Shown: in pieces, positions 1 through 64,000 of the stretch
Position numbering within the stretch: position 1 is the first letter of the stretch
How the letters are laid out: each line of letters opens with the position of its first letter
DNA from: Spirochaetia bacterium
GTDB taxonomy: Bacteria; Spirochaetota; Spirochaetia; DSM-2461
Direction of reading: 5' to 3'
Assembly: GCA_963668315.1 (NCBI GenBank)
Contig: OY764216.1
Span: 1,024,001 to 1,088,000 of the forward strand
DNA: 64,000 bases
The notes under the pieces: generated by a model
Database searches by the model: none
Seen by the model: only the letters and a program-made list of their open reading frames with translations
Told to the model about the DNA's origin: nothing
Program-made: the position numbers and the translations under genes

Positions 1-185
1 CTATTAAGCCTTTCTTATGCCCTTTTTCGGGTAGAAGAAGGGAGAAATAATGTCTAACAAAACGTATGACAAAATTCGGCGATTGTCAAGAAAATCGGCG
101 AATTAGCCCTCTCGAAAGGATTTGCTAACATATCTCTAACAGATTTTCCTTGATGAATCGGAAAAACTACCCTAATATCCAGTCT

Positions 186-1067
186 ATGGATCATTTGGAT
201 GAATTAGAAAGTCTGAGCATACATCTGCTCAGAGAGGCATACGCCAACTTCAACAATCTATGCATGCTTTGGTCGATTGGAAAGGACTCCACCGTGCTTC
301 TGTGGCTGGCCAGGAAAGCTTTCTACGGCCACGTTCCTTTTCCTCTGGTGCATATCGATACGTCATACAAAATCCCCGAGATGATTGAATACCGGGACCG
401 TCTGGCGGCGGAATGGAAGCTCCCCATGGTTTACGGGGAGAATAAGGATGTCCTTGAGAGGGGAGACACTTTTCCCAACGGCAAGGTAGACCGTCTGACC
501 TGCTGCGCCACCCTCAAGGCGGAAGCTCTGAAAAATACCCTGTCCGGCGACTGGACGCGCTACCGCTTCAACCACCGCAAGGGAAGCTACGAAGTGGACA
601 GCGATACGGAGATGTACACCGGCGTCATTGTGGGTGTGCGGGCCGACGAAGAGGGCTCCCGTTCCAAGGAGCGCTATTTCTCTCCCCGTGATAAGGAGAA
701 CAGCTGGGACGTGGGTGATCAGCCCCCGGAATTCTGGAATCAGTATAAAACCGACTTCGCTCCCGGCACCCATGTGCGCATCCATCCTCTTCTGGACTGG
801 ACGGAGCTGAATATCTGGGAATATATCGAAAGGGAAAATATCCCCACCGTTTCCCTCTATTACAATCAGGGCGACGGGATAAGATACCGCTCCCTGGGCT
901 GTATGCCCTGTACCAATCCGGTTGAGTCCGATGCCCGCAACGTCCGGGAGATCATCGATGAGCTGAAGACGGGTAAATTCGCCAATATCGCCGAGAGATC
1001 CGGACGGGCTCAGGATCAGGAAGACGGCGGCGGACTGGAAACTTTGAGACGGGACGGGTACATGTAA
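186..1067 (+). CDS. cysD: Sulfate adenylyltransferase subunit 2
   Basis: SIGKDS motif, HIDT, '[17 protein letters not shown]', 'YRSLGC', 'ERSGRAQD...GYM' end; start moved to ATG 186 (MDHLDELE); overlaps cysN start. Confidence 0.95.
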
Positions 1068-2884
1068 TGAGCAGCGCCATGAAAGAACAGATGAATATTG
1101 TAATTACCGGTCACGTGGATCACGGGAAAAGTACGGTAATCGGACGCATGCTGGCCGACACGGACAGCCTGCCCGAGGGCAAGCTGGAATCGGTCAAGAG
1201 AAACTGCGAACGCAACTCAAAACCCTTCGAATACGCCTTTCTCCTGGATGCTCTCAAAGACGAGCAGGCCCAGGGTATCACCATTGACGCCGCCCGGGTT
1301 TTCTTTAATACGGAAAAGCGGGACTACATTATCCTCGATGCTCCGGGACATATCGAGTTCCTGAAGAACATGGTTACCGGAGCGGCCAGGGCCGAAGCGG
1401 CCTTTCTGGTCATAGATGCGGACGAGGGAATTCAGGAGAACTCCCGCCGCCACGGTTACCTTCTGTCCATGCTGGGGATCCGGCAGCTGTGCGTTATCGT
1501 AAATAAAATGGACCTGGCCGACTACTCCCAGCGGGTTTACAAGCAGATTGAGCGGAAGTACACCCGCTTTCTGAAGAACCTGGATATGACCGATGTCTCT
1601 TTTATTCCCGTCAGCGGCAGGGAAGGGGATAATATCGCCTCCCTGAGCGAGAATATGCCCTGGTGGACAGGAGATACGGTTCTCTCCCTTCTGGATAAGT
1701 TCAAGAAAGAGGAAAAGCCTACCAGGCTGCCTTTCCGTATGTCCGTTCAGGACGTGTATAAGTTCACCAACGAGGGAGACAACCGTCGCATCATTGCGGG
1801 AACCATCGATTCCGGTGTACTGAACAGGGGGGACGAGCTTATTTTCTACCCTTCGGGAAAGAAAAGCCGGGTGGATTCCATCGAAGTTTTCAACGGAGAT
1901 CCCCTGGAGTCGGCCGAACCCGGCATGGCCACGGGTTTTACCATGACCGAACAGATTTACGCCAAGCGGGGTAACCTTGTCGCCAAGGTGGGGGAAAAAC
2001 AGCCCCAGGTGGGCAATGTTTTTCGTGTCAGCCTTTTCTGGCTGGGGAAAAAGCCCCTGGAAAAGGGTAAGGAGTACATCCTCAAGGTGGGAACGGACCG
2101 GGTCAAAATGCAGCTTTTCGATACGATTCGGGTCATAGATGCTTCCAATTTGAATACGGACAGCATGAAGAAGATCGTCGGGCGCCATGATGTGGCCGAA
2201 TGTGTGTTCACCACCAACCGGGCCATCGCCTTTGATCTGGTGGAGGACCTGCCCAGCGCCAGCCGTTTTGTCATCGTTGACGATTATGAAATAGCCGGCG
2301 GCGGAATCATCCGCGAGGTGGTGAAGGACAGTATGGCCGGACACCGGCAGGATTCCATTCACCGCAATTTCAGCTGGGAAACGGGCAATATTTCCGTATC
2401 GGAAAGGGCCCGTGCCCTGGGACACAAATCCCAGCTTCTTCTGGTGACCGGCGAAGCCTCCGTGGGCAAGAGCGAACTGTCCAAAGCGCTGGAACGGCGT
2501 CTTTTTGACAGGGGCTGCCACGCCTTTTACCTGGGGATCGCCAGTTTCTTCGGAGAAGGGGACGATTCCGAATACGGGGACAGCCGACGGGGACGCCGCC
2601 TGGCCGCCCATGAGCGGGAAGAGATGATCCACCGCCTGGCTCTTATGGCGAAGATGTCCATGGAGGGAGGGGGAATTCTTATCGTTTCCTGTCCCGAGCT
2701 GACCGCCGAGGAGAGGGAGGTCGTAAGCATAGCCCTTGATCCCCACGGAATGAAGACTATCTGGCTCGGAAAGGAGATATCCACCGATCTGAAGCCGGAT
2801 TACCAGATTGCCAATCCTGCGGAAGCTGTTACGGAAGCGGAGAAGGTGGAGAAACTTTTACTTGATGAGGACATCATCCTCTGA
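1067..2884 (+). CDS. cysN: Sulfate adenylyltransferase subunit 1 (EF-Tu-like GTPase) with C-terminal APS-kinase-like domain (CysNC-like)
   Basis: [23 protein letters not shown]; second P-loop 'TGEASVGKS' in the C-terminal domain; follows cysD. Confidence 0.9.
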
Positions 2885-2910
2885 TTCTACTTAATAAACA
2901 AGGAGCGCCT

Positions 2911-4191
2911 ATGGCCTTTGAAAAAACGAAATATACCGTTAAATGCCTTTCCTGCGGGAAAGAGATCAGCGATGCCGATTATCCTCTGGGATGCCCTTCC
3001 TGCGAGAAGCCGGGTTTTATCCGGGCGGAATATGATAAAAGGCAGATTGATTTCGGCGCGAGCGAAATGGGGCTTTACCGTTTCGCCGACTGGCTCCCGG
3101 TTAAACGGGCTCTGGCCGGTTCGGGTGCGCCGATAACCTATAAGAGCAAGGCCTTCGCCGAAGAACTGGGCCTTACGAACCTGTGGGTTACTTTTAACGG
3201 ATGGTGGCCCGAGAAGGGCGCCCATATGAAGACGGGCGCTTTCAAGGAGTGCGAAGCCTATTCGGTCTGCGGCCGTATGGGCGAGGATTTCAAGGATACC
3301 CTGGTCGTGGCTTCCGCCGGTAATACGGCCCGCGCCTTTGCCCGGGTCTGTTCGGAGAACAACATTCCCCTCATCCTCTGCGTTCCCGAGGATAATATTG
3401 ATGCCCTCTGGTTCGATAAGAAACTGAATGATTGCGTTAAAATGTACTGCACCGAATCGGGAAGCGACTATTTCGATGCCATCGCCCTTTCCAATAAGGT
3501 GTGCGCCCTGGAGGGATTTGTTCCCGAGGGGGGAGCCAAGAATATCGCCCGGCGGGACGGTATGGGCACCACCGTTCTGAGCGCTGCCGAAGCGATGGGA
3601 GCGATTCCGGAGTACTATTTCCAGGCCGTGGGAAGCGGCACCGGGGCCATCGCCGCCTGGGAGGCCATGCAGAGACTTCAGGCGGACGGACGATTCGGCT
3701 CCAATAAGATGAAGCTGATGGTTTCCCAGAATGTTCCCTTTCAGCCGATCTACGATTCCTGGAAACAGGGCGGCCGGGCTATGGTGGAACTGGACAGCGA
3801 TCTGGCCCGCGAGCAGGCCGAGGCCGTCATCGGGAAGGTCCTGACCAACAGAAAACCCCCTTACAGCCTGGCGGGCGGTCTGTACGACGCCCTCGTCGAT
3901 ACGGACGGGGACGTGCTGGTCGTTACCAATGAAGAGGCGTCCCAGGCGGGCGAGCTTTTCAAGGAGCTGGAAGGGAACGACCTTTCCCCTGCCGCATCCG
4001 TTGCGGCGGCTTCTCTGATTCAGGCTGCCGAGGCGGGACTGGTTCCCAAGGACGGCCGGATTATGTTAAATATTACGGGCGGTGGAATGGAAAGATTCAT
4101 GTCTGAGCATGACATGCATTTCCTGCAGCCGGTCCATGTTTTTTCCAAGGAGCCCTCTGAGGAAGAGGTCGCCCGGGAACTTTTGAAATAA
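2911..4191 (+). CDS. Cysteate synthase (PLP, threonine synthase-like)
   Basis: N-terminal CxxC pairs, 'TGAFKECEA' PLP lysine, 'ASAGNTARAF', 'RRDGMGT', 'YFQAVGSGTG', 'LTNRKPPY', 'LNITGGG' as in archaeal/Bacteroidota cysteate synthases; follows cysDN. Confidence 0.85.
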   Translation: MAFEKTKYTVKCLSCGKEISDADYPLGCPSCEKPGFIRAEYDKRQIDFGASEMGLYRFADWLPVKRALAGSGAPITYKSKAFAEELGLTNLWVTFNGWWPEKGAHMKTGAFKECEAYSVCGRMGEDFKDTLVVASAGNTARAFARVCSENNIPLILCVPEDNIDALWFDKKLNDCVKMYCTESGSDYFDAIALSNKVCALEGFVPEGGAKNIARRDGMGTTVLSAAEAMGAIPEYYFQAVGSGTGAIAAWEAMQRLQADGRFGSNKMKLMVSQNVPFQPIYDSWKQGGRAMVELDSDLAREQAEAVIGKVLTNRKPPYSLAGGLYDALVDTDGDVLVVTNEEASQAGELFKELEGNDLSPAASVAAASLIQAAEAGLVPKDGRIMLNITGGGMERFMSEHDMHFLQPVHVFSKEPSEEEVARELLK

Positions 4192-4192
4192 A

Positions 4193-4281
4193 GCGTTAAG
4201 GGGCAGGGATAGAAGCGGTTATGGCCCCCGGGGCCATTCGAGCGGATAGCCCGGTGCGCGCGGTTCGCGCGTCAGCCCCCC
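4193..4281 (-). repeat. Structured intergenic element, copy 1 (Flavo-1-like)
   Basis: Minus strand reads CCGGGCTATCCGCTCGAA-stem-CCGCTTCTATCCCT; shared core with copies at 28957 and 47291. Confidence 0.65.
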
Positions 4282-4321
4282 AACCTGAAAGAAATTGAAT
4301 ATCAACGATTAGGAGTTGAAA

Positions 4322-5620
4322 ATGGCAGATATTTTTGATAAATGCAAAGGCGACGGGGGCTACTTCGGTGCGTTCCGTCATATGGGTGAGAATGAACTGA
4401 CTCGGCCGATCATGGACCCCATTTCGGGCACGAAGATGATCCACAACGGGGAAGAGCATATCATGTGGTCGGTCAATAACTATATCGGCCTGGCCAACAA
4501 CGAGGAAGTCCGGGCGGCGGCTCTGAAGGCTGTTGAGGAATTTTCCACCAGCAACCCCATGGGCTCGAGAATGATGAGCGGCAACACTCCCTATCACCTG
4601 GCACTGGAGAAGAGATTTGCCGAGTTCGCCCAGAAAGAGGCGGCTTTCCTTTTCAACTTCGGTTACATGGCCGTTCTGGGAATCGTTTCCTCCCTGGCCG
4701 GTATGGGCGATACGGTTGTCGTCGATAAGCTGGCCCACGCCTGTATCCTCGACGCGGCGGGCATGGCCAAGGCGGCCGGCGCCAATCTGCGCTACTTCAA
4801 ACACAACGACGCCAAGGACCTGGACAAGGTTCTGGAGAGCGTTAACAAGACCAATCCCGACGGCGGCGTTCTTGTCCTGACCGAGGGTGTTTACGGAATG
4901 ACAGGAGACCTGGCGGACCTGAAAAGCATCTGCGAGGTGAAGGATAAGTGGGGCGCCCGTCTTTTTATCGATGATGCTCACGGTATCGGCGTTATGGGCG
5001 AGAACGGCCGCGGTGCGGCTGATTTCTTCGGCGTACAGGACAAGATTGATATCTACTTCGGTACTTTTGCCAAGGCCTTCGCTTCCATCGGCGGTTTCTG
5101 CGCCTGTGACAAGGACGTGCGTGACTGGATCATGTTCAACGCCCGCACCCAGGTTTTCGCCAAGTCCCTGCCCATGGTTTATGTAAAAGCCCTGGATAAG
5201 ACTCTGGATCTGGTCATCGAGAGACAGGATCTGAGAGACAAGATGTGGGAAAACTCCAAAAAGCTTCAGGACGGTCTGCGGAACGAAGGTTTCGCCATCG
5301 GACCGGGAGACTCTCCCATCTGTTCCGTTTTCTGCCCCGTGGGCACGGAGAAGGCCGATGACGCCGGCGGTGTCGGCGCCCGGATGGTTCAGTACCTGAG
5401 AGCCAAGAAAATTTTCGTTACCGCCGTCGTTTACCCCGTTATTCCTCCCGGACTGTGCATGTTCCGGATGATCCCCACCGCGGCTCACAACGATGAGGAA
5501 ATCCAGACGACGATCGGGATTTTCAGAGAGATGAAGAACGAGCTGAACCTGACTCTGCCCTGTACCCCCGAGGACCAGGCCAAGATCGATAAGCTCTACC
5601 GGTGTAATCCGGAAGCGTAA
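4322..5620 (+). CDS. Alpha-oxoamine synthase (SPT/BioF family), probable cysteate C-acyltransferase
   Basis: 'NNYIGLA', 'GSRMMSGN', 'HACILD', 'FKHND', 'DDAHGIG', 'GTFAKAF' PLP lysine; 'FAKSLP' in place of SPT-type F(S/T)ASLP; next to cysteate synthase. Confidence 0.75.
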   Translation: MADIFDKCKGDGGYFGAFRHMGENELTRPIMDPISGTKMIHNGEEHIMWSVNNYIGLANNEEVRAAALKAVEEFSTSNPMGSRMMSGNTPYHLALEKRFAEFAQKEAAFLFNFGYMAVLGIVSSLAGMGDTVVVDKLAHACILDAAGMAKAAGANLRYFKHNDAKDLDKVLESVNKTNPDGGVLVLTEGVYGMTGDLADLKSICEVKDKWGARLFIDDAHGIGVMGENGRGAADFFGVQDKIDIYFGTFAKAFASIGGFCACDKDVRDWIMFNARTQVFAKSLPMVYVKALDKTLDLVIERQDLRDKMWENSKKLQDGLRNEGFAIGPGDSPICSVFCPVGTEKADDAGGVGARMVQYLRAKKIFVTAVVYPVIPPGLCMFRMIPTAAHNDEEIQTTIGIFREMKNELNLTLPCTPEDQAKIDKLYRCNPEA

Positions 5621-5744
5621 AGGAAAGGGAGGGGGAGTTATATTGAAAACAGTATAATTCCTCCAGCTTACAGAGATGTGGCAACGTTAGGGGAATGAGT
5701 TAAATTGAAAACTATATAATTCCCCCTTATTTTTAGATTTTATG

Positions 5745-5778
5745 ACCGCGGGAACTTACATGTCTTCGCGGTTTTTTT
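5745..5778 (+). terminator. Intrinsic terminator
   Basis: ACCGCGG...TCGCGGT stem followed by T7. Confidence 0.7.
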
Positions 5779-5828
5779 GTTTATAAAGAGTCCTTGGTCT
5801 ATAATTAGAATCAAAGGTAGGGAATAGG

Positions 5829-6740
5829 GTGACTTTGAATTATACCAAAGATTTGCTGTTACAGATTTTCGATGTCATCAGCGAAGGGGTGTACCTGTTA
5901 GATGAGTCTCGGACCATTGTATACTGGAACGGGAAAGCCGAAGAGATAACAGGATATACTTCGGAAGAAGTTCTGGGGCGAAAATGTTCCGACAATATTC
6001 TGAATCACATAGACGATTCCTGTCGGCAGTTATGCGGAGAAAATTGCCCGCTTAAGGAAGTGATGCAATCAGGCAAGAAGGACGCTGTTTCGGTTTTTCT
6101 TCATAATAAGGAAGGGTTCCGCGTTCCCGTTACGATTCATGCCATTCCCGTTAAGGATGAGACGGGAAAGGTGACAGGGGTACTGGAAGTTTTTTCCGAT
6201 ACATCCGAAATACGGCTGACACAGCGCAAGATAGATCTTCTCAATGAACAGCTTTATACGGATGCACTAACCAAGGTGGGGAACAGGCGCTTCTGCGACA
6301 GGGAACTGCGACGCATTTTTGAAGATTATGCCGCCTCCGGTGCTCCTTTCAGCGCCGCCCTCTGCGATATCGACAATTTCAAGAACATTAACGATACCTA
6401 CGGTCATGACTTCGGGGATAAAGTACTGGCCATGGTGGCGAAAACTCTTTTCAATACACTGCGGGACGGAGATGTGGTGAGCCGATGGGGTGGGGAGGAG
6501 TTTCTCCTTATCTTTTCCACGGTGCACGACAGGGACGAGCTCTTTGCCCTGGTGGAGAGAGTACGCATTCTGATCGGCGAATCTTTCCTTATCCATGATC
6601 AGGAAAAAATCAGCGTCACCGCCTCGTTCGGGGCGGCGGTAGTCAAAAAAGAGGATACGGAAGATACCCTTTTCAAGAGAATGGATACTCTGCTTTACCA
6701 AAGTAAAAAAGAGGGGAAAAACAGGGTTTCCGTGGAATAA
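5829..6740 (+). CDS. PAS-domain diguanylate cyclase
   Basis: PAS 'IVYWNGKAEEITGY..EEVLG'; 'DIDNFKNINDTYGH', 'RWGGEEF', 'K..GKNRV'. Confidence 0.93.
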   Translation: MTLNYTKDLLLQIFDVISEGVYLLDESRTIVYWNGKAEEITGYTSEEVLGRKCSDNILNHIDDSCRQLCGENCPLKEVMQSGKKDAVSVFLHNKEGFRVPVTIHAIPVKDETGKVTGVLEVFSDTSEIRLTQRKIDLLNEQLYTDALTKVGNRRFCDRELRRIFEDYAASGAPFSAALCDIDNFKNINDTYGHDFGDKVLAMVAKTLFNTLRDGDVVSRWGGEEFLLIFSTVHDRDELFALVERVRILIGESFLIHDQEKISVTASFGAAVVKKEDTEDTLFKRMDTLLYQSKKEGKNRVSVE

Positions 6741-6938
6741 GGCGGACAAGGGGGGAATCTTTTTTTATATGGCCTTATTTATTTCAATAAAATGGTTATA
6801 TTGTTATTTTACAGGCAAAAGAACAGTATGTATGTGTTAATTTATACAAATCCTACCGTCTATACTGAGAAAAAAGTAATTGTTATTCCATTAATACTAG
6901 TGTATAGATAGCTAATTTTCTTTTCTTGAGGAGTACTA

Positions 6939-8786
6939 ATGAAAAAACAATTAGTCTTATTTCTGGGATGCATATCCTTTGCATCACTTTTCTTCAGCTG
7001 CGGGAATCTGTTTGATAACGGTTCCTCCGATAAGGATACAACTGTTCCTGTCGGATATTCTGTCATAATTGATCAATCCGTGATAAATGCTTCGAACACA
7101 TCGGCTTTTTCCTTCACCCTTTCCAATGCAGAAATTGGTACGACCTGCTCGTATATTATTGATGATGAAGATTCTGCTACCTCTGCGGTAACAGGTTCAT
7201 CAGCTATTACTGCTACGGATCTAACGATTAGCGGAATAGATGTTTCCCCCCTAAGCGATGGTAACATCAGCCTTACTGTATCACTGACAGATGCAGCAGG
7301 AAATGTGGGAGAAAGCACCTCTATTCAGACTGTTGCAAAAGATACGGTGGCTCCTTCGGGATATTCTGCGGTTATAGGGCAGTCTATCATTAGTTCTGAT
7401 AATGCAACAGCTATGTCATTTGCTCTTTCTGGTGCAGAAGCGGGAGCGACATGTAACTATACGATTAATGATGAAAACTCTGCTAACTCTGCTGTTACAG
7501 GAACAGTAGCTGTTTCCGCTTTGGCACAGAATGTCAGTGGAATTGATGTTTCTTCACTGAGCGATGGAACTCTCTATCTTACAGTTTCTCTTACCGATGC
7601 GGCAGGAAATCAGGGTCTAGCTACTACAGAAGTTACCGTCTTGAAAGATACGATAGCTCCTGACAATCAGAATACTGTTATTTCTGCAGATGCCACTCTC
7701 TATAATGATGAAACATTAGCCATTGCGAGCTCCGGTGATGAGGATAATACTATATGGCTCGCTCCCTACGGTACAACCTCATTTATTGAGGGAGCGCAAA
7801 TGACTAAAGCTTCTGGAATCGCCACGTCAATTTCCGTACCGACTGCAGAAGGCACCTACTATATTTTCGTAATTGATGGGGCGGGTAATATTTCTCCTGA
7901 ATCTACCTATGAAGTCGTTGTCGAACTTAGGACCTATAGCTTTTCCAATGCTTCGGCTACGGGAAGACAGGGCCCTGATCAGAGTGCTGTCGATTCGGCG
8001 TATTTGGGAACGCTTCTTAATGGTGATGTTACGGTTACCGATACAGGTATCCAGAAGTGGACTGTACCGAAGACAGCCACCTATCGCATTACTGCTATGG
8101 GTGCTTCCGGAGCCAATGCCGGGAGCTATGGAAAGGGAGCAAAAATCGAAGGTGACTTTGAGCTGACTGCCGGTGATATTCTTTGGATCCTTGTTGGCCA
8201 GCAGGGGGGGGGGCTCTATAAAGCTTATGCTCAGATGGGAGGAGGGGGAGGCTCTTTTGTCTCTACAGGAACCTCTCTCCCTGATAGCTCTCTCCTTATG
8301 GCTGCTGGTGGTGGTGGTGCCGCTGGAGCTAATGCTAACGCTAAATGCAACGGCCAGGCGTCTACCGCTGGAAGCTCCGGCTATGATCATGATGACATCA
8401 GCAATAATGACGGCGGTGCCGATGGAACTGCCGGTGATACCGGGGCAAATGCCGGGATGGATGCTGCTGCAGGTATTTTGAAAGAGTTCTCTCTCTCCAC
8501 GGAAGCCCAAAGTTTCTTCGACGGAGGTCTTGGCTCCGAGGTTACTGATAGCTCGGCTAATAATGGCGATGGAGGCTTTGGTGGTGGCGGAGCCAGAATA
8601 AGCGGAACCGGTTATGCTACCTCTGGCGGGGGCGGCGGATACTCCGGCGGTGGAGCTTCAGACGATATTAACGGAATGCCCTTCTATGGCGGAGGCGGCG
8701 GCTCCTACAACACAGGAACCAACCAGTCTAACACGGCCGGAGGAGCTGATCTGGGACACGGATCGGTAACAATAATTCAGTTATAG
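6939..8786 (+). CDS. Surface lipoprotein with tandem Ig-like repeats and C-terminal glycine-rich (ALK/LTK-like) domain
   Basis: Lipobox 'FFSC'; two 102-aa repeats containing 'SLTDAAGN'; 'GIQKWTVPKTATYRITAMGASG' plus multiple GGGG tracts. Confidence 0.75.
   Translation: MKKQLVLFLGCISFASLFFSCGNLFDNGSSDKDTTVPVGYSVIIDQSVINASNTSAFSFTLSNAEIGTTCSYIIDDEDSATSAVTGSSAITATDLTISGIDVSPLSDGNISLTVSLTDAAGNVGESTSIQTVAKDTVAPSGYSAVIGQSIISSDNATAMSFALSGAEAGATCNYTINDENSANSAVTGTVAVSALAQNVSGIDVSSLSDGTLYLTVSLTDAAGNQGLATTEVTVLKDTIAPDNQNTVISADATLYNDETLAIASSGDEDNTIWLAPYGTTSFIEGAQMTKASGIATSISVPTAEGTYYIFVIDGAGNISPESTYEVVVELRTYSFSNASATGRQGPDQSAVDSAYLGTLLNGDVTVTDTGIQKWTVPKTATYRITAMGASGANAGSYGKGAKIEGDFELTAGDILWILVGQQGGGLYKAYAQMGGGGGSFVSTGTSLPDSSLLMAAGGGGAAGANANAKCNGQASTAGSSGYDHDDISNNDGGADGTAGDTGANAGMDAAAGILKEFSLSTEAQSFFDGGLGSEVTDSSANNGDGGFGGGGARISGTGYATSGGGGGYSGGGASDDINGMPFYGGGGGSYNTGTNQSNTAGGADLGHGSVTIIQL
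7032..7643 (+). repeat. Two tandem 306-bp (102-aa) Ig-like repeat units
   Basis: KDT..P at 7032, 7338 and 7644; units share 'GYS', 'SAVTG', 'SGIDVS.LSDG', 'LTVSLTDAAGN'. Confidence 0.85.
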
Positions 8787-8793
8787 TTCATCT

Positions 8794-8836
8794 GCAACAG
8801 CAGGGCCGCTTTTTAACAGGTCCCTGCTGTTGTTTT
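8794..8836 (+). terminator. Intrinsic terminator-like hairpin
   Basis: CAACAGCAGGG...CCCTGCTGTTG then TTTT. Confidence 0.65.
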
Positions 8837-8896
8837 ATCCCGATTTCAGAACTTACGGCCTGTTTCCTGTATAATAGCTAAATCAGAGGGGTAAAT

Positions 8897-9232
8897 ATGG
8901 AACTGAAAGGGATTTTTCATATCGACGAATCGGACAAGTGGAAGCTTGTCATCAACAATGTAAGCAATCTTTTAAAAGATTCTCCCGATTCCCGAATCGA
9001 GATAGTGGCCAATTCCGAGGCGGTCCACGGGTTCGTACAGGCCGAATCGCCCTTTCGCCGGGAACTTGAGCAATTATCCCGTGATCATGTCCGATTGTGC
9101 GCCTGCCGGAATGCGTTGAAGGGCAGCGGGATAACCGGGGAGGATATCTTTGATTTCATAGAAGTCGTACCCAGCGGTGTCAGGGAAATCCTTGAACGAC
9201 AGCAGGAAGGATACGGATATATCAAGCCCTGA
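8897..9232 (+). CDS. DsrE-family protein
   Basis: 'IEIVAN', 'ACRNAL', 'VVPSGV.EI..RQ.EGY.YIKP'. Confidence 0.85.
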   Translation: MELKGIFHIDESDKWKLVINNVSNLLKDSPDSRIEIVANSEAVHGFVQAESPFRRELEQLSRDHVRLCACRNALKGSGITGEDIFDFIEVVPSGVREILERQQEGYGYIKP

Positions 9233-9265
9233 AAAGGATCAATAATATAAAACGAGGTTACCAGT

Positions 9266-9760
9266 ATGGATTCGAACAGCCTGATTCAGACGATAAATGA
9301 CAAAGGGCCCTGTCGTCTCTTGGTCATGGATAATGAAACAATCAGCTTTCTGTTTATTGATAACGGGCGGTTGATGAAGGATATTGAACTACCCCTCGGC
9401 GCAGAAAGAATTATCAGGGATTTTTTCAGAAGGGATGTTCCGAGTGAAGCCGAAGTCGAATATGCCATAAACTTCATTGAAGATGAACTGATGAGTGATA
9501 AGGATCTGGTTAACGACGGTGAAAAACTGTATCTTCCCGGGGAAATGACGGCCCTGTTGAATCTCCGTGAAGAAAAGGACGAAAGTCTCTCAAAGCAGAC
9601 GGTAGAAGAGATTTTTACAACCTATGCTCTGGTTTCCATGGGCCCTTCTCCCGTTTACGACAGCGTCGATATGAACCGGGAAAACTATGCGAAATTACTG
9701 GTACTGCGTGAGATCCTCCATCATCTGAATTTCGAAGACCTCCATTTCATTGACGGGTAA
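9266..9760 (+). CDS. Hypothetical protein, weak resemblance to a Ppx/GppA C-terminal subdomain
   Basis: RBS GAGG; 'LPLGAERI..DFF...P', 'LLVLREILHHLNF'. Confidence 0.55.
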   Translation: MDSNSLIQTINDKGPCRLLVMDNETISFLFIDNGRLMKDIELPLGAERIIRDFFRRDVPSEAEVEYAINFIEDELMSDKDLVNDGEKLYLPGEMTALLNLREEKDESLSKQTVEEIFTTYALVSMGPSPVYDSVDMNRENYAKLLVLREILHHLNFEDLHFIDG

Positions 9761-9763
9761 AAC

Positions 9764-10660
9764 TTATCCTTCTCCCTCGAAAACCACTCCCGCCTCTTTG
9801 AGAAACCCCCGTATGTAGTCCGTCGCCCCTTCGGCTGTGCGAATTCCCAGGTTGATCTTCTTGTGTATTCCCTCTTTTCCCAGCCGGACCGGCCTGACGG
9901 GAAGACGGCGGCGGTACTCTTCGATAAGCCAGTAGGGCAGAGCCGTAACGCCCCGTCCGGTAGATGTCATCTGCATCATGATATCGGTCGTCTCTATGAT
10001 CTTTCGCTTACGGGGAGAGCATCCCGCGGGAATGAGGAACGCCGTATAGACATCCAGTTTCTCCGTACCCACGGGATAGGTTATCAGTGTCTGGTCGATC
10101 AAGTCCTCGGGAGTTATGAAGTCTTTCTTCCCCAGAGTATGGTCCTCGGCGACGGCCAGGACAAGCTCATAGTCGAAGACAGGGTAATAGGTGTATCCCT
10201 CTTTTTTCAGAGGATCGGGTGTCACGAGCATATCTATTTCGTGATCTTCCAGGGCTCTGATACCGCCGAACTGGAACTCCTGCTTGATATCCAGATCGAC
10301 ATCGGGCCAGTGCTGAAGATAGGGTTCGGTTATCTGCATGAGCCAGGTGTAGCAGGGGTGGCACTCCATGCCGATGCGCAGAAGACCCCGCGAGCCCCGG
10401 GCATATTGGCGAAGCATCTCTTCGGCATGGTTGAACTGGGGCAGGAGGCGTCTGGCCATGGCCAGGAGGTATTCTCCGCTCTGGGTGAATTTAATCCCCC
10501 GGCCCTCCCTTTCCCACAGCGGGGTTCCCAGCTCGTTTTCCAGCTTCCTTATCGTGTGGGTAAGGGCCGGCTGTGTGAGGCACAGGGCTTCCGCCGCTTC
10601 CGTCACGGTGCCCCTCTTGTCTATTTCGAATAGAATCTGCAGATGAATCTTATTTATCAT
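9764..10660 (-). CDS. metR: LysR-family regulator, MetR-like
   Basis: HTH 'AAEALCLTQPALTH'; MetR signature 'LRIGMECHPCY.WL'; divergent from methionine synthase-like gene. Confidence 0.8.
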   Translation of the reverse strand: MINKIHLQILFEIDKRGTVTEAAEALCLTQPALTHTIRKLENELGTPLWEREGRGIKFTQSGEYLLAMARRLLPQFNHAEEMLRQYARGSRGLLRIGMECHPCYTWLMQITEPYLQHWPDVDLDIKQEFQFGGIRALEDHEIDMLVTPDPLKKEGYTYYPVFDYELVLAVAEDHTLGKKDFITPEDLIDQTLITYPVGTEKLDVYTAFLIPAGCSPRKRKIIETTDIMMQMTSTGRGVTALPYWLIEEYRRRLPVRPVRLGKEGIHKKINLGIRTAEGATDYIRGFLKEAGVVFEGEG

Positions 10661-10698
10661 ACATGAATATTATTTATGGATAGATGAAAAACTATCAT
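10643..10698. promoter_or_regulatory. Putative MetR/LysR boxes
   Basis: ATGAATCTTATTTAT (10643), ATGAATATTATTTAT (10663) and palindromic ATGA-N7-TCAT (10684) next to TTTACA-N18-TATGCT. Confidence 0.55.
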
Positions 10699-10752
10699 TT
10701 TACATTATGGATGATAGAGGAGTATGCTTACTCACGTCAAGTGGAGGATAAT

Positions 10753-11895
10753 ATGATAGATAGAAACAGAGAAAATAATACCGTTGTAAAGGCCCCTTTC
10801 AGGTATGATGTGGTGGGGAGTTTTCTCAGACCCGAGTCTCTTAAGAAGGCCCGGGAGGAGCATCGTCTGGGAAGGATAAGTCCGGAAGAATTACGGGATA
10901 TAGAAGACAGGGAAATAATCCGTCTGGTGGAGAAACAGAAAGAAGCCGGATTGAAGAGTGTAACCGACGGAGAGTTTCGCCGTTCCTGGTGGCATCTGGA
11001 TTTCATGTGGGGATTTGAGGGGATCGAAAAGGTCTCTCTTCCCAAAGGCTATAGCTTTGAAGGTGTGGAAACCAGAGGGGAATCCGCCCGGGTAAGCGGC
11101 TCTGTCCGTTGCGGAAGACATCCTTTTATAGAGGATTACCGCTTTCTGAAAAACGCGGCCGGTGACGGCGTTTTGGCCCGCCAGACCATTCCCGCCCCTT
11201 CGCAGCTGTGGGCCGAGGTCATCAGGGAGGAGAACCGACAAACCCTGGATGCGGTTTATCCCGATTTAGAGAGCCTTAAAACTGATATTATCGCGGCCTA
11301 CAGGGACTTTGTTCGTGCCCTCTATAAAGAGGGCTGCCGAAACCTGCAGCTGGACGATTGTACCTGGGGGCTGCTCTGCGACAGCCGCTTCAGGGATTAT
11401 TACGATAAAGCCGGATTGGATGCGGATGAAACGGCAAGGCTTTATGCCGATCTGAACAACGGTGTCATCAGGGAAAAACCCGATGATCTGGTCATCACCA
11501 CCCATGTCTGCCGGGGCAACTACCAGTCCACCTGGGCCATGTCCGGCGGTTATGAACCGGTGGGTGAAATTCTGTTGGGCCGGGAAAATGCCGACGCCTA
11601 CTACCTGGAATTCGATACGGAAAGATCGGGGGACTTTTCCCCTCTCCGATATCTAAGCGGTGACAAGCAGGTTGTTCTGGGACTGGTTTCATCCAAGACA
11701 GGTGAACTGGAGGACAAGGCGCGGATTATCGCCCGGATCCATGAAGCGGCGGCATATGTTCCTCTGGACCGGCTTTGCTTAAGCCCTCAGTGCGGATTCG
11801 CCTCAACAGAAGAGGGAAACCTCCTCTCAGAGGAGCAGCAGTGGGAAAAACTGCGGTTCATCAAGGATATTGCCCGCGAAGTCTGGGGAGAATAA
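10753..11895 (+). CDS. Cobalamin-independent methionine synthase core-type protein (YxjH-like)
   Basis: 'VGSFLRP', 'TDGEFRR', Zn ligands 'HVCRGN', 'LEFD', 'SPQCGFAS'; single barrel; GGAGG RBS before ATG 10753. Confidence 0.9.
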   Translation: MIDRNRENNTVVKAPFRYDVVGSFLRPESLKKAREEHRLGRISPEELRDIEDREIIRLVEKQKEAGLKSVTDGEFRRSWWHLDFMWGFEGIEKVSLPKGYSFEGVETRGESARVSGSVRCGRHPFIEDYRFLKNAAGDGVLARQTIPAPSQLWAEVIREENRQTLDAVYPDLESLKTDIIAAYRDFVRALYKEGCRNLQLDDCTWGLLCDSRFRDYYDKAGLDADETARLYADLNNGVIREKPDDLVITTHVCRGNYQSTWAMSGGYEPVGEILLGRENADAYYLEFDTERSGDFSPLRYLSGDKQVVLGLVSSKTGELEDKARIIARIHEAAAYVPLDRLCLSPQCGFASTEEGNLLSEEQQWEKLRFIKDIAREVWGE

Positions 11896-12030
11896 ACTTT
11901 TTATCCGAATCGGGTGTGTGTCGTCCTTCTGTCATGGTTTTGTCCTGTCCGCTGTGCTATTTTCAGAGTAACCTTCTGATAAATAAACGAGCTGGCAAGG
12001 ATGAAACGGCCGGTTGCCAAGGAGACAAAC

Positions 12031-12507
12031 ATGCTTATCATCAAAAAACTCAGACTGCAGAGGGGCTGGTCCCAGGCGGAACTGGCCGAATTCAGCGGTC
12101 TGAGTGTCAGGACTATTCAGCGGATTGAAAAGGGAGAAAAACCCGGATTGGAATCCCGCAAGTCTCTGGCCGCCGTCTTTGATCTGGATGCCGGCGATTT
12201 TCAGGAGGAAAATCTTATGGAAAACGGATTAAGCGTCACACCGGAAGAGGAAAAGGCCATGGGAGAGGTGAGGAAGCTTAAGGGGTTCTATTCCCATCTT
12301 ATGACCTATGTTCTGGTTATCGCGATTCTGTTTGCGGTGAATCTCTTGGTTGATCCCGGTTATATCTGGGCTTTCTGGCCGGCACTCGGCTGGGGACTTG
12401 GAATCCTCTCCCATGCGCTGGGAGCGGGAATTTTCGGGGGGTTTTCTCTCTTCGGCCCGGAATGGGAGAAAAAACAGGTCGAAAAGAAACTGGGCCGAAA
12501 ACTTTAA
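12031..12507 (+). CDS. XRE HTH + 2TM-domain protein
   Basis: 'WSQAELAEFSGLSVRTIQRIE'; 'GFYSHLMTYV', 'WPALGWGLGI..H', 'FGPEWE'; AAGGAG RBS. Confidence 0.85.
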   Translation: MLIIKKLRLQRGWSQAELAEFSGLSVRTIQRIEKGEKPGLESRKSLAAVFDLDAGDFQEENLMENGLSVTPEEEKAMGEVRKLKGFYSHLMTYVLVIAILFAVNLLVDPGYIWAFWPALGWGLGILSHALGAGIFGGFSLFGPEWEKKQVEKKLGRKL

Positions 12508-12670
12508 GCTTTACAGGACGGAATTGCCGTAGAAAAGGGGAAAAACAGGAATAAATGTGAACGAAATATGAAAAAGCTTCACATAAAACACAAAAAGCTG
12601 TTCATTTCTACGAAAAAGTGTTATAATCAGGTTAATAGAAAAATTTATTTTAAAAGGATTTTATTAACCT

Positions 12671-13768
12671 ATGAGATGTTTTAAAACTTGTTTTACAATA
12701 TCTTCTCTCCTTCTTGTAAGTCTTATTTCCTGCGCCATGCCTGACGCGGGATCGGGCCTGGGGGACGGAAGTTCCTCCTCTCCCTATCAGATATATACCG
12801 CCGAAGATCTTAATGCCATAAGAGGCGGAGTTACGGGCTATGAAGACTGGGATCTGAGCGATTCCTATATTTTAATGGCCGATATCGATTTGTCCGGATA
12901 TGAGAACTGGGCGCCGATCGGTAATGTCTACAATAGTGATAACTCTATCAATTCAATAGACTCATTCCGCGGAACTTTGAACGGCAATGATCATGAAATT
13001 ACCTCCCTTATCATTAATCGTACCACCAGTACGGTGGGCCTTTTCGGCAGCATTTCCGCCGACGGAACGGTGACGGGGCTTCGCATCAGCGGAGCCGATA
13101 TTACCGGAAGAGCCAATACGGGAATTCTGGCGGGAAGTAATTACGGAACCGTGAGCAAAAGTTTCTCCAGCGGTTCTGTGGAATCCACAGGGGGCGGCTA
13201 TGTCGGCGGTCTTCTGGGGCTGAACGAGGGAACCGTTTCGTTGAGCGGTTCCACGGCCGATGTATTATCAAGCAGCAGCAATAATGGCGAGAACGCCGGA
13301 GGATTCGTCGGTTACAGCAGCGGGGTTATTGAATACAGCTACGCTGCCGGCAGTGTTGAAGGACTGGATAATAACGTAGGCGGTTTCACCGGTTCCTTTT
13401 CGGGAACAATCAGCGATTCATATGCAACAGGGGATGTTGTAGGCTCAGTTGAACTGGTAGGCGGGTTCTCCGGGAACAACCAGGGAGGAAGCCTGACGAA
13501 CTGTTATTCCGCGGGAAGCGTATCCATCAACCCAGCGGTAAGAATGATCGTTTCTCTGGTGAGAGGATTTATCGGCCAGGGAGTGGAAGCGACCCGGAAT
13601 GTGAACTGTTATTATGATTTTGATCTTTCCGGATATTCCGATGAATTTGCTGCAGACATTGATCTCACAGACCGTGATTCTTTCACCGGCTTCGATTTTT
13701 CCTCCGTCTGGGCAATCAGCAGTACGGTCAATAACGGTATGCCCTATCTGAAGGCTCTTTCCTACTAA
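12671..13768 (+). CDS. GLUG-motif lipoprotein
   Basis: Lipobox 'LISC'; 'PYQIYTAEDL', 'ADIDLS', repeated 'VGGLLG/AGGFVG/VGGFTG...SYATGDV'. Confidence 0.8.
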   Translation: MRCFKTCFTISSLLLVSLISCAMPDAGSGLGDGSSSSPYQIYTAEDLNAIRGGVTGYEDWDLSDSYILMADIDLSGYENWAPIGNVYNSDNSINSIDSFRGTLNGNDHEITSLIINRTTSTVGLFGSISADGTVTGLRISGADITGRANTGILAGSNYGTVSKSFSSGSVESTGGGYVGGLLGLNEGTVSLSGSTADVLSSSSNNGENAGGFVGYSSGVIEYSYAAGSVEGLDNNVGGFTGSFSGTISDSYATGDVVGSVELVGGFSGNNQGGSLTNCYSAGSVSINPAVRMIVSLVRGFIGQGVEATRNVNCYYDFDLSGYSDEFAADIDLTDRDSFTGFDFSSVWAISSTVNNGMPYLKALSY

Positions 13769-13868
13769 ATCAGAAAATATATATCCGAAAAATTGATATA
13801 AACCCGCAAATATGATATAAAAAGGGGTAAGCAAGCCCCTGCGGGGGGAAGACTGATTTCGGAGAATA

Positions 13869-15161
13869 ATGATGAAAAGAAATACGGCGCCTACCCCGCC
13901 TATGGGTTGGAACAGCTGGGACTGCTACGGCACTTCCGTAACGGAGAAGGAAGTACTGGATAACGCCGCCTATATGCGGGACAACCTCAAGGAATACGGC
14001 TGGCAGTACGTTGTTGTGGATATTCAATGGTATGAGCCCAATGCTTTTCATACGTCTTATAATCCCTTTGCCGATCTTGCCATGGATGATTACTCCCGTC
14101 TGATTCCGGCGGAAAACCGCTTTCCCTCCTCAGCAGGAGGCCGGGGCTTTACCGAACTGGGACAGAAAATCCATGATATGGGCCTTAAATTCGGCATCCA
14201 TATCATGAGGGGCATCCCCCGTCAGGCCGTTCACCGCAATACTCCTATTAAAGGGACGCAATTCCGAGCCAGGGATATCGCCTCCACAGCCTCCATCGCT
14301 TCCTGGAATACCGACATGTACGGGGTAAACGCCTCCAAACCGGGAGCTCAGGAGTATTATGATTCCCTTCTGGAACTGTATGCCGAATGGGGCGTGGATT
14401 TCATTAAAGTCGATGATATCGCCCGCTCTTTTATCGGCGACAAGCTTTACCATAAAAAGGAAGTGGAACTCATCCGTAACGCCATCTCCCGCTGCGGGCG
14501 GGAGATCGTTCTGAGCCTCTCACCGGGACCGGCCCTCCTGGAGGAATCGGCCCATCTGACGGCCCATGCCGATATGTGGCGCATCAGCAACGATTACTGG
14601 GACCGCTGGGAGGATCTTTACGATCAGTTCGCCCGCTGCGCCCGGTGGAGCCCCCATTCCGGCCCCGGCCACTGGCCCGACGCCGACATGCTGCCCCTGG
14701 GGCATCTGGCCGTCCGTTCCAACGAGCATAATTTCGGAGAGCGGCAGACCCGGTTCACCCGGGAGGAGCAGAGAACCATGATGGCCCTATGGGCCATATT
14801 CCGTTCTCCCCTGATGCTGGGGTGCGTGCTGACCGATCTGGATGAATGGACCCTCGGCCTGTTGTGCAACGAGGAGCTTCTCCGGTTGAATCAGAACTCC
14901 CGGGAGGGGAGGGAGATCCGCAGGGAAGGAGATCTTGTTCTCTGGGGCGCCCATGAGGATGACCGGGAGTACAGGGCTCTCTTTAATCTGGGGGATGAAG
15001 ACAGGATGGTGGAAAATACTCTGGATACCTGGGCACTGCGGACTGTACCCTGGGGAGGGATAAATATCTTCACCCGGGAGAAGGAGAAACTGGCAGACGG
15101 AAACGGTTCGGTTAAGATTCCCGCCCACGGGGTGAAGCTCTACTGGTGTAAACCCCGGTAA
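13869..15161 (+). CDS. Glycoside hydrolase family 27 (alpha-galactosidase / beta-L-arabinopyranosidase)
   Basis: 'TPPMGWNSWD', 'VVVDIQWY', 'WGVDFIKVDD', 'MWRISND', 'WPDADMLP'. Confidence 0.92.
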   Translation: MMKRNTAPTPPMGWNSWDCYGTSVTEKEVLDNAAYMRDNLKEYGWQYVVVDIQWYEPNAFHTSYNPFADLAMDDYSRLIPAENRFPSSAGGRGFTELGQKIHDMGLKFGIHIMRGIPRQAVHRNTPIKGTQFRARDIASTASIASWNTDMYGVNASKPGAQEYYDSLLELYAEWGVDFIKVDDIARSFIGDKLYHKKEVELIRNAISRCGREIVLSLSPGPALLEESAHLTAHADMWRISNDYWDRWEDLYDQFARCARWSPHSGPGHWPDADMLPLGHLAVRSNEHNFGERQTRFTREEQRTMMALWAIFRSPLMLGCVLTDLDEWTLGLLCNEELLRLNQNSREGREIRREGDLVLWGAHEDDREYRALFNLGDEDRMVENTLDTWALRTVPWGGINIFTREKEKLADGNGSVKIPAHGVKLYWCKPR

Positions 15162-15170
15162 GATTTCTCC

Positions 15171-15199
15171 TTGCCCGATCGGGTCTCTGGGGTTATAAT
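15171..15199 (+). promoter_or_regulatory. Sigma70-type promoter (copy A of a duplicated promoter)
   Basis: TTGCCC-N17-TATAAT, GTG 8 nt downstream. Confidence 0.65.
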
Positions 15200-15207
15200 G
15201 GGCAAAC

Positions 15208-16215
15208 GTGACCGCCCACGCATTGAAAAACCGCTCAGGTAAATGGTTCTCTCCGGCAATCCTCCTCCCCTTGGCTGTCCTTTTCTGCCTGTTGCTTTCC
15301 GCCTGTGACGGCTCCCGAAAGAAGGAGGAAAAGCCCGAAGGACTGATTCTCGGTTTTTCCCAGATAGGAGCCGAGAGCGCCTGGCGGAAATGCAATTCCC
15401 TTTCCATAAAAGAGGCCGCCGAGTCCCGCGGGGTACAGCTCCTTTTCGAAAATGCCGAACAGAAGCAGGAAAATCAGATCAAAGCGCTTCGTTCTTTTAT
15501 CGTTTATCAGGTCGATGTCATTGCCTTTGTCCCCATTGTCGCCGGAGGCTGGGATAATATCCTCAAGGAAGCGAAGGATGCGGGGATTCCCGTACTAATC
15601 ACCGACAGGAAAATTGAAACAAACGATCCCAGTCTTTTCGCCGGATTCATCGGGACGGACAGCCGCCAGGAGGGACGGGAAGCGGGACTTTTCCTGCTCA
15701 GGAAATTCTCCTCCCGGAAGAGTCCGGTGAGAATCGTGGAAATCAGCGGAACAGAAGGTTCTTCCCCGGCCATCGGAAGGGCGGAGGGGTTCAGGGAGAT
15801 TCTGGAAGGCCACGACGATTTTCAGATTATCCACAGCGTTTCCGGTGATTTCCTCCGTTCGAAGGGCTATGAATTGATGCGTGATATCCTCAAAAGGTAT
15901 GACGATATCAATGCGGTTTATTCCCATAACGACGGTATGACACTGGGGATTCTGGAAGCCATCAAAGAGAAAGGGCTCAGCCCCGGAAAGGATATCGTCA
16001 TCATCACCATTGATGCCGAGCAGGCCGCCATTGACGCCCTGCAGAGGGGAGAAGTGAATTGCGTGATCGAATGCAATCCCAAAACGGGGCCGGATATCAT
16101 AGACCTGGCGGAGAAACTGGCCCGGGGAGAATCGATTCCCCCTCTCCAGCATGTGCAGGAACAGGTTTTTACCGAATACGATGATCTTTCCGGCATCGAG
16201 CCCAGAGGCTATTGA
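15208..16215 (+). CDS. Sugar-binding lipoprotein (YtfQ-like), probably a sensory paralog
   Basis: Lipobox 'LSAC'; 'GFSQIGAESAWR', 'QKQENQIKA', 'ECNP'; paralog of 24245..25237. Confidence 0.88.
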   Translation: MTAHALKNRSGKWFSPAILLPLAVLFCLLLSACDGSRKKEEKPEGLILGFSQIGAESAWRKCNSLSIKEAAESRGVQLLFENAEQKQENQIKALRSFIVYQVDVIAFVPIVAGGWDNILKEAKDAGIPVLITDRKIETNDPSLFAGFIGTDSRQEGREAGLFLLRKFSSRKSPVRIVEISGTEGSSPAIGRAEGFREILEGHDDFQIIHSVSGDFLRSKGYELMRDILKRYDDINAVYSHNDGMTLGILEAIKEKGLSPGKDIVIITIDAEQAAIDALQRGEVNCVIECNPKTGPDIIDLAEKLARGESIPPLQHVQEQVFTEYDDLSGIEPRGY

Positions 16216-16246
16216 GCCGGTTGACCGGGTCATGTACAATAATGGC

Positions 16247-16684
16247 ATGAAGGTTTACCCTATCCTTTTTTTTCTTCTTGCCCCTTTCACCCTTTCTCTC
16301 TCTGCCCAGAACGGAGCGGATATATCATCCCCCGGAGCGGGATCGGAGCCGGAATGGATAGGGGGAGAAACCGTGGGCTCCCTCCTTACGCTGAATGACT
16401 TTGATATTCCCCAGCCCGCCGGTATGCCCCTTATGGATCACTTCTTCACCGGAGATAAACCGGAGCGGGGATACGCCGTCGGTATCGCCCTGTTTGCCGC
16501 AGGGGTAGGGACCCTCGGCGGCTCCTTCTACCATACCCTGGACAGCATGGAAAAGGATCCCGGAGGAACGGGCGTCGGCAACGGACTCATTACGGCCGGG
16601 TTCTCCCTGGCGGGCATCGGAATTTCCAGTCTTGTCATGGATTTTTTCCGGGAACGGATCAAGGCTCGCGCTTCAGAAGAATAA
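16247..16684 (+). CDS. Hypothetical exported/membrane protein
   Basis: Signal peptide MKVYPILFFLLA.. and two hydrophobic helices. Confidence 0.55.
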   Translation: MKVYPILFFLLAPFTLSLSAQNGADISSPGAGSEPEWIGGETVGSLLTLNDFDIPQPAGMPLMDHFFTGDKPERGYAVGIALFAAGVGTLGGSFYHTLDSMEKDPGGTGVGNGLITAGFSLAGIGISSLVMDFFRERIKARASEE

Positions 16685-17936
16685 ATTCCACCCGCCTGTT
16701 TTTCCACAGGTTCTGCTGATCTTCAATAGGAAAGAGCGGTACCGAACCGCCCATCCCCAGACAGGTGATCCTCTCTTCCTCAATCCCCAGTTCCACCAGA
16801 CCCTCCTTGACCGATTCCGCCCGGTTCAGTGACAGGGGGATGAGGACGTTTTCCTCCTCCCTTCTGCGCTGTTCATCGGAACCGCTGATAAGGTTGTTGG
16901 CATGGCCTTCTATCTGGATTCTGTATTCGGGAAATTTCAGGAAAATCGTATAGAGACGGCTGAGAATTTCCCGGTTGTTACCCGTTATTTCCGGTTCGCC
17001 CGGTAAAATCAGGCTGCTGGAATCGGGGGAGAACATAATGCTGGGAATGCGAATTTTCAGTTTATCCCCTTCCCTGAGAACAAGGATATCCGTTCTCAGG
17101 CCGCAAGATACCCTCTCCCGGTTCTTCGCCTTATCCGTCACCTGCAGCTCCAGCCGGTAATCCACCGCCGAATTGACCCATTCCCCGTCGGAGGAACGTC
17201 CGTTCCAGATAAACTTTTCGGGCGGGACCCCGGTCCCCGAACTGGCGTAAAAAAGCTGCTCCTCCGGATCGTAAATATTGATCTCCCATCCTTCGGCCGA
17301 GCGGGGATGGTCAAGGTGAATGGCCATGGTGTAGAAATCGTTCTCCCCGTCTCCGTCGGGGGAGAAGCGGCTGTTGTCCGGGCGGACCGTCAATCCCGTT
17401 TCCTGAACAGGGATGCGTATGGTTTCACGCCGACCGTATCCCAGTCCGAAGGTGAAGAAAGGGGACAGCCCGGAATAAAGGGGCAGGTTCCAGTTTCCCG
17501 TGAGTTTCAGATAATGGCGGTTATGGAGGTGAACGGCCAGGTTCACGCCGCTCTGCAGAACTCCGTGGATATTCCCTTCTTCCGAAGGGACGGCCAGGAA
17601 TAGTCCGCCTCCCAGACGGGGCTGTACCTGCAGGCTGTTCAGAAAAATCCAATCGTAAAAACACTGAATTGCTCCCATGGGCAGGGCGGCAGATTCGCCC
17701 GATGTCAGTGTCGCTCCCGCCAGTCCGGCCTGCAGGGCCACTCCCCCGTCCCGCCAGAGGGAACCGGCGGAAAGGTCGAGGTTTATCCAGGGGCCGCGGC
17801 TGTTTTCCCCGCCGGAGTGATTCATACCGCCCGTGAAGGTACTCTCCAGATAAATTGTGTCGCCCGGCCAGGGACGCTCCTGCCCGGAGAGCAGAAAGGC
17901 GGTGCAGAGGAGAAGGAGTGAAACGAACCGCTTCAT
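16659..17936 (-). CDS. OmpA-family protein with FlgD-like Ig domain
   Basis: Start MKRFVSLLL at 17936 (ATGA overlap); 'FSPDGDGEND', 'WNGRS..GE', 'IEGHAN', 'LSLNRAESV', 'NRRVEF'. Confidence 0.88.
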   Translation of the reverse strand: MKRFVSLLLLCTAFLLSGQERPWPGDTIYLESTFTGGMNHSGGENSRGPWINLDLSAGSLWRDGGVALQAGLAGATLTSGESAALPMGAIQCFYDWIFLNSLQVQPRLGGGLFLAVPSEEGNIHGVLQSGVNLAVHLHNRHYLKLTGNWNLPLYSGLSPFFTFGLGYGRRETIRIPVQETGLTVRPDNSRFSPDGDGENDFYTMAIHLDHPRSAEGWEINIYDPEEQLFYASSGTGVPPEKFIWNGRSSDGEWVNSAVDYRLELQVTDKAKNRERVSCGLRTDILVLREGDKLKIRIPSIMFSPDSSSLILPGEPEITGNNREILSRLYTIFLKFPEYRIQIEGHANNLISGSDEQRRREEENVLIPLSLNRAESVKEGLVELGIEEERITCLGMGGSVPLFPIEDQQNLWKNRRVEFILLKREP

Positions 17937-19042
17937 AGTACCACCCCCAGGTAGGCTCCGGCTCCCACCCTGTCGGGAGGCTGAAAAAGTACGGGCAGAC
18001 TGAAAAACAGTTTCCCCATATCTACCTGGAGCCTGAGCCAGCCGAAGCCGGAGAAAAGCGTTCCCCCTTCTCCGTCCACGCTTCCCGAAGCGGTAATGGT
18101 TCCGTAGTCCTCTTCCGTAATTCCCAGGATATCCGCCTGGTAACCGAGGAGATAGACCTCTCCCTCGCCCTCCAGGCCGATACCCGAAGATGTCCAGGAG
18201 GGAATGAAGGATCCTCCCAGGGCCAGGTTGAAGGTTCGGAAAAAGCGGAACTCCGTATTGATCAGCAGGGGAAAGGTCAGGGCGTCGGAAGTCACCTTGA
18301 GGTAAAACCGGGATTCCGCCTCCAGGTCGATACTCTGCGGGGGAAGAGGCCCGTCCCCGTCGGGATCGATGGAAAAGGACTGGGTGATGGCACCCATGTC
18401 CGGTTTGACCAGGACTTCCTGGTGGCGGTAACTTGTCCCTGCCGTCAGAACAAGGGGGTTCCATCCGATGGCCCTGTGGAGGGGAACCTCCCCGAAGACT
18501 CCGTACCTGAGGCTGGTCTGGAAGGTGTAGTTCTTTATAAGGATGTCCTCCTGCCTGAAGTCGAGCCAGCCGCCGCCGACCCCGGCGGTTATCCTTTTCC
18601 GCCAGCGGGTCAGCGGAAACCCAACTCCTCCCTCCCACAGCTGAACCCCGGCGCCCAGGGAGGGATCGCTTTCAATGCTTAAGGTTTCCAGGTAGGCGGT
18701 GAGAGCATCGCGATTATAATAGGGGGAGACCACGGCACCATCGGACCCGATAAAAAGATAAGCCTTCCCCTCGGGGGAATAGGCTCCTATATGGGGCAGA
18801 GCCGTGGAGAGCCCCAGGCTCTGGGAAAGGGAGTAGGTTACACGGGGCTTGATGAGCATATTATTGACCAGAGGTTCCAGTTCGGAGGCTTTAAAGTAAT
18901 TGATCTGGCTGAGCAGATAGGGTTCATACTCATCTTCCAGGTTTACATAAAATGATTCGGGAAAACTGATATCTATGATTATTTCAGCAAATATCGAGTA
19001 AGTAGATAGTAAGAAGAATATAATAAATTTGTGAACCTTCAT
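17933..19042 (-). CDS. Hypothetical exported protein, probable outer-membrane beta-barrel
   Basis: Signal peptide; alternating beta-strand pattern; ends 'GAGAYLGVVL'; coupled to the OmpA gene. Confidence 0.6.
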   Translation of the reverse strand: MKVHKFIIFFLLSTYSIFAEIIIDISFPESFYVNLEDEYEPYLLSQINYFKASELEPLVNNMLIKPRVTYSLSQSLGLSTALPHIGAYSPEGKAYLFIGSDGAVVSPYYNRDALTAYLETLSIESDPSLGAGVQLWEGGVGFPLTRWRKRITAGVGGGWLDFRQEDILIKNYTFQTSLRYGVFGEVPLHRAIGWNPLVLTAGTSYRHQEVLVKPDMGAITQSFSIDPDGDGPLPPQSIDLEAESRFYLKVTSDALTFPLLINTEFRFFRTFNLALGGSFIPSWTSSGIGLEGEGEVYLLGYQADILGITEEDYGTITASGSVDGEGGTLFSGFGWLRLQVDMGKLFFSLPVLFQPPDRVGAGAYLGVVL

Positions 19043-19139
19043 GGAAATCTTTGTCTTTTACCCCTTATGTGTCTATAATAAGTGAGTGTTCCTGTGTCTG
19101 TCTAGTTGATTTAAAAATATAGTATGAGAGGAGAACTCT

Positions 19140-21122
19140 ATGGAAAAAAAGATTTTATTCGCCCTTTTTGCTGTTTGCCTGCTAGCTCTGTCCGGCTGTA
19201 ATCTGGGATGGAATCCCGATGAGGATGATGCCGGAGGAGACAGTTCCACAGCCTATTATTCCTATGACTGGCATTCCGAGACCAATGCCCGGGACGTCTA
19301 TTATCACACCAGTACGGAAGATGCTGTGGGGACGCTCCTCTATATAGAGTACTATGATCTGAATGAAGCGGATCAAGTCGTCTTTGTCAGAACCAATTAT
19401 CCCCCTGTCAGCGAAGATGAGGAAGTAGGGATTATAAAGAGTTACGCCATATATGAGTGGGACGGCGATCTGTTGGACAAGGCTGCTTTCTTTAATGGTA
19501 ACGAAGAGTGCACAGGACTTATCACTTACGATTATGACGTCTCAGACCGAGTCTCCGCCGTTTACAGCTATTTAACAGAAACCGGCCATGCCTTGAAATC
19601 GGGAACCCGCTATCAATATGACTCGGATGGCAATGTTTCCCTGAAAGCTATAATTGCCGGTGAAGATAATACAGCCACGGTAACTTCCGGGACGGAGTTC
19701 GCCTACGATCTTAGCAAGGACGTTCTTTTCCGCCGCAGTATCCATAAGCTGATCGATAGCGATGACGACATATCCGATCCGGCTACGCTGAACCTCGGTT
19801 CTGTCGGTTGTGCGGTTCCCTCGGTAAGCAAACCCGAACTTGACGCGGACTATGTTTGCGATTATGAAGGCGTTTATAACTCATATCTTGTTTCGACCGA
19901 TGATGAGACGACCGATGAGGTCGAGCCGGATGTCACCGAAACCTTACTTCCCATGCCGGAAACTCCCCCCATCTCCGATATAGCCGATGGCGATCTCCTT
20001 GATCAGGTATACGCCCTCTCCCACCTCTGGGACAGCTACTGGTTTTATGATGAAGCCCTTGGTACCGATGTCTACTGGGGCGTCACCTTCAATGCCGATC
20101 CGGTACCCGTGAGTGAAACACCGGCCGCCGACTTGGCGGGGGTATATGATACGGTCTACGGTCTGATCGAGGATCAGGGATACAGTGATTACAGCGGCTG
20201 GTTCGACAGCTTCAGCCTGGAGATTCCCGAGAGCGTACACATGCCTGTTCAATTCTATATCGATGGAGGAAAAGGGATAAATCTGAGTGCCGATTCCGCC
20301 GGAGATGTGGAGTATACCTTCGATAAACCCATTACCATAGATCTGCAGTATCTCCCCGGTTATCATTTACTGAAATCCAAAATCATCAAATACGGAGATC
20401 TTGAGTATTTGAGGATTGATACGGCCTATAATGATGATAAAACCCATACCGTGGGAGTGACTCTGGAAGGAGATGCCATTCCCTATCCCGTGGGGATCTC
20501 CCTGGATTATTTCAATGAATCCTGCGAAGGAAGCTGGCCGGAGTCTCTGGAGATAAGCGTAAACGACCAGCCGGCTCAGAAATTTCTCTTTGAGCTGGAC
20601 GGAAGCATCAGCGATCCTGCCAGCCTTGAGGATTGGGCTATCCTGGCGGGGAATCAGCATACCCTCTGGTGGTACGACGGGGATGACGATCTTGTCGGTT
20701 CCTTTGTCTATGATTATGCAGAGGCTGACGGCGACCATGTCCTTTCCATTAATGTGAAGGATGGGAATGATACGCCCACCGGAGCCTATAAGCTGACTTT
20801 CTCTCCCGATGATCTGGCCTTTCTCTTTGGAATCTATGACAAGGAAGGCAATGCTATCGGTACCTATTCCCATGACTTCAGCAATATCCTCTCACAAGCC
20901 GAGGATGCCCTTAATGTCTGGGAGAGTGGAGTCGATACCTATGAGGATATATACGACCAGTGGCTGGACGGCAGCTATAGCCCCTCCGATCTTCTGGGCG
21001 ATGGCATGGCCGAAATGCCGACCTATCTGATTTCCGGAATCGGAGACGATCCCTTCGCCTTTCTCCTCAATGAGATCAAGGCTCTGATCCCCGTTGAACT
21101 GACCGGATCCGCCGGGCTATAG
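19140..21122 (+). CDS. Large acidic lipoprotein of unknown function
   Basis: GAGGAG RBS; lipobox 'LSGC'; very D/E/Y-rich with YD-like 'YDYD', 'YQYDSDGN'. Confidence 0.75.
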   Translation: MEKKILFALFAVCLLALSGCNLGWNPDEDDAGGDSSTAYYSYDWHSETNARDVYYHTSTEDAVGTLLYIEYYDLNEADQVVFVRTNYPPVSEDEEVGIIKSYAIYEWDGDLLDKAAFFNGNEECTGLITYDYDVSDRVSAVYSYLTETGHALKSGTRYQYDSDGNVSLKAIIAGEDNTATVTSGTEFAYDLSKDVLFRRSIHKLIDSDDDISDPATLNLGSVGCAVPSVSKPELDADYVCDYEGVYNSYLVSTDDETTDEVEPDVTETLLPMPETPPISDIADGDLLDQVYALSHLWDSYWFYDEALGTDVYWGVTFNADPVPVSETPAADLAGVYDTVYGLIEDQGYSDYSGWFDSFSLEIPESVHMPVQFYIDGGKGINLSADSAGDVEYTFDKPITIDLQYLPGYHLLKSKIIKYGDLEYLRIDTAYNDDKTHTVGVTLEGDAIPYPVGISLDYFNESCEGSWPESLEISVNDQPAQKFLFELDGSISDPASLEDWAILAGNQHTLWWYDGDDDLVGSFVYDYAEADGDHVLSINVKDGNDTPTGAYKLTFSPDDLAFLFGIYDKEGNAIGTYSHDFSNILSQAEDALNVWESGVDTYEDIYDQWLDGSYSPSDLLGDGMAEMPTYLISGIGDDPFAFLLNEIKALIPVELTGSAGL

Positions 21123-21146
21123 TCCTCTTTTCTCTCCTTCCCTTGA

Positions 21147-21186
21147 TTCCCCGTTTCCGGTCCGGGGAAGGAGCGGGGAACTTTTT
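21147..21186 (+). terminator. Terminator-like hairpin
   Basis: TTCCCCG...CGGGGAA then CTTTTT. Confidence 0.5.
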
Positions 21187-21187
21187 C

Positions 21188-21216
21188 TTGCCCGTTAAGT
21201 TGTGTAGGGGTATAAT
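21188..21216 (+). promoter_or_regulatory. Sigma70-type promoter (copy B)
   Basis: TTGCCC-N17-TATAAT, downstream sequence similar to copy A. Confidence 0.65.
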
Positions 21217-21307
21217 AGGCAGACGTGAACGCACACGCGGGGGGCGCTGTCCCCGGTAAACGCCTTATACCCCTTTTTCTGTCTCATCCTGCTGCGGAGC
21301 CTTTGTT

Positions 21308-22783
21308 ATGAGGCACCGCGTTCAGCCTCTTCTGGCTTTCTTTCAGAAAAGACTTCTCTCTTCCAGCATACAGCAGACCATCAAAGCTTCCTATATCATT
21401 ATCATCTGCCTGATGTTTATCGCTCCCGCCATCAGTCTGGGTTCTTCCTGGTTCCAGACCGTCCGTTACGACAGGATGATCACCAATGTCAGCCAGACGA
21501 ACCGGGTCAACCAGATCATCAAATCGGATATTTCCAACGAGCTGTGGGATGTGGTCGCCGGCAACAAGACCTTCGAAGAGGGGCGGCAGTATGAGATTCT
21601 GGACGATGTGGACCGCCGGCTGGATGAGATTTTCCGGAATACGGAGGTGAGGGAGAACCGCCGTCTTCTGGAAGTGGCAGGACGGGCCATGGAAACGCTG
21701 ACCGGTTACGTGGATCTTCTGGGGAAGCAGATCGACAATCAGTTTCTGGTGACCAGGAACGAGGAGATTCTCGATGAGATCCGCGGGGTGGCCGATCTGG
21801 TGTCCGATCTTCTTCAGGATTTTATTGTGCTGGAGATTGAGTCGGCAGACAGCACTAATGAGCAGATCAAGCGGGTCGCCCTGATACTGACCCTGCTCCA
21901 GTTTGTCATTCTCATGGTGGTTTTTATCTTTTCCGTCATGACCCAGCGGTCCGTAACGAAGAGCATCGACTATCCCATCAGCGAGCTGGAAAAGCTCTCC
22001 ACCCAGATAGCCGCGGGGAATCTGGACGCCCGGGCCGACCGGCCCCATGTGAAGGAACTGGATAACCTGACGGACAACCTGAATATCATGGCCGAAAAGA
22101 TCCGCGATCTGATAGATGAGAATATCCGGGAGCAGAAGAATCTGCAGAAATCGGAAATGAAAGCTCTGCAGGCTCAGATCACCCCCCATTTTCTCTACAA
22201 TACCCTGGATACCATCGTCTGGCTGGCCGAGGGGAAGCAGTATGAGCAGGTTATCTCTGTTACCCGCAATTTCTCCAGTTTTTTCCGTACAGCCCTGAAC
22301 CGGGGAAGGGACTGGATAAGCGTGCGGGAGGAACTGGAGCATGTGAAGAATTATCTGAGTATTCAGCAGGTGCGCTATCGGGACATACTGGAGTTTTCCG
22401 TCGAATATGATGAGAGTATGACCGATAAGTTCATGCTGAAACTGCTCCTTCAGCCCCTGGTGGAGAATGCCCTGTACCATGGGATCAAGAACAGGAGGGG
22501 GCGGGGAAAAATCACCGTAAGGGGATGGCTCGAGGGGGAGCTCCTCTGCTTTTCCGTCCATGATAACGGGATAGGGATGACTCCCGAGAGGCTGGCCGAT
22601 GTGAAAAGGCAGATGGGGGAGGAGCGGGAGCATTCCCACAGCGGGGATATTTACGGGCTGTATAATGTGAATAAGCGATTGGCCCTGTATTACAGCGGCT
22701 GGACGGAGTTGGAAATTGAGAGCGTCTACAAAGAAGGGACGACCGTTATATTTAAAGTGCCGGAGATAGAAAAAAATGTATAG
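21308..22783 (+). CDS. Sensor histidine kinase, YesM/LytS type
   Basis: 2 TM, HAMP, 'LQAQITPHFLYNTL', 'LQPLVENALYHG', 'DNGIGM'. Confidence 0.93.
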   Translation: MRHRVQPLLAFFQKRLLSSSIQQTIKASYIIIICLMFIAPAISLGSSWFQTVRYDRMITNVSQTNRVNQIIKSDISNELWDVVAGNKTFEEGRQYEILDDVDRRLDEIFRNTEVRENRRLLEVAGRAMETLTGYVDLLGKQIDNQFLVTRNEEILDEIRGVADLVSDLLQDFIVLEIESADSTNEQIKRVALILTLLQFVILMVVFIFSVMTQRSVTKSIDYPISELEKLSTQIAAGNLDARADRPHVKELDNLTDNLNIMAEKIRDLIDENIREQKNLQKSEMKALQAQITPHFLYNTLDTIVWLAEGKQYEQVISVTRNFSSFFRTALNRGRDWISVREELEHVKNYLSIQQVRYRDILEFSVEYDESMTDKFMLKLLLQPLVENALYHGIKNRRGRGKITVRGWLEGELLCFSVHDNGIGMTPERLADVKRQMGEEREHSHSGDIYGLYNVNKRLALYYSGWTELEIESVYKEGTTVIFKVPEIEKNV

Positions 22784-24101
22784 TGTGTTTGTGGTGGAAG
22801 ATGAAATCGTCACTCGTGAGGGAATCAGGAACAATATTCCCTGGGACAATACGGAATTCACCCTGGTGGGGGAGGCTCCCGACGGGGAAATGGCTCTCCA
22901 TGCCATCAGGGAGATCAAGCCGGACATTCTCATCACCGACATCAAGATGCCCTTCATGGACGGCCTGGCCCTCTCCCGGCTCGTCAAGGAGGATCAGCCC
23001 TGGATAAAGATCATCATCCTTTCCGGCCATGACGAATTCCACTACGCCAAGGAGGCCATCTCCATCGGGGTGGAGGAGTATCTCTTGAAGCCCGTATCTT
23101 CCGGGGACATGCTGTCCTCGCTGGAGAAGGTGGCTACCCGGCTGGAGGAGGAGAGGAGCCAGAGGTGCCAGATGGAGAATCTGGAGAGGAAGGTCAGGAC
23201 CCACCGGGAGATTCTGAGGGAGAAGTGGGGGTTTGATCTGATTATGGGGCGGATGGAGTCCCGGGAGGCGCTGGAAAGGGGAAAAGAGCTGGACCTTGAT
23301 GTTTCGGCCCCCGGTTTTACCGCCCTGGTCATAGGCTGCAACGCTCCGGGGGGAGAGGAGGCGCCGGGAGGACGGGTCAGCTCACTCCTGGCCGGGCTGA
23401 TTCCCCACCGCCGGGACATTTTCCTGACCCTGCCGAACAGAAACGAGTACATCCTGCTGGTGAAAATCGACAATCCTTCCCTGGCCGATGACCGCCTGTA
23501 TGCGCTGGCCCAGGGCATCAAGCATGAAGCGGAGCGTACCGGAGAGGTTGCCCTGTCCATAGGAATCGGCTCGGTGGCCTCCCATCTGGAAGAGCTCCGC
23601 ACCTCCTATGTGGAAGCGGGCGGGCTGATCCGTTATATGTCACGCTCCGGGGAGAGTAAGATCATGGGGACCGGCGATATTCGCGATACTTCCGTCCTTT
23701 GGGCCGATCATAGTGCGGGCGGGCAGTCTCTTATGCATCTGGAGCAGAAGCATAACGAGCAGATCGTCCTGGCGAAAAAGTATATCGAGAGGAACTTCAT
23801 GAGTCCCGATATCTCCCTGAATGCCGTGGCGTCCCATGTCAATGTCAGCCCCAATCACTTCAGCACGGTTTTCTCCCAGGAAGAGGGGCGCACCTTTATT
23901 GAATACCTTACGGGGGTCAGGCTGGAACGGGCCCGGGAACTGCTTGTCTCCAGCTCCATGAAGTGCGGCGATGTGGCCTACGAGGTGGGTTACGGCGATC
24001 CCCATTACTTCAGTTTTATCTTCAAGAAGAACACGGGCCTTTCTCCGCGGGAGTACCGCAGTTCCCACAGACCGGCGGGGAGGATGGGCGGGAATTCGTA
24101 A
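22776..24101 (+). CDS. Response regulator with AraC HTH (YesN type)
   Basis: REC 'VEDE...ITDIKMPFMDG'; AraC 'VGYGDPHYFS.IFKK.TG.SP'. Confidence 0.93.
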   Translation: MYSVFVVEDEIVTREGIRNNIPWDNTEFTLVGEAPDGEMALHAIREIKPDILITDIKMPFMDGLALSRLVKEDQPWIKIIILSGHDEFHYAKEAISIGVEEYLLKPVSSGDMLSSLEKVATRLEEERSQRCQMENLERKVRTHREILREKWGFDLIMGRMESREALERGKELDLDVSAPGFTALVIGCNAPGGEEAPGGRVSSLLAGLIPHRRDIFLTLPNRNEYILLVKIDNPSLADDRLYALAQGIKHEAERTGEVALSIGIGSVASHLEELRTSYVEAGGLIRYMSRSGESKIMGTGDIRDTSVLWADHSAGGQSLMHLEQKHNEQIVLAKKYIERNFMSPDISLNAVASHVNVSPNHFSTVFSQEEGRTFIEYLTGVRLERARELLVSSSMKCGDVAYEVGYGDPHYFSFIFKKNTGLSPREYRSSHRPAGRMGGNS

Positions 24102-24244
24102 AAAATCCCCCTTTTATAATAAATAAATCAACCTTTCGGAAAAAAAGTTTTCTTTTCTACGGGAAAGAGCATAAATAAACTCATGTACGGCTGATAAAAG
24201 CGGGTTTATCCTCCTTGAATAATATCAAGTTCAAGGAGTTTTGT

Positions 24245-25237
24245 ATGAAAAACAGAGTATTCCTGTTGGGTCTTGCCACGCTTATGCTGGCGGGCGGACT
24301 GCTTTTCGCCAATGGGGGAAATGAAACCGCTGCGGCGGAAGGAACCGGACTCATCACCGTCGGTTACGCTCAGGTAGGAGCCGAATCGGACTGGAGAACA
24401 GCCAACACCGAATCTTTCAAGAGTACTTTCGTCGAAGCAAACGGATATAAACTGATTTTTGATGACGCCCAGCAGAAGCAGGAAAATCAGATCAAGGCTA
24501 TCCGTAACTTCATCCAGCAGGATGTGGACTATATCGTTGTCGCACCCGTTGTGGAAACCGGCTGGGAAACGGTACTCGGCGAAGCCAAGGCCGCCGGCAT
24601 CCCCGTCATCCTTTCCGACAGACAGATGGACGTATCCGACGACAGCCTGTACGTGGCATGGGTCGGCGGAAACTTCCTCAAGGAAGGACAGGACAGCATC
24701 GTCTGGCTCAACGACTATCTTAAGAAAGTCGGCCGGGACAAGGAAAATATCAACTGCGTACTGCTTCAGGGAACCATCGGTTCTTCCGCTCAGGTAGGAC
24801 GTACCCAGGGTATAACCGAGGGTCTGGCCAAGAATGCCAACTACAATCTTCTGGCTAAACAGACCGGTGAATTTACCCAGGCAAAAGGCCAGGAAGTCAT
24901 GGAATCCTTCCTCAAGGCTTATGACGACATCGACGTGGTTTTTGCTGAAAACGACAACATGGCTTTCGGTGCCATCGACGCCATCAAGGCTGTGGGAAAA
25001 GAGCCCGGAAAGGATATCATCATCATCTCCTTCGACGCCGTTCACGAAGCGTTCAACAGAATGATCGCCGGTGAAATCAACGCCGATGTTGAATGTAACC
25101 CCCTCCACGGACCCCGTGTGGCTGACATCATCCAGATGCTTGAGAAAGGCCAGTCGGTAAGCAAGATCATGTATGTCGACGAAGGTGTCTTTGACCAGTT
25201 CAACGCCGAAGAGATTCTGCCCACCAGAATGTATTAA
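24245..25237 (+). CDS. Sugar ABC transporter substrate-binding protein (YtfQ/galactofuranose-type)
   Basis: AAGGAG RBS; 'GYAQVGAESDWRTANT', 'ECNPLHGP'. Confidence 0.9.
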   Translation: MKNRVFLLGLATLMLAGGLLFANGGNETAAAEGTGLITVGYAQVGAESDWRTANTESFKSTFVEANGYKLIFDDAQQKQENQIKAIRNFIQQDVDYIVVAPVVETGWETVLGEAKAAGIPVILSDRQMDVSDDSLYVAWVGGNFLKEGQDSIVWLNDYLKKVGRDKENINCVLLQGTIGSSAQVGRTQGITEGLAKNANYNLLAKQTGEFTQAKGQEVMESFLKAYDDIDVVFAENDNMAFGAIDAIKAVGKEPGKDIIIISFDAVHEAFNRMIAGEINADVECNPLHGPRVADIIQMLEKGQSVSKIMYVDEGVFDQFNAEEILPTRMY

Positions 25238-25250
25238 TGTGAAATAACGG

Positions 25251-25286
25251 AGGAGGCACGGGATTCGCTGTGCCTCCTTTTCTTTT
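25251..25286 (+). terminator. Intra-operon stem-loop after the binding-protein gene
   Basis: AGGAGGCAC...GTGCCTCCT followed by T-rich run. Confidence 0.6.
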
Positions 25287-25300
25287 ATCCGGAGGATCCG

Positions 25301-26830
25301 ATGAAAAATGATGAAATGCTGACCATGCGTGGCATTTGCAAGGAATTCCCTGGAGTCAAAGCCCTGCAAAACGTGGACTTTACCCTGAAAAAAGGAGAGA
25401 TACATGCTCTCATGGGGGAAAACGGTGCCGGAAAAAGCACCCTTATTAAGGTCCTGACCGGAGTGTATCCCCTGGGAGAGGGGGATATCCGCGTAGAGGG
25501 GTTTGACGGTCCGGTGATTAACCATTCCCCCGAAGAAGCCCAGAGAAACGGGATCAGCACGGTGTATCAGGAGGTTAACCTCTGTCCCAATATTTCCGTG
25601 TCTGAGAATATCTCCCTGGCCCGGCAGCCCCTGACCAAATGGGGCGCGGTCAATTGGAAGAAAATGAATAAAAGAGCCGTAAACGCCCTGAAGGCGGTCG
25701 GCCTGGATATAGACGTGACAAAGCCCCTGGGCGATTACTCCGTGGCCATTCAGCAGATGGTCGCCATCGCCCGGGCCGTGGACGTTCAGTGCAAGGTTCT
25801 CATTCTGGACGAGCCGACCAGCTCCCTGGACGACCAGGAAGTGGGAAAGCTTTTCGAGGTAATGAGGGGGCTGAAGGCCGAAGGGGTTTCCATCGTATTC
25901 GTCACCCACTTCCTGGAGCAGGTTTATGAGATCTGCGACGTGATTACGGTACTGCGAAACGGCGAACTGGTAGACCGGTTCGAGGTGGCGGAACTGCCCC
26001 GAGTTCAGCTGGTCGCCAAGATGCTGGGCCATGAGTACGACGACCTGGCGGAGATAAGAAGCCAGGACGCCGCCGAGGACGTAGCGGTTAAGAGGGAAGC
26101 CCCCATTCTTCAGGCGGACAATCTGGGGAAAGCGGGATCTATCAAACCCTTCGACCTGGAGATTCGCAAGGGCGAGGTCATCGGCCTCACCGGACTTCTG
26201 GGATCGGGCCGCTCCGAACTGGCCCGCCTTCTCTACTGCGCCGACAAGCCGGACAGGGGAGCGCTCAGTTTCAAGGGAAGCCCCCTGAAGGCGCGGAATC
26301 CCATGGATGCCCTGAAGAGAGGCATGGCCTTTCTGCCGGAAGACCGGAAGGAAGAGGGAATCATCGGAGATCTGTCGGTCCGGGAGAATCTGATTATCGC
26401 CCTGCAGGCACGCACGGGGATGTTCAAACTTCTCCCCCAGTCAAAGCAGAACGAACTGGCCGACAAATTCATCAAGCTGCTCAACATTAAAACCGCTTCG
26501 CCGGAAACGCCGATAAACCAGCTCTCCGGAGGTAATCAGCAGAAGGTGATCCTGGGCCGCTGGCTTATCACCAATCCGGATTTCCTGATCCTTGACGAGC
26601 CCACCCGGGGAATCGACGTGGGAACCAAGGCCGAGATTCAGAAGCTCGTCGTACAGCTGGCAGGCGAAGGGGTCACGGTTATGTTCATCAGCTCGGAGAT
26701 CGAAGAGATGCTCCGGACGGTGGACCGTCTCTTTGTTCTGTGCGACAGGAAGAAAACCGGAGAACTGAGAAACAGAAACATTACCCAGCAGGAAGTAATG
26801 GCAGCCATAGCGGGAGGACATCAGGAATGA
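25301..26830 (+). CDS. Sugar ABC transporter ATP-binding protein (two NBDs, YtfR-like)
   Basis: GENGAGKST, LDEPT twice, LSGGNQQK. Confidence 0.95.
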   Translation: MKNDEMLTMRGICKEFPGVKALQNVDFTLKKGEIHALMGENGAGKSTLIKVLTGVYPLGEGDIRVEGFDGPVINHSPEEAQRNGISTVYQEVNLCPNISVSENISLARQPLTKWGAVNWKKMNKRAVNALKAVGLDIDVTKPLGDYSVAIQQMVAIARAVDVQCKVLILDEPTSSLDDQEVGKLFEVMRGLKAEGVSIVFVTHFLEQVYEICDVITVLRNGELVDRFEVAELPRVQLVAKMLGHEYDDLAEIRSQDAAEDVAVKREAPILQADNLGKAGSIKPFDLEIRKGEVIGLTGLLGSGRSELARLLYCADKPDRGALSFKGSPLKARNPMDALKRGMAFLPEDRKEEGIIGDLSVRENLIIALQARTGMFKLLPQSKQNELADKFIKLLNIKTASPETPINQLSGGNQQKVILGRWLITNPDFLILDEPTRGIDVGTKAEIQKLVVQLAGEGVTVMFISSEIEEMLRTVDRLFVLCDRKKTGELRNRNITQQEVMAAIAGGHQE

Positions 26831-27912
26831 ATGAACTCGGTTTAAAAGCAAAACACGGGGCGAGGGCCCTTGTGGGGAAATCTCTCTTTCTTCCCCTGTT
26901 CGCCCTTTTTCTCGTTTTGATCGTCAATGTGATCAAGACCCCCTCGTTTTTTAATATAACCATACAGAACGGGGTGCTCTACGGGTACACCATAGACATA
27001 ATCAACCGGTCGAGCGAACTGGTCATTCTGGCCGTGGGCATGACGCTGGTTATCGCCACCGGGGGAATCGACATCTCCGTGGGAGCCGTGAGCGCCCTGG
27101 CCGCCGCGGTCTGCGTGCGGATGCTGGGGTCCAGTTACGACTCCTATGCCTCCCCCATGGCCGTCTGTATTCTGGCCGCCCTGATCATGGGTATGATTCT
27201 GGGAGCCTTCAACGGATTCCTGGTCGCCCGGCTGCGGATCCAGGCCATGGTGGCCACGCTGATCCTCTTCACCGCGGGACGGGGCATCGCCCAGCTAATC
27301 AGCGCCCGGGAGATCGGGGGCAAGATGGTGCCGGGGCAGATCATCTATGTGCGCATGGAGTCCTTCAAGGGCATCGGCGGATTTCTCCCCCACGTTATCG
27401 TACCCACGCCGGTATTCATCGCCGCGGCGGTGGTGCTGATCTTCTATCTGGTTCTGACGAAGACGGCCCTGGGCCTCTACATCAAAACGGTGGGAATCAA
27501 CAGCCGGGCGGGCCGCCTGGTGGGAATCAACTCCACCTTCATCATGTTCCTCTGCTACGTGCTCTGCGGTCTGACCGCCGCCATGGCCGGGGTTATCTCC
27601 TCCAGCCGCATCTACTCCAGCGACGCCAACAACATCGGCCTGAACATGGAACTGGACGCCATCCTGGCCGTCGCCCTGGGGGGCAACAGCATGGCCGGGG
27701 GCAAATTCAGCCTGGCCGGATCGGTCATCGGCGCCATAACCATACAGGCCCTGACCACCAGCCTCTACGCCATGGGTGTTACCGCCGACCAGCTGCCCGT
27801 GTTCAAAGCCATCGTGGTTATCATCATCGTATCCATCCAGTCGGAGGAACTGAAGCGGTGGATAAGCGCCTGGAATCATAACAAAAATGCCAACAAGGTG
27901 AGTGCCGAATGA
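26827..27912 (+). CDS. Sugar ABC transporter permease (YtfT-like)
   Basis: 'GGIDISVG', 'ELDAILAVALGG'; ATGA overlap. Confidence 0.92.
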   Translation: MNELGLKAKHGARALVGKSLFLPLFALFLVLIVNVIKTPSFFNITIQNGVLYGYTIDIINRSSELVILAVGMTLVIATGGIDISVGAVSALAAAVCVRMLGSSYDSYASPMAVCILAALIMGMILGAFNGFLVARLRIQAMVATLILFTAGRGIAQLISAREIGGKMVPGQIIYVRMESFKGIGGFLPHVIVPTPVFIAAAVVLIFYLVLTKTALGLYIKTVGINSRAGRLVGINSTFIMFLCYVLCGLTAAMAGVISSSRIYSSDANNIGLNMELDAILAVALGGNSMAGGKFSLAGSVIGAITIQALTTSLYAMGVTADQLPVFKAIVVIIIVSIQSEELKRWISAWNHNKNANKVSAE

Positions 27913-28949
27913 ATGTCTTAGAACAAGTTAAAAGAAAAGTCACCGGAACAAATTTTCTTCTCATGGTCACCATTGTCATGTTCTTCCTCATGTACCTGCT
28001 GGGAATCATCATCTACAGCGCCCAGGGCTTCGGCAAGATGCAGACCTTCATGAACATGCTCATCGACAACGCCGGCCTCATCATCGTCGCGGCGGGAATG
28101 ACCGTGGTCATCATAACCGGAGGCATCGATATCTCCGTGGGCTCCGTGGTGGGGCTGACCTGTATGATGCTGGCCTACATGATGCAGAATCTTGAAATGT
28201 CCGCCGGTGTTTCCATCGCCCTGGTGCTGGTTTTCGGCATTGTCTTCGGCTGCGTACAGGGCTGGCTCATCTCCTATCTGAACATCCAGCCCTTCATCGT
28301 GACCCTGGCGGGCATGTTCTTCTGCCGCGGCCTTACCGCCATGATCAGCGTGGATCAGATCGCCATCACCGTCAATCAGGCGTTCCTGGACATGGCCAAC
28401 AAAAACATCAGGATACCCTTCGGCGCGGTGGTGAACAAGCGGGGCATCAAGCTCTTTCCCTTCATCCATCCCAGCGTGGTCATCGCCCTGGTCACCCTGG
28501 CCGTGGTCTGGTACATCCTGCGCTACACCAAGTTCGGCCGCTCCGTCTTCGCCATCGGCGGGAGCGAGCAGTCGGCCATGCTCATGGGACTCAACGTGCG
28601 CCGGGTAAAGATGACCGCCTATGTGCTTAACGGATTTCTGGCATCCCTGGGGGGCTTCGTCTTCTGTCTGAACACGACCTCGGGCTTCGTTGAACAGGCC
28701 CGGGGCTTCGAGATGGAAGCCATCGCGTCCACCGTCATCGGAGGAACCCTGCTCACGGGAGGGGTGGGAACCGTTGTGGGAAGCTTCTTCGGAGTGCTCA
28801 TCAAAGCTATCATCGAAACCTACATCCGCTGCAACGGAACCCTTTCGTCCTGGTGGAATAAAATCGTCCTTTCCATTCTGCTCTGTTTCTTCATCGTGCT
28901 GCAGAGCGTATTCGCCGCCATCAGGAGACGGCACGGACAGGGAAATTAG
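27909..28949 (+). CDS. Sugar ABC transporter permease (YjfF-like)
   Basis: 'GGIDISVGS', 'FGRSVFAIGG', 'IASTVIGGTLLTGG', 'SSWW.KI'. Confidence 0.92.
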   Translation: MNVLEQVKRKVTGTNFLLMVTIVMFFLMYLLGIIIYSAQGFGKMQTFMNMLIDNAGLIIVAAGMTVVIITGGIDISVGSVVGLTCMMLAYMMQNLEMSAGVSIALVLVFGIVFGCVQGWLISYLNIQPFIVTLAGMFFCRGLTAMISVDQIAITVNQAFLDMANKNIRIPFGAVVNKRGIKLFPFIHPSVVIALVTLAVVWYILRYTKFGRSVFAIGGSEQSAMLMGLNVRRVKMTAYVLNGFLASLGGFVFCLNTTSGFVEQARGFEMEAIASTVIGGTLLTGGVGTVVGSFFGVLIKAIIETYIRCNGTLSSWWNKIVLSILLCFFIVLQSVFAAIRRRHGQGN

Positions 28950-28956
28950 TCAATTT

Positions 28957-29086
28957 GGGGCTTGCGCGGGGAAGCTTCGCCTCCCCGCGCCGGGCTTTCC
29001 GCTCGAAAGGGCTTATCCGGGCCGCTTCTTCCGGCTCTGTCCCGCCGCCGGGCAGCCCGGGCCCTTAACCGCTTCAATAGCTTCGC
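28957..29086 (+). repeat. Structured intergenic element, copy 2 (Flavo-1-like)
   Basis: CCGGGCTTTCCGCTCGAA-AGGGC...GCCCT-TAACCGCTTCAATAGC. Confidence 0.65.
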
Positions 29087-29211
29087 TGTTCCTTATGGGG
29101 CAAAAAGCTTGTGCTGAACGGAATCCCTAAGCCTATTCATCCGATCGTTTTTCCCTCGGTTCAACATAAAAAAAGCTATATGCTCTGTAATTTTAATGTT
29201 ATACTTTAAAT

Positions 29212-30354
29212 ATGCAAACCTATATTCCCCGTATCAAGGAAGAGATCATTATAAAACATCTCTCTGCTTTTCCAGCCGTTGCCCTTCTCGGGGCCAGACA
29301 GGTTGGTAAGTCTACCTTGGCAAAAAAAATCATAGAAAACTTTGCCGATGCGGTTTATCTAGATTTGGAGGATCCCCGGGATTTTGTTAAATTACAGGAA
29401 CCTCTCGCTTTTCTGGAAGCGAACAGCGGTTCTTTGATATGCATAGACGAGGTTCAGAGATATCCGGAGATTTTTCAGATATTCAGAAGTTATCTGGATA
29501 GAAGCCATCGGTCCGGCCAGCTTTTACTTCTTGGTTCCGCGTCCAGAGATCTCATTAAGCAAAGCTCAGAGACTCTGGCCGGAAGAATCTCCTATGTCGA
29601 AATCAATCCTTTCGTTGCTTCGGAAGTTGACGATTTAAAAAGGTTATGGTTGCAGGGCGGGTACCCCGGCTGTTTTCAACTGGAGGAAGAACTGAGTTTT
29701 GACTGGAGAGTGAATTATATCAGAACGTTTTTAGAGCGGGATATTCCACAGCTGGGTTTCAATATTCCTGCAGAAACATTAAGACGTTTCTGGGGGATGC
29801 TCGCCCATGTCAATGGTTCTCTTCTGAATCAAAGTGAACTGGCCTCGTCACTGGGGGTGAGTGTTCCCACTGTCAGAAATTATCTTGATATTCTGGAAGG
29901 AACATTCGTAATACGCCGGCTCCCTCCGTTTTATACAAACACGAAAAAGAGGCTGGTTAAGTCTCCGAAAATTTATATTCGGGACACGGGCCTCATCCAC
30001 TGCTTGCTGGGGATCGAGAGTTATAATGATCTTCTCGGCCATCCGGCTCTTGGAAACAGTTACGAAGCATTTATCATATCCAGTATTCTTGAGAAATATC
30101 CCCGCTACTACGCCAGTTTTTACCGCTCTTCCGGGGGAGCGGAAATCGATCTGGTCCTTGAAAAGGGGGAAAAACGAATAGCCATAGAGATTAAATCTTC
30201 CTCAGCGCCAAGGGTAACTCAGGGGTTTTATGAAGCTCTCAAGGTCATACAACCGATGAAAGCCTTTGTTGTCGCCCCTGTGGATAAGTCCTTTCCGTTA
30301 ATGGAAGATATATGGGTACATAATCTGAAATCCCTGTTGGAGCTGAACTTCTGA
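29212..30354 (+). CDS. AAA+ ATPase with DUF4143 domain
   Basis: 'GARQVGKST', 'IDEVQ', 'LLGSAS', 'SETLAGR', 'KSPKIYIRDTG', 'EIDLV..AIEIK'. Confidence 0.9.
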   Translation: MQTYIPRIKEEIIIKHLSAFPAVALLGARQVGKSTLAKKIIENFADAVYLDLEDPRDFVKLQEPLAFLEANSGSLICIDEVQRYPEIFQIFRSYLDRSHRSGQLLLLGSASRDLIKQSSETLAGRISYVEINPFVASEVDDLKRLWLQGGYPGCFQLEEELSFDWRVNYIRTFLERDIPQLGFNIPAETLRRFWGMLAHVNGSLLNQSELASSLGVSVPTVRNYLDILEGTFVIRRLPPFYTNTKKRLVKSPKIYIRDTGLIHCLLGIESYNDLLGHPALGNSYEAFIISSILEKYPRYYASFYRSSGGAEIDLVLEKGEKRIAIEIKSSSAPRVTQGFYEALKVIQPMKAFVVAPVDKSFPLMEDIWVHNLKSLLELNF

Positions 30355-30369
30355 TATGTACCCCTAAGC

Positions 30370-31419
30370 CTACTTGGCTGCCTTGACCTCGGTCCAGATC
30401 CTGTCCAGAACCTGGTTGAAATCGCCCAGATCGGTAAAAACCTCGCAGTTGTCAATGACGGCGGAAGGGGGATAGATCGCCGGATCGTTCCGGGTTTCCC
30501 CATCAAGCTGCTCCACGACCGAGGGAAGGGGAGAGGCGTACCCGATATATTCGGCGTTACGTTTGGCAATGTCTTCCCGGCAGAGAAAGTTCAGGAATTG
30601 ATGGGCCAGTTCCTTGTTCTCCGAATTCTCCAGAATCACCCAGTTGTCAAACCAGATATTTGAACCTTCGGAGGGAACGGCGTAATTCAGGTCGGGAAAA
30701 TCCTCGATGACCCACCCGTAGTCTCCCGAGTACACCAGAGCCATGTCCAGCTCGCCTCCGGAAACCATCTCCTTCAGGTTATCCTCTCCGTAAACAAGAA
30801 CCTTGTCCTTCTGGTCGATGAGAAGCCGCTGCGCCTCGGCGAGCTGCGATTCATCGGTGGTGTTGACCGAGTAGCCCAGAAGCTTGAGGGCGGGCACGAG
30901 GGAGTCCCGGGCGCTGTTGTACATCCCGATTCTTCCGGCGTATTTGTCACTCCAGAGCAGGGACCAGCTGTCCACCGGTTCGGAAACGGTTTCACTGTTA
31001 TAGAGAATTCCCAGGGTCCCCCACATATAGGGGAGGGAGTAGACGTTCTTGCCGTCGAAGGGAAGATCCATGAACCTTTTATCTATCAGGCTGCTGTTGG
31101 GCAGGGCGGAATAATCCAGTTTCGCCAGCATGCCTTCTTTTATCATCCTCTCCACCATGTAGTCTGAAGGACAGGCCAGATCGTAACTGTCCGCTCCCTG
31201 GTTGAGTTTGACGTACATCTCTTCGTTGGATGAGTAAAGGCTGTATACGACCTTGCAGCCCGTTTCCTTCTCGAAGTCGGTAATAATCGACTCGTCGATA
31301 TAGTCGCCCCAGTTATAAACGGACAGGACAGGTTTCTCGCTGCCCGAGCAGGACATCAGAATAAGGCTAACGAGTGCTGTCAGAATCACCGAACTCGTGT
31401 AAAAGTACTTCCTTTTCAA
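30370..31419 (-). CDS. potD: Spermidine/putrescine ABC substrate-binding lipoprotein
   Basis: 'YNWGDYID', 'PSDYM', 'PYMWGTLGILYN', 'PSEGSNIWFD'. Confidence 0.92.
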   Translation of the reverse strand: MKRKYFYTSSVILTALVSLILMSCSGSEKPVLSVYNWGDYIDESIITDFEKETGCKVVYSLYSSNEEMYVKLNQGADSYDLACPSDYMVERMIKEGMLAKLDYSALPNSSLIDKRFMDLPFDGKNVYSLPYMWGTLGILYNSETVSEPVDSWSLLWSDKYAGRIGMYNSARDSLVPALKLLGYSVNTTDESQLAEAQRLLIDQKDKVLVYGEDNLKEMVSGGELDMALVYSGDYGWVIEDFPDLNYAVPSEGSNIWFDNWVILENSENKELAHQFLNFLCREDIAKRNAEYIGYASPLPSVVEQLDGETRNDPAIYPPSAVIDNCEVFTDLGDFNQVLDRIWTEVKAAK

Positions 31420-32197
31420 TAGTATAATTCTCCTTTTTTCTATTCTTTCTGCCGTTGATCAGAACCAGTATCAGGAATATGACCGTTAGCAGCAGAGTGG
31501 ACAAAGCATTGATCTTGGGGTTTATTCCCCGACGCGCCATGGCGTAGACCACGATGGACACGTTGTTGACCCCCGAGCCGGTGGTGAAAAAGCTGATGAC
31601 GAAATCATCGATGGAGAGGGTGAACGAAATCAGCCAGGCCGTCATGATCGTCGCTTTGAGCTGGGGGAAGATGACCCTTCGCAGGCAGTACCAGGGAGTC
31701 GCTCCCAGATCCAGGGCGGCTTCCAGCTGGGATGAGGCCAGGCTGCGCATCTGGGGAAGCACGGTGATTATCACATAGGGTATGGAAAAGGAGAGATGGG
31801 CCAGAAGCAGCGTCCCGAATCCGAATTTGAGCCGGAAGAACAGGAAAAGGGTCATAAGGGAGATGCCCGTTACCAGATCGGGGTTGATGAGGGGAAGGTC
31901 ATTCACCTTCATAATCAGATTCCGGGGAGCCTTCTTGAAATGGATGATGCCCCAGCTGGAAAGGAGACCCGCGGCGACGGAGAGGGAGGAGGAGATGAGG
32001 GCGAGGATCAGCGTGGTCCTGAGGGCGCTCATGATCGTCCTGTCATTGAAGAGGGCCGCGTACCAGCGCAGGGAGAAGCCGGTCCAGTTCAGGGCCGATT
32101 TGGAATCGTTGAAGGAGTAGAGAATCAGAATCATGATGGGCAGGTAGAGAAAGACCAGGGCCAGCCCGATGAGGGAGCGGGATAAAAGGCGCTTCAT
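31367..32197 (-). CDS. potC: Spermidine/putrescine ABC permease
   Basis: 'YSFN', 'EAALDLGA', 'FTLSIDDF', 'PKINALST'. Confidence 0.92.
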   Translation of the reverse strand: MKRLLSRSLIGLALVFLYLPIMILILYSFNDSKSALNWTGFSLRWYAALFNDRTIMSALRTTLILALISSSLSVAAGLLSSWGIIHFKKAPRNLIMKVNDLPLINPDLVTGISLMTLFLFFRLKFGFGTLLLAHLSFSIPYVIITVLPQMRSLASSQLEAALDLGATPWYCLRRVIFPQLKATIMTAWLISFTLSIDDFVISFFTTGSGVNNVSIVVYAMARRGINPKINALSTLLLTVIFLILVLINGRKNRKKENYTIEKEVLLHEFGDSDSTR

Positions 32198-33024
32198 CGG
32201 ATATGCTCGCTTGACCTGTTCAGCCGGTTCATCAGGACCATGATCAGCATGATCACCGTGATGAGTATCAGGGAGATGGCGCTGCCGAAGGTTTCGTCGG
32301 CTGTCTTGAGGAACTGCTGCTCCACCAGGTTGCCGATCATCATATCCTGCCCGCCTCCGAGGATCACGGGAATGAGAAAGGTGCTCACCGAGGGCATGAA
32401 CGTCATGGTTATGCCCGAGAAGATTCCCGGAAGGGCCAGGGGGAGGATCACTTTCAGCTGAAGCCTGAGCTGGTGGGAACCCAGATCCCGCGCCGCCTCG
32501 ATCAGCCTTTTATCGATTTTGATCAGGGAATTCAGGATGGGCAGGACCATGAAGGGGAGGAAATTGTACACCATTCCCAGAAGCACGGCCCCCCGGGTGT
32601 AGAGAATCTCCACAGGCTGGGCGCCCAGGAAGGTCAGAATCCCGTTCAGAAGGCCGTCATGGCGCAGGATCGGTTTCCAGGCATAGGTTTTGATGAGGAA
32701 ATTGATCCACATGGGAACCATGAGAAGGAGCATCAGAAGGTTTCTTGTCTCCTTCTGTTCTCTGCTCACCGCCAGAGCCAGCGGATAGGCGACGATCAGA
32801 CAAATCAGCGTGGCCGCCGCAGCCATGGCCAGTGAGAAGCCCAGAATATTCAGATACAGGGGATCGAAAAACGTCCGGTATCCCCTCAGGGTAAGGACAA
32901 ACTTTCCCGTCTCCTTGAGCGGTTCCGTCAGGCTGAAGAGAAGGATAAGAAGGAGGGGAAAGAGTATCAGAACGGCAGACCAGAGAACGTAGGGCAGGCC
33001 GTACCAGTGGTAACGGGTCTTCAA
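32194..33024 (-). CDS. potB: Spermidine/putrescine ABC permease
   Basis: 'PMWINFL.KTYAW', 'YNFLPFMVLP', 'EAARDLG'. Confidence 0.92.
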   Translation of the reverse strand: MKTRYHWYGLPYVLWSAVLILFPLLLILLFSLTEPLKETGKFVLTLRGYRTFFDPLYLNILGFSLAMAAAATLICLIVAYPLALAVSREQKETRNLLMLLLMVPMWINFLIKTYAWKPILRHDGLLNGILTFLGAQPVEILYTRGAVLLGMVYNFLPFMVLPILNSLIKIDKRLIEAARDLGSHQLRLQLKVILPLALPGIFSGITMTFMPSVSTFLIPVILGGGQDMMIGNLVEQQFLKTADETFGSAISLILITVIMLIMVLMNRLNRSSEHIR

Positions 33025-33027
33025 TTC

Positions 33028-34092
33028 TCAGGTCTCCTCGAACATTACATGAATGGCATCCGGTTCAATGAGCATCTCCACATTCTCTCCCGGTTCCGCC
33101 TTGGCCGTACTGTGGATAAGCCATGTCCGGTCGCCCGATTCCACGGTCATTTCCCAGTGGACTCCCTTGAACAGGTTTGAAAGGACCCGCCCGGGGAGAA
33201 CATTCTCCCCCGGGGAGGAAGAGGAGGGAGACCTGAGGATTATATCCTCCGGCCGGATAACCACGCGGGGCTGGAAGTCTCCCTGTCTGAGGGTGTCGAC
33301 GCAGAGGAAATCCCGTCCGCAGAATTCCACCTGGCGATCGCCGGACATCCGGGCATCAAGTATATTGCTTTCTCCCACAAAGGAGGCCACGAAGGTATTC
33401 CGGGGCTCATTGTAGATATCCTCGGGGGTGCCCCACTGCTGCAGCCGGCCCTCGTTCATAACGGCGATACGGTCGGAGAGGGAGAGGGCTTCCTCCTGGT
33501 CGTGGGTGATATAGAGAAAGGTAATTCCCACCTGCTGCTGGATCCTTTTCAGCTCCCGCTGCATATTCTGGCGCAGCTTGAGGTCAAGAGCTCCGAGGGG
33601 CTCGTCAAGCAGGAGAAGGGAGGGATGGTTCACCAGGGCCCGGGCTATGGCCACACGCTGCTGCTGGCCGCCCGAAAGGGATTGAATCGGCCGCTTTTCT
33701 AGGCCGGGCAGATTGACCAGCTCCAGCATCTCCGACGTCATCCGCCGTATGTGCCTGCGGTCTTTCCCGGCGCATTCCATTCCGAAGGCAATGTTCTCGC
33801 CGACGGACAAATGGGGAAAGAGAGCGTATTGCTGAAAAACTGTATTGACCGGCCGCTTGTGGGGGGGGATCGGGTTCATGGACTTGCCTTCCATGATAAT
33901 GGCTCCGCCATCCGGTTCTTCGAAGCCGCCGATCATGCGCAGAGTCGTCGTCTTTCCGCAGCCGCTCGGTCCCAGGAGTGAAACGAAATCACCCTTCGCC
34001 AGGCTCAGGTTAAGAGAATCAACCGCTTTATTTTCACCGTCATAGGATTTGGTCAGGTTCTCCAGTTCTAGGAGAATCTTTTCTTCCCTCAA
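33028..34092 (-). CDS. potA: Spermidine/putrescine ABC ATP-binding protein
   Basis: [31 protein letters not shown]-like end; TTG start overlaps upstream stop. Confidence 0.93.
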
Positions 34093-34334
34093 GAATCCTC
34101 GTCTCCGTAGTCTTCGTCATCGGACGCCACCTCGACCAGATCTTCCTGTAGAGCCAGGGCCAGTTCGTCGGGGTATTCGCTTAATTCGTCAATGGGAATA
34201 TCGTATAGCTTGTATTTTTCAAGAGGATTCTCTTCTTTAAGATAGAAACGCTCTTCCTGAGCTCTGTCTCTGTCGGAAAAGACACAGATGGCTTCCCCGT
34301 TTTCAGAAATAAACCACAAGGATTCTTCGGTCAT
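34089..34334 (-). CDS. Small acidic protein (paralog 1), first gene of the pot operon
   Basis: AAGGA RBS; TGA overlaps potA TTG; homologous to 34847..35053. Confidence 0.75.
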   Translation of the reverse strand: MTEESLWFISENGEAICVFSDRDRAQEERFYLKEENPLEKYKLYDIPIDELSEYPDELALALQEDLVEVASDDEDYGDEDS

Positions 34335-34552
34335 GACCCCGTCCTTATCGGAGCAGGGCAGGAAAGCTAACGGTCACTCGCATACGAGGGTGGTTCCCCC
34401 ATGAGGCGAAAATCCCGGGAACCCTGCTGTCGCATAGGATTCCGTGCTGCACAACTCCGAAACACACCGCCCGTAATCTTGTGTCCGGGCGCATAAGCAA
34501 AGAAGATGACAGCAGACTTCCGTTAGCATACAGGGTCCGTAGGTCTGCAGCT
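34335..34552 (-). ncRNA. Candidate cis-regulatory leader RNA (copy 1)
   Basis: GCAGAC-[CTACGGACCCTGTATGCTAACGGAA]-GTCTGC hairpin, then ATCTTCTTTG and AGTTGTGCAG blocks shared with copy 2. Confidence 0.6.
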
Positions 34553-34687
34553 CACAATCGTCAACAACGATAAATGAGTTGAATTAGATATAGTACGTGG
34601 AACAACGTTCTGTCAAGGTTTTTATCTAAGAAAAATAGTGAACTTATTGACCTAGAGAGCGTTTTAAGGGTATAAGCCTCATATACA

Positions 34688-34846
34688 GAGCAGACAAAGG
34701 ACCCTCCATGCTAACAATGTCTGCTTATATCTTTTGTTCTTGGAAGGAAGAATCCCCTCGGGGCTTCAGAAAAGGTATAAGTGGTGCAGTGTGGTTCTCC
34801 CCGGTCCGGGTTTCCCCTCCCCCTCCATCCTTCCCGGGAGGACTTA
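34688..34846 (+). ncRNA. Candidate cis-regulatory leader RNA (copy 2)
   Basis: GCAGAC-[AAAGGACCCTCCATGCTAACAAT]-GTCTGC hairpin, ATCTTTTG and AGTGGTGCAG blocks; downstream of TTGACC-N18-TATAAG (34647-34676). Confidence 0.6.
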
Positions 34847-35053
34847 ATGGCAAAAAAAGATTTCTGGTTTGTCTCCAACGGTATACAGGTTTTGAATGTA
34901 TTCACAAAAAAAGAGGAGGGTGAATCCTTTCTCAATAAGTATAAAGACGATCCTGATTTCGAATATTACTACCTTTATTCCCTGTTTGAGTCTGATCTGG
35001 ACGATTACCCGGATGAATATGAACTGCTCCTCTCCAGAGAGCTTCTAGAGTAG
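34847..35053 (+). CDS. Small acidic protein (paralog 2)
   Basis: GGAGG RBS; shares WF(I/V)S, VF, YxLY, YPDE with 34089..34334. Confidence 0.75.
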   Translation: MAKKDFWFVSNGIQVLNVFTKKEEGESFLNKYKDDPDFEYYYLYSLFESDLDDYPDEYELLLSRELLE

Positions 35054-35193
35054 TATTCCTCAAATCCCCCTCCCCAGGGGGACGGCAATTCCATTCATCA
35101 TTTCTTTCTCGGAGATAATCTGCTTGAAAGGCCTGGCGGCCGGTTCCGCCGTGGGGATTTGCTTTTTTCGGCGCTTTCCCTTACTCTGGAACT

Positions 35194-36039
35194 ATGAACA
35201 GAGAATACAGAGAGATAAATACGTCCTCCGGACTGGCAGCCTACAGAAAAGAACTGGGAGAGAGGCAGATCGGGAAGATCGCCATGGATTTTGAAGCGGA
35301 ATTCAACCTGCACGTGTACGGAGAGCATCTCTGCCTTATACAGGTTTTTGACGGAAGGGATTATCTTCTCATAGATCCGGTGAAAATCGACCCGGCCGAA
35401 CTGAAGGCTTTTCTGGAGATGAAGAGCCCGGTCAAGCTCTTTTTCGGAGCCGATTCGGACAAGATGCTTGTCTATAAGCAGTACGGCATAAAGATCGCCT
35501 CCCTTTTTGATGTCCAGATTCTGGCGGAAGTACTGGAGCTTGAGAAAAAAGGCCTGGACAGCGTACTTTTCTCCCAGCTGGGGGTGGAAGTGGAAAAGAA
35601 AAAAAAGTTCCAGCAGTACAACTGGTTCAGACGTCCCCTGGAAGACGAGGCCAAGGCATACGCTCTGGGAGATGTGGAATATCTCTTCAATCTGAGCGAA
35701 GTGATGATGAAGAAGATCGTCGAGAAAAACCTGGTCGAAGAGATGGCTTTTCGTATAGCCTCAAGCCACCTGGATTACGACAGGAAGACGGTTCCCGGCA
35801 TTTTCAAAACCCCGGCCTATAAGAAAATGTCAAAAAAGGCGAAGGAAGCCTATGCCCGTGCTGTGGATATCAGGGAGGAGATTGCCAAAGAGGTGAACTG
35901 CCCTCCCAATACGGTTCTGACCAAGCAGGACCTGGCGGATATCGCCTATGACAGAGGAGCTATCCAGCGGATCCGTTTCAATAAGAGACTTCCCGAATCG
36001 GCCAGGAACAAGCTCAGGGAGAGGATCCTGGGGGATTAG
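35194..36039 (+). CDS. Ribonuclease D-like 3'-5' exonuclease with HRDC domain
   Basis: 'AMDFE', 'LCLIQV', 'FDVQI', 'W..RPL', 'YALGDV'; 'RE.IAK..N.PP..VL'. Confidence 0.85.
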   Translation: MNREYREINTSSGLAAYRKELGERQIGKIAMDFEAEFNLHVYGEHLCLIQVFDGRDYLLIDPVKIDPAELKAFLEMKSPVKLFFGADSDKMLVYKQYGIKIASLFDVQILAEVLELEKKGLDSVLFSQLGVEVEKKKKFQQYNWFRRPLEDEAKAYALGDVEYLFNLSEVMMKKIVEKNLVEEMAFRIASSHLDYDRKTVPGIFKTPAYKKMSKKAKEAYARAVDIREEIAKEVNCPPNTVLTKQDLADIAYDRGAIQRIRFNKRLPESARNKLRERILGD

Positions 36040-36041
36040 TC

Positions 36042-36071
36042 TTGACATGTGCATGGTAGTGCATGTATATT
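36042..36071 (+). promoter_or_regulatory. Promoter with putative ArsR operator
   Basis: TTGACA-N18-TATATT overlapping ATGTGCA-N6-TGCAT; same motif at 36438-36455. Confidence 0.6.
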
Positions 36072-36082
36072 TTGCGTTGTAA

Positions 36083-36421
36083 ATGAAAGACCCCGAACTG
36101 GTGCGGCAGCTGGAAAACCTCTTTGACTCCGATTTCTTTAAGGTTCTGTCCGAACCGGTACGCCTTGAGATCCTGCGGTTTCTGGCTATGAACGGTACCT
36201 GTTCCATCGGGGAAGTCTCCGAGGGGTTTCCACAGGATCGTTCGGTTATTTCCCGCCATTTGAAGCAAATGTCACAGGAGGGAATGGTTCTCACGGAAAA
36301 GCGGGGGCGCTATATTTATTACAGCATCAACGGAAGAGATCTGCTTCGCCGTTTGGAGAACATGACAGATAATCTGCGACTTTTCCTGCGGGAGAACTGT
36401 CCCGACTGTGGGGATGTGTAG
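36083..36421 (+). CDS. ArsR/SmtB-family regulator
   Basis: 'FKVLSEPVRLEIL', 'ISRHLK', 'GRYIYYSIN'; C-terminal CPDC. Confidence 0.9.
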   Translation: MKDPELVRQLENLFDSDFFKVLSEPVRLEILRFLAMNGTCSIGEVSEGFPQDRSVISRHLKQMSQEGMVLTEKRGRYIYYSINGRDLLRRLENMTDNLRLFLRENCPDCGDV

Positions 36422-36488
36422 TTTTATTTATTTTTAAATGTGCAAATATGTGCATAAATGCCCTTTAAGGAGGGCTAAGGAGATGTTA

Positions 36489-37301
36489 ATGGATCAGGTT
36501 TATGATGGGATGGAGCTTTTTGTTTTTTCCGGAACGGGCAATTCGCTGGATATGGCCCGTAAGTTGCTGAATGGTTTGGGCGGGGGGAGAATCCGCATGA
36601 TCAACACCCGGCTGCTGGAGCAGGAAAAAATAGAGAGCCGGGCGTCGCTTGTGGGATTCGTCTTCCCCGTTTACTTTCTCGATCTTCCCGCTCCGGTGAA
36701 AGCCCTGCTGGACAGGATAGAATTGATACGCGAATGCAGAATCTTTGCTCTGGCGACTTGCGGACAGCTTGAAGGTCCCGTTCTGGAACGGGTCAGCGAA
36801 ATCCTGGAGAAAAGGGGACATACTTTGGAAAGCGGCTTCGTCCAGTATATGCCGGGGAACAGTATTGTTTTCCATGATTCCGATGGGCAGAAGGAAGAGA
36901 AGCTCCGGGAGGCGGACGGGCATGTGGAGGGTATTATCCGCAGTATAAGGGGAGGGGATGCGATCCATGAGGGAAAAAGCCGAAGATGGCATAGGGCCGC
37001 AGGAAAGCTGACCCGCTGGAGTTATGATAACCTCTATAAAGTGGGAGCAAAAAATGCGCTTCCCGGGGAATGCACCGGCTGCGGTCTCTGTGCCCGGGTC
37101 TGTCCTATGGAGAACATCAAGATGGAAACGGCGGCGGGGGAAGAAGCACCGTCTCCCCGCTGGAAGGAAAATTGCGCCGAATGCTTTGCCTGTATTCACT
37201 GGTGCCCTTCCCGGGCGGTGAGAGCGGGCCGTCTGAGGGTTGACGCCGGGACGCGCTATACCCATCCGCGGGTTAAGGCGAGTCAGTTGGGGTGTTCCTG
37301 A
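36489..37301 (+). CDS. EFR1-family flavodoxin + 4Fe-4S ferredoxin protein
   Basis: 'FSGTGNS', 'FPVY', 'MPGN', CTGCGLCARVCP and CAECFACIHWCP. Confidence 0.9.
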   Translation: MDQVYDGMELFVFSGTGNSLDMARKLLNGLGGGRIRMINTRLLEQEKIESRASLVGFVFPVYFLDLPAPVKALLDRIELIRECRIFALATCGQLEGPVLERVSEILEKRGHTLESGFVQYMPGNSIVFHDSDGQKEEKLREADGHVEGIIRSIRGGDAIHEGKSRRWHRAAGKLTRWSYDNLYKVGAKNALPGECTGCGLCARVCPMENIKMETAAGEEAPSPRWKENCAECFACIHWCPSRAVRAGRLRVDAGTRYTHPRVKASQLGCS

Positions 37302-37328
37302 GCAAAGGAATGCCGCTGGAGAATGGGA

Positions 37329-38381
37329 TCAGTTTTCCCGCCGGACCCTGGTTATGCCGTCGATCTCAGGGGAAAAATCGCCCAGGACAGCATCGTAAAG
37401 CGTGGTGGCACCCGTTATTTTTATCCAGCTGATTTCATCGAGGCTAACCGAATCAAAAGTATCGGGATCGACGGCCCAGGCTATATCGACGGCGTCGCCG
37501 CCGCCTGAGCCCGCATCGATAGTTCTGTCGCCCGGAGTATCTGGAGTCGTATAGAAGTAGACCGGATCTATTTCGGGGTAGTCCTCGCTATTGCGGATAC
37601 TGTTGTCGGTAGAACTGTCACCCGAAGCGCCAGACATATCGCCCAGGATCAGGGTAGGGGTGACATCGGCGTATCCTGTAGAAATTACCCCTTCTCCCGC
37701 ATAGGAGAAAAGGGAGTCGGGAAGGGTGAAGACCGAAGATAAGGTAAGAGGGGACGCGGCACCCTGCGGCCACCAGTTCTCTGCCAGGTCATCTGCCAGG
37801 TAGGTGATGTTCTCGGCGGAGTCGCTGGACGAGAGGTGAGAGCCGGGAATCAGATACCAGGTGTCATTCATCATCCCATCACCGTCCTCGTCCTTCATAA
37901 CCCATATAATTCCCGGTTCCTGCCAGGCTTTTGAAGAATTTCCCCCGTACCAGTAGGCATTCCCGAATACAATGAAATCGTACCCGCCTATGTTGTCGAC
38001 ATGGTTTTCGATGGGGGGATCGAACCTTACCGTGACAGAGCCGCCGGCCATGCCCAGGGAGACGACAGAGGAGTTGTCCGGGACGATGGTGCCTCCGCCG
38101 GAAGGAAAATTCAGTAGTTTGGCCGAATTCGCCGAGACGCTGTAGGTGGAACTGTTTACGAAAAGACCCGGCGCTGTAACGCTGTCATCCAGCAGGACAT
38201 CCGCCGGGTAGTATTCGCTGCGGTTATAGGCCAGTGACGGCTCTACCCAGCCGTCGGGGACGTATCCTGCCGGAAGATCTTCGCTTGAACTCTCGCCGCC
38301 GTCATCCCCCGAGTCCGGAGTCAGCCCGGAGCAGGAAATGAGGAGCCATAGCAGAAAGAACGGCAGAATACGCTTGATCAT
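37329..38381 (-). CDS. Surface lipoprotein, BtuH-like (putative cobalamin-binding)
   Basis: Lipobox 'LISC'; 'VSLG..GGSVTV.FD..IEN', 'YDF.V.GN', 'EPGIIWVMKD.DGDG...DTWY...GS', 'GYAD', 'DI.WAVD'; under B12 riboswitch. Confidence 0.7.
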   Translation of the reverse strand: MIKRILPFFLLWLLISCSGLTPDSGDDGGESSSEDLPAGYVPDGWVEPSLAYNRSEYYPADVLLDDSVTAPGLFVNSSTYSVSANSAKLLNFPSGGGTIVPDNSSVVSLGMAGGSVTVRFDPPIENHVDNIGGYDFIVFGNAYWYGGNSSKAWQEPGIIWVMKDEDGDGMMNDTWYLIPGSHLSSSDSAENITYLADDLAENWWPQGAASPLTLSSVFTLPDSLFSYAGEGVISTGYADVTPTLILGDMSGASGDSSTDNSIRNSEDYPEIDPVYFYTTPDTPGDRTIDAGSGGGDAVDIAWAVDPDTFDSVSLDEISWIKITGATTLYDAVLGDFSPEIDGITRVRREN

Positions 38382-38395
38382 ACCTTTTTCCTTTG

Positions 38396-39151
38396 TTACT
38401 GCTTAACGCAGGACCCCGTATAGCTGTAAAAACTGGAAGTGGATACACTGTAATTGGCTACTGCTTCGGCGGCGGTAGGGGCGCCGTCAGTATAGCTGGA
38501 ATTATAGCCTTCGCTTATGTCTACCTGAGTCTCGCCATCGGCCGTGGAAAGATTTTTCCAGCGGTATACCACATAGCCGTCGGCATCGTCATTATAGGAA
38601 GGTGCCGTGGCGTATTTGACTACGGCGTAACCGCAGTCGCTGCTTTCCGTATCGCCCGCGTTGAACCCGTCATTGCTGTAATCTATGATGGTAAAGCTGT
38701 AGTCGGGAGTTGTTGAAGCAAGAGAACTGTGTTTCTCAATGGTTGTATCGGTTACAACCCATTTTTCCGGCCAATTAGCGTCTGCATGATACCAGGTTCC
38801 AATTACTTCCAACTCATCATTGACGTGGACATTGATAACGGCGCTTTTTGATCCCGCGGTTGCTGTTATCTGAGCTGTTCCGGTTCCTGTAGCGGAAACA
38901 ACACCATCAACAACCGTGGCAATCGTCTCATCCGAAGTGCTCCAGGTGACTGATTTGTCATCGGCATCGGAAGGAAGAACGGTTGCCGTTGCTGTGAATG
39001 TATCGTTAGTATTCAGCATTTGCAGATAACTGTCCAATGTGATGCTCGAAACGGCAACCTCATCATCGGTAAACATGTCGCAGCCGACGAACGAAAAGAG
39101 AAGAACGGCCGTAACAGCAGCGGCCCCAAAGAATTTACGTGCTTTTTTCAT
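38396..39151 (-). CDS. Lipoprotein with Ig-like (Big_2) domain and unknown C-terminal domain
   Basis: GGAGG RBS; lipobox 'FVGC'; 'TATVLPSDADDKSVTWSTSDETIATVVDGVV'. Confidence 0.8.
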   Translation of the reverse strand: MKKARKFFGAAAVTAVLLFSFVGCDMFTDDEVAVSSITLDSYLQMLNTNDTFTATATVLPSDADDKSVTWSTSDETIATVVDGVVSATGTGTAQITATAGSKSAVINVHVNDELEVIGTWYHADANWPEKWVVTDTTIEKHSSLASTTPDYSFTIIDYSNDGFNAGDTESSDCGYAVVKYATAPSYNDDADGYVVYRWKNLSTADGETQVDISEGYNSSYTDGAPTAAEAVANYSVSTSSFYSYTGSCVKQ

Positions 39152-39244
39152 CATTTCCTCCATGAAAAAGTGCTTTCATTCGAGGAACTAAAAGGGAATT
39201 CACAGCGTGAAGATTCCGACTCAGTCCGCGAAGTCTGGATATCC

Positions 39245-39345
39245 TACGGCAAGTGTGTGTATCTGGCTTAAGGAAGCTTTTTCCTATCACAGTGACGCGA
39301 TCGCGGAGGATTCTCACCTCCTTCCATTGACAGATGCCGTTGTCG
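39245..39345 (-). ncRNA. Cobalamin riboswitch (compact form)
   Basis: Minus strand: ACGGCA...ATGGAAGGAGGTGAGAATCCTCCGCGATCGCGTCACTGTGA...AAGCCAGATAC...TGCCGT; promoter TTGACA-N17-TATTCT at 39380-39352. Confidence 0.85.
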
Positions 39346-39429
39346 TGTCCAAGAATACCGGTATCCCGGGGGAGTGTCAAGTTTTCGGACATTATGTATA
39401 ATCAGCATAAAAGAGCATTGGGAGAATTC

Positions 39430-41451
39430 ATGCGTATCGACAGACCCGGTCTGTTATTTATTATGGTACTTTTATCCTCGAAAATCCTTATTACGGCGGA
39501 AGATGAGCCGGAGAGGATCGTTATAACCGCCGAGGCCGAACCGGCCGATCCCCGCTCCGTTTCTTCCCAGGTGACCGTGGTGACCGAAGAGGAAATCAAG
39601 GCTTCGGGCGCCCGGAACGCCGGAGAAGTGCTCGCCTCCGTAGTGGGGGTTCAGACCGTCCGTTACGGCGGCTTGACCCAGCCCGTTCTGGTTTCTATCC
39701 GAGGTTCGTCCCCTGAGCAGGTGCTGGTGCTGGTTGACGGCAAGCGGCTGAATTCCGCCCAGGGGGGCGGGGTGGATTTTTCCACGATCAATCCCGACGA
39801 TATCGAGAGGATCGAGGTCATAAGGGGGGGAGCCTCCGCCCTGTATGGCGAAAACGCCCTGGGAGGCGTGGTCAACATCATTATGAAGGACGGAGCGGGG
39901 GAAGACTTCGCCCTGGCCGTAAAGGGCTCCGTAGGTTCTCTGGAAACCTGTGAAGGGGGAGGGCAGATCCAGGGCGGCTTTAACGAAGGGAAGGGGAACT
40001 ATTTTTTCTCCCTTTCCGCTCTGAGAACCGGAGGCAGTTACACCTACGCCAACGAGCATGAGGACGACGGAACGGCCGAATTCGTCAATAGCGACGGCAG
40101 CAGCCTGAACGGTTCAATCAAAACAGGCTATCATATTTCCTCTTCTCTGCAGCTGAATCTGAACGGGCAGTACCATCTTGATGAGAAGGGAGTCCCCGGT
40201 ACGGTAGAGTTCCCCTCGGAGAACGCCCGCATGGCGGATCACCGGTTCGTCACGGGCGGCGGTGTTCTCTGGGATACGCCGATGGGCGCCTGGGAGGGAA
40301 GCCTTTCTATCATCAAGCAGACCCGCCATTATGAGGACCCCGATTTCTATCTGGGGGCGGTGGATGATTTCCACGACAACACAGCTTTGAGCGGGGAGTT
40401 GCTCTGGTCCCGGGAAGACGTTTTTTCCCGGTTCAGCCTCTCCCAGAACGCGGGCTACTCCCTGCGCGGAGACAGTCTGCAGTCATCCGCTCTGATCAAG
40501 TCATCCGGACTATCCGAAGGAGACGGAACCGTTTCCCGTATTCAGCATTCCCTGTATTACCGGTCCCAATGGGGATTCTTTCCCCGGGAGGAAGGGGAGC
40601 CCTCGGTTCTCTCCCTTTTTCCCGCCCTCCGCTACGACTGGAGCCGCGTCAGGTTTGACGATGAGGATCTGGTCAAGACAAGCGATGCTCCCTCCTGGAA
40701 TCTGGGAATCAATATCTCGGTGGATAGGCAGCAGAAAATTGTCCTGAAGGGGAACGGGGGGTACTCCTACCGGGCTCCTTCCTTTGATGACCTTTTCTGG
40801 CCCTCTTCTTCTTTCGCCGTGGGGAATCCCGATCTGGAACCGGAGGAGGCACTGATCTTTGACGGGGGTGTCCTTCTGAAGCCCCTGACCTGGATGTCCC
40901 TGGAGGCGGTCTATTTCTACCACGACGTGACCAACCTGATTCAGTGGAATCCCGGAGCATTCGGTCAGTGGCGGCCCCGTAATCTCGCTTCCGCCCGGAT
41001 TCAGGGTTTCGAGGGGGAGTGCTCCCTGCTGATTGACCTCTCCTTTATGAACTGTTATTCCGAAGTCAAAGGGAATATGACCCTGCTCTACGCTTTCGAT
41101 ACCACGGAAGACTCGGTCACTTACGGTATGTTCCTGCCCCGCCGGGCTCCCTATCAGTTCAACGGCATTGTCTCCCTGAATCACTATGACGGGCACTTCA
41201 TCCGCCTGGAGGGACGTGCTGTTTCCCCCCGGTATATAACCGCGCAGAATACGAAATATCTGGAGGGATATTTTATTCTGGATCTTAATGTGAACGCCCA
41301 GATAAGGGAGAACTGGTACGTCAATATGGCCGTAAAGAATCTATTGAACCAGTCCTATGTGGATATTCAGGATTACCCGGTGCCGGGAGTGGAATTTTAC
41401 GTGGGAACCGGCTGGAATTACAAGCCGGAATCGGGGGAAGGGAAAAAATGA
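39430..41451 (+). CDS. TonB-dependent receptor, BtuB-like
   Basis: TonB-box-like 'ERIVITA', plug 'IRGS..EQVLVLVDG', 'IERIEVIRG..SALYG.NALGGVVNII', 'GNPDLEPE', 'KNLLNQSY'. Confidence 0.9.
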   Translation: MRIDRPGLLFIMVLLSSKILITAEDEPERIVITAEAEPADPRSVSSQVTVVTEEEIKASGARNAGEVLASVVGVQTVRYGGLTQPVLVSIRGSSPEQVLVLVDGKRLNSAQGGGVDFSTINPDDIERIEVIRGGASALYGENALGGVVNIIMKDGAGEDFALAVKGSVGSLETCEGGGQIQGGFNEGKGNYFFSLSALRTGGSYTYANEHEDDGTAEFVNSDGSSLNGSIKTGYHISSSLQLNLNGQYHLDEKGVPGTVEFPSENARMADHRFVTGGGVLWDTPMGAWEGSLSIIKQTRHYEDPDFYLGAVDDFHDNTALSGELLWSREDVFSRFSLSQNAGYSLRGDSLQSSALIKSSGLSEGDGTVSRIQHSLYYRSQWGFFPREEGEPSVLSLFPALRYDWSRVRFDDEDLVKTSDAPSWNLGINISVDRQQKIVLKGNGGYSYRAPSFDDLFWPSSSFAVGNPDLEPEEALIFDGGVLLKPLTWMSLEAVYFYHDVTNLIQWNPGAFGQWRPRNLASARIQGFEGECSLLIDLSFMNCYSEVKGNMTLLYAFDTTEDSVTYGMFLPRRAPYQFNGIVSLNHYDGHFIRLEGRAVSPRYITAQNTKYLEGYFILDLNVNAQIRENWYVNMAVKNLLNQSYVDIQDYPVPGVEFYVGTGWNYKPESGEGKK

Positions 41452-42494
41452 AAATCCGATTCGTTTCTATTACGGCTGTGCTGCTCTTTTTCTCTTCCTG
41501 CTATCAAATTACCAGTATCAACACCGGTCGGTCTTTTCCCGATTACGAGCGGGAGTTTTTTGTCCTTAACGGATTGGCCGAGACCGTTTCCGTCCTGGAA
41601 CCCTCCTATCTGCGGCTCCATGATGACGCTTTTCTTACCGGAAGCGCCCCGAACCATATCCTTTACCGGAATGATTTGTTATATGTGACCAATTCGACAG
41701 ACAACAGCATTACCATTTATAATGAAACGACCCTGGAAAAGTCCGATGAGATTTATCTTGGCTCAAACCGTAATCCCTGGATGGTCATCGAGGCGGAAGG
41801 GACAGGCTGCGGGTATGTGCCGAACTTCGTCGCCGGCACCGTTTCCATCATCGATTTCGGGAGCGGCGATATCCTTGATGAAATTTCCGTGGGTAACGGA
41901 CCGGAAGGAGGCTGCTATATGAATGGCTATGTCTTTGTCGCCAATACCAATTACGACGCCGATACTTTTACCTTCGGGGAGGGTTCTGTCTCTATCATCG
42001 ATACTGCCGATAACAGTGTGATCGAAACGGTGTCCATGGGAGTGGGAAGTGATCCCCAGTCCATTCTGGCCTTTCCCGATAAGAATGAGGTCCATGTTAT
42101 CCTTACGGGAGAATATACCGAAGATGACGGGGCTGTCGTTGTTCTGGACGGGACCACATTTACCGAGAAAACCCGATTGGCCATTGGGGGTTCTCCCGTG
42201 GGTACACCGGGAAGCATTGACCGTGACAACTCACTGGTATATCTGTGCGGAACGGCGGGTATCATGTCTTACGATTATGAAAATCTGACGGTCGTCCATG
42301 GATCGGACGACTATATTCTGGCTTCGGGAGGAGACACGTACATGGATGCGGCCGTTGATCCTGTCAGCGGGATCATCCTGGTGGCGGACTTTTCCCAAAG
42401 CGAAATTATCGTGCTCGACAATACCGACTATTCTGAGATCGAAACGATTCAGGGGTCCGATGGTGTCCAGAAATTCTTCCTTGTTGCGGAATAG
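41448..42494 (+). CDS. Beta-propeller lipoprotein (YncE/BtuG-like)
   Basis: Lipobox 'FSSC'; repeated blades 'LYVTNS', 'VSIID', 'VGNGPEG'. Confidence 0.8.
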   Translation: MKIRFVSITAVLLFFSSCYQITSINTGRSFPDYEREFFVLNGLAETVSVLEPSYLRLHDDAFLTGSAPNHILYRNDLLYVTNSTDNSITIYNETTLEKSDEIYLGSNRNPWMVIEAEGTGCGYVPNFVAGTVSIIDFGSGDILDEISVGNGPEGGCYMNGYVFVANTNYDADTFTFGEGSVSIIDTADNSVIETVSMGVGSDPQSILAFPDKNEVHVILTGEYTEDDGAVVVLDGTTFTEKTRLAIGGSPVGTPGSIDRDNSLVYLCGTAGIMSYDYENLTVVHGSDDYILASGGDTYMDAAVDPVSGIILVADFSQSEIIVLDNTDYSEIETIQGSDGVQKFFLVAE

Positions 42495-43212
42495 GGTTTT
42501 CCTGGCCTTTCTGGGGTCTTTGCTGTTTCATGCCGTGCTGTTGGGGTGTCTCGGTCTTATTCGGTCTTCCTCACCGGCTAACACCGCTGGGGGAATTCCT
42601 TCTCTGGTTGTCTCTCTGGCCGGAGATTCCCAGCCGGAACCGGCCGCGGATGTCGCCGTGGAGAGGCTTGACCCCGAGGTCCCCGAAGGGCGGCCGCAGG
42701 ATGCACCTGCCGGTGCCCTTCGCGGGGAAAAGCCCGGAGAAAGTCCTTCTTTGCCCGATGAAGCAGCTTCTGAAGCGGCAGACGGCGAAAAATATAACGA
42801 CCGTGAAGTCCTTGGGGAGACTATTGAAAAATCAACCCCCGTAAATGATAAGCCTGCTGGCAATTCTTCTGGAATCTCAGGGGGAGGAGCAGAACGGGAC
42901 GCGGTCCTTGAAGAGTATTCCGGTGAAGGAGAGGTTCAGGCTTATCCTTCTTTCGAGACCCTTTCCCGTGGACTGAATCTGCCTCCTCCTTCCTATCCGC
43001 CGCCTGCTAGAAAATGGGGGTATCAGGGGGAAGTCCTTGTCTCCATGACAATTAATGAAGCCGGGGAGCTCGATGATGTGGAGATCCTGGAATCCTCGGG
43101 CTATGACATACTGGATAAAGAGGTTATCCGTACTATTAAAAAGAAATGGCACTTTAATCCTCCCGGAGAGATCGTTGTGCTGGAAAAGCTTTTCGAATTC
43201 CGCCTTGAGTAA
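42484..43212 (+). CDS. tonB: Energy transducer TonB
   Basis: TM with 'SLLFH'; P/E-rich linker; 'YPPPARKWGYQGEV', 'SSGYDILD'. Confidence 0.85.
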   Translation: MRNRVFLAFLGSLLFHAVLLGCLGLIRSSSPANTAGGIPSLVVSLAGDSQPEPAADVAVERLDPEVPEGRPQDAPAGALRGEKPGESPSLPDEAASEAADGEKYNDREVLGETIEKSTPVNDKPAGNSSGISGGGAERDAVLEEYSGEGEVQAYPSFETLSRGLNLPPPSYPPPARKWGYQGEVLVSMTINEAGELDDVEILESSGYDILDKEVIRTIKKKWHFNPPGEIVVLEKLFEFRLE

Positions 43213-43338
43213 TCCTCTGTTAGTGATTTATAAGAGAATTATTTGTTTTCTAACCCCCCTCCATAGAAATTATGATAAAATGAGTTAATATTTAGAGAAG
43301 GCTCTCTCTGAGCCCGAACTTTTTATTAAGGAGAAGCT

Positions 43339-44811
43339 ATGAAAAACAAAATGTGGTTTAAGGCAGGAGCGGTATTGCTGGTGCTGGCACTGGCTCTGGC
43401 CGGATGCGCCTCCGCCCCCAAGGTGGATTCCGCATCATTGACGGTAGTCCATACCAATGATACCCACGGAAGAATTCTGGAGGGGAAATATGACGGTATG
43501 GGATTTGCGAAAGTATCCTCTTACGTGAAAGGCCTGGAGGCCGAGGGTAAGGATGTTCTGCTGCTGGACGGCGGCGATACGACGCACGGAATGACCCTTG
43601 TCTCCCTCTCCGAGGGCGCCGCGGCCATCGAGATTATGAATACCATGGGATATGATGCCATGGTTCCCGGTAACCATGACTTCAACTACGGCTGGGAAAG
43701 GCTGGTTGAGCTGGCCGGTATGGCCAACTTCCCCATCGTCTGTGCCAATGTTGTCAACGATGAAACGGGAGAGACGATTCTTCCCCCCTATACCATTCTG
43801 GATGTGAACGGTATGAAAGTGGGTATTTTCGGACTTACCACCGAAGAGACCCTTTACAAATCCCATCCTAAAAATACGGCGGGGCTGACTTTCCTCGATC
43901 CTGTCGAAACTTCTGAAAAAATGGTCAAGGAACTGAGAAAGAAGGTAAATGTTCTTATCGCTCTGGGACACCTCGGACTGGATGAAGATACGAAAATAAC
44001 CAGTAAAGTCGTCATGGATTCCGTAGAGGGAATCGACCTGTTTATCGACGGCCACAGCCATACGCCCCTCCCCGAAGGACTTATGGCAAAATACGGTCTG
44101 ATAGCTCAGGCCGGCGAGTACGACAAATTCCTGGGTGTTGACACCATCAATGTAAACATGGGTGAAGTAACGGCCAAAGCCAGTCTTTATACCAAAGAAG
44201 AGTCTGCCTCCCTGGAAGATGACGCCGCTGTTATCTCTCAGCTGGAAGACATCAAAGTGGAAAATGACAAGATCACCGAAGTGGTCGTCGGTCATACCGA
44301 TGTCTATCTTGACGGCGAAAGAAATCATGTCAGAACCGGAGCCACCAATCTGGGCGATATGATCTGCGCGGCACTTATCGATGTTACCGGCGCCGATTTC
44401 TCTCTGCAGAACGGCGGAGGAATCCGGGCGTCCATTGAAGCGGGCGACGTAACCAAGGGCGATGTCATCACCGTTCTGCCCTTCGGCAATACCGTTACAG
44501 TTATCGAAGTCACCGGTGCCGATATCAAGGCGGCTATCGAGAACGGCATCAAAGCCTATCCCGAACCCTCCGGCGGTTTCTGCCACTTCGGCGGTTTGAC
44601 CTATACCTTCGATCAGTCCAAACCCGCCGGAAGCCGGGTAACGGAAATCCTTGTTAAGGGAAGCCCCATCGATCCTGCCAAGAACTACAGCCTGGCAACC
44701 AACGACTTTACCGCTGCCGGCGGTGATGAGTATACCATGCTCGCCGGAAAGAAAGTCCTGGGAGAGTACGGTACTCTGGACGATATTCTCGTTGCTTATA
44801 TGAATAAGTAG
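43339..44811 (+). CDS. 5'-nucleotidase / UDP-sugar hydrolase lipoprotein
   Basis: 'HTNDTHG', 'DGGD', 'GNHDF', 'GHSH', 'NGGGIR', 'LPFGN'. Confidence 0.93.
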   Translation: MKNKMWFKAGAVLLVLALALAGCASAPKVDSASLTVVHTNDTHGRILEGKYDGMGFAKVSSYVKGLEAEGKDVLLLDGGDTTHGMTLVSLSEGAAAIEIMNTMGYDAMVPGNHDFNYGWERLVELAGMANFPIVCANVVNDETGETILPPYTILDVNGMKVGIFGLTTEETLYKSHPKNTAGLTFLDPVETSEKMVKELRKKVNVLIALGHLGLDEDTKITSKVVMDSVEGIDLFIDGHSHTPLPEGLMAKYGLIAQAGEYDKFLGVDTINVNMGEVTAKASLYTKEESASLEDDAAVISQLEDIKVENDKITEVVVGHTDVYLDGERNHVRTGATNLGDMICAALIDVTGADFSLQNGGGIRASIEAGDVTKGDVITVLPFGNTVTVIEVTGADIKAAIENGIKAYPEPSGGFCHFGGLTYTFDQSKPAGSRVTEILVKGSPIDPAKNYSLATNDFTAAGGDEYTMLAGKKVLGEYGTLDDILVAYMNK

Positions 44812-44848
44812 ACACATCGTCTGAAGGGAGTATTCCTCTCTAGCTATG

Positions 44849-44879
44849 AGGCTGCCTGTTATACGGGCAGCCTTTTTTT
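44849..44879 (+). terminator. Intrinsic terminator
   Basis: AGGCTGCCTG...CGGGCAGCCT then T7. Confidence 0.85.
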
Positions 44880-45034
44880 GTAAGTTTGTCAAACTTCGGC
44901 ATAGTGCATTTAGGCCTATTCCGGGGTGTCTTTACGTTTAAGGTCTTTTTCTCCTTGTTATTATATCTTATTTTGACTATTATAAAGAAAGTGTATATAA
45001 AAATACGATAAATCATTATCATAAGGGGAAATAT

Positions 45035-46468
45035 GTGGATTATCCAAGAATTATTCAAGGCGGTATGGGTATAGGCGTTTCCGGCTGGGAACTGGCGAAA
45101 GAGGTGGCCCGGAGCGGCCAGCTGGGTGTTGTCTCCGGCACGGCGCTCGATACCATGATAGCCCGGAAGCTTCAGGGGGGCGATACGGGCGGCCATATCC
45201 GCAGGGCTTTCGCCTCCTTTCCCGATCAGGAAATGACGGGAAGAATTCTGGACCGCTATTTCGTTAACCGGGGCATAAGAGACCGGTTTCAGTTTAAATC
45301 GGTACCCAAATATTCCATAGAGCCTTCCCGTGATCTGATAGAGCTGACCATTGCCGCCAACTTTGCCGAAGTTTTTCTGGCCAAGGAAGGGCATGAAGGC
45401 AAGGTGGGGATCAATCTCCTGGAGAAAGTGCAGATGCCTAACCTCTACTCCCTGTACGGCGCCATGCTGGCCGGAGTGGATTATGTGATCATGGGAGCGG
45501 GAATTCCCCTGGAGATTCCCGGTGTCCTCGATAAACTGGCGAATCATGAAGAAGCCCGGATCAAGCTGAATGTGGATGGCGCGGAAAACGGAGAAGAGTT
45601 TTTCATGACCTTTGATCCCCGGAATCTCTTTCCCTCCCTTGGGAAAAAGCTGAATAGACCGGCTTTTCTGCCCATCGTCTCCTCAAATGTTCTGGCCATG
45701 ATCATGCTGCAGAAGGCATCCGGCCGGGTGGACGGTCTGATCGTGGAAGATCACAGCGCCGGCGGACACAACGCCCCTCCCCGGGGACGAATGACTCTGA
45801 CCGACGAGGGCGAGCCGGTTTACGGCCCCAAGGACGGGGTTGATTACGGCCAGCTCGCCAAACTGGGGGTTCCCTTCTGGCTGGCAGGGAATTACGGTGA
45901 CGAAGAGCAGTTTCAGAAAGCTCTGTCCGTGGGAGCGGCGGGCGTTCAGGTCGGAACGGCCTTCCAGTTCTGCCGGGAATCCGGTCTGGCCCATGAGGTG
46001 AAAGCTAAAATCATGGACGCGATTAAAAGCGGCGTCGGCCGGGTTTTCACCGATCCCCTGGCTTCTCCCACCGGCTTTCCCTTCAAAGTGCTCTCCTATG
46101 CGGAGTCCCTCTCCGAAAAGCTGACTTTCCTCAGCCGTCCCCGCATCTGCGATCTGGGATACCTGAGGCAGATCTATAAAAGGGAAGACGGTCAGCTGGG
46201 CTACCGCTGTCCTGCCGAGCCGGCGAAAGCCTACGCGGCCAAAGGGGGAGATAGGGAGGAGACGAAGGGGCGGAAGTGCCTCTGCAATGCCCTGCTCGCC
46301 AATATATCCCTGCCCAAAATGCAGATTTCCGGTTATCTGGAGAAGCCCCTCGTTACCGCCGGCTCATGCCTGGACGTGATGAAGAAGTTCATCGACCGGG
46401 GAATGAGTTCCTACTCCGCCCGGGACGTGATCGCCCTGATACTGGGAGCCCAGCCGGGAATCGCGTAG
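45035..46468 (+). CDS. Nitronate monooxygenase / FabK-like flavoprotein
   Basis: 'IIQGGMGIGVS', 'MGAGIP', 'AGGHN', 'GVQVGTAF', Cys-rich C-terminus. Confidence 0.85.
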   Translation: MDYPRIIQGGMGIGVSGWELAKEVARSGQLGVVSGTALDTMIARKLQGGDTGGHIRRAFASFPDQEMTGRILDRYFVNRGIRDRFQFKSVPKYSIEPSRDLIELTIAANFAEVFLAKEGHEGKVGINLLEKVQMPNLYSLYGAMLAGVDYVIMGAGIPLEIPGVLDKLANHEEARIKLNVDGAENGEEFFMTFDPRNLFPSLGKKLNRPAFLPIVSSNVLAMIMLQKASGRVDGLIVEDHSAGGHNAPPRGRMTLTDEGEPVYGPKDGVDYGQLAKLGVPFWLAGNYGDEEQFQKALSVGAAGVQVGTAFQFCRESGLAHEVKAKIMDAIKSGVGRVFTDPLASPTGFPFKVLSYAESLSEKLTFLSRPRICDLGYLRQIYKREDGQLGYRCPAEPAKAYAAKGGDREETKGRKCLCNALLANISLPKMQISGYLEKPLVTAGSCLDVMKKFIDRGMSSYSARDVIALILGAQPGIA

Positions 46469-46477
46469 ACGGGAAAA

Positions 46478-47224
46478 TTACGCTTCAAGGCCGGCCAGCA
46501 GTTTGGCGAACGTTTTCTCCGTCATGGGTGAGTGTCCGACCGGCCGGCCTTGGAACCAGATCCCCAAGGTCCCGAAGGGGCCGGCCAGTTCCCGTGACTG
46601 CTCTGCCGAGGTCAGTCTGATGACCTCTGTTTTGTAACCGGCCTCCCGGGCCCAGCCGGCCATAAGGGGGACGTACTCCCCGGTAAAGGGGCACTGGTCG
46701 GAATAGACGAAGCGGAAGCCCTCTGTTTCTCCGGGGATATTCTGTTTTGCCGCAGAGGAAAAACGGGGCTGGGACGTTTCGTCCTGAATTCTGTACGCCA
46801 GCAGTTCAAAGGAGGGGGGCGCTTCGTCAATCACCTCGAATCCTTTGTGGATGAAGAAAGACTTGTCCGTTAGGTAATGTTCTTTTTTTCCGGTAGAAAC
46901 ATAAAGAACGCCCGCCTTCCCCTGGTCCCGGGCATCTTTCAGGCATTCCTCCAGAAGCCGTGACGACCAGCCCTGTCCTTTAAATTTCCCCGAGACCCAC
47001 AGGCAGTTGATGATGAGCCAGTTTGCTCCCTCCACCGGCTTCCAGGCTGCCTCCACGGGCATATACTCTATGAATACTTTGCCCCTGTCGTCCAGCCGCT
47101 TGAAGACAAGTCCCTCGGCGAACCGTTCTTTCAGCCAGGCTTTCTTCGCCTGGTCTTTGCCCATGGCACAGCAGATGTGCTCCCCGTCTATGTTCTCTTT
47201 TGTTATATTGATAATCTGACTCAC
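46478..47224 (-). CDS. YoaP-domain GNAT-family protein
   Basis: 'EHICCA', 'KVFIEYMP', 'INCLWVSG.FKGQG', 'QCPF'; GTG start. Confidence 0.85.
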   Translation of the reverse strand: MSQIINITKENIDGEHICCAMGKDQAKKAWLKERFAEGLVFKRLDDRGKVFIEYMPVEAAWKPVEGANWLIINCLWVSGKFKGQGWSSRLLEECLKDARDQGKAGVLYVSTGKKEHYLTDKSFFIHKGFEVIDEAPPSFELLAYRIQDETSQPRFSSAAKQNIPGETEGFRFVYSDQCPFTGEYVPLMAGWAREAGYKTEVIRLTSAEQSRELAGPFGTLGIWFQGRPVGHSPMTEKTFAKLLAGLEA

Positions 47225-47258
47225 TATTCTCCTCCCTATGGAGAATATAGCACATCCT

Positions 47259-47279
47259 ATACGACAGCCCTGTGTCGTA
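47259..47279. promoter_or_regulatory. Inverted repeat, possible operator upstream of the YoaP gene
   Basis: TACGACA-GCCCTG-TGTCGTA. Confidence 0.4.
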
Positions 47280-47290
47280 AACGGGAAAAT

Positions 47291-47412
47291 CCGTTAGGGA
47301 TTGGAGGGGAAATAGCCCCGGACGGCCCGGCGGCGGCGACAGAGCCGGAGAAGGCGGACGGATCGGGCTATTGGAACGGAAAGCCCGGCCCGGCGTCAGC
47401 CGGGGAACGGCC
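47291..47412 (-). repeat. Structured intergenic element, copy 3 (Flavo-1-like)
   Basis: Minus strand CCGGGCTTTCCGTTCCAATAGCCC...GGGCTATTTCCCCTCCAATCCCTAACG; inner arm closely matches copy 2. Confidence 0.65.
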
Positions 47413-47484
47413 GTAATTTTTATCCCGGGACTTGCGTTTTCCCCCGATTTGTTGGAAGATGAATTTATCCACGGGAGGTGGACT

Positions 47485-48912
47485 ATGAAGATACTGCGGA
47501 TACTGGCGGTCGCCCTGATCATGACGGTCGGACTGGCGGCTCAGGATATTCCCGGCATGACCCACAGGGTTCTGGACAACGGTCTGGAGCTTTTCATGCT
47601 GGAGAATCATACGGTTCCTTTGACCACGGTGCAGATCACATTCCGCTGCGGCGCGCTCACTCAGACGCCCGAAACGGCCGGATTGTTTCATTTATACGAA
47701 CACATGCTGTTCAAGGGAAATCGCACATATAAGACGCAAACCGAGTTTATGGCGGCGATGAAATCCCTGGGCGTGGGGAACTGGAACGGGGGGACGAGCA
47801 CCGAATACGTTACCTATTACTTTACCATTCCCTCGGAAAAAACGGAGGAGGGCATCTCCTTCTGGAGCGAGGCGGTCCGATATCCCCTGTTCAACGAGTC
47901 CGAACTGGAGGTCGAGAAGGGCGTGGTGACGAATGAGATAAAGGGGTACCATAACGATCCTTCGGACAATTTCTCCCAGGCCGTGGCGGGGCGGCTCTTT
48001 TACGAGTATCCCTGGCGGAGGGACGTCTCCGGGCCGGTGGATGTGATTCAGAACTGCACGATCGACCAGCTCAGGGAGATGCAGAAGACCTTCTATACCC
48101 CGGACAACTGCGCCCTCTTCGTGGCGGGCGATATCGACCCGGAGCAGGTGGAGCCCATGGTGGAGAAGCTGATGGGCGGCTGGGAACGGAATCCCGACCC
48201 CTATGTGATCGAGAATCCCCATCCCCTGATGAAGGGCAATTCCCGGGCCGTTTTCCAGGAACCTTCCATGTATCCCGGGTTCGCCAAGATCGAGATGTAT
48301 ATGCGGGGGCCCGATGTCCTGGCCGATCCGGACGCGACCTATGCGGCGGACGTGCTGCTCACTCTGCTGGGAGACCCGGAGAGCCGCTTCCGCCGGTCGG
48401 TGTTTGAAAAAGTTCCCGGCCTGTACGCGCCGGAGTACATCTGGAAATCCTACTACACCCAGAAGGACGGCGGGCAGATTTTCATGGGGGCTTACGCGGT
48501 GATTCAGCCGGGCATCGATCCCTATGTGACGGCGGAGCTCTTCAAGGATGCCGTCCTCGAGGAGATCGAGGTTATGATCAGGGATCCGGACTACTTCGCC
48601 GAGGAGGACTACGGGGTGATGAAGAACATTCTGGAGGACCAGCGGCTCCTCGCCATGGAGGTTCCCTCTTCCTTTATCTCGGAGTTCTCCTTCTGGTGGG
48701 CTTCGGCCTCGACCGACTATTTCAAGGGGTATATCGATAACATGAAGAAGGTCGGCCACGGGGAGATTGCGTCCTATCTTGAGAAATACGTATCGGAGAA
48801 GCCCTGGCTTCTGACGGTGGAGATGAATCCCGATCTCTACGCCCAATATCCCGCGGCGGACAATTATGAAGAGATCACCCGGGACAGCGCCTACTGGTGG
48901 CAGAAGAGATAG
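47485..48912 (+). CDS. M16-family zinc peptidase, catalytic subunit, exported
   Basis: GGAGG RBS; signal peptide; inverted zinc motif HLYEH; 'EKGVV.NE'. Confidence 0.9.
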   Translation: MKILRILAVALIMTVGLAAQDIPGMTHRVLDNGLELFMLENHTVPLTTVQITFRCGALTQTPETAGLFHLYEHMLFKGNRTYKTQTEFMAAMKSLGVGNWNGGTSTEYVTYYFTIPSEKTEEGISFWSEAVRYPLFNESELEVEKGVVTNEIKGYHNDPSDNFSQAVAGRLFYEYPWRRDVSGPVDVIQNCTIDQLREMQKTFYTPDNCALFVAGDIDPEQVEPMVEKLMGGWERNPDPYVIENPHPLMKGNSRAVFQEPSMYPGFAKIEMYMRGPDVLADPDATYAADVLLTLLGDPESRFRRSVFEKVPGLYAPEYIWKSYYTQKDGGQIFMGAYAVIQPGIDPYVTAELFKDAVLEEIEVMIRDPDYFAEEDYGVMKNILEDQRLLAMEVPSSFISEFSFWWASASTDYFKGYIDNMKKVGHGEIASYLEKYVSEKPWLLTVEMNPDLYAQYPAADNYEEITRDSAYWWQKR

Positions 48913-48921
48913 GGGGAGAGG

Positions 48922-50328
48922 ATGAAAGGATTGATTAATATACTAACGAGAAAAGCGGCTCTGGCGGTTTTGCTCCTGGCTCTGGTTTCGGGCGCCGCCT
49001 ATTCCCTGGCCTCCGGAGAGACCGGACAGGGGTCATCTGACCGGGGGCCGGAGATCGTTTCCCTGACCCTGGATAACGGCATTCCCCTGTTCGTGCAGAA
49101 GAGCGAGACCAGCAGCGTGCGGGCCCTGAAGCTCTATCTCAAGGGACAGGCCCAGTACGGGATCGAGGGGAAAGAGGGTATTGAGAAGCTGACTCTGAGT
49201 CTCCTGGCCCACGGTTCGGAAAACTACAGCTGGGAAGAGGTCCAGACTATCCTCCATGAGAAAAGTTCCGCCGTGGGAGCCTTCGCCGACTATTTCGACT
49301 ACTCCGGTTTCTCCCTTATGACTCTGGATAAGTATTACGACGAAATTTACGATTTGTTTAAGGATGAGCTGCTGAATCCGTCCTGGGATGAGGACGAGTT
49401 CGGGAAAGTGAAAAACAGTCTGCTCATGGCCCGGACGCAAAAGGAGGCCGATCCCTACTCCCTGGCGTCCCAGGTGCTGTCCGACTCCTTTTTCGGTGAC
49501 CATCCCTATCAGACCGATATCGACGGGACTCTGGAAGATCTGGAGGGCATGACGCTGGATGACGTGAAAGACTATTACGCCACGTCCCTTTCGGCCAAGC
49601 GGATTTTCTTCGTGGCCGTGGGCGATTTCGATCCGGCGGCCCTTCGGGAACAGCTGAACGGCGATTTCGGCGGCCTTCCCATGACGGGGGAGGATTTTGT
49701 CCCGGCCGGCCCTCTGGCCCCCCTTGCGGAAACGACGGTGATGACCGAGCCCTTCGCCGATTCCCCCGGCCTGGCCTACGTGCGGGGCAACTGGGTTCTG
49801 CCCGAAATGTCCGCCCGGGACAAGGCGGCCCTGGAGCTGGGGCTGAGCCTTCTGGACGATATCCTTTTCCAGGTGGTGCGGACGGAAAACTCCGCCTGCT
49901 ACAGTGTCTGGGCCAATCTGTACGATTTCCAGGCCAAGTACGCCTGCTTCGGCGTCTATAAGACCCAGGTCCCCTACGAGGTGGATGAGATGATTATGGA
50001 AGGGGTGGATATTCTGGCTTCCGGCCGATGCATGTCCACGTCGCCCAGCGGGGACGATCCCTATGTTCCCATTGAGGACGCCCTGGAGTTCTACAAGGCC
50101 CAGTTCGTGACGAACTATTACACGAATCAGCAGACCAATGCCAGCGTGGCCGACCAGATAGGCAAGTCCTATCTGTACGACGGCGATCCGGCGGCTTACC
50201 GGAGCGAATCGGATCTGTGGGAGAAGGTGACCACCGAAGATATCGTCGACGCCATTAATGCCTACGTGGTGGATCAGCCGATTATGTGGATGGTTCTGGG
50301 AGGCGAAGACGTTATCCGGCAGAACTAG
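48922..50328 (+). CDS. M16-family peptidase-like subunit without zinc motif
   Basis: 'LDNGI', 'HPY', 'VGDFD', 'VR......YSV'; no HxxEH. Confidence 0.85.
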   Translation: MKGLINILTRKAALAVLLLALVSGAAYSLASGETGQGSSDRGPEIVSLTLDNGIPLFVQKSETSSVRALKLYLKGQAQYGIEGKEGIEKLTLSLLAHGSENYSWEEVQTILHEKSSAVGAFADYFDYSGFSLMTLDKYYDEIYDLFKDELLNPSWDEDEFGKVKNSLLMARTQKEADPYSLASQVLSDSFFGDHPYQTDIDGTLEDLEGMTLDDVKDYYATSLSAKRIFFVAVGDFDPAALREQLNGDFGGLPMTGEDFVPAGPLAPLAETTVMTEPFADSPGLAYVRGNWVLPEMSARDKAALELGLSLLDDILFQVVRTENSACYSVWANLYDFQAKYACFGVYKTQVPYEVDEMIMEGVDILASGRCMSTSPSGDDPYVPIEDALEFYKAQFVTNYYTNQQTNASVADQIGKSYLYDGDPAAYRSESDLWEKVTTEDIVDAINAYVVDQPIMWMVLGGEDVIRQN

Positions 50329-50349
50329 CCGTTCCGATCCCGCTCCGGA

Positions 50350-50745
50350 TCAGGTACAAAGGTAGGGGGCGTATTTTCTGTCCGTTACCTGGATGTGTTC
50401 CAGAAGCCAGTCCCGAAGGAACACGAATATTTCCGCCGGAGCGGATTTTTTCCCCTTACGGATTTTCCTTTCCAGTTCGTCTATTTCGCCTATGAATTCT
50501 CTGTGTATCCCGCAGTGGTTTCTGAAGTCCGGATAACCCCTGCTTTCCATGAGGGCCTCTTCGAACTGGAAATGTTTTTCCGCATACTCCCGTAGCTCTT
50601 CCAGCTTTATGATAAAGTGCTCATTCTTGACAAATTTCATCATCATTTCATAGGTTTCATTGAGAATCTGCACCAGATAGCGGTGCTGTTCATCGATTTT
50701 CCCCCCATCCAGATTGAAGGCCGGCTGCCACTGTATATATTCCAT
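50350..50745 (-). CDS. Bacteriohemerythrin
   Basis: 'IDEQH', 'HFQFEE.LM', 'H...H', 'WL.EHI...D..Y'. Confidence 0.93.
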   Translation of the reverse strand: MEYIQWQPAFNLDGGKIDEQHRYLVQILNETYEMMMKFVKNEHFIIKLEELREYAEKHFQFEEALMESRGYPDFRNHCGIHREFIGEIDELERKIRKGKKSAPAEIFVFLRDWLLEHIQVTDRKYAPYLCT

Positions 50746-50820
50746 GGGGCGAGTTTAGCATAGAAAAAACGGAAATTTAACAGACCGGTTCTTGACTTGG
50801 ACTCTTTTCTGTTTTAAATT

Positions 50821-50841
50821 ACCGACAGACAGTCGGTCGGT
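50821..50841. promoter_or_regulatory. Putative TetR operator
   Basis: Inverted repeat ACCGAC-N-GTCGGT just upstream of the TetR gene and downstream of TTGACT...TAAATT. Confidence 0.6.
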
Positions 50842-50851
50842 GAGGTTGTGG

Positions 50852-51496
50852 ATGAGAGTGGTCAAAGAGGCTGAAGAGAGGAAAAAAGAGATTATGGATG
50901 CGGCGGAGCGCCTTTTTATGGAGAAAGGTTTTGACGGGACCAGTACGAACGATATCCTGGCCGCTGTGGGCATCGCCCGGGGAACCTTGTACCATCATTT
51001 CCCCTCCAAGGAACATATTATGGACGGGATCATTGAGCGCCTGGGAGATAAGATTCTGGAAAATGCCCGCAAGGCCGCGGTCGAGAAGGACCTGCCCGTC
51101 TTCGAGCGGCTGGTTAAGACCATCATGGCCCTGAACGCGGGAGAGGCGGAAAACATCCGGCCCAGCGAGGAAATTATGGAATACATCCACCAGCCTCAGA
51201 ATGCTCTGATGCATCAGAAAATCCGAAAGCTGGTGATTACCGGTGTCCCTCCCATCCTGGCGGAAATAATCAAGGACGGCATCGAAGAGGGTGTGTTCCA
51301 AACCCCCTGGCCTCTGGAGACAATGGAGATGATCGTCACCTATGCGAATACCCTCTTCGACGAGGGACTTTTGGATCTGGATGGGGAGGAGATGATGGGC
51401 CGCATAAGGGCTTTCATCTATAACGCGGAACGGCTGCTCGGGGTGGAGGAGGGGAGCGTTCCCTTCGGCCCGGAGCTCTTTGCCGGCGGAGAATAA
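50852..51496 (+). CDS. TetR-family regulator
   Basis: 'AAERLF.EKGF..TS..DI...VGIARGTLYHHFPSKE'. Confidence 0.93.
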   Translation: MRVVKEAEERKKEIMDAAERLFMEKGFDGTSTNDILAAVGIARGTLYHHFPSKEHIMDGIIERLGDKILENARKAAVEKDLPVFERLVKTIMALNAGEAENIRPSEEIMEYIHQPQNALMHQKIRKLVITGVPPILAEIIKDGIEEGVFQTPWPLETMEMIVTYANTLFDEGLLDLDGEEMMGRIRAFIYNAERLLGVEEGSVPFGPELFAGGE

Positions 51497-51500
51497 AATC

Positions 51501-52790
51501 ATGGAAAAGTCCTTTGGCAAGTTTATGATTATCTGGTCGGGGGAGCTGGTCTCCGCCGTGGGGACGGGGATTTCCGCCTTCGGGATCGGAATATTCGTGT
51601 ATAAGCTGACGGGCCGGGCATCGGCTACATCCCTGGCGGCTCTACTGGCTTTTCTTCCGGCCCTGCTGCTCAGCGTTCCCGCCGGTGTGCTGGCCGATCG
51701 TTTTGACAGAAGGCTGATTATGATTCTGGGAGACGGGCTTTCGGCCCTGGGATTGCTCTTTATCTATGCCTGTCTGAATCTGGGACATATCCGGCTCTGG
51801 CAGATCTACCTGGGGCTGGGAATCAGTTCGGTCTTCGCCTCTCTTATCGAACCGGCCTATAAGGCTACCGTTTCCGACCTCCTGAGCGAGGAGAATTACG
51901 CCCGGGCCAGCGGACTGGTTCAGGCAGCCGGTTCGGCGAAGTTTCTCATCTCCCCGGTCATCGCCGGATTTCTTCTGACCCGGACCGACCTGAGGCTGCT
52001 CCTCCTTATCGACATGGCCACGTTCTTCCTGACCATCCTCACCACCATGACCGTGCGGAAGGGACTCCCCGTAAAGGAGAGGCCCCATCAGGCAGGAATG
52101 AGGGAGGAAATCAAGGAGGGATGGGCCGCCCTTTCAGCTCAGAGGGGGATCATGGTTCTGCTTTTTCTGGGCTCGGCCATCACCTTCTTTCTGGGGTTTA
52201 TCCAGACTCTCTCCACCCCCATGGTCATTGTCTTTTCGGACAGCGCCTCCCTGGGCTTGATAGAGACGATAGCCGCCTCGGGAATGCTGGTTTCCAGCCT
52301 TGCCATCGGGATATTCCCCTTGAAAAGGAACTATGCCCCCATCCTGGCTTTTTCCCTTTTTCTGACGGGACTCTTCATGGTCCTTTTCGGATTACGGGAA
52401 AATCTCTTTCTCATAGGTCTGGGGGGATTCCTCTTCTTCGCCACCCTGCCCTTTGCCAATACCTGCCTGGACTTCCTGCTGAGAACCAACATCGAGAACT
52501 CCCTTCAGGGGAGGGCCTGGGGCATCATCGGCCTCATTTCCCAGTTCGGCTATGTGCTCTCCTTCGCTCTGGCAGGACCGCTGGCCGATTATCTCTTTAC
52601 CCCGCTTCTTCTGCCGGAGGGTCCTTTGGCTCCCTCGATCGGGCGGATTCTGGGGACCGGTCCGGGAAGGGGAACGGGATTGCTGATCGTGATCTCAGGC
52701 CTGCTTTTAAGCTTGACCGCCCTGGTCCTCTCCCGTATGAAATCCATAAACGCCCTGGAAGGGGATAAGGAAATGAAACATGCTTCATAA
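51501..52790 (+). CDS. MFS transporter (Mef/DHA3-like)
   Basis: 'AGVLADRFDRR', 'LQGRAWG'; ~12 hydrophobic segments. Confidence 0.9.
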   Translation: MEKSFGKFMIIWSGELVSAVGTGISAFGIGIFVYKLTGRASATSLAALLAFLPALLLSVPAGVLADRFDRRLIMILGDGLSALGLLFIYACLNLGHIRLWQIYLGLGISSVFASLIEPAYKATVSDLLSEENYARASGLVQAAGSAKFLISPVIAGFLLTRTDLRLLLLIDMATFFLTILTTMTVRKGLPVKERPHQAGMREEIKEGWAALSAQRGIMVLLFLGSAITFFLGFIQTLSTPMVIVFSDSASLGLIETIAASGMLVSSLAIGIFPLKRNYAPILAFSLFLTGLFMVLFGLRENLFLIGLGGFLFFATLPFANTCLDFLLRTNIENSLQGRAWGIIGLISQFGYVLSFALAGPLADYLFTPLLLPEGPLAPSIGRILGTGPGRGTGLLIVISGLLLSLTALVLSRMKSINALEGDKEMKHAS

Positions 52791-55095
52791 AATCATCCTG
52801 AACGATCTTCGGCGCAACGGTGTCGTCTCGGGAATCACGATTCTTTTCACCGCCGCCGCTGCCTTCCTCCTGGCCCTCTCGGTCCTGCTGGCGGTCAATC
52901 TATTCGGCGCCATCGACACTCTCATGGCCCGGGCCCGGACCCCTCACTTCATGCAGATGCACAGCGGGGGGATAGACCGGGACAGAATGGCCGCCTTTGC
53001 CGAAGAGGAGGGAAATGTGGAGGCCTGGCAGATTGGGGAGTTCCTGAACTGGGACAGCGCCGATCTGATTTTAGGAGATCTCTCTCTGGGCGGTTCCATA
53101 CAGGATAACGGCTTTACCGTGCAGAACGGCCGCTTCGATTATCTCCCGGCCATGGACGGTCCCCTCCCCTTTCCTGCTCCGGGAGAGGTCTATCTGCCCC
53201 TCAGTCTTATGAAGGAGGGGGCCGCCCGGGAGGGGGATACTCTCCGGGCGGGGGGAATGTCCTTTCGGGTGGCCGGTTTTATCCGCGATTCACAGATGAA
53301 CTCCACCCTGGCATCTTCCAAGCGCTTCCTTATAAATCCGGAGGATTTCGAAGCCCTCCGGCCGGGCGGAATCCTTGAGTATCTCATCGAGTTCCGCCTG
53401 AAGGATCCGGAGCTTCTTAACCAGTTCCAGAACGACTACCTGTACGCCGGTCTGGAAAATAACGGGCCGACAGTGACCTGGGGGCTCTTCCGCCTTATGA
53501 ACGCCCTCTCCGACGGGCTGATGATCGCCGTTCTCCTGCTCGTCAGCCTCTTGGTAACGGCGGTGGCTTTCCTGTGCATCCGCTTCTCCCTTCTGGCTAA
53601 AATTGAGGAGGACTACCGGGAGATCGGCATCATGAAAGCGGTGGGGCTGCCCTCTTCGCGGATCGGCGGAATCTTCCTGTCCAAATACCGGATCCTTCTT
53701 CTGCTGGGCTGCCTTGCCGGCTACGGCCTCTCCCTGCTGCTTCAGGATATCTTCCTCAGGAATATCCGGCTCTTCATGGGAGAGGGTGAAGGCTTTGGCG
53801 CATCCCTCTGGGGGATACTGGGCGGGGCCGCGGTTTATCTGGGGGTTATCCTTTATGTGAGGAAGCTGCTGGGAAGAATCAGAAACATTTCCCCCGCCCG
53901 GGCCCTCCGCTTTGGAACCTCCCCCGGGGGAGAAGGGAAGGGCCGGTCTTTGCGCCTTTCGGTCCGCTCCTTTCCCGGGGTGAATCTTTTCCTGGGAATC
54001 GGGAGTGTTCTGGCCGAGAAGAAGCTCTACCTGACCATGTTCCTCGTTTTTATCGCCGCTTCCTTTATCATGATCGTGCCCCAGAACCTCTCTTCCACCA
54101 TCGGCTCCCGGGATTTCGCCTCCTACATGGGAATCGGTCTGTGCGATATACGAATCGACATAAGGCAGACCGGCGATATCGGGGCGAAATCCTCGCTCCT
54201 GGCCGAACAGCTGGGCAAAGACCGGGATGTGGCCCGTTACGCCCTTCTTACCACCCGGGCCTACAAGGCGGAAACGGGAGAAGGGACCGGGAGCAATCTC
54301 AAGGTGGAACTGGGCGATCATACCCGGTTCCCCGTCCTCTACACCAGGGGAAAGGCGCCGGAAGGGCCGCAGGATATCGCCCTTTCCTCCCTTGAGGCGG
54401 AGGAGCTGGGCCTGGCGCCGGGGGATAGTCTTACCCTGTATATCCGGGGGAGAGCGGTACCCCTGAGAGTCTGCGGGACCTACTCGGATATAACGAACGG
54501 AGGCATGACGGCCAAGGCTTCCTTTACGGATGATTCGGCCGATATCATGTGGGCCCATCTGTGCGTGGATCTGAACGACAGGGCGATCATCCCCGGGAAA
54601 ATCGAGTCACTGGAAAAAGCCTATCCCTTTGCCAAGGTGACAGATCTGGAGGGCTACATCGCCCAGACCTTCGGTTCCACCATAGAACCGGTGCGCCGCG
54701 CTTCCCGCATGGCCGTACTGGCCGCACTGGTCATAGCGGCGGCCGTGACCGGTCTGTTCATGACCATGCTTACCGCCCGGGATTCCCGGTCCATCGCCGT
54801 TCTCCGGGCCATCGGCTTTACCGGCGGGGATATCCGCCTGCAGTACGCCGCCCGGACCGTCTTCGTCCTGCTTCTGGGGGGCGCGGCCGGAACGGTTCTG
54901 GCCAATACCCTGGGAGAGAGCCTGGCGGGGGCGATCATCTCCTCTCTGGGGGTAAGCGCTTTCCGGTTTACCGTCAATCCCGTCATGGCCTACCTGGTCT
55001 ATCCGCTTCTTCTGATTCTGACCGTCTGCCTGGCTACTCTCGGAGGAGCGGCCGGGACGGGTAAAATGAAAATATCCGACTACATAGGGGAGTAA
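52780..55095 (+). CDS. ABC transporter permease with two FtsX-like modules
   Basis: 'REIGIMKAVG', 'IAVLRAIGF'. Confidence 0.88.
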   Translation: MLHKIILNDLRRNGVVSGITILFTAAAAFLLALSVLLAVNLFGAIDTLMARARTPHFMQMHSGGIDRDRMAAFAEEEGNVEAWQIGEFLNWDSADLILGDLSLGGSIQDNGFTVQNGRFDYLPAMDGPLPFPAPGEVYLPLSLMKEGAAREGDTLRAGGMSFRVAGFIRDSQMNSTLASSKRFLINPEDFEALRPGGILEYLIEFRLKDPELLNQFQNDYLYAGLENNGPTVTWGLFRLMNALSDGLMIAVLLLVSLLVTAVAFLCIRFSLLAKIEEDYREIGIMKAVGLPSSRIGGIFLSKYRILLLLGCLAGYGLSLLLQDIFLRNIRLFMGEGEGFGASLWGILGGAAVYLGVILYVRKLLGRIRNISPARALRFGTSPGGEGKGRSLRLSVRSFPGVNLFLGIGSVLAEKKLYLTMFLVFIAASFIMIVPQNLSSTIGSRDFASYMGIGLCDIRIDIRQTGDIGAKSSLLAEQLGKDRDVARYALLTTRAYKAETGEGTGSNLKVELGDHTRFPVLYTRGKAPEGPQDIALSSLEAEELGLAPGDSLTLYIRGRAVPLRVCGTYSDITNGGMTAKASFTDDSADIMWAHLCVDLNDRAIIPGKIESLEKAYPFAKVTDLEGYIAQTFGSTIEPVRRASRMAVLAALVIAAAVTGLFMTMLTARDSRSIAVLRAIGFTGGDIRLQYAARTVFVLLLGGAAGTVLANTLGESLAGAIISSLGVSAFRFTVNPVMAYLVYPLLLILTVCLATLGGAAGTGKMKISDYIGE

Positions 55096-55098
55096 ATT

Positions 55099-55851
55099 AT
55101 GGAAAATCTGATCAAAGCAGAGAATATTGTCAAATCCTTCGGGAAGAAGGAGCGTAATGTCATAGATGACCTGACCCTGGACATTGGAAAAGGGGAATTT
55201 ATCGCCGTAATGGGACCCTCCGGTTCGGGAAAATCCACCCTGCTCTATGCCTTGAGCGGAATGGATCCGGTTCAGAAGGGCCGGGTCAGTTTTATGGGGA
55301 AAGACCTCTCCCTTCTCTCTGAGAAGGAGAAGGCCGAAATGCTCCGCACGGGCATGGGATTTGTCTTCCAGCAGCCCACCCTGCTTAAGAATTTGAACAT
55401 TCTGGACAATATCATGCTTCCCGCCTGCCGCAGGGGCGGGGAGAAACGGGAGATAATTGCCCAAAGGGCCCGGGCCTACATGGAAAAGACCGGAATCGGC
55501 GGACTGGAAGACAGGGAGATCACCCAGGTCTCGGGGGGGCAGCTCCAGAGAGCCGGCCTCTGCCGGGCGCTTATGAACAACCCGCCCATCCTTTTCGGCG
55601 ACGAGCCTACCGGGGCCCTCAACTCCCGCACGGTGGAAGAGGTCATGGACCTCTTTTCCCTCATTCACGCAGAGGGCCGAACCGTCTTTCTCGTGACCCA
55701 CGATGCCCGCGTCGCCGCCCGGGCGGAGAGAGTTCTCTTCATGGCCGACGGAAAAATCGTCGAGGAGACGGCCCTGCCCGCAATGGGAGGGGGAACCCGC
55801 GAGGACAGGGTGGGACTCATAAGAAAAAAAATGGAAAAAATCGGCATATAA
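55099..55851 (+). CDS. ABC transporter ATP-binding protein (LolD/MacB type)
   Basis: GPSGSGKST, VSGGQLQR, DEPTGALN, VTHD. Confidence 0.93.
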   Translation: MENLIKAENIVKSFGKKERNVIDDLTLDIGKGEFIAVMGPSGSGKSTLLYALSGMDPVQKGRVSFMGKDLSLLSEKEKAEMLRTGMGFVFQQPTLLKNLNILDNIMLPACRRGGEKREIIAQRARAYMEKTGIGGLEDREITQVSGGQLQRAGLCRALMNNPPILFGDEPTGALNSRTVEEVMDLFSLIHAEGRTVFLVTHDARVAARAERVLFMADGKIVEETALPAMGGGTREDRVGLIRKKMEKIGI

Positions 55852-55920
55852 TAGGGCTGTTTTTTTCAGAAATATTTGAAACCGGAACAAATATCCCTTT
55901 AAATGAATTAAGGGGTATTT

Positions 55921-58173
55921 ATGAAGATCCGTTCAAAATTAATTTTATCCATTTTAATACCGGTTATTCTTTTTGTATTGGCCGGCATAGCTTTTATTGG
56001 AACCATGGCAACGAAAACGCTGAGGGAAGATGCCTTTCTTCTGGCGGAACAGTATTCCATCTCCGCCTCGGAAGAAATAGGGAATTCCATGGATCTGGCT
56101 GTCGGCGATATTCTGCAGCTGAGAAATATGGTGGAGCATCTAAAGGATAGCGGTTATACCGATAGGGATATACTTCCGGGGTTACTGGAATATAAACTGC
56201 AGACCCATGGGGATTTTTTCTCCTACTGGATTCTGTTCGAGCCTGACGGATGGGACGGAAGGGATGCCTTCTTCGCCAACAAAGATGACTATGACGAAAC
56301 GGGTAACTATGCGGTCTGGGCCTACCGGGACGAAGGGGCGGTCAATGTCACGACCGAAGCCTGGGGGGTGGAATCCTATGGGGAGGATTATTACGCCATT
56401 CCCAAGAGAACCGGAAAAATCTATATGGCCGAACCCTATGAGGAGGAAGTGGAAACGGGGGTCTGGGTCAGCATGATCTCCCTATCCATTCCTATGAGAG
56501 ATAAGGACGGCGTTATCTACGGGGTGACGGGGATTGATATATCCCTTGATTTTCTGAATAGCGTCATTGGCCAGACCGACAGCTATACCAAAGGTTTCGC
56601 CACCATTTCCAATAAGGAAGGACTCATCTATGCCGATTCGGACAAAACCCGTGTCGGAGGGTATATCTCCGATACCAGCACCACAGATGCTGTCAGCGCC
56701 GCGTCCCGGGCATTCAGTTCGGAAAGTCCGGTGAGGTTGACATCCTACTCCGAAATTTATCAGACCGATTATATTCAGCTTTATTCAGTTATCGAATTTG
56801 AAGCCAATATCGATGACTGGCTCTTTATCGTCTCCATTCCCGAGGAAATCATAATGGATGTCCCTCTGAGTATCATCAGGAATATCGGCCTGATCGGAAG
56901 CGGTGTCCTGATTATTCTCGCCGTCATTATCATTATGATTTCATCGGGATTATCCGGCAGGATCAATACTCTTCTGAATAATCTTGTCTCCGTCTCCCAG
57001 GGGAATCTTTGCGTTTCCATAGGCTGGAAAAGGGATGATGAAGTAGGCTATCTGGCGGCGGGATTGAACAGTCTGGTTGTCAATCTGAATGAGAACCTCA
57101 GGGAAGTGATGTCGCTCATCAGGAACCTTCAGGAAACGGCCATAGAGCTTTCCCGGTCTATCGGGGAGACGAACCTTCTTTTTGACAGCTCCGATAAATC
57201 CATTGAAAAGTCCATCTCCGCCGAAAGAGATATCAGGGGCAGTATCAATTCCACCATCTCTTCCATCAAGGATATCACCGAGAGCCTGCGGAGCCTGGAA
57301 GGAAATGTGAACTCCCAAACGGCGACGATCATGGAGTCGGTCGCTTCCATAGAACAGCTCCTGGTCAATATTAATTCCACCGCCGATCTGGTTTCCGAAT
57401 CCCGGGGCTACTATACGGCGCTTACCGATAAATCGGGAATAGGCGAAGGGCTTCTGAATGATGTGATTAAACAGATCGCCAGCATCCAAAGCCAGTCAAA
57501 CGATCTGCTGGAGACAAATACAATCATCGCGGGGATCGCGTCTCAGACAAATCTTCTCTCCATGAATGCCGCCATTGAAGCCGCCCACGCCGGGGAAGCG
57601 GGAAAGGGATTCGCCGTCGTCGCCGATGAGATCAGGAAACTTTCTGAAGAAACCGCCCATAATTCAAGGGACATAGATAAGATACTGAGCGGCATCGTTG
57701 AAACGATCGAGAACGTCGCCCGTTCATCCGAGAGGGTGGGGAGCAATTTCGTGGAGATTCTGGACCTTATCCATGCCGTTTCCGGCAAAGAACAGAAGAT
57801 CAATTCGACACTGCAGGAGGAGAGCACGGGAAGCAAGGTCCTGCTGGAATCGCTGAATGGCATGAAGGACAGCACGATTCAGCTTCAGAGGGAGACCAAA
57901 CAGATTTCAGATTTCGCGGAAAAAATCTTTTCGGAGACGGGTAACCTTCAGAAAAATACGGACAATGTGAAAGAGGCCATCGACGTCATTTACAAAAATA
58001 ACCGTGAAGTTCGGGCCGCGATAGGAACCGTGGACAATCTTACCGAAGAAAACAACCGCAAGGTGGATACGGTGGAGAAGGGACTGGCTTATTTTACCCT
58101 GAAAGATGAAGAGGACAATTGCGGGGAGGCGGCTCTCACGGAAGGGAAGCAGGAGAGCGATTCCCGGAAGTAG
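55921..58173 (+). CDS. Methyl-accepting chemotaxis protein with Cache sensor
   Basis: 2 TM, Cache 'YY..PK..G....EPY', HAMP, 'QTNLLSMNAAIEAAHAGEAGKGFAVVADEIRKL'. Confidence 0.95.
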   Translation: MKIRSKLILSILIPVILFVLAGIAFIGTMATKTLREDAFLLAEQYSISASEEIGNSMDLAVGDILQLRNMVEHLKDSGYTDRDILPGLLEYKLQTHGDFFSYWILFEPDGWDGRDAFFANKDDYDETGNYAVWAYRDEGAVNVTTEAWGVESYGEDYYAIPKRTGKIYMAEPYEEEVETGVWVSMISLSIPMRDKDGVIYGVTGIDISLDFLNSVIGQTDSYTKGFATISNKEGLIYADSDKTRVGGYISDTSTTDAVSAASRAFSSESPVRLTSYSEIYQTDYIQLYSVIEFEANIDDWLFIVSIPEEIIMDVPLSIIRNIGLIGSGVLIILAVIIIMISSGLSGRINTLLNNLVSVSQGNLCVSIGWKRDDEVGYLAAGLNSLVVNLNENLREVMSLIRNLQETAIELSRSIGETNLLFDSSDKSIEKSISAERDIRGSINSTISSIKDITESLRSLEGNVNSQTATIMESVASIEQLLVNINSTADLVSESRGYYTALTDKSGIGEGLLNDVIKQIASIQSQSNDLLETNTIIAGIASQTNLLSMNAAIEAAHAGEAGKGFAVVADEIRKLSEETAHNSRDIDKILSGIVETIENVARSSERVGSNFVEILDLIHAVSGKEQKINSTLQEESTGSKVLLESLNGMKDSTIQLQRETKQISDFAEKIFSETGNLQKNTDNVKEAIDVIYKNNREVRAAIGTVDNLTEENNRKVDTVEKGLAYFTLKDEEDNCGEAALTEGKQESDSRK

Positions 58174-58396
58174 TTCGTCCTGTTTATGCCAAACGGCATA
58201 TATCCGGCTCCCCCTTTTATGGGTAAACTTGAGTAAAAGGGGAGGATAATATGGCTATCATTCTAGTTGTTGTATTATGTGTTTTTTACGGGGTGTTTTT
58301 TGCCAACGAGGTTTTGACCCGTAAAAAGAGAAAGTAGTCAGGCGTTGCTTCCCACGCTCCGGGAGACCCAAATCTCCCGGATGACAGTGGTATCGA

Positions 58397-59749
58397 TCAG
58401 GAAGTGAGCTTGTCCCATCGGGAGAAAGCGACATTTCCCGCCGTATTGATAACATCCCATGTACGGGCGAAGGGAGGGGCGTAGCATAAATCCGCCATAG
58501 CCAGATCCTGTACCTTGGCCTTCATTTGAATCGCCATGGCCAGAACATCGATTCTGAGTACCGCCCCGTTTTTGCCGGCGCATTGAGCGGCCAGCAGCTC
58601 CTGTGTCTCTTCATCGAAAGTCAGCTTGATAAGGATGTCTTCCTGTCCCGGGTAATAATCGGTCTGGTTTTTGTCCTTGATTAATACGGATTTAACTCCC
58701 ATTCCGGCTGAATCTATCTCACGGGAAAGCAGACCGGTTCTACCCACTTCCAGATCAAAGATTTTGACGCAGGAGGAGTTCAGTGTGCCCGGATAGGGGC
58801 GTTCCTTTTTTCCCATATTTTCACCGATGATTCTGCCCAGTTTATTGGCTGCCGTCGCCAGGGGTGAGTAGACCGGCGATCCGGTTTTCATGTTCATCAC
58901 CGCCGCGCAGTCCCCCGCGGCGTAAATATCCTCCACGGACGTTTCGCCGTAGCCGTTCACGACAACCGCACCGTTGGGCAACCGCTCTATCTCCGTTTCC
59001 GCCAGGAATGAGGTATTGGGTCTGACTCCGGTGGACAGTACGACCAGATGGGCGGGATATTCGCCCTTATCGGTAACAACCGCCTCTACGCCGGTATCGC
59101 CCTTGAAGCCTGTGACTTTTTCGCCGGTGTTTAGTTTCACGCCGTGTAAGCCCATCTCCTCGGAGATCATTTCTGAGAAACTGCCGTCCAGCATATGCTT
59201 CATCAGCCGGTCTTCGAGCTCTATTACCCGGACGTTCTTATTCTGTTTTCTAAAAGCTTCCGCCAGCTCCAGGCCAATGAAACCTCCGCCGATAATAACG
59301 GCTTCCTCGCCGGTCCTGCTCAGGGCACCCTTTATTTTATCCCCGTCGGCAAGATTCCTCAGGAGGAAGATATTCTCAAGATCGATATTTTTCAGGGGGG
59401 GGGCAAGGGGAGACGCGCCCGTGGCGATAACAAGTTTATCGTAGTTGTCCGTGAAGGAGGGACCGTCGGAGGGCTGTATGGTCAGCTCCTTTCTGCCGAT
59501 GTCAAGCTTCGTGACTTTGTGATTGAGCTTGAGGTTGATTCCCGATTCAAGGATCTTGCCGGCCGGCCGGGCGACCATTCTTTCGGCGTCCTGGAAATGA
59601 CCTCCGATGTAATAGGGGAGTCCGCAGGAACCGAATGATACGGATTCCGTGGCTTCGTAAACGGTGACTTTACTGTCCTTGAGAGATCTCTGAGCCTTGG
59701 CCGCCGTACTCATTCCGGCCGCGTTGGCTCCAATAATAATGATGTGCAT
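58397..59749 (-). CDS. CoA-disulfide reductase / NADH oxidase family
   Basis: 'IIGANAAGMS', redox Cys 'SFGSCGLPY', 'GGGFIGLE', 'YAAGDC', 'YAPPF'. Confidence 0.9.
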   Translation of the reverse strand: MHIIIIGANAAGMSTAAKAQRSLKDSKVTVYEATESVSFGSCGLPYYIGGHFQDAERMVARPAGKILESGINLKLNHKVTKLDIGRKELTIQPSDGPSFTDNYDKLVIATGASPLAPPLKNIDLENIFLLRNLADGDKIKGALSRTGEEAVIIGGGFIGLELAEAFRKQNKNVRVIELEDRLMKHMLDGSFSEMISEEMGLHGVKLNTGEKVTGFKGDTGVEAVVTDKGEYPAHLVVLSTGVRPNTSFLAETEIERLPNGAVVVNGYGETSVEDIYAAGDCAAVMNMKTGSPVYSPLATAANKLGRIIGENMGKKERPYPGTLNSSCVKIFDLEVGRTGLLSREIDSAGMGVKSVLIKDKNQTDYYPGQEDILIKLTFDEETQELLAAQCAGKNGAVLRIDVLAMAIQMKAKVQDLAMADLCYAPPFARTWDVINTAGNVAFSRWDKLTS

Positions 59750-59772
59750 ATTCTCTAAAACCTTATAGACGA

Positions 59773-60330
59773 TTAATGATGTGGTACGACGAAAAATATT
59801 ACTTCCGAAACGCTGTCATGGATATTTTTCGCCGAATGGGGGGCATCTGAAATCATGTTCAGAGAATCCCCCTTATTCAGTATATATGTTTCGTCTCCCA
59901 GCCTGGCTTCCACTTTGCCTTTGTTGACAAACATGACCTGGCTGCCGAAGCGTTTATAAGAGGATGAATCATCACCCGTATGAGCGCCGACCTCCAGTTC
60001 CACAATGGCCACTTCCATTATTTTGGAGAGGGCGCTGTTCGTGGCAAAGGAGATCTTCACGTTCTTGCTCAGAGAGGAGGCAAGCCTGCGGCTGTCCTTT
60101 CTGATGACGGGGGATACATCTTCCTGGGAGACTTCTTCGAAAAGTCCCTGGATTGTCGTATTCAATGAATTGGCAATTTTCACAAGAGACGAGAGCGACG
60201 GGGATACTTTCCCGTTTTCTATCTGGGAAATGTAGCTCGAAGACAACTGCGTCATCTGGGCAAGATTCTTCAGGCTGTAGCCGCAAAGCTCTCTGTTATG
60301 TTTAATCACTAATCCAATTTGTTTATTCAA
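59773..60330 (-). CDS. XRE-family regulator with cupin domain
   Basis: HTH 'SYISQIENGKVSPSL'; cupin 'GDS.....PH..KN'. Confidence 0.9.
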   Translation of the reverse strand: MNKQIGLVIKHNRELCGYSLKNLAQMTQLSSSYISQIENGKVSPSLSSLVKIANSLNTTIQGLFEEVSQEDVSPVIRKDSRRLASSLSKNVKISFATNSALSKIMEVAIVELEVGAHTGDDSSSYKRFGSQVMFVNKGKVEARLGDETYILNKGDSLNMISDAPHSAKNIHDSVSEVIFFVVPHH

Positions 60331-62210
60331 TCCACTGCTCCCCTGGCTTCTCTCATGTTACCGGCTATTACCTTATTAAAAATTGTATAAATGATCAATA
60401 AAGCGATGCTGACGATATTAAAGATAGTATTGGGAATAAGACCGGCCGCTCCGGCGATGAGGGCTATCACTATTTCCGGTGCGTTCAGTTCCTTAAGAAA
60501 CCATCGGGTCATGCCTCCGGATACGAAGATAATTCCTGTGATGATGGAGACGAATCTGAATATGCTGGTACCCAGGGAAGCCTGAAGCAGCATGGCCGGG
60601 TCAAAGAGCAAGATAAAGGGGATGAAATAGATGATGCAGGCAATTCTCATCGAAGTCAGTCCCACTTTTATCGGATCCTCATTGGAGATTTCGGCCGCCG
60701 CGAATGCCGCGATGGCGACGGGGGGAGTGATCATGGAAATAACGGCGTAATAGAAAACGAAGAGGTGGGAGGCAATGAGGGGAAGTCCCAGGTCCTGCAT
60801 GACCGGAACACCCAGGGTCGCCACCAGGATGTAAGCTACGGTGGTCGGCGTACCCGTTCCCATGATGATACAGCAGAGCATCATGAGGAGAAGCGCCGGC
60901 ACAATGTGCCCCCCCGAGAGGGAGAGAATCAGGCTGGAAAGGGAAAGTCCAAGGCCGGTCTGTGTGATAATGCCGATGATGATTCCCGCCGTTCCGCAGG
61001 CTATGGCTATCATGGCGGTTCTTTTCCCGCAGGTCGTGACAATATCCATTACGTTCTTCAGAGTCAGCTTGACATCGCTGTTGACAAAGGCCAGGACGAT
61101 TCCGACAAGAATGGAGTAGAATGAAGCGGAGTAGGGTGAGAACCCGGCGATCAGAAGAACGACGAGGGTCACGATCGGAAGAAGCAGATAAAGCTTGCCC
61201 CGTATCTCTTTCAGTTTGGGGATCTCCCCGGGATCCAGCCCGGAGATTCCCGTTCTTGCCGCTTCGAAGTCCAGGACGATCAGAAGGCCTGCGTAGAAAA
61301 ACAGGGCGGGCATCAGCGCCACTTTACAAATGGCGATATAGGGTATACCGATCAGTTCGGCCATAAGGAAGGCCGCCGCGCCCATAACGGGAGGCATGAT
61401 CTGGCCGCCCGTGGAGGCAACCGCCTCAATGGCTCCGGCCGTTTTCCCGTTGTATCCTATTTTTTTCATCATGGGAATGGTAAAGCTTCCGGTGGCGTAG
61501 ACGTTGGCAGCCGCACTGCCCGAAATGGAACCGAAAAAGGCCGAGGTGAGACAGGCTACCTTGGCGGGCCCCCCTCTGTATTTTCCGGTGGTGATCTTTC
61601 CCAGGTCCATGATGGTATCGCCGCTCTTAATGAACTCGAGGATAGTTCCCAGAATAACAAAAAGTACAACATAGGTGGCTGAGATGCTCAGCGGCATCGA
61701 ATATACCCCGTCCAGGCCCCATGTCTGATAATCGATCAGATCTTTCAGGGATATTCCCCGGTGTGCCAGGACGCCGGGCATATAGGGACCGAATAGGGCA
61801 TAAAGGGTACCGATGAGAGCGATGAGTGACATGACCAAGCCGACAGCTCTCCTGGCTATTTCCAGCAGCAGAACCACCACAAGAGCACCCATTACGTAAT
61901 CAAGGGGCGACAGGGGTGAAATGAGGGACTTTCTTAAGGCGATTTCCTCGTAGTTAAGCGCTATGTAGGAGAAGCAGATAAGGGAAAGCGCGAAAAAGAC
62001 GAAGTCAGCCCATTTCACCTTTTCGCCCTTTCCGGCCGAGGGGTAGAATAGATAACCCATCGAAGCGGTTAGTAGCAGGTGAATGCTTCGCTGCAATTGT
62101 GTGATGACACTCCCGAAGGCGGCAGTATACAGGTGGAACAACACGAGAATAAGAGAGAGAATAAAAACGATTATCCCCGCAATTTTCTGCGGCTTAGTCA
62201 TTTGGCTCAT
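60327..62210 (-). CDS. TRAP transporter fused 4TM/12TM permease
   Basis: 'GGPAKVA', 'GSISGSAAANV', 'AIEAVASTGGQIMPPVMGAAAF', 'TPPVA'. Confidence 0.93.
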   Translation of the reverse strand: MSQMTKPQKIAGIIVFILSLILVLFHLYTAAFGSVITQLQRSIHLLLTASMGYLFYPSAGKGEKVKWADFVFFALSLICFSYIALNYEEIALRKSLISPLSPLDYVMGALVVVLLLEIARRAVGLVMSLIALIGTLYALFGPYMPGVLAHRGISLKDLIDYQTWGLDGVYSMPLSISATYVVLFVILGTILEFIKSGDTIMDLGKITTGKYRGGPAKVACLTSAFFGSISGSAAANVYATGSFTIPMMKKIGYNGKTAGAIEAVASTGGQIMPPVMGAAAFLMAELIGIPYIAICKVALMPALFFYAGLLIVLDFEAARTGISGLDPGEIPKLKEIRGKLYLLLPIVTLVVLLIAGFSPYSASFYSILVGIVLAFVNSDVKLTLKNVMDIVTTCGKRTAMIAIACGTAGIIIGIITQTGLGLSLSSLILSLSGGHIVPALLLMMLCCIIMGTGTPTTVAYILVATLGVPVMQDLGLPLIASHLFVFYYAVISMITPPVAIAAFAAAEISNEDPIKVGLTSMRIACIIYFIPFILLFDPAMLLQASLGTSIFRFVSIITGIIFVSGGMTRWFLKELNAPEIVIALIAGAAGLIPNTIFNIVSIALLIIYTIFNKVIAGNMREARGAVD

Positions 62211-62214
62211 ATTT

Positions 62215-63237
62215 TTACTTAACCCATCCCATCTCTTGATAGTATTTCAACGCACCCGGATGGATCGGTCCGCCGCTGATCTGGCTTGCCAGTTCGGGAG
62301 TCCAGGTTTTATAGGTATTGCTGGAGCCCTGGATCTTTTCGGGGCTTTCGCAGATGGTTTTGGTGATCCTGTAGACCACTTCATCGGGCATATCCGATTT
62401 GATTACCAGTATGGGGTTTTCCGTAATGACATCCAGGTCTTCCTTGATGAAATCGTAGGTGCCCGCAGGGATCGTGCTTCTGCCGTACTTATAGGTATCG
62501 CACAGAGAGCTGATCGTATTCCGGGAAAGGGGGAGAGGTTTGAGATCCTTGGTGACCGCCAGCTCAATGGTGGCAGGCATGATGGGGCCGCAGTAGGCAT
62601 CGGCATGTCCGTCCTTCATCAGAGAGGTCGCTTCGGAATAGGAAACATAGGTAACGCTTCCTCCCCATTCTTTGATTTTTGCGGCGGAAATTCCATAGGT
62701 TTCCAATACTCTGTCCGTTGCCAGAGCAGGAGAGGAACCCTGTACGGCCGTAACGAGACGGACAGGCATTTCATTTTCGATGATCTGGTCGATGGATTCG
62801 TATTTGGAATTTTCCTCAACCAGGAAAACTGACATGTAGATTTCTCCCAGTCTTGCCAGGCCGGAGATATTAGCTATTTTGCCGTCTTCCGCGTACGGAC
62901 CGCTTCCCGAGAGAGCATCGGCATAGATGTTATCCTGCGTCGCGGCGATTTCCACTTTACCCATGGATACGCTCGTAGGATTGGAAACGCTTCCCCCGGT
63001 GGTTACCTTGACGTTGGAACCGGGAAAGACGGGTGTAAGCATTTCTGCAATTACACCGCAGAGAACATACCATCCTCCCCCCACGGAACCGCCCGCCAGG
63101 GAGATGAATTTCGGATCCTCGACTTTGGTCTCATTTGCTCCTGCAGCCGCCGCTGTATCAGCCTGCTTGCTGCACCCTGTGAAAGACAAAGCGATCAGCA
63201 TCAGACAGCTGATCAGTACTTTCTTCATTTCTTTCAT
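62215..63237 (-). CDS. TAXI-family TRAP solute-binding lipoprotein
   Basis: Lipobox 'FTGC'; 'GGSVGGGWY', 'TGGSV.N', 'IPAGTY', 'HPGA.KYY.E'. Confidence 0.9.
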   Translation of the reverse strand: MKEMKKVLISCLMLIALSFTGCSKQADTAAAAGANETKVEDPKFISLAGGSVGGGWYVLCGVIAEMLTPVFPGSNVKVTTGGSVSNPTSVSMGKVEIAATQDNIYADALSGSGPYAEDGKIANISGLARLGEIYMSVFLVEENSKYESIDQIIENEMPVRLVTAVQGSSPALATDRVLETYGISAAKIKEWGGSVTYVSYSEATSLMKDGHADAYCGPIMPATIELAVTKDLKPLPLSRNTISSLCDTYKYGRSTIPAGTYDFIKEDLDVITENPILVIKSDMPDEVVYRITKTICESPEKIQGSSNTYKTWTPELASQISGGPIHPGALKYYQEMGWVK

Positions 63238-63268
63238 TGATTACCCCTTTTTTTATTTTTTAGAACTG

Positions 63269-63631
63269 TCATGCTTCCGTGAGAAACACTTTCAATCCCT
63301 TGAAAACCGTTGCTTTCTGCATGCCTCCGCCGAAAACGGTGGCATCAACCTTTGAACCGGCCATGTGAATGTGTACGAACCATTCCCCGTCATCCTGTTT
63401 GCATACTTCTCCGCAGAAGGAGAGCATTTCAAAGGGACCGGGAATATCGGTATAATTTACTTCCGGCGGAATGGTCGTGGTGGCGGCGTTTCCGACCGTT
63501 ACATCGACAACCGAACCGAGAGCCCCGGTCACGACAGCCGATTCCCAGCCTTTTTTTTCGACAAAGTCGATGATTGACTGTTTTACCTTATCCCCTTTGA
63601 CCAGGTTGATAATTGAGAGCATTTTTTCCAT
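63269..63631 (-). CDS. PPC/DUF296-domain protein
   Basis: 'GALGS', 'GPFEMLS..G', 'HIH', 'GG'. Confidence 0.8.
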   Translation of the reverse strand: MEKMLSIINLVKGDKVKQSIIDFVEKKGWESAVVTGALGSVVDVTVGNAATTTIPPEVNYTDIPGPFEMLSFCGEVCKQDDGEWFVHIHMAGSKVDATVFGGGMQKATVFKGLKVFLTEA

Positions 63632-63633
63632 CC

Positions 63634-64000
63634 TTAGTTAACTCCGTATCTTTTGCGGATTTCGAACTCATCAAGAATCTCGTGGAGCTCCTGAAGTTTC
63701 TTTCCTTCCAAAGTGGGATTGGGGCTGCGCAGAGGTCCGCCGGGAAGTCCCATGTAATCCAGAGCGGGTTTGATGACAATGGGGTTGGAGAACCAGTAGA
63801 GAGCAGAGGTCAGGGGGTAGAATTTGAAGTAGAGTTCCCGTGTCTTCTTAACCTGCTCGATGCTTTCCCAGGGTTTGCACATCTCGGCCATATCGGCGGG
63901 AATGATGTTTCCTCCGATGTTGGCGGCACCGTCTCCGCCCATAGCCATGGTGGGGAGGATGATGGAGTATTTGGGGAAGTCACAGCAGAGTATACTCAGT
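63634..64000 (-). CDS. DapA/N-acetylneuraminate lyase-family protein, 3' part (runs off window)
   Basis: 'MAMGGDG', 'NPIVIKPAL...GLPGGPLRSP'. Confidence 0.75.
   Translation of the reverse strand, partial: LSILCCDFPKYSIILPTMAMGGDGAANIGGNIIPADMAEMCKPWESIEQVKKTRELYFKFYPLTSALYWFSNPIVIKPALDYMGLPGGPLRSPNPTLEGKKLQELHEILDEFEIRKRYGVN

Follow-up and report, generated by a model that had tools for sequence, protein, structure and literature searches.

A four-gene spirochaete operon predicted to serve capnine-type sulfonolipid synthesis

We analysed a 64,000-nucleotide stretch of a Spirochaetia bacterium genome (the window) and identified an operon that likely builds, with sulfate as the starting material, the head group and long-chain base of capnine-type sulfonolipids. 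Homology, a residue check, an enzyme tree and gene context support this capnine-pathway reading, which had been put forward in the original prediction, and suggest that the host organism makes sulfonolipids. These lipids have effects on gliding, on choanoflagellate development and on TLR4 signalling. Their synthesis was described in a 2023 review as almost wholly confined to Bacteroidota (PMC10191378), and a 2024 genome survey assigns 9,632 of 9,633 gut genomes to that phylum (PMC11525784). Our literature search, conducted mostly at record level and otherwise in the main texts of papers, found no published report of spirochaete sulfonolipids.

The four open reading frames are intact and co-oriented, as predicted, on the forward strand at 186-5620 (Table 1), with a one-base overlap between the cysD stop and the cysN start. 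Of the 31 nearest named loci, 6 repeat the order cysD-cysN-synthase-acyltransferase, as do five of nine long stretches around relatives' acyltransferases (L111, L112, L116, L117 and L118 of L111-L119); because it recurs in relatives, the arrangement is not a matter of chance. Among operon relatives, cysD is 77-94% identical. Several relatives have a TetR gene next to the locus, and a 2-oxoacid dehydrogenase-FabH fusion lies immediately downstream in Oceanispirochaeta-type loci. The host proved to be a spirochaete and not a member of the Bacteroidota: its genome contains three FlaA genes, and its same-genus and same-family relatives match Spirochaetales, Spirochaetaceae and Oceanispirochaeta loci.

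Table 1. Features of the operon and its flanking regions, in window positions
Feature	Position	Strand	Details
Sigma-70-like promoter match	66..95	+	9/12; weak, class not above chance (5 found, 3.8 expected)
cysD, sulfate adenylyltransferase small subunit	186..1067	+	293 aa; NF003587 352.5 bits (cut-off 195)
cysN with degenerate APS-kinase (CysC) tail	1067..2884	+	605 aa; TIGR02034 340.7 bits (cut-off 336.1)
Archaeal-type (threonine-synthase-like) cysteate synthase	2911..4191	+	426 aa; TIGR03844 493.9 bits (cut-off 324.9)
Dispersed REP-like repeat between synthase and acyltransferase	4200..4290		Not conserved in operon
Predicted cysteate acyl-ACP/CoA C-acyltransferase, CapB/SulA/CFAT type	4322..5620	+	432 aa; PDB ranking, residues, tree
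Two copies of dispersed hairpin repeat	5631..5726		First copy z -5.09
Terminator-like GC-rich hairpin plus T run at the operon end	5744..5779	+	Folding z -3.05; 1/200 shuffles as good

The part TGACAAAA..TGTCAA of the promoter match is common to one other locus only (L002), and no shared upstream regulatory motif was clear in 11 sequences. The repeat preceding the acyltransferase gene resembles other stretches of the genome (best E 9e-11) and folds no better than shuffles (z -1.16). The core of the downstream hairpin repeat, GTTATATTGAAAAC..TATAAT, has 31 matches genome-wide at up to three mismatches and none in a shuffled 1 Mb strand. Folding also showed the terminator-like hairpin at the end of the operon, although a consensus scan found none on the forward strand after position 5620.

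Among 61 relatives of the same class, the acyltransferase is present in 30 (one a remnant), the synthase in 28 and a VOC protein, described below, in 31. Nine of 11 sampled Oceanispirochaeta genomes carry the operon intact. Its spread is patchy: two same-family genera are without it (0/4 each), and in another relative (G016) the acyltransferase and VOC genes, 4 kb apart, are both decayed. Such a pattern would suit a silent or dispensable leftover of gene transfer, but the four intact frames, a gene order kept across the family at 57-94% identity, a GC content of 0.54-0.57 against 0.51 for the genome, and an acyltransferase tree that follows genus lines within the host family make this explanation very improbable.

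The product of the third gene was confirmed as a cysteate-synthase-type PLP enzyme. This threonine-synthase-like protein passes the curated TIGR03844 cut-off and matches the PDB entry 9K3C ('cysteate synthase') at 534.9 bits over residues 3-422, compared with at most 49 bits for threonine synthases. The same pair of enzyme families, an archaeal-type cysteate synthase (PMC10191378) and the acyltransferase SulA (PMC9304779), is found in Alistipes finegoldii. In the window, both genes share an operon with cysDN; by contrast, PMC11211663 reports scattered reductase genes for A. finegoldii and C. gleum. Capnocytophaga, with its CapA-CapB-CapC pathway (PMC13692747; reviewed in PMC10191378), differs from the window in having a CapA-type synthase.

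Of the predicted cysNC, the CysN part stands and the CysC part does not. The protein scores 417 bits against the bifunctional CysNC model NF004035, under the cut-off of 715; its CysC part reaches 23 bits over 92 of 152 positions of PF01583, compared with 219 bits for a second cysNC in the genome, and the tail lacks the GSGKS and LDGD motifs, as it does in all 11 of the operon relatives compared. To judge by sequence, the tail is degenerate and probably inactive, and because of this degenerate kinase domain the operon would supply APS, not PAPS. The second, intact cysDNC of the host sits in a polysaccharide cluster. The CysH-type reductase that the original prediction had not seen in the window was found elsewhere in the genome as an APS reductase (C1:4794417-4795418; TIGR02055 250 bits, cut-off 235.3), and SerC also scores over its cut-off. 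A siroheme sulfite reductase (PF01077) was not found in the host genome (0/1; control 11/14). The gene cysH lies directly 3' of the acyltransferase gene in loci L003-L005 and L084-L092, and aprAB occurs in four clostridial loci; thus these relatives place the sulfite source within the operon.

The best PDB matches of the fourth protein are Capnocytophaga CapB (28EH, 324.7 bits; also represented by 28FA) and A. finegoldii SulA (7U7H, 311 bits), with serine palmitoyltransferases (SPT) at no more than 214 bits and BioF at no more than 176. Bacterial SPT (3A2B, 2JG2), which belongs to the Spt-CerS-CerR ceramide pathway as given in PMC9304779, shares the fold-type I scaffold and the reaction type. 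The loop QVFAKSLP, singled out in the original prediction as replacing the F(S/T)ASLP of SPT, occupies residues 277-284, and its K281 aligns with the diagnostic lysine of SulA (281) and CapB (280), where SPT has Ala. The further suggestion that this lysine binds the sulfonate was not borne out: its published role is structural, closing off the active site, and cysteate binding persists in SulA K281A (PMC9304779), while PMC13692747 assigns sulfonate binding to Asn52, His139 and Lys250. PMC13692747 also shows that specificity is not determined by a few residues, and by the positions that it gives, 17 of 19 CapB pocket positions are identical in the window protein.

Residues K281, F113-G114-Y115, N52, H139, C141 and K251 are kept, as is the set that separates CFAT from SPT (F113-G114-Y115, C141, E188, F246, A250 and K281), which differs in 6 of 6 SPT-like rows and in the single Kbl row. 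Within the cysteate pocket (N52, G81, A82, F113, G114, Y115, H139, C141, H219, T247, K250, M277 and F278), only two positions are changed, A82 to Ser and M277 to Val. Position 277 is variable among Bacteroidota; position 82 is Ala in all Bacteroidota rows of the pocket alignment, and one Bacteroidota enzyme (L155) has Ser. The SPT-like Ser82 could point to an alpha-oxoamine synthase using serine or glycine, with cysteate destined for a soluble sulfonate or a coenzyme M-like product, and the best NCBIfam score indeed belongs to an SPT model. That score is far below cut-off (308 against 500; the other SPT models give 277 against 640 and 236 against 670), and the protein passes no SPT, BioF, Kbl or ALAS cut-off. 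No sulfopyruvate decarboxylase ComE for a coenzyme M route scores over its cut-off in the host genome, and the cysteate synthase adjoins the acyltransferase in 15 of the 31 nearest loci. Together with Lys281, the other CFAT positions, the PDB ranking and the trees, in which spirochaete genes that are actually SPT-like or Kbl fall into a group of their own, these observations leave a serine- or glycine-using enzyme highly unlikely.

The phylogeny called for in the original prediction agrees with a CFAT assignment. In an IQ-TREE analysis of 40 rows comprising Lys-bearing enzymes, SPT-like and Kbl sequences, with BioF covered by the PDB ranking instead of a row, the window enzyme groups with 34 other Lys-bearing enzymes apart from the SPT-like and Kbl rows (support 100/99). 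The 18 rows of the Bacteroidota form a clade of their own (100/99). Because the window enzyme falls outside this clade, a recent import from Bacteroidota is not supported. The group that holds it is centred on Spirochaetota; support for all non-Bacteroidota rows taken as one group is weak (81/39). The window acyltransferase is 40-46% identical to its Bacteroidota relatives, and the assayed CFATs all lie outside its group. Compared with A. finegoldii, the window has a spirochaete host, Ser82 where the Alistipes enzyme has Ala, a separate tree branch and a product that is predicted here.

For the reduction step, the genome search proposed in the original prediction yielded a candidate ketoreductase of the SDR type outside the window (C1:756329-757123). 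It groups with pathway-linked SDRs and tracks the acyltransferase, being present in 19 of 22 acyltransferase-bearing spirochaete genomes against 2 of 22 others (all at least 90% complete); its assignment as a CapC/SulB-type reductase stays putative. For N-acylation, the search among GNAT and PF01553 acyltransferases yielded no pathway enzyme in the host. A GNAT (query L120:2676-3872), labelled CerS-like here by the fold of that family, gave no match in the host or its genus, which again sets the host apart from the SPT pathway; across the relatives it is present in 30 of 61 and does not track the pathway. Nor do the host's own PF01553 acyltransferases, present in 50 of the 61. In Bacteroidales, a PF01553 acyltransferase precedes an SDR-VOC pair in all five loci fetched, and 18 of 80 metagenome loci centred on VOC have a related gene no more than 5 kb away; the queries used found no orthologue of this type in the host.

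The VOC protein (about 350 aa, four modules) is encoded outside the window at G000:C1:1718616-1719668. It marks the same 22 of 44 spirochaete genomes (at least 90% complete) as the acyltransferase, a match that rests on seven or eight genera whose members are not independent. In a sample of 151 Bacteroidota, VOC is present in 28 of 53 genomes with the acyltransferase and in 0 of 98 without. In 19 of 23 loci VOC and the SDR are neighbours; of 80 VOC-centred metagenome loci, 38 have a close SDR (at least 40%) no more than 5 kb away; and in one genome (L155) SDR, acyltransferase and VOC form an overlapping run. We consider it likely that VOC belongs to the capnine pathway. It is no universal step, since it is missing from 25 of the 53 acyltransferase-bearing Bacteroidota, from the sampled Capnocytophaga genome and from 7 of 25 non-Bacteroidota carriers. 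A tie to the archaeal-type synthase was rejected (TIGR03844 is passed by 2 of 50 genomes, with VOC in 23 of the same 50), and a TlpA-like neighbour of VOC has a thioredoxin-domain match only.

VOC orthologues score over the PF00903 cut-off, and the structure model (pLDDT 94), with paired beta-alpha-beta-beta-beta modules and conserved putative metal ligands, places the protein in the VOC superfamily. The model matches PcpA (4HUZ, Z 25.4), 1ZSW (24.5) and 3OAJ (24.4), as well as monomeric glyoxalase I (6BNN, 22.3) and GLOD4 (19.6), in alignments of 257-274 residues at rmsd 2.7-3.8 and 13-16% identity. Q9, E71 and E310 are invariant and H259 nearly so; these residues presumably resemble a four-ligand glyoxalase/epimerase site and not a dioxygenase triad. 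The C-terminal tail is basic, with 11 K/R and 2 D/E in 36 residues. Similarity searches gave no NCBIfam match, no informative PDB sequence match and only unnamed VOC clusters in the Atlas, and the literature search described above, within the same limits, found no published report of a VOC protein in the sulfonolipid pathway. We favour a metal-dependent isomerase or lyase, for example a C2 epimerase beside the reductase, but as a tentative and somewhat doubtful assignment.

From the observed genes, families, residues, tree and co-occurrence, we infer the following reactions for this organism. CysDN would activate sulfate to APS, from which the APS reductase would release sulfite. The cysteate synthase would add this sulfite to O-phosphoserine from SerC, and the CapB/SulA-type enzyme would catalyse the condensation of the cysteate with a long-chain acyl-ACP, giving 3-ketocapnine. 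Reduction of 3-ketocapnine may then fall to the SDR, and the VOC metalloprotein may act at the same stage.

These first steps could also lead to something other than a classical N-acyl capnine, the base being free, made under stress only, or remodelled, for example by VOC eliminating or exchanging the sulfonate on 3-ketocapnine. An intact polar lipid table for Oceanispirochaeta M1 and M2, of the host's family, contains glycolipids, PC, PG, cardiolipins and an unknown phospho-sugar lipid and no capnine (PMC11129491 Table S46), for one growth condition in positive ions and compared here independently of the operon genotype of M1 and M2; capnines are named there for Lutibacter. This table also counts against the main reading of a capnine-type product. 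The search for a CerS-like or pathway-specific acyltransferase in the host was negative, the TetR gene beside several relatives' loci would fit such an end product, and a beta-sulfo-ketone would be chemically set up for elimination. Against it, the PF01553 acyltransferase ahead of SDR-VOC in Bacteroidales suits a diacyl lipid, and the 2-oxoacid dehydrogenase-FabH fusion suits fatty acyl supply; we regard a non-classical end product as unlikely.

With a capnine-type sulfonolipid as the preferred product, a broader proposal, to which we give slightly less than even chances, is that such lipids are made by an old, separate enzyme lineage, with spirochaetes at its centre and transfers to Clostridia and Marinimicrobia, and that the VOC metalloprotein, conserved and membrane-facing, is a so far undescribed pathway enzyme acting on 3-ketocapnine (epimerase, lyase or missing acylation step) in about half of the producers. 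The late steps of the pathway, namely the order of reduction and acylation and the identity of the acyltransferase, are unsettled (PMC9304779), and the SDR-VOC-acyltransferase linkage names candidates for them. With a conserved operon present in free-living spirochaetes, the possible sources of sulfonolipids in anoxic sediments become more numerous, and these lipids lose some of their value as markers of Bacteroidota.

Four genes sharing one orientation open the window, and their open reading frames (186-5620) and family scores bear out the original prediction of a co-oriented sulfate activation, cysteate synthase and alpha-oxoamine synthase cluster. The terminator-like hairpin and T run that close it were also anticipated, though a consensus terminator scan did not pick them up. 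The order cysD-cysN-synthase-acyltransferase is seen again in 6 of 31 named loci and in 5 of 9 long stretches, and this four-gene operon is real and conserved. The intervals 4200-4290 and 5631-5726 are repeats dispersed through the host genome; the latter, a hairpin repeat 3' of the operon, has 31 genome matches, several as tandem runs of 37-base period. Further downstream, 6939-8786 encodes a 615-aa lipoprotein-like product with repeated adhesin-type domains, a glycine-rich C-terminus and a weak NF033510 match.

Features of the operon and of the host genome (unprefixed positions refer to the window; G000, host genome; C1, its contig)
Feature	Position	Strand	Evidence or remark
CysD	186-1067	+	NCBIfam 352.5 bits, cut-off 195
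CysN	1067-2884	+	NCBIfam 340.7 bits, cut-off 336.1
Cysteate synthase	2911-4191	+	TIGR03844 493.9 bits, cut-off 324.9
Alpha-oxoamine synthase (acyltransferase)	4322-5620	+	below every SPT, BioF, Kbl and ALAS cut-off (NCBIfam)
Terminator-like hairpin and T run	5744-5779	+	folding, z -3.05
Hairpin repeat, other host copies	G000:C1:252887-253035, 4041437-4041585, 1933273-1933384
Metallophosphoesterase	G000:C1:755256-756320		adjoins candidate SDR; orthologue adjoins acyltransferase in two relatives' loci (L006, L008)
Candidate SDR	C1:756329-757123		outside window
VOC	C1:1718616-1719668		outside window
APS reductase	C1:4794417-4795418		outside window; N-terminal CxxC domain; TIGR02055 250 bits, cut-off 235.3

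Among solved structures, the acyltransferase is closest to Capnocytophaga CapB (28EH, 324.7 bits) and Alistipes SulA (7U7H, 311 bits); serine palmitoyltransferase (SPT) structures score at most 214 bits. We mapped 19 active-site positions, from the available text of PMC13692747 and PMC9304779, onto an alignment of 107 enzymes. The window enzyme retains 17, and K281, F113-G114-Y115, C141, E188, F246 and A250, all kept, are different in six SPT-like rows and Kbl. The two departures are Ser82 and Val278; position 82 is also Ser in SPT and is Ala in all Bacteroidota rows of the alignment, with Ser in one Bacteroidota enzyme outside it (L155). The loop lysine had been expected to bind the sulfonate, which does not hold: in the available text, SulA K281A retains cysteate binding, the lysine walling off the active site (PMC9304779), and the sulfonate is contacted by Asn52, His139 and Lys250 (PMC13692747).

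The suggested phylogeny against SPT and Kbl, run in IQ-TREE on 40 rows (a selection from the 107 enzymes plus five added), joins the window acyltransferase to all Lys-bearing enzymes as opposed to the SPT-like and Kbl rows (100/99). Its own clade, 13 rows of Spirochaetota, Clostridia and Marinimicrobia (100/99), stands apart from the Bacteroidota-phylum clade (18 rows, 100/99); a broader non-Bacteroidota group is poorly supported (81/39). FastTree agrees on 89 rows, 18 of the 107 having been removed, mostly as near-duplicates. Other spirochaetes hold SPT-like enzymes with an FSAS loop, often adjoining an SDR (L105-L110, L120; NF047600 495-520 bits, cut-off 640). One of these genes lies with an epimerase-fold reductase and a 399-aa GNAT protein in a bacterial ceramide-type cluster (L120:1574-5152, genome G037), and genome G021 holds both an SPT-like enzyme and a cysteate acyltransferase. 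In a genome titled Proteobacteria, a divergent acyltransferase with the loop FSKA has an SDR and a fatty acyl-AMP ligase as neighbours (L029:6938-9729).

Aligned over its length, the 426-aa synthase scores 534.9 bits to PDB 9K3C, a structure deposited under the name cysteate synthase, against 49 bits at best for threonine synthases in the PDB; the available text of PMC10191378 has Alistipes and Odoribacter using this type of cysteate synthase, the archaeal one. Of the predicted cysNC, the CysN part stands and the CysC part does not: the tail scores 23 bits on PF01583 (219 bits for the host's second cysDNC, in a polysaccharide cluster), and the kinase motifs are gone here and in 11 of 11 operon relatives. 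Sulfate activation by the operon would thus stop at APS. The proposed genome search located an APS reductase; SerC is also encoded, and a PF01077 search of the host genome (96.95% complete) turned up no sulfite reductase, so the obvious sink for sulfite would be cysteate. In relatives the reductase belongs to the operon: cysH lies directly 3' of the acyltransferase (L003-L005, L084-L092), and four clostridial loci (L013, L015, L017, L026) have aprAB within the operon, in the order VOC-cysteate synthase-acyltransferase-SDR-aprA-aprB. L012 and L014 read acyltransferase-VOC(-SDR), with no synthase nearby. Distant synthase-like genes below cut-off occur at L180:12393-13721 (G091; 132 bits), adjoining VOC-cysH-cysD-cysN, and at G105:C134:12508-13521 (121 bits).

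The predicted spirochaete host is confirmed: its single 5.62-Mb contig carries three FlaA genes, and its same-genus and same-family relatives correspond to loci titled Spirochaetales, Spirochaetaceae and Oceanispirochaeta. Among 61 genomes of its class, 30 have the acyltransferase (at least 49% identity; one a remnant) and 28 the synthase; two same-family genera lack both (0/4 genomes each). Immediately downstream of the operon, Oceanispirochaeta-type genomes carry a protein of ~1,115 aa in which the E1 alpha and E1 beta parts of a 2-oxoacid dehydrogenase are fused to a lipoyl domain and FabH (L003:10919-14257, L004, L116:10283-13657, L119, L178); no full-length orthologue of it was found in the host. 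Some titles are probably mistaken, since six loci titled 'Eubacteriales' or 'Aminicenantes' (L016, L019, L021, L023, L024, L028) have near-identical gene order that includes genes for outer-membrane beta-barrels.

Neighbour genes of the 31 nearest loci were clustered into families, yielding the synthase (15/31), an SDR (9/31) and a ~350-aa glyoxalase-fold VOC protein (16/31). VOC occurs in 31 of the 61 class relatives and coincides with the acyltransferase in the same 22 of 44 high-quality genomes (completeness at least 90%, contamination at most 5%), although these and the following counts include non-independent kin and therefore represent few events. Across all 61 relatives the two genes disagree in three genomes, which are 71-80% complete. 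Both genes are decayed in G016, and G046 has a frameshifted VOC with an intact acyltransferase; the synthase was found in neither. Of 151 Bacteroidota genomes, 28 have VOC, all within the 53 with an acyltransferase match (lysine motif verified in 6/53), versus 0/98 others. A 50-genome sample has VOC in 23, and not in its Capnocytophaga, Flavobacteriaceae and Chitinophagaceae genomes. Seven of 25 non-Bacteroidota acyltransferase carriers lack VOC, five with an epimerase-fold reductase adjoining the acyltransferase in its place. VOC is an accessory gene of well-supported association and a predicted pathway partner.

Its most constant neighbour is one SDR subfamily (19/23 loci; 38 of the best 80 of 562 VOC-centred metagenome loci). 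The host SDR is the top host match to these and clusters with them, and is present in 19/22 carriers versus 2/22 others among the 44 genomes. By this grouping and co-occurrence it is a candidate for the ketoreductase sought. In five Bacteroidales loci (L164-L168) a PF01553 acyltransferase of about 443 aa, a candidate capnine N-acyltransferase, lies upstream of SDR-VOC; neither its orthologue nor another N-acylating enzyme was found in the host with the GNAT-type and PF01553 queries used.

In its predicted structure (pLDDT 94), VOC is built of four modules arranged as in PcpA, 1ZSW and monomeric glyoxalase I (Z 22-25); Foldseek TM is 0.54-0.61 to four-module proteins versus about 0.28 to HPPD. 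Across 37 aligned sequences Q9, E71 and E310 never vary and H259 hardly does, a set that resembles the four metal ligands of glyoxalase I and methylmalonyl-CoA epimerase. Many carriers appear anaerobic, which would speak against an oxygenase. The reading we favour, tentatively, makes VOC a putative isomerase or lyase working on 3-ketocapnine alongside the reductase. Its tail is basic and contains the protein's most amphipathic window, which suggests membrane contact. Stereochemical control is a genuine issue, since reduction yields two epimeric products in the available text of PMC11211663.

The available portion of PMC11129491 names capnines in Lutibacter, yet its intact polar lipids for Oceanispirochaeta strains M1 and M2 include none, which would count against the product if these strains carry the operon. 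As far as their accessible text goes, sulfonolipid synthesis is apparently restricted to Bacteroidota (PMC10191378), capnine is regarded as a Bacteroidota lipid (PMC12927429, PMC11193023), 9,632 Bacteroidota genomes and one Firmicutes were retained (PMC11525784), and permissive cut-offs gave loose homologues across 13 phyla (PMC11211663). Our literature search, with partial coverage of primary papers and supplements, returned no report of sulfonolipids in spirochaetes or of a VOC protein in the pathway. Judged from its genes, the operon would represent already-known chemistry in a new phylum and a new gene arrangement.

Follow-up and report, generated by a model that had tools for sequence, protein, structure and literature searches.

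To our knowledge, the way in which bacteria sense their need for polyamines is largely open, and we know of no ligand for the ldcC motif, a leader RNA of polyamine-related genes. The available part of Weinberg et al. (2017; PMC5737381) presents this motif (RF02440, SpF59) as an orphan leader of arginine, ornithine and SAM decarboxylases and of potA, describes it as a bulged hairpin and includes two spirochaete species. The spermidine riboswitch is, as far as the accessible text of Salvail et al. (2023; PMC10853860) goes, a SAM-I variant with a terminator that acts as a rare OFF switch on synthesis genes. Two further orphan motifs found 5' of polyamine genes, potE and odc1, are given for Veillonella and Alphaproteobacteria only in the accessible portion of Brewer et al. 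(2021; PMC8632094), where odc1 appears as a large-loop hairpin with a conserved uORF.

Here we describe a spirochaete cis-regulatory RNA with a switch architecture and a repeated link to polyamine genes, which is real and apparently undescribed.

Two divergent leaders with the same hairpin

In the window, by which we mean the whole 64,000-nucleotide stretch of DNA that was analysed, a sequence-only reading had noticed one motif in two leaders transcribed back to back, one of them ahead of a polyamine transporter, and had proposed a polyamine-responsive riboswitch, a translational attenuator or a protein-binding leader. Both copies were found again, on opposite strands, as were the promoter hexamers ahead of them (TTGACA at 34616-34611 and TTGACC-N18-TATAAG at 34647-34676), and the gene order small gene-potA-potB-potC-potD proved correct, with assignments that are best NCBIfam matches below the cut-offs. 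A strict sigma-70 scan scored neither window promoter. The features of the locus are the following.

30370..34092 (-): potA-potB-potC-potD, spermidine/putrescine-type ABC importer (Pfam; best NCBIfam matches, under cut-off)
34089..34334 (-): gene for an acidic 81-aa small protein of net charge -21, with a stop that overlaps the start of potA
34335..34365 (-): predicted hairpin enclosing the ribosome-binding site AAGGA (34346-34342)
34418..34426 (-): CAGGGUUCC, complement of the loop sequence GGACCCUG in the predicted alternative fold
34444..34511 (-): P2 and variable insert; the 3' end GGAGUUGUGCAGCAC reaches into the 3' strand of P1 and is the predicted anti-aptamer
34512..34548 (-): hairpin copy 1, minus type; P1 GCAGAC/GUCUGC, small internal loop, G-C closing pair, loop GACCC-UGU-AUGCUAA
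34550..34580 (-): optional 5' hairpin P0, loop UGUUG (predicted fold; minus-type relatives read by eye)
34611..34616 (-): TTGACA, -35 hexamer of the minus transcript, from the sequence; putative start near 34581
34647..34676 (+): promoter TTGACC-N18-TATAAG, from the sequence; spaced alike in 31 of the 33 plus-type relatives
34690..34724 (+): hairpin copy 2, plus type; P1, G-C closing pair, loop GACCC-UCC-AUGCUAA
34725..34780 (+): P2, UUAUAUCUUU paired with AAAGGUAUAA, and variable insert (alignment)
34781..34794 (+): tail GUGGUGCAGUGUGG, a predicted pairing partner of both the P1 3' strand and the loop
34836..34842 (+): ribosome-binding site GGGAGGA, from the sequence
34847..35053 (+): gene for a small acidic protein, 68 aa, paralog of the small gene on the minus strand

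In the minus copy, GCAGAC occupies positions 34548-34543, the loop GGACCC-TGT-ATGCTAAC positions 34538-34522 and GTCTGC positions 34517-34512; the corresponding elements of the plus copy are located at 34690-34695, 34699-34715 (GGACCC-TCC-ATGCTAAC) and 34719-34724. The shared 17-mer GGACCCNNNATGCTAAC, with at most one mismatch, occurs twice in the window versus an expectation of 0.02, a number reached in none of 100 shuffles, and its exact form is present in the 5.6-Mb genome at the two window sites only. The sequence-only reading had overlooked that the plus copy also heads a small gene, whose product is a paralog of the minus one (27% over 56 aa), and that the genome contains a third copy (G000:C1:4983969-4984003, plus strand), which lies 145 nt 5' of a SET-domain gene and has AAG in place of AUG in its loop. 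The twin divergent arrangement is also encountered in two of three genomes of the same genus. Since the two window copies are of different subtypes, each closer to copies from other genera than to one another, we infer that the twin pair is probably old and not the product of a recent duplication.

Structure and conservation of the motif

In the core of the motif, a small internal loop separates P1 (GCAGAC/GUCUGC) from a G-C pair, which closes a 15-nt loop with the consensus GA(C/A)CC-N3-A(U/A)-GCUAA, the loop length varying between 15 and 17 nt among copies. The P1 hairpin is 5'-proximal and usually followed by P2 and then by a tail able to displace P1. In 31 of 33 plus-type relatives a TTGAC sequence is found 43-49 nt 5' of the motif, a spacing which indicates that P1 begins about ten bases into the transcript. 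Minus-type leaders possess P0 with altered stems, as judged by eye from the upstream sequences of the relatives.

In an alignment of 43 sequences, 91.1% of the cells of the named structure are paired, a value matched by none of 500 shuffles, and controls in which the structure was slid along the sequence gave 29-49%. In this set, the closing pair changes from G-C to C-G in two copies, the first P1 pair varies between G-C, A-U and G-U (six copies changed) and the last P1 pair is changed in one; true two-sided changes are few and confined to these three pairs, the other four of the six P1 pairs being invariant and fixed by the search pattern. Copies that were found by way of the small protein show extra G-U pairs in P1 (three) and one further change from C-G to U-A. 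For plus-type P2, whose 3' arm was located with a pattern permitting A or G, 232 of 297 cells are Watson-Crick pairs, 59 are G-U, none is A-C and 6 are mismatches, and the occurrence of G-U without A-C indicates pairing on the transcribed strand. Ten of the 15 positions in the loop show little or no variation, the middle of the loop being variable, and the loop ends resemble what we take to be the UAA/GAN internal-loop module. Single-sequence folds were no more stable than those of shuffled sequences (z from -0.8 to +1.9). As would be expected for a riboswitch, the motif is a conserved and structured 5'-leader element on the transcribed strand. Its position after the promoter, the pairing in P1, in P2 and of the closing pair, and its gene associations are demonstrated.

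Comparison with described RNA families

The sequence-only reading had not been able to match the motif to a named family, and the search of Rfam 15 agrees, with nothing at either window copy and no family over any motif site in the window and 29 homolog loci (E up to 5-10). The motif is not described in the literature that was searched; the supplementary catalogues of PMC5737381, PMC8632094 and PMC11109978 lie outside this scope and could hold it. In the main text of PMC11109978 terms related to the motif are absent, and the available parts of PMC10265488, PMC10907184 and one bioRxiv preprint add nothing on it.

With ldcC the motif shares its placement 5' of decarboxylases or potA (17 of 69 copies). 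However, the ldcC consensus, with its core GGCCAUACGGACAGCC, has nothing in common with the motif, and membership in RF02440 was excluded, as there was no match to the window copies at E up to 10 and the conserved bulge GGCCAUACGGACAGCC is absent. In the 38 genomes of the family, the RF02440 model did not exceed its cut-off once, and none of the matches listed fell on a motif site. An ldcC-like RNA was seen at L115:1501-1573 (-), which is G032:C9:214450-214522; it scores 26.4 bits, under the cut-off of 37.2, with the core and the 3' end well matched, and is situated about 450 nt 5' of two ORFs that by eye are HU/IHF-like, with no decarboxylase.

The spermidine riboswitch resembles the motif in being a leader of polyamine-synthesis genes, but it has a SAM-I fold and a terminator; no SAM-I match was obtained for the motif, and the window leaders showed no terminator. 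Similarly, potE and odc1 are leaders of polyamine genes, odc1 being a large-loop hairpin, but their descriptions, in the parts of the source that are available, set them apart from the motif by their other taxa and by the conserved uORF of odc1.

Another likeness, noticed after the fact, concerns the c-di-AMP (ydaO) riboswitch (RF00379), which also has a G-C-closed helix flanked by 5' GA(A/C)C and 3' (A)GCUAA; the loop ends of the motif match the RF00379 consensus beside P3 and the crystal construct shown in the available part of PMC5393176. The target classes overlap in part (potassium, osmotic, cell wall), and a diadenylate cyclase is encoded in this genome. However, the motif joins the two strands by a 5-nt loop and has neither the enclosed domain nor the pseudoknot nor either of the two three-way junctions, the RF00379 model gave no match at any motif copy, and the motif is predicted to be an ON switch, whereas the c-di-AMP riboswitch is an OFF switch. 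In PMC5393176, as far as available, the matching region is called a flexible 'bubble'. Because the match is post hoc, the remainder of the aptamer is missing and the region is flexible, we interpret the likeness as a shared module and not as membership in RF00379. Elsewhere, a possible divergent spirochaete c-di-AMP riboswitch was observed (L214:1501-1613, minus strand; G292), which scores 24.7 bits with RF00379 (cut-off 38).

Distribution among spirochaetes

Homologs exist well outside this locus: 69 distinct copies, many of which are kin, were collected from nine families of Spirochaetia. When the 37 other genomes of the family were searched with a model made from 33 copies, 19 proved to contain the motif, with one to four copies each, and 14 of the 34 loci that had been fetched via the small protein carried the motif, one of them in a weak form. 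With a second model, strong matches were obtained in nine families of the class and, in an even sample of the class, in 16 of 150 genomes, where three weak matches were judged to be chance. When a strict pattern was applied to a species-wide genome collection, all 18 stretches found were labelled as spirochaetal, including Oceanispirochaeta and Ca. Thalassospirochaeta. Scanning of metagenomes led to 24 stretches, of which 14 were kept and 10 were discarded as chance matches for their coding context and the lack of a promoter or P2. In 150 genomes sampled from the phylum nothing convincing was found (four weak matches were judged chance), and with the strict pattern there was no match in viral contigs and one, judged chance, in plasmids. 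The strict-pattern scans require a CAGA/UCUG stem, and relatives with other stems could escape them. On this genomic evidence, the motif is recurrent across free-living spirochaetes.

Genes downstream of the motif

For 64 of the 69 copies, at least 1.2 kb of downstream sequence was at hand. The association with polyamine supply genes suspected from the window recurred among the collected copies, 17 of the 69 heading such genes, either directly or behind a small gene: eight potA, eight speA, mostly accompanied by carboxyspermidine dehydrogenase and decarboxylase, and one pdaD-speB (pyruvoyl arginine decarboxylase and agmatinase). By eye, these fall into about five separate arrangements. The remaining 52 copies head no recognised polyamine gene. 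A small acidic gene comes first at 52 of the 69 copies, and a gene for an RRM protein is the second gene at seven. Other targets are a DUF1611-like P-loop protein with a GNAT protein (five copies), a threonine-synthase-like protein with DUF1611 (four), RimK-like proteins (four), MscS (four), S21 (four) and D-Ala-D-Ala-ligase-like proteins (two); trkH-trkA, DHH, AspA and SET genes follow a single copy each. In this genome, neither the speA-CASDH-CASDC-speB operon nor the RimK, DUF1611 and S21 genes are preceded by a copy.

At L099:3955-3995 (-), the motif heads a short DUF1611-like remnant followed by S21, and L111 has an intact DUF1611-like gene, GNAT and S21; the S21 link may stem from a deletion in a DUF1611-like/GNAT/S21 operon.

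The small acidic protein

The motif marks a family of small acidic spirochaete proteins without known function, with net charges between -6 and -24. For the 68-aa plus protein, a strand-strand-helix-strand-helix-helix fold is predicted with a pLDDT of 87.8. Foldseek returned no match, and thereby no relative of solved structure, at E 0.001, Atlas hits were 0.85 or less, and there was neither a Pfam family over its cut-off (DUF7336 remained below) nor an NCBIfam family. The protein, with 41 representatives at the 50% level, was found in 45 of 400 genomes of the class and is also encoded at loci that lack the motif; in G006 (96% complete), the motif is present and the small protein was not found.

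A paralog group of the small acidic gene (L182-L187, L189, L212 and L213) has short leaders devoid of the motif and precedes a gene whose product matches metallopeptidases weakly.

Computed alternative folds and access to the ribosome-binding site

Kinetically controlled translational riboswitches are arranged such that the aptamer is made first, the displacing strand later, and the ribosome-binding site (RBS) lies downstream. For the motif, the two folds that compete, the order in which they form as the RNA is made and the ON direction are computed, and all figures given here for the switch are nearest-neighbour computations on related sequences. When folding was followed on the growing transcript (37 clusters), the mean probability of P1 was 0.97 once P1 had been made and 0.85 at the end of P2; it then fell to 0.36 six bases past P2 and to 0.13 at fifteen. 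The real tail cost the hairpin more than a shuffled tail did in 43 of 51 leaders, by 4.1 kcal/mol on average (32 of 38 clusters; six of the 57 leaders were omitted from this test because the leader was short or P2 was not located), and the effect persisted in 42 of 51 leaders when the first 6 bases of the tail were kept. Loops paired with their own leaders better than foreign loops did in 27 of 43 clusters (p 0.008, a significance that, like that of the other tests, is overstated because the sequences are kin), and position-free duplexes between loop and leader were no better than with shuffles (31 of 57, p 0.41). The mutually exclusive folds that a riboswitch requires are thus predicted by computation.

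Holding the hairpin made the RBS easier to open in 36 of the 57 leaders and harder in five, in a test for which six start codons were set by eye. By cluster, the RBS was eased in 34 of 43 cases, with a small and parameter-dependent mean effect of -1.4 kcal/mol versus -0.1 with shuffled platforms, and real platforms were below shuffled ones in 29 of 40. With the minus window copy, three of the four span limits gave a gain of 2.4-3.2 kcal/mol and the remaining one gave zero, and there was no gain when its 5' extension was left out; the plus window copy showed no consistent gain. Coupling between fold change and RBS, as a riboswitch would show, is clear in aggregate and weak or absent for both window copies. 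The five minus-type leaders located 5' of pot operons gave values from 0 to +0.9 on holding the hairpin. For speA leaders the hairpin state was computed to be ON (-0.7 to -2.6 kcal/mol), and the three direct speA leaders lack a standard P2 and tail. The equilibrium fraction of the hairpin is nearly flat from 10 to 45 °C (0.22 to 0.16), and no intrinsic terminator was detected in the window leaders.

The three complementarities that the sequence-only reading had named all exist in the sequence. Pairing of GGACCCUG with CAGGGUUCC is part of the predicted alternative fold, and counterparts in eight other minus-type leaders amount to -7 to -13 kcal/mol as computed without a shuffle control. Pairing of GCUAACGG with CCGUUAGC is strong here (-13.2), but only here, as relatives reach -3.4 to -7.1. 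The CCUCC of the plus loop is indeed complementary to the RBS, but it makes use of the variable N3, and the predicted fold pairs the RBS with 34793-34800 instead.

A proposed ON switch and alternative explanations

We tentatively propose, from these models, that the leaders are copies of a spirochaete RNA that may function as a ligand-gated translational ON switch. The 5' hairpin P1 would fold first during transcription, and a small molecule or ion would hold it; without the ligand, the downstream tail would displace P1 and the RBS would become harder to open. The ligand would be read by the invariant loop ends, G-GA(C/A)CC and GCUAA-C, and perhaps docks on the sequence-conserved core of P2. 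As the loose alternative fold does not need the invariant loop ends, something likely reads the hairpin state, and since the computed effect of this state on synthesis and import genes is ON, the product polyamine is unlikely to be the stabiliser. The ligand is likely not a polyamine product but a signal of polycation need. A signal of ionic or osmotic nature is suggested by the kinds of genes involved (polyamine synthesis and import, amino-acid ligases, DUF1611/epimerase, MscS), and the candidate ligand that we name first is c-di-AMP. That the motif is a new and very small riboswitch class, in which a free-standing 'bubble' of the c-di-AMP riboswitch, on binding of c-di-AMP or a related adenine nucleotide, activates polyamine supply, amino-acid ligases and MscS, appears improbable to us, and the copy preceding trkH-trkA has the wrong sign for an ON switch operated by c-di-AMP.

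The same switch might be operated by a protein, e.g., an RRM protein, that binds the conserved loop and stabilises the hairpin, which we consider a serious, if less probable, possibility. In the recognition of hairpins by RRMs a single-stranded loop on a short stem suits protein binding, and the invariant single-stranded loop ends of the motif, carried by a short stem, would suit sequence-specific binding; RRM genes were present in five of five motif-bearing genomes tested and are the second gene at seven copies. However, none of the four RRM genes in this genome has a copy nearby. As for other protein readers, a cold-shock-domain protein was not found here or in two others of the five genomes, the strong acidity of the small protein and the failure to find it in motif-bearing G006 speak against it, and a CsrA-type reader is at odds with the loss of GGA in two copies (those with the C-G closing pair) and one more. 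From the interpretation first put forward, the new cis-regulatory RNA with switch-like alternative folds stands, but polyamine sensing has become doubtful. Polyamines would in that case be an OFF signal, binding the hairpin or favouring the long alternative helix; the 17 of 69 copies ahead of polyamine supply genes, the OFF action of the known spermidine riboswitch on synthesis genes (available text of PMC10853860) and a compact speA leader (L103), in which a 7-bp helix beside P1 covers the RBS, are consistent with this. We nevertheless think it unlikely, because the hairpin state is computed to be ON, speA leaders included, which is the wrong sign, because 52 of 69 copies are without a recognised polyamine gene and the genome's own speA operon is without a copy, and because the invariant loop would be unexplained if polyamines only favoured the long helix.

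Very improbable, in our opinion, is a kinetic or physical sensor (cold, ionic strength) that needs no ligand and whose first-folded hairpin would outlast under the inducing condition. The hairpin is a predicted folding intermediate, and RRM and S21 genes, which are cold-induced in cyanobacteria, are among the targets, but its equilibrium fraction barely changes between 10 and 45 °C, and thermosensors seldom need invariant loop bases of the kind present in the motif. Translational attenuation via a small ORF starting at the loop AUG is hardly credible: an AUG is retained in 39 of 57 loops, often 6-7 nt past an AGGA-like stretch, but missing in 18, and in 13 of the 57 it is replaced by AAG, ACG or AGG, which are incapable of starting. 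Neither reading frame nor length is retained: the uORFs have 3 to more than 115 codons, occupy all three frames and are shifted in frame by indels in the internal loop, so that the conserved start, frame and peptide of a leader-peptide attenuator were not found and a functional start at the loop AUG was not upheld. Equally remote is that the inverted repeat GCAGAC-N22-25-GTCTGC, directly 3' of the promoter, is a DNA operator, or that P1 and a U-rich arm form a terminator, although a U-rich run 1-6 nt past P1 is present in 13 of 57 leaders. The spacer of the repeat varies, only on the transcribed strand do the changes preserve pairing as G-U, the U-rich run belongs to P2 as its paired arm, and a displacing tail 3' of a terminator would be useless. 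Even jointly, uORF, operator and terminator are very unlikely explanations.

If the proposed ON switch is ligand-gated, the motif would constitute a new class of riboswitch whose core (about 35 nt and one helix) is among the smallest, and the alignment of 69 copies with natural variants, together with a visible expression platform, makes it testable at once. If true, an ON switch acting on both synthesis and import of polyamines would expose a different signal. A junction in common with the c-di-AMP aptamer would show either that RNA modules can be reused or that an aptamer arose by trimming, and the c-di-AMP reading, if true, would connect the polycation balance of spirochaetes with their second-messenger or turgor state.

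Other features of the loci

Downstream (3') of the plus small gene, positions 35194-36039 (+) of the window encode a 3'-5' exonuclease with an HRDC domain (RNase D-like), and one congener shows the same order. Further along, 39334-42494 (+) contains a 705-aa ORF, by eye TonB-dependent-receptor-like, followed by a repeat-rich ORF. In a congener (L016:1670-1710, plus strand), the plus copy is remodelled, the loop having turned into a GGC/GCC stem, with the RBS directly 3' of P2.
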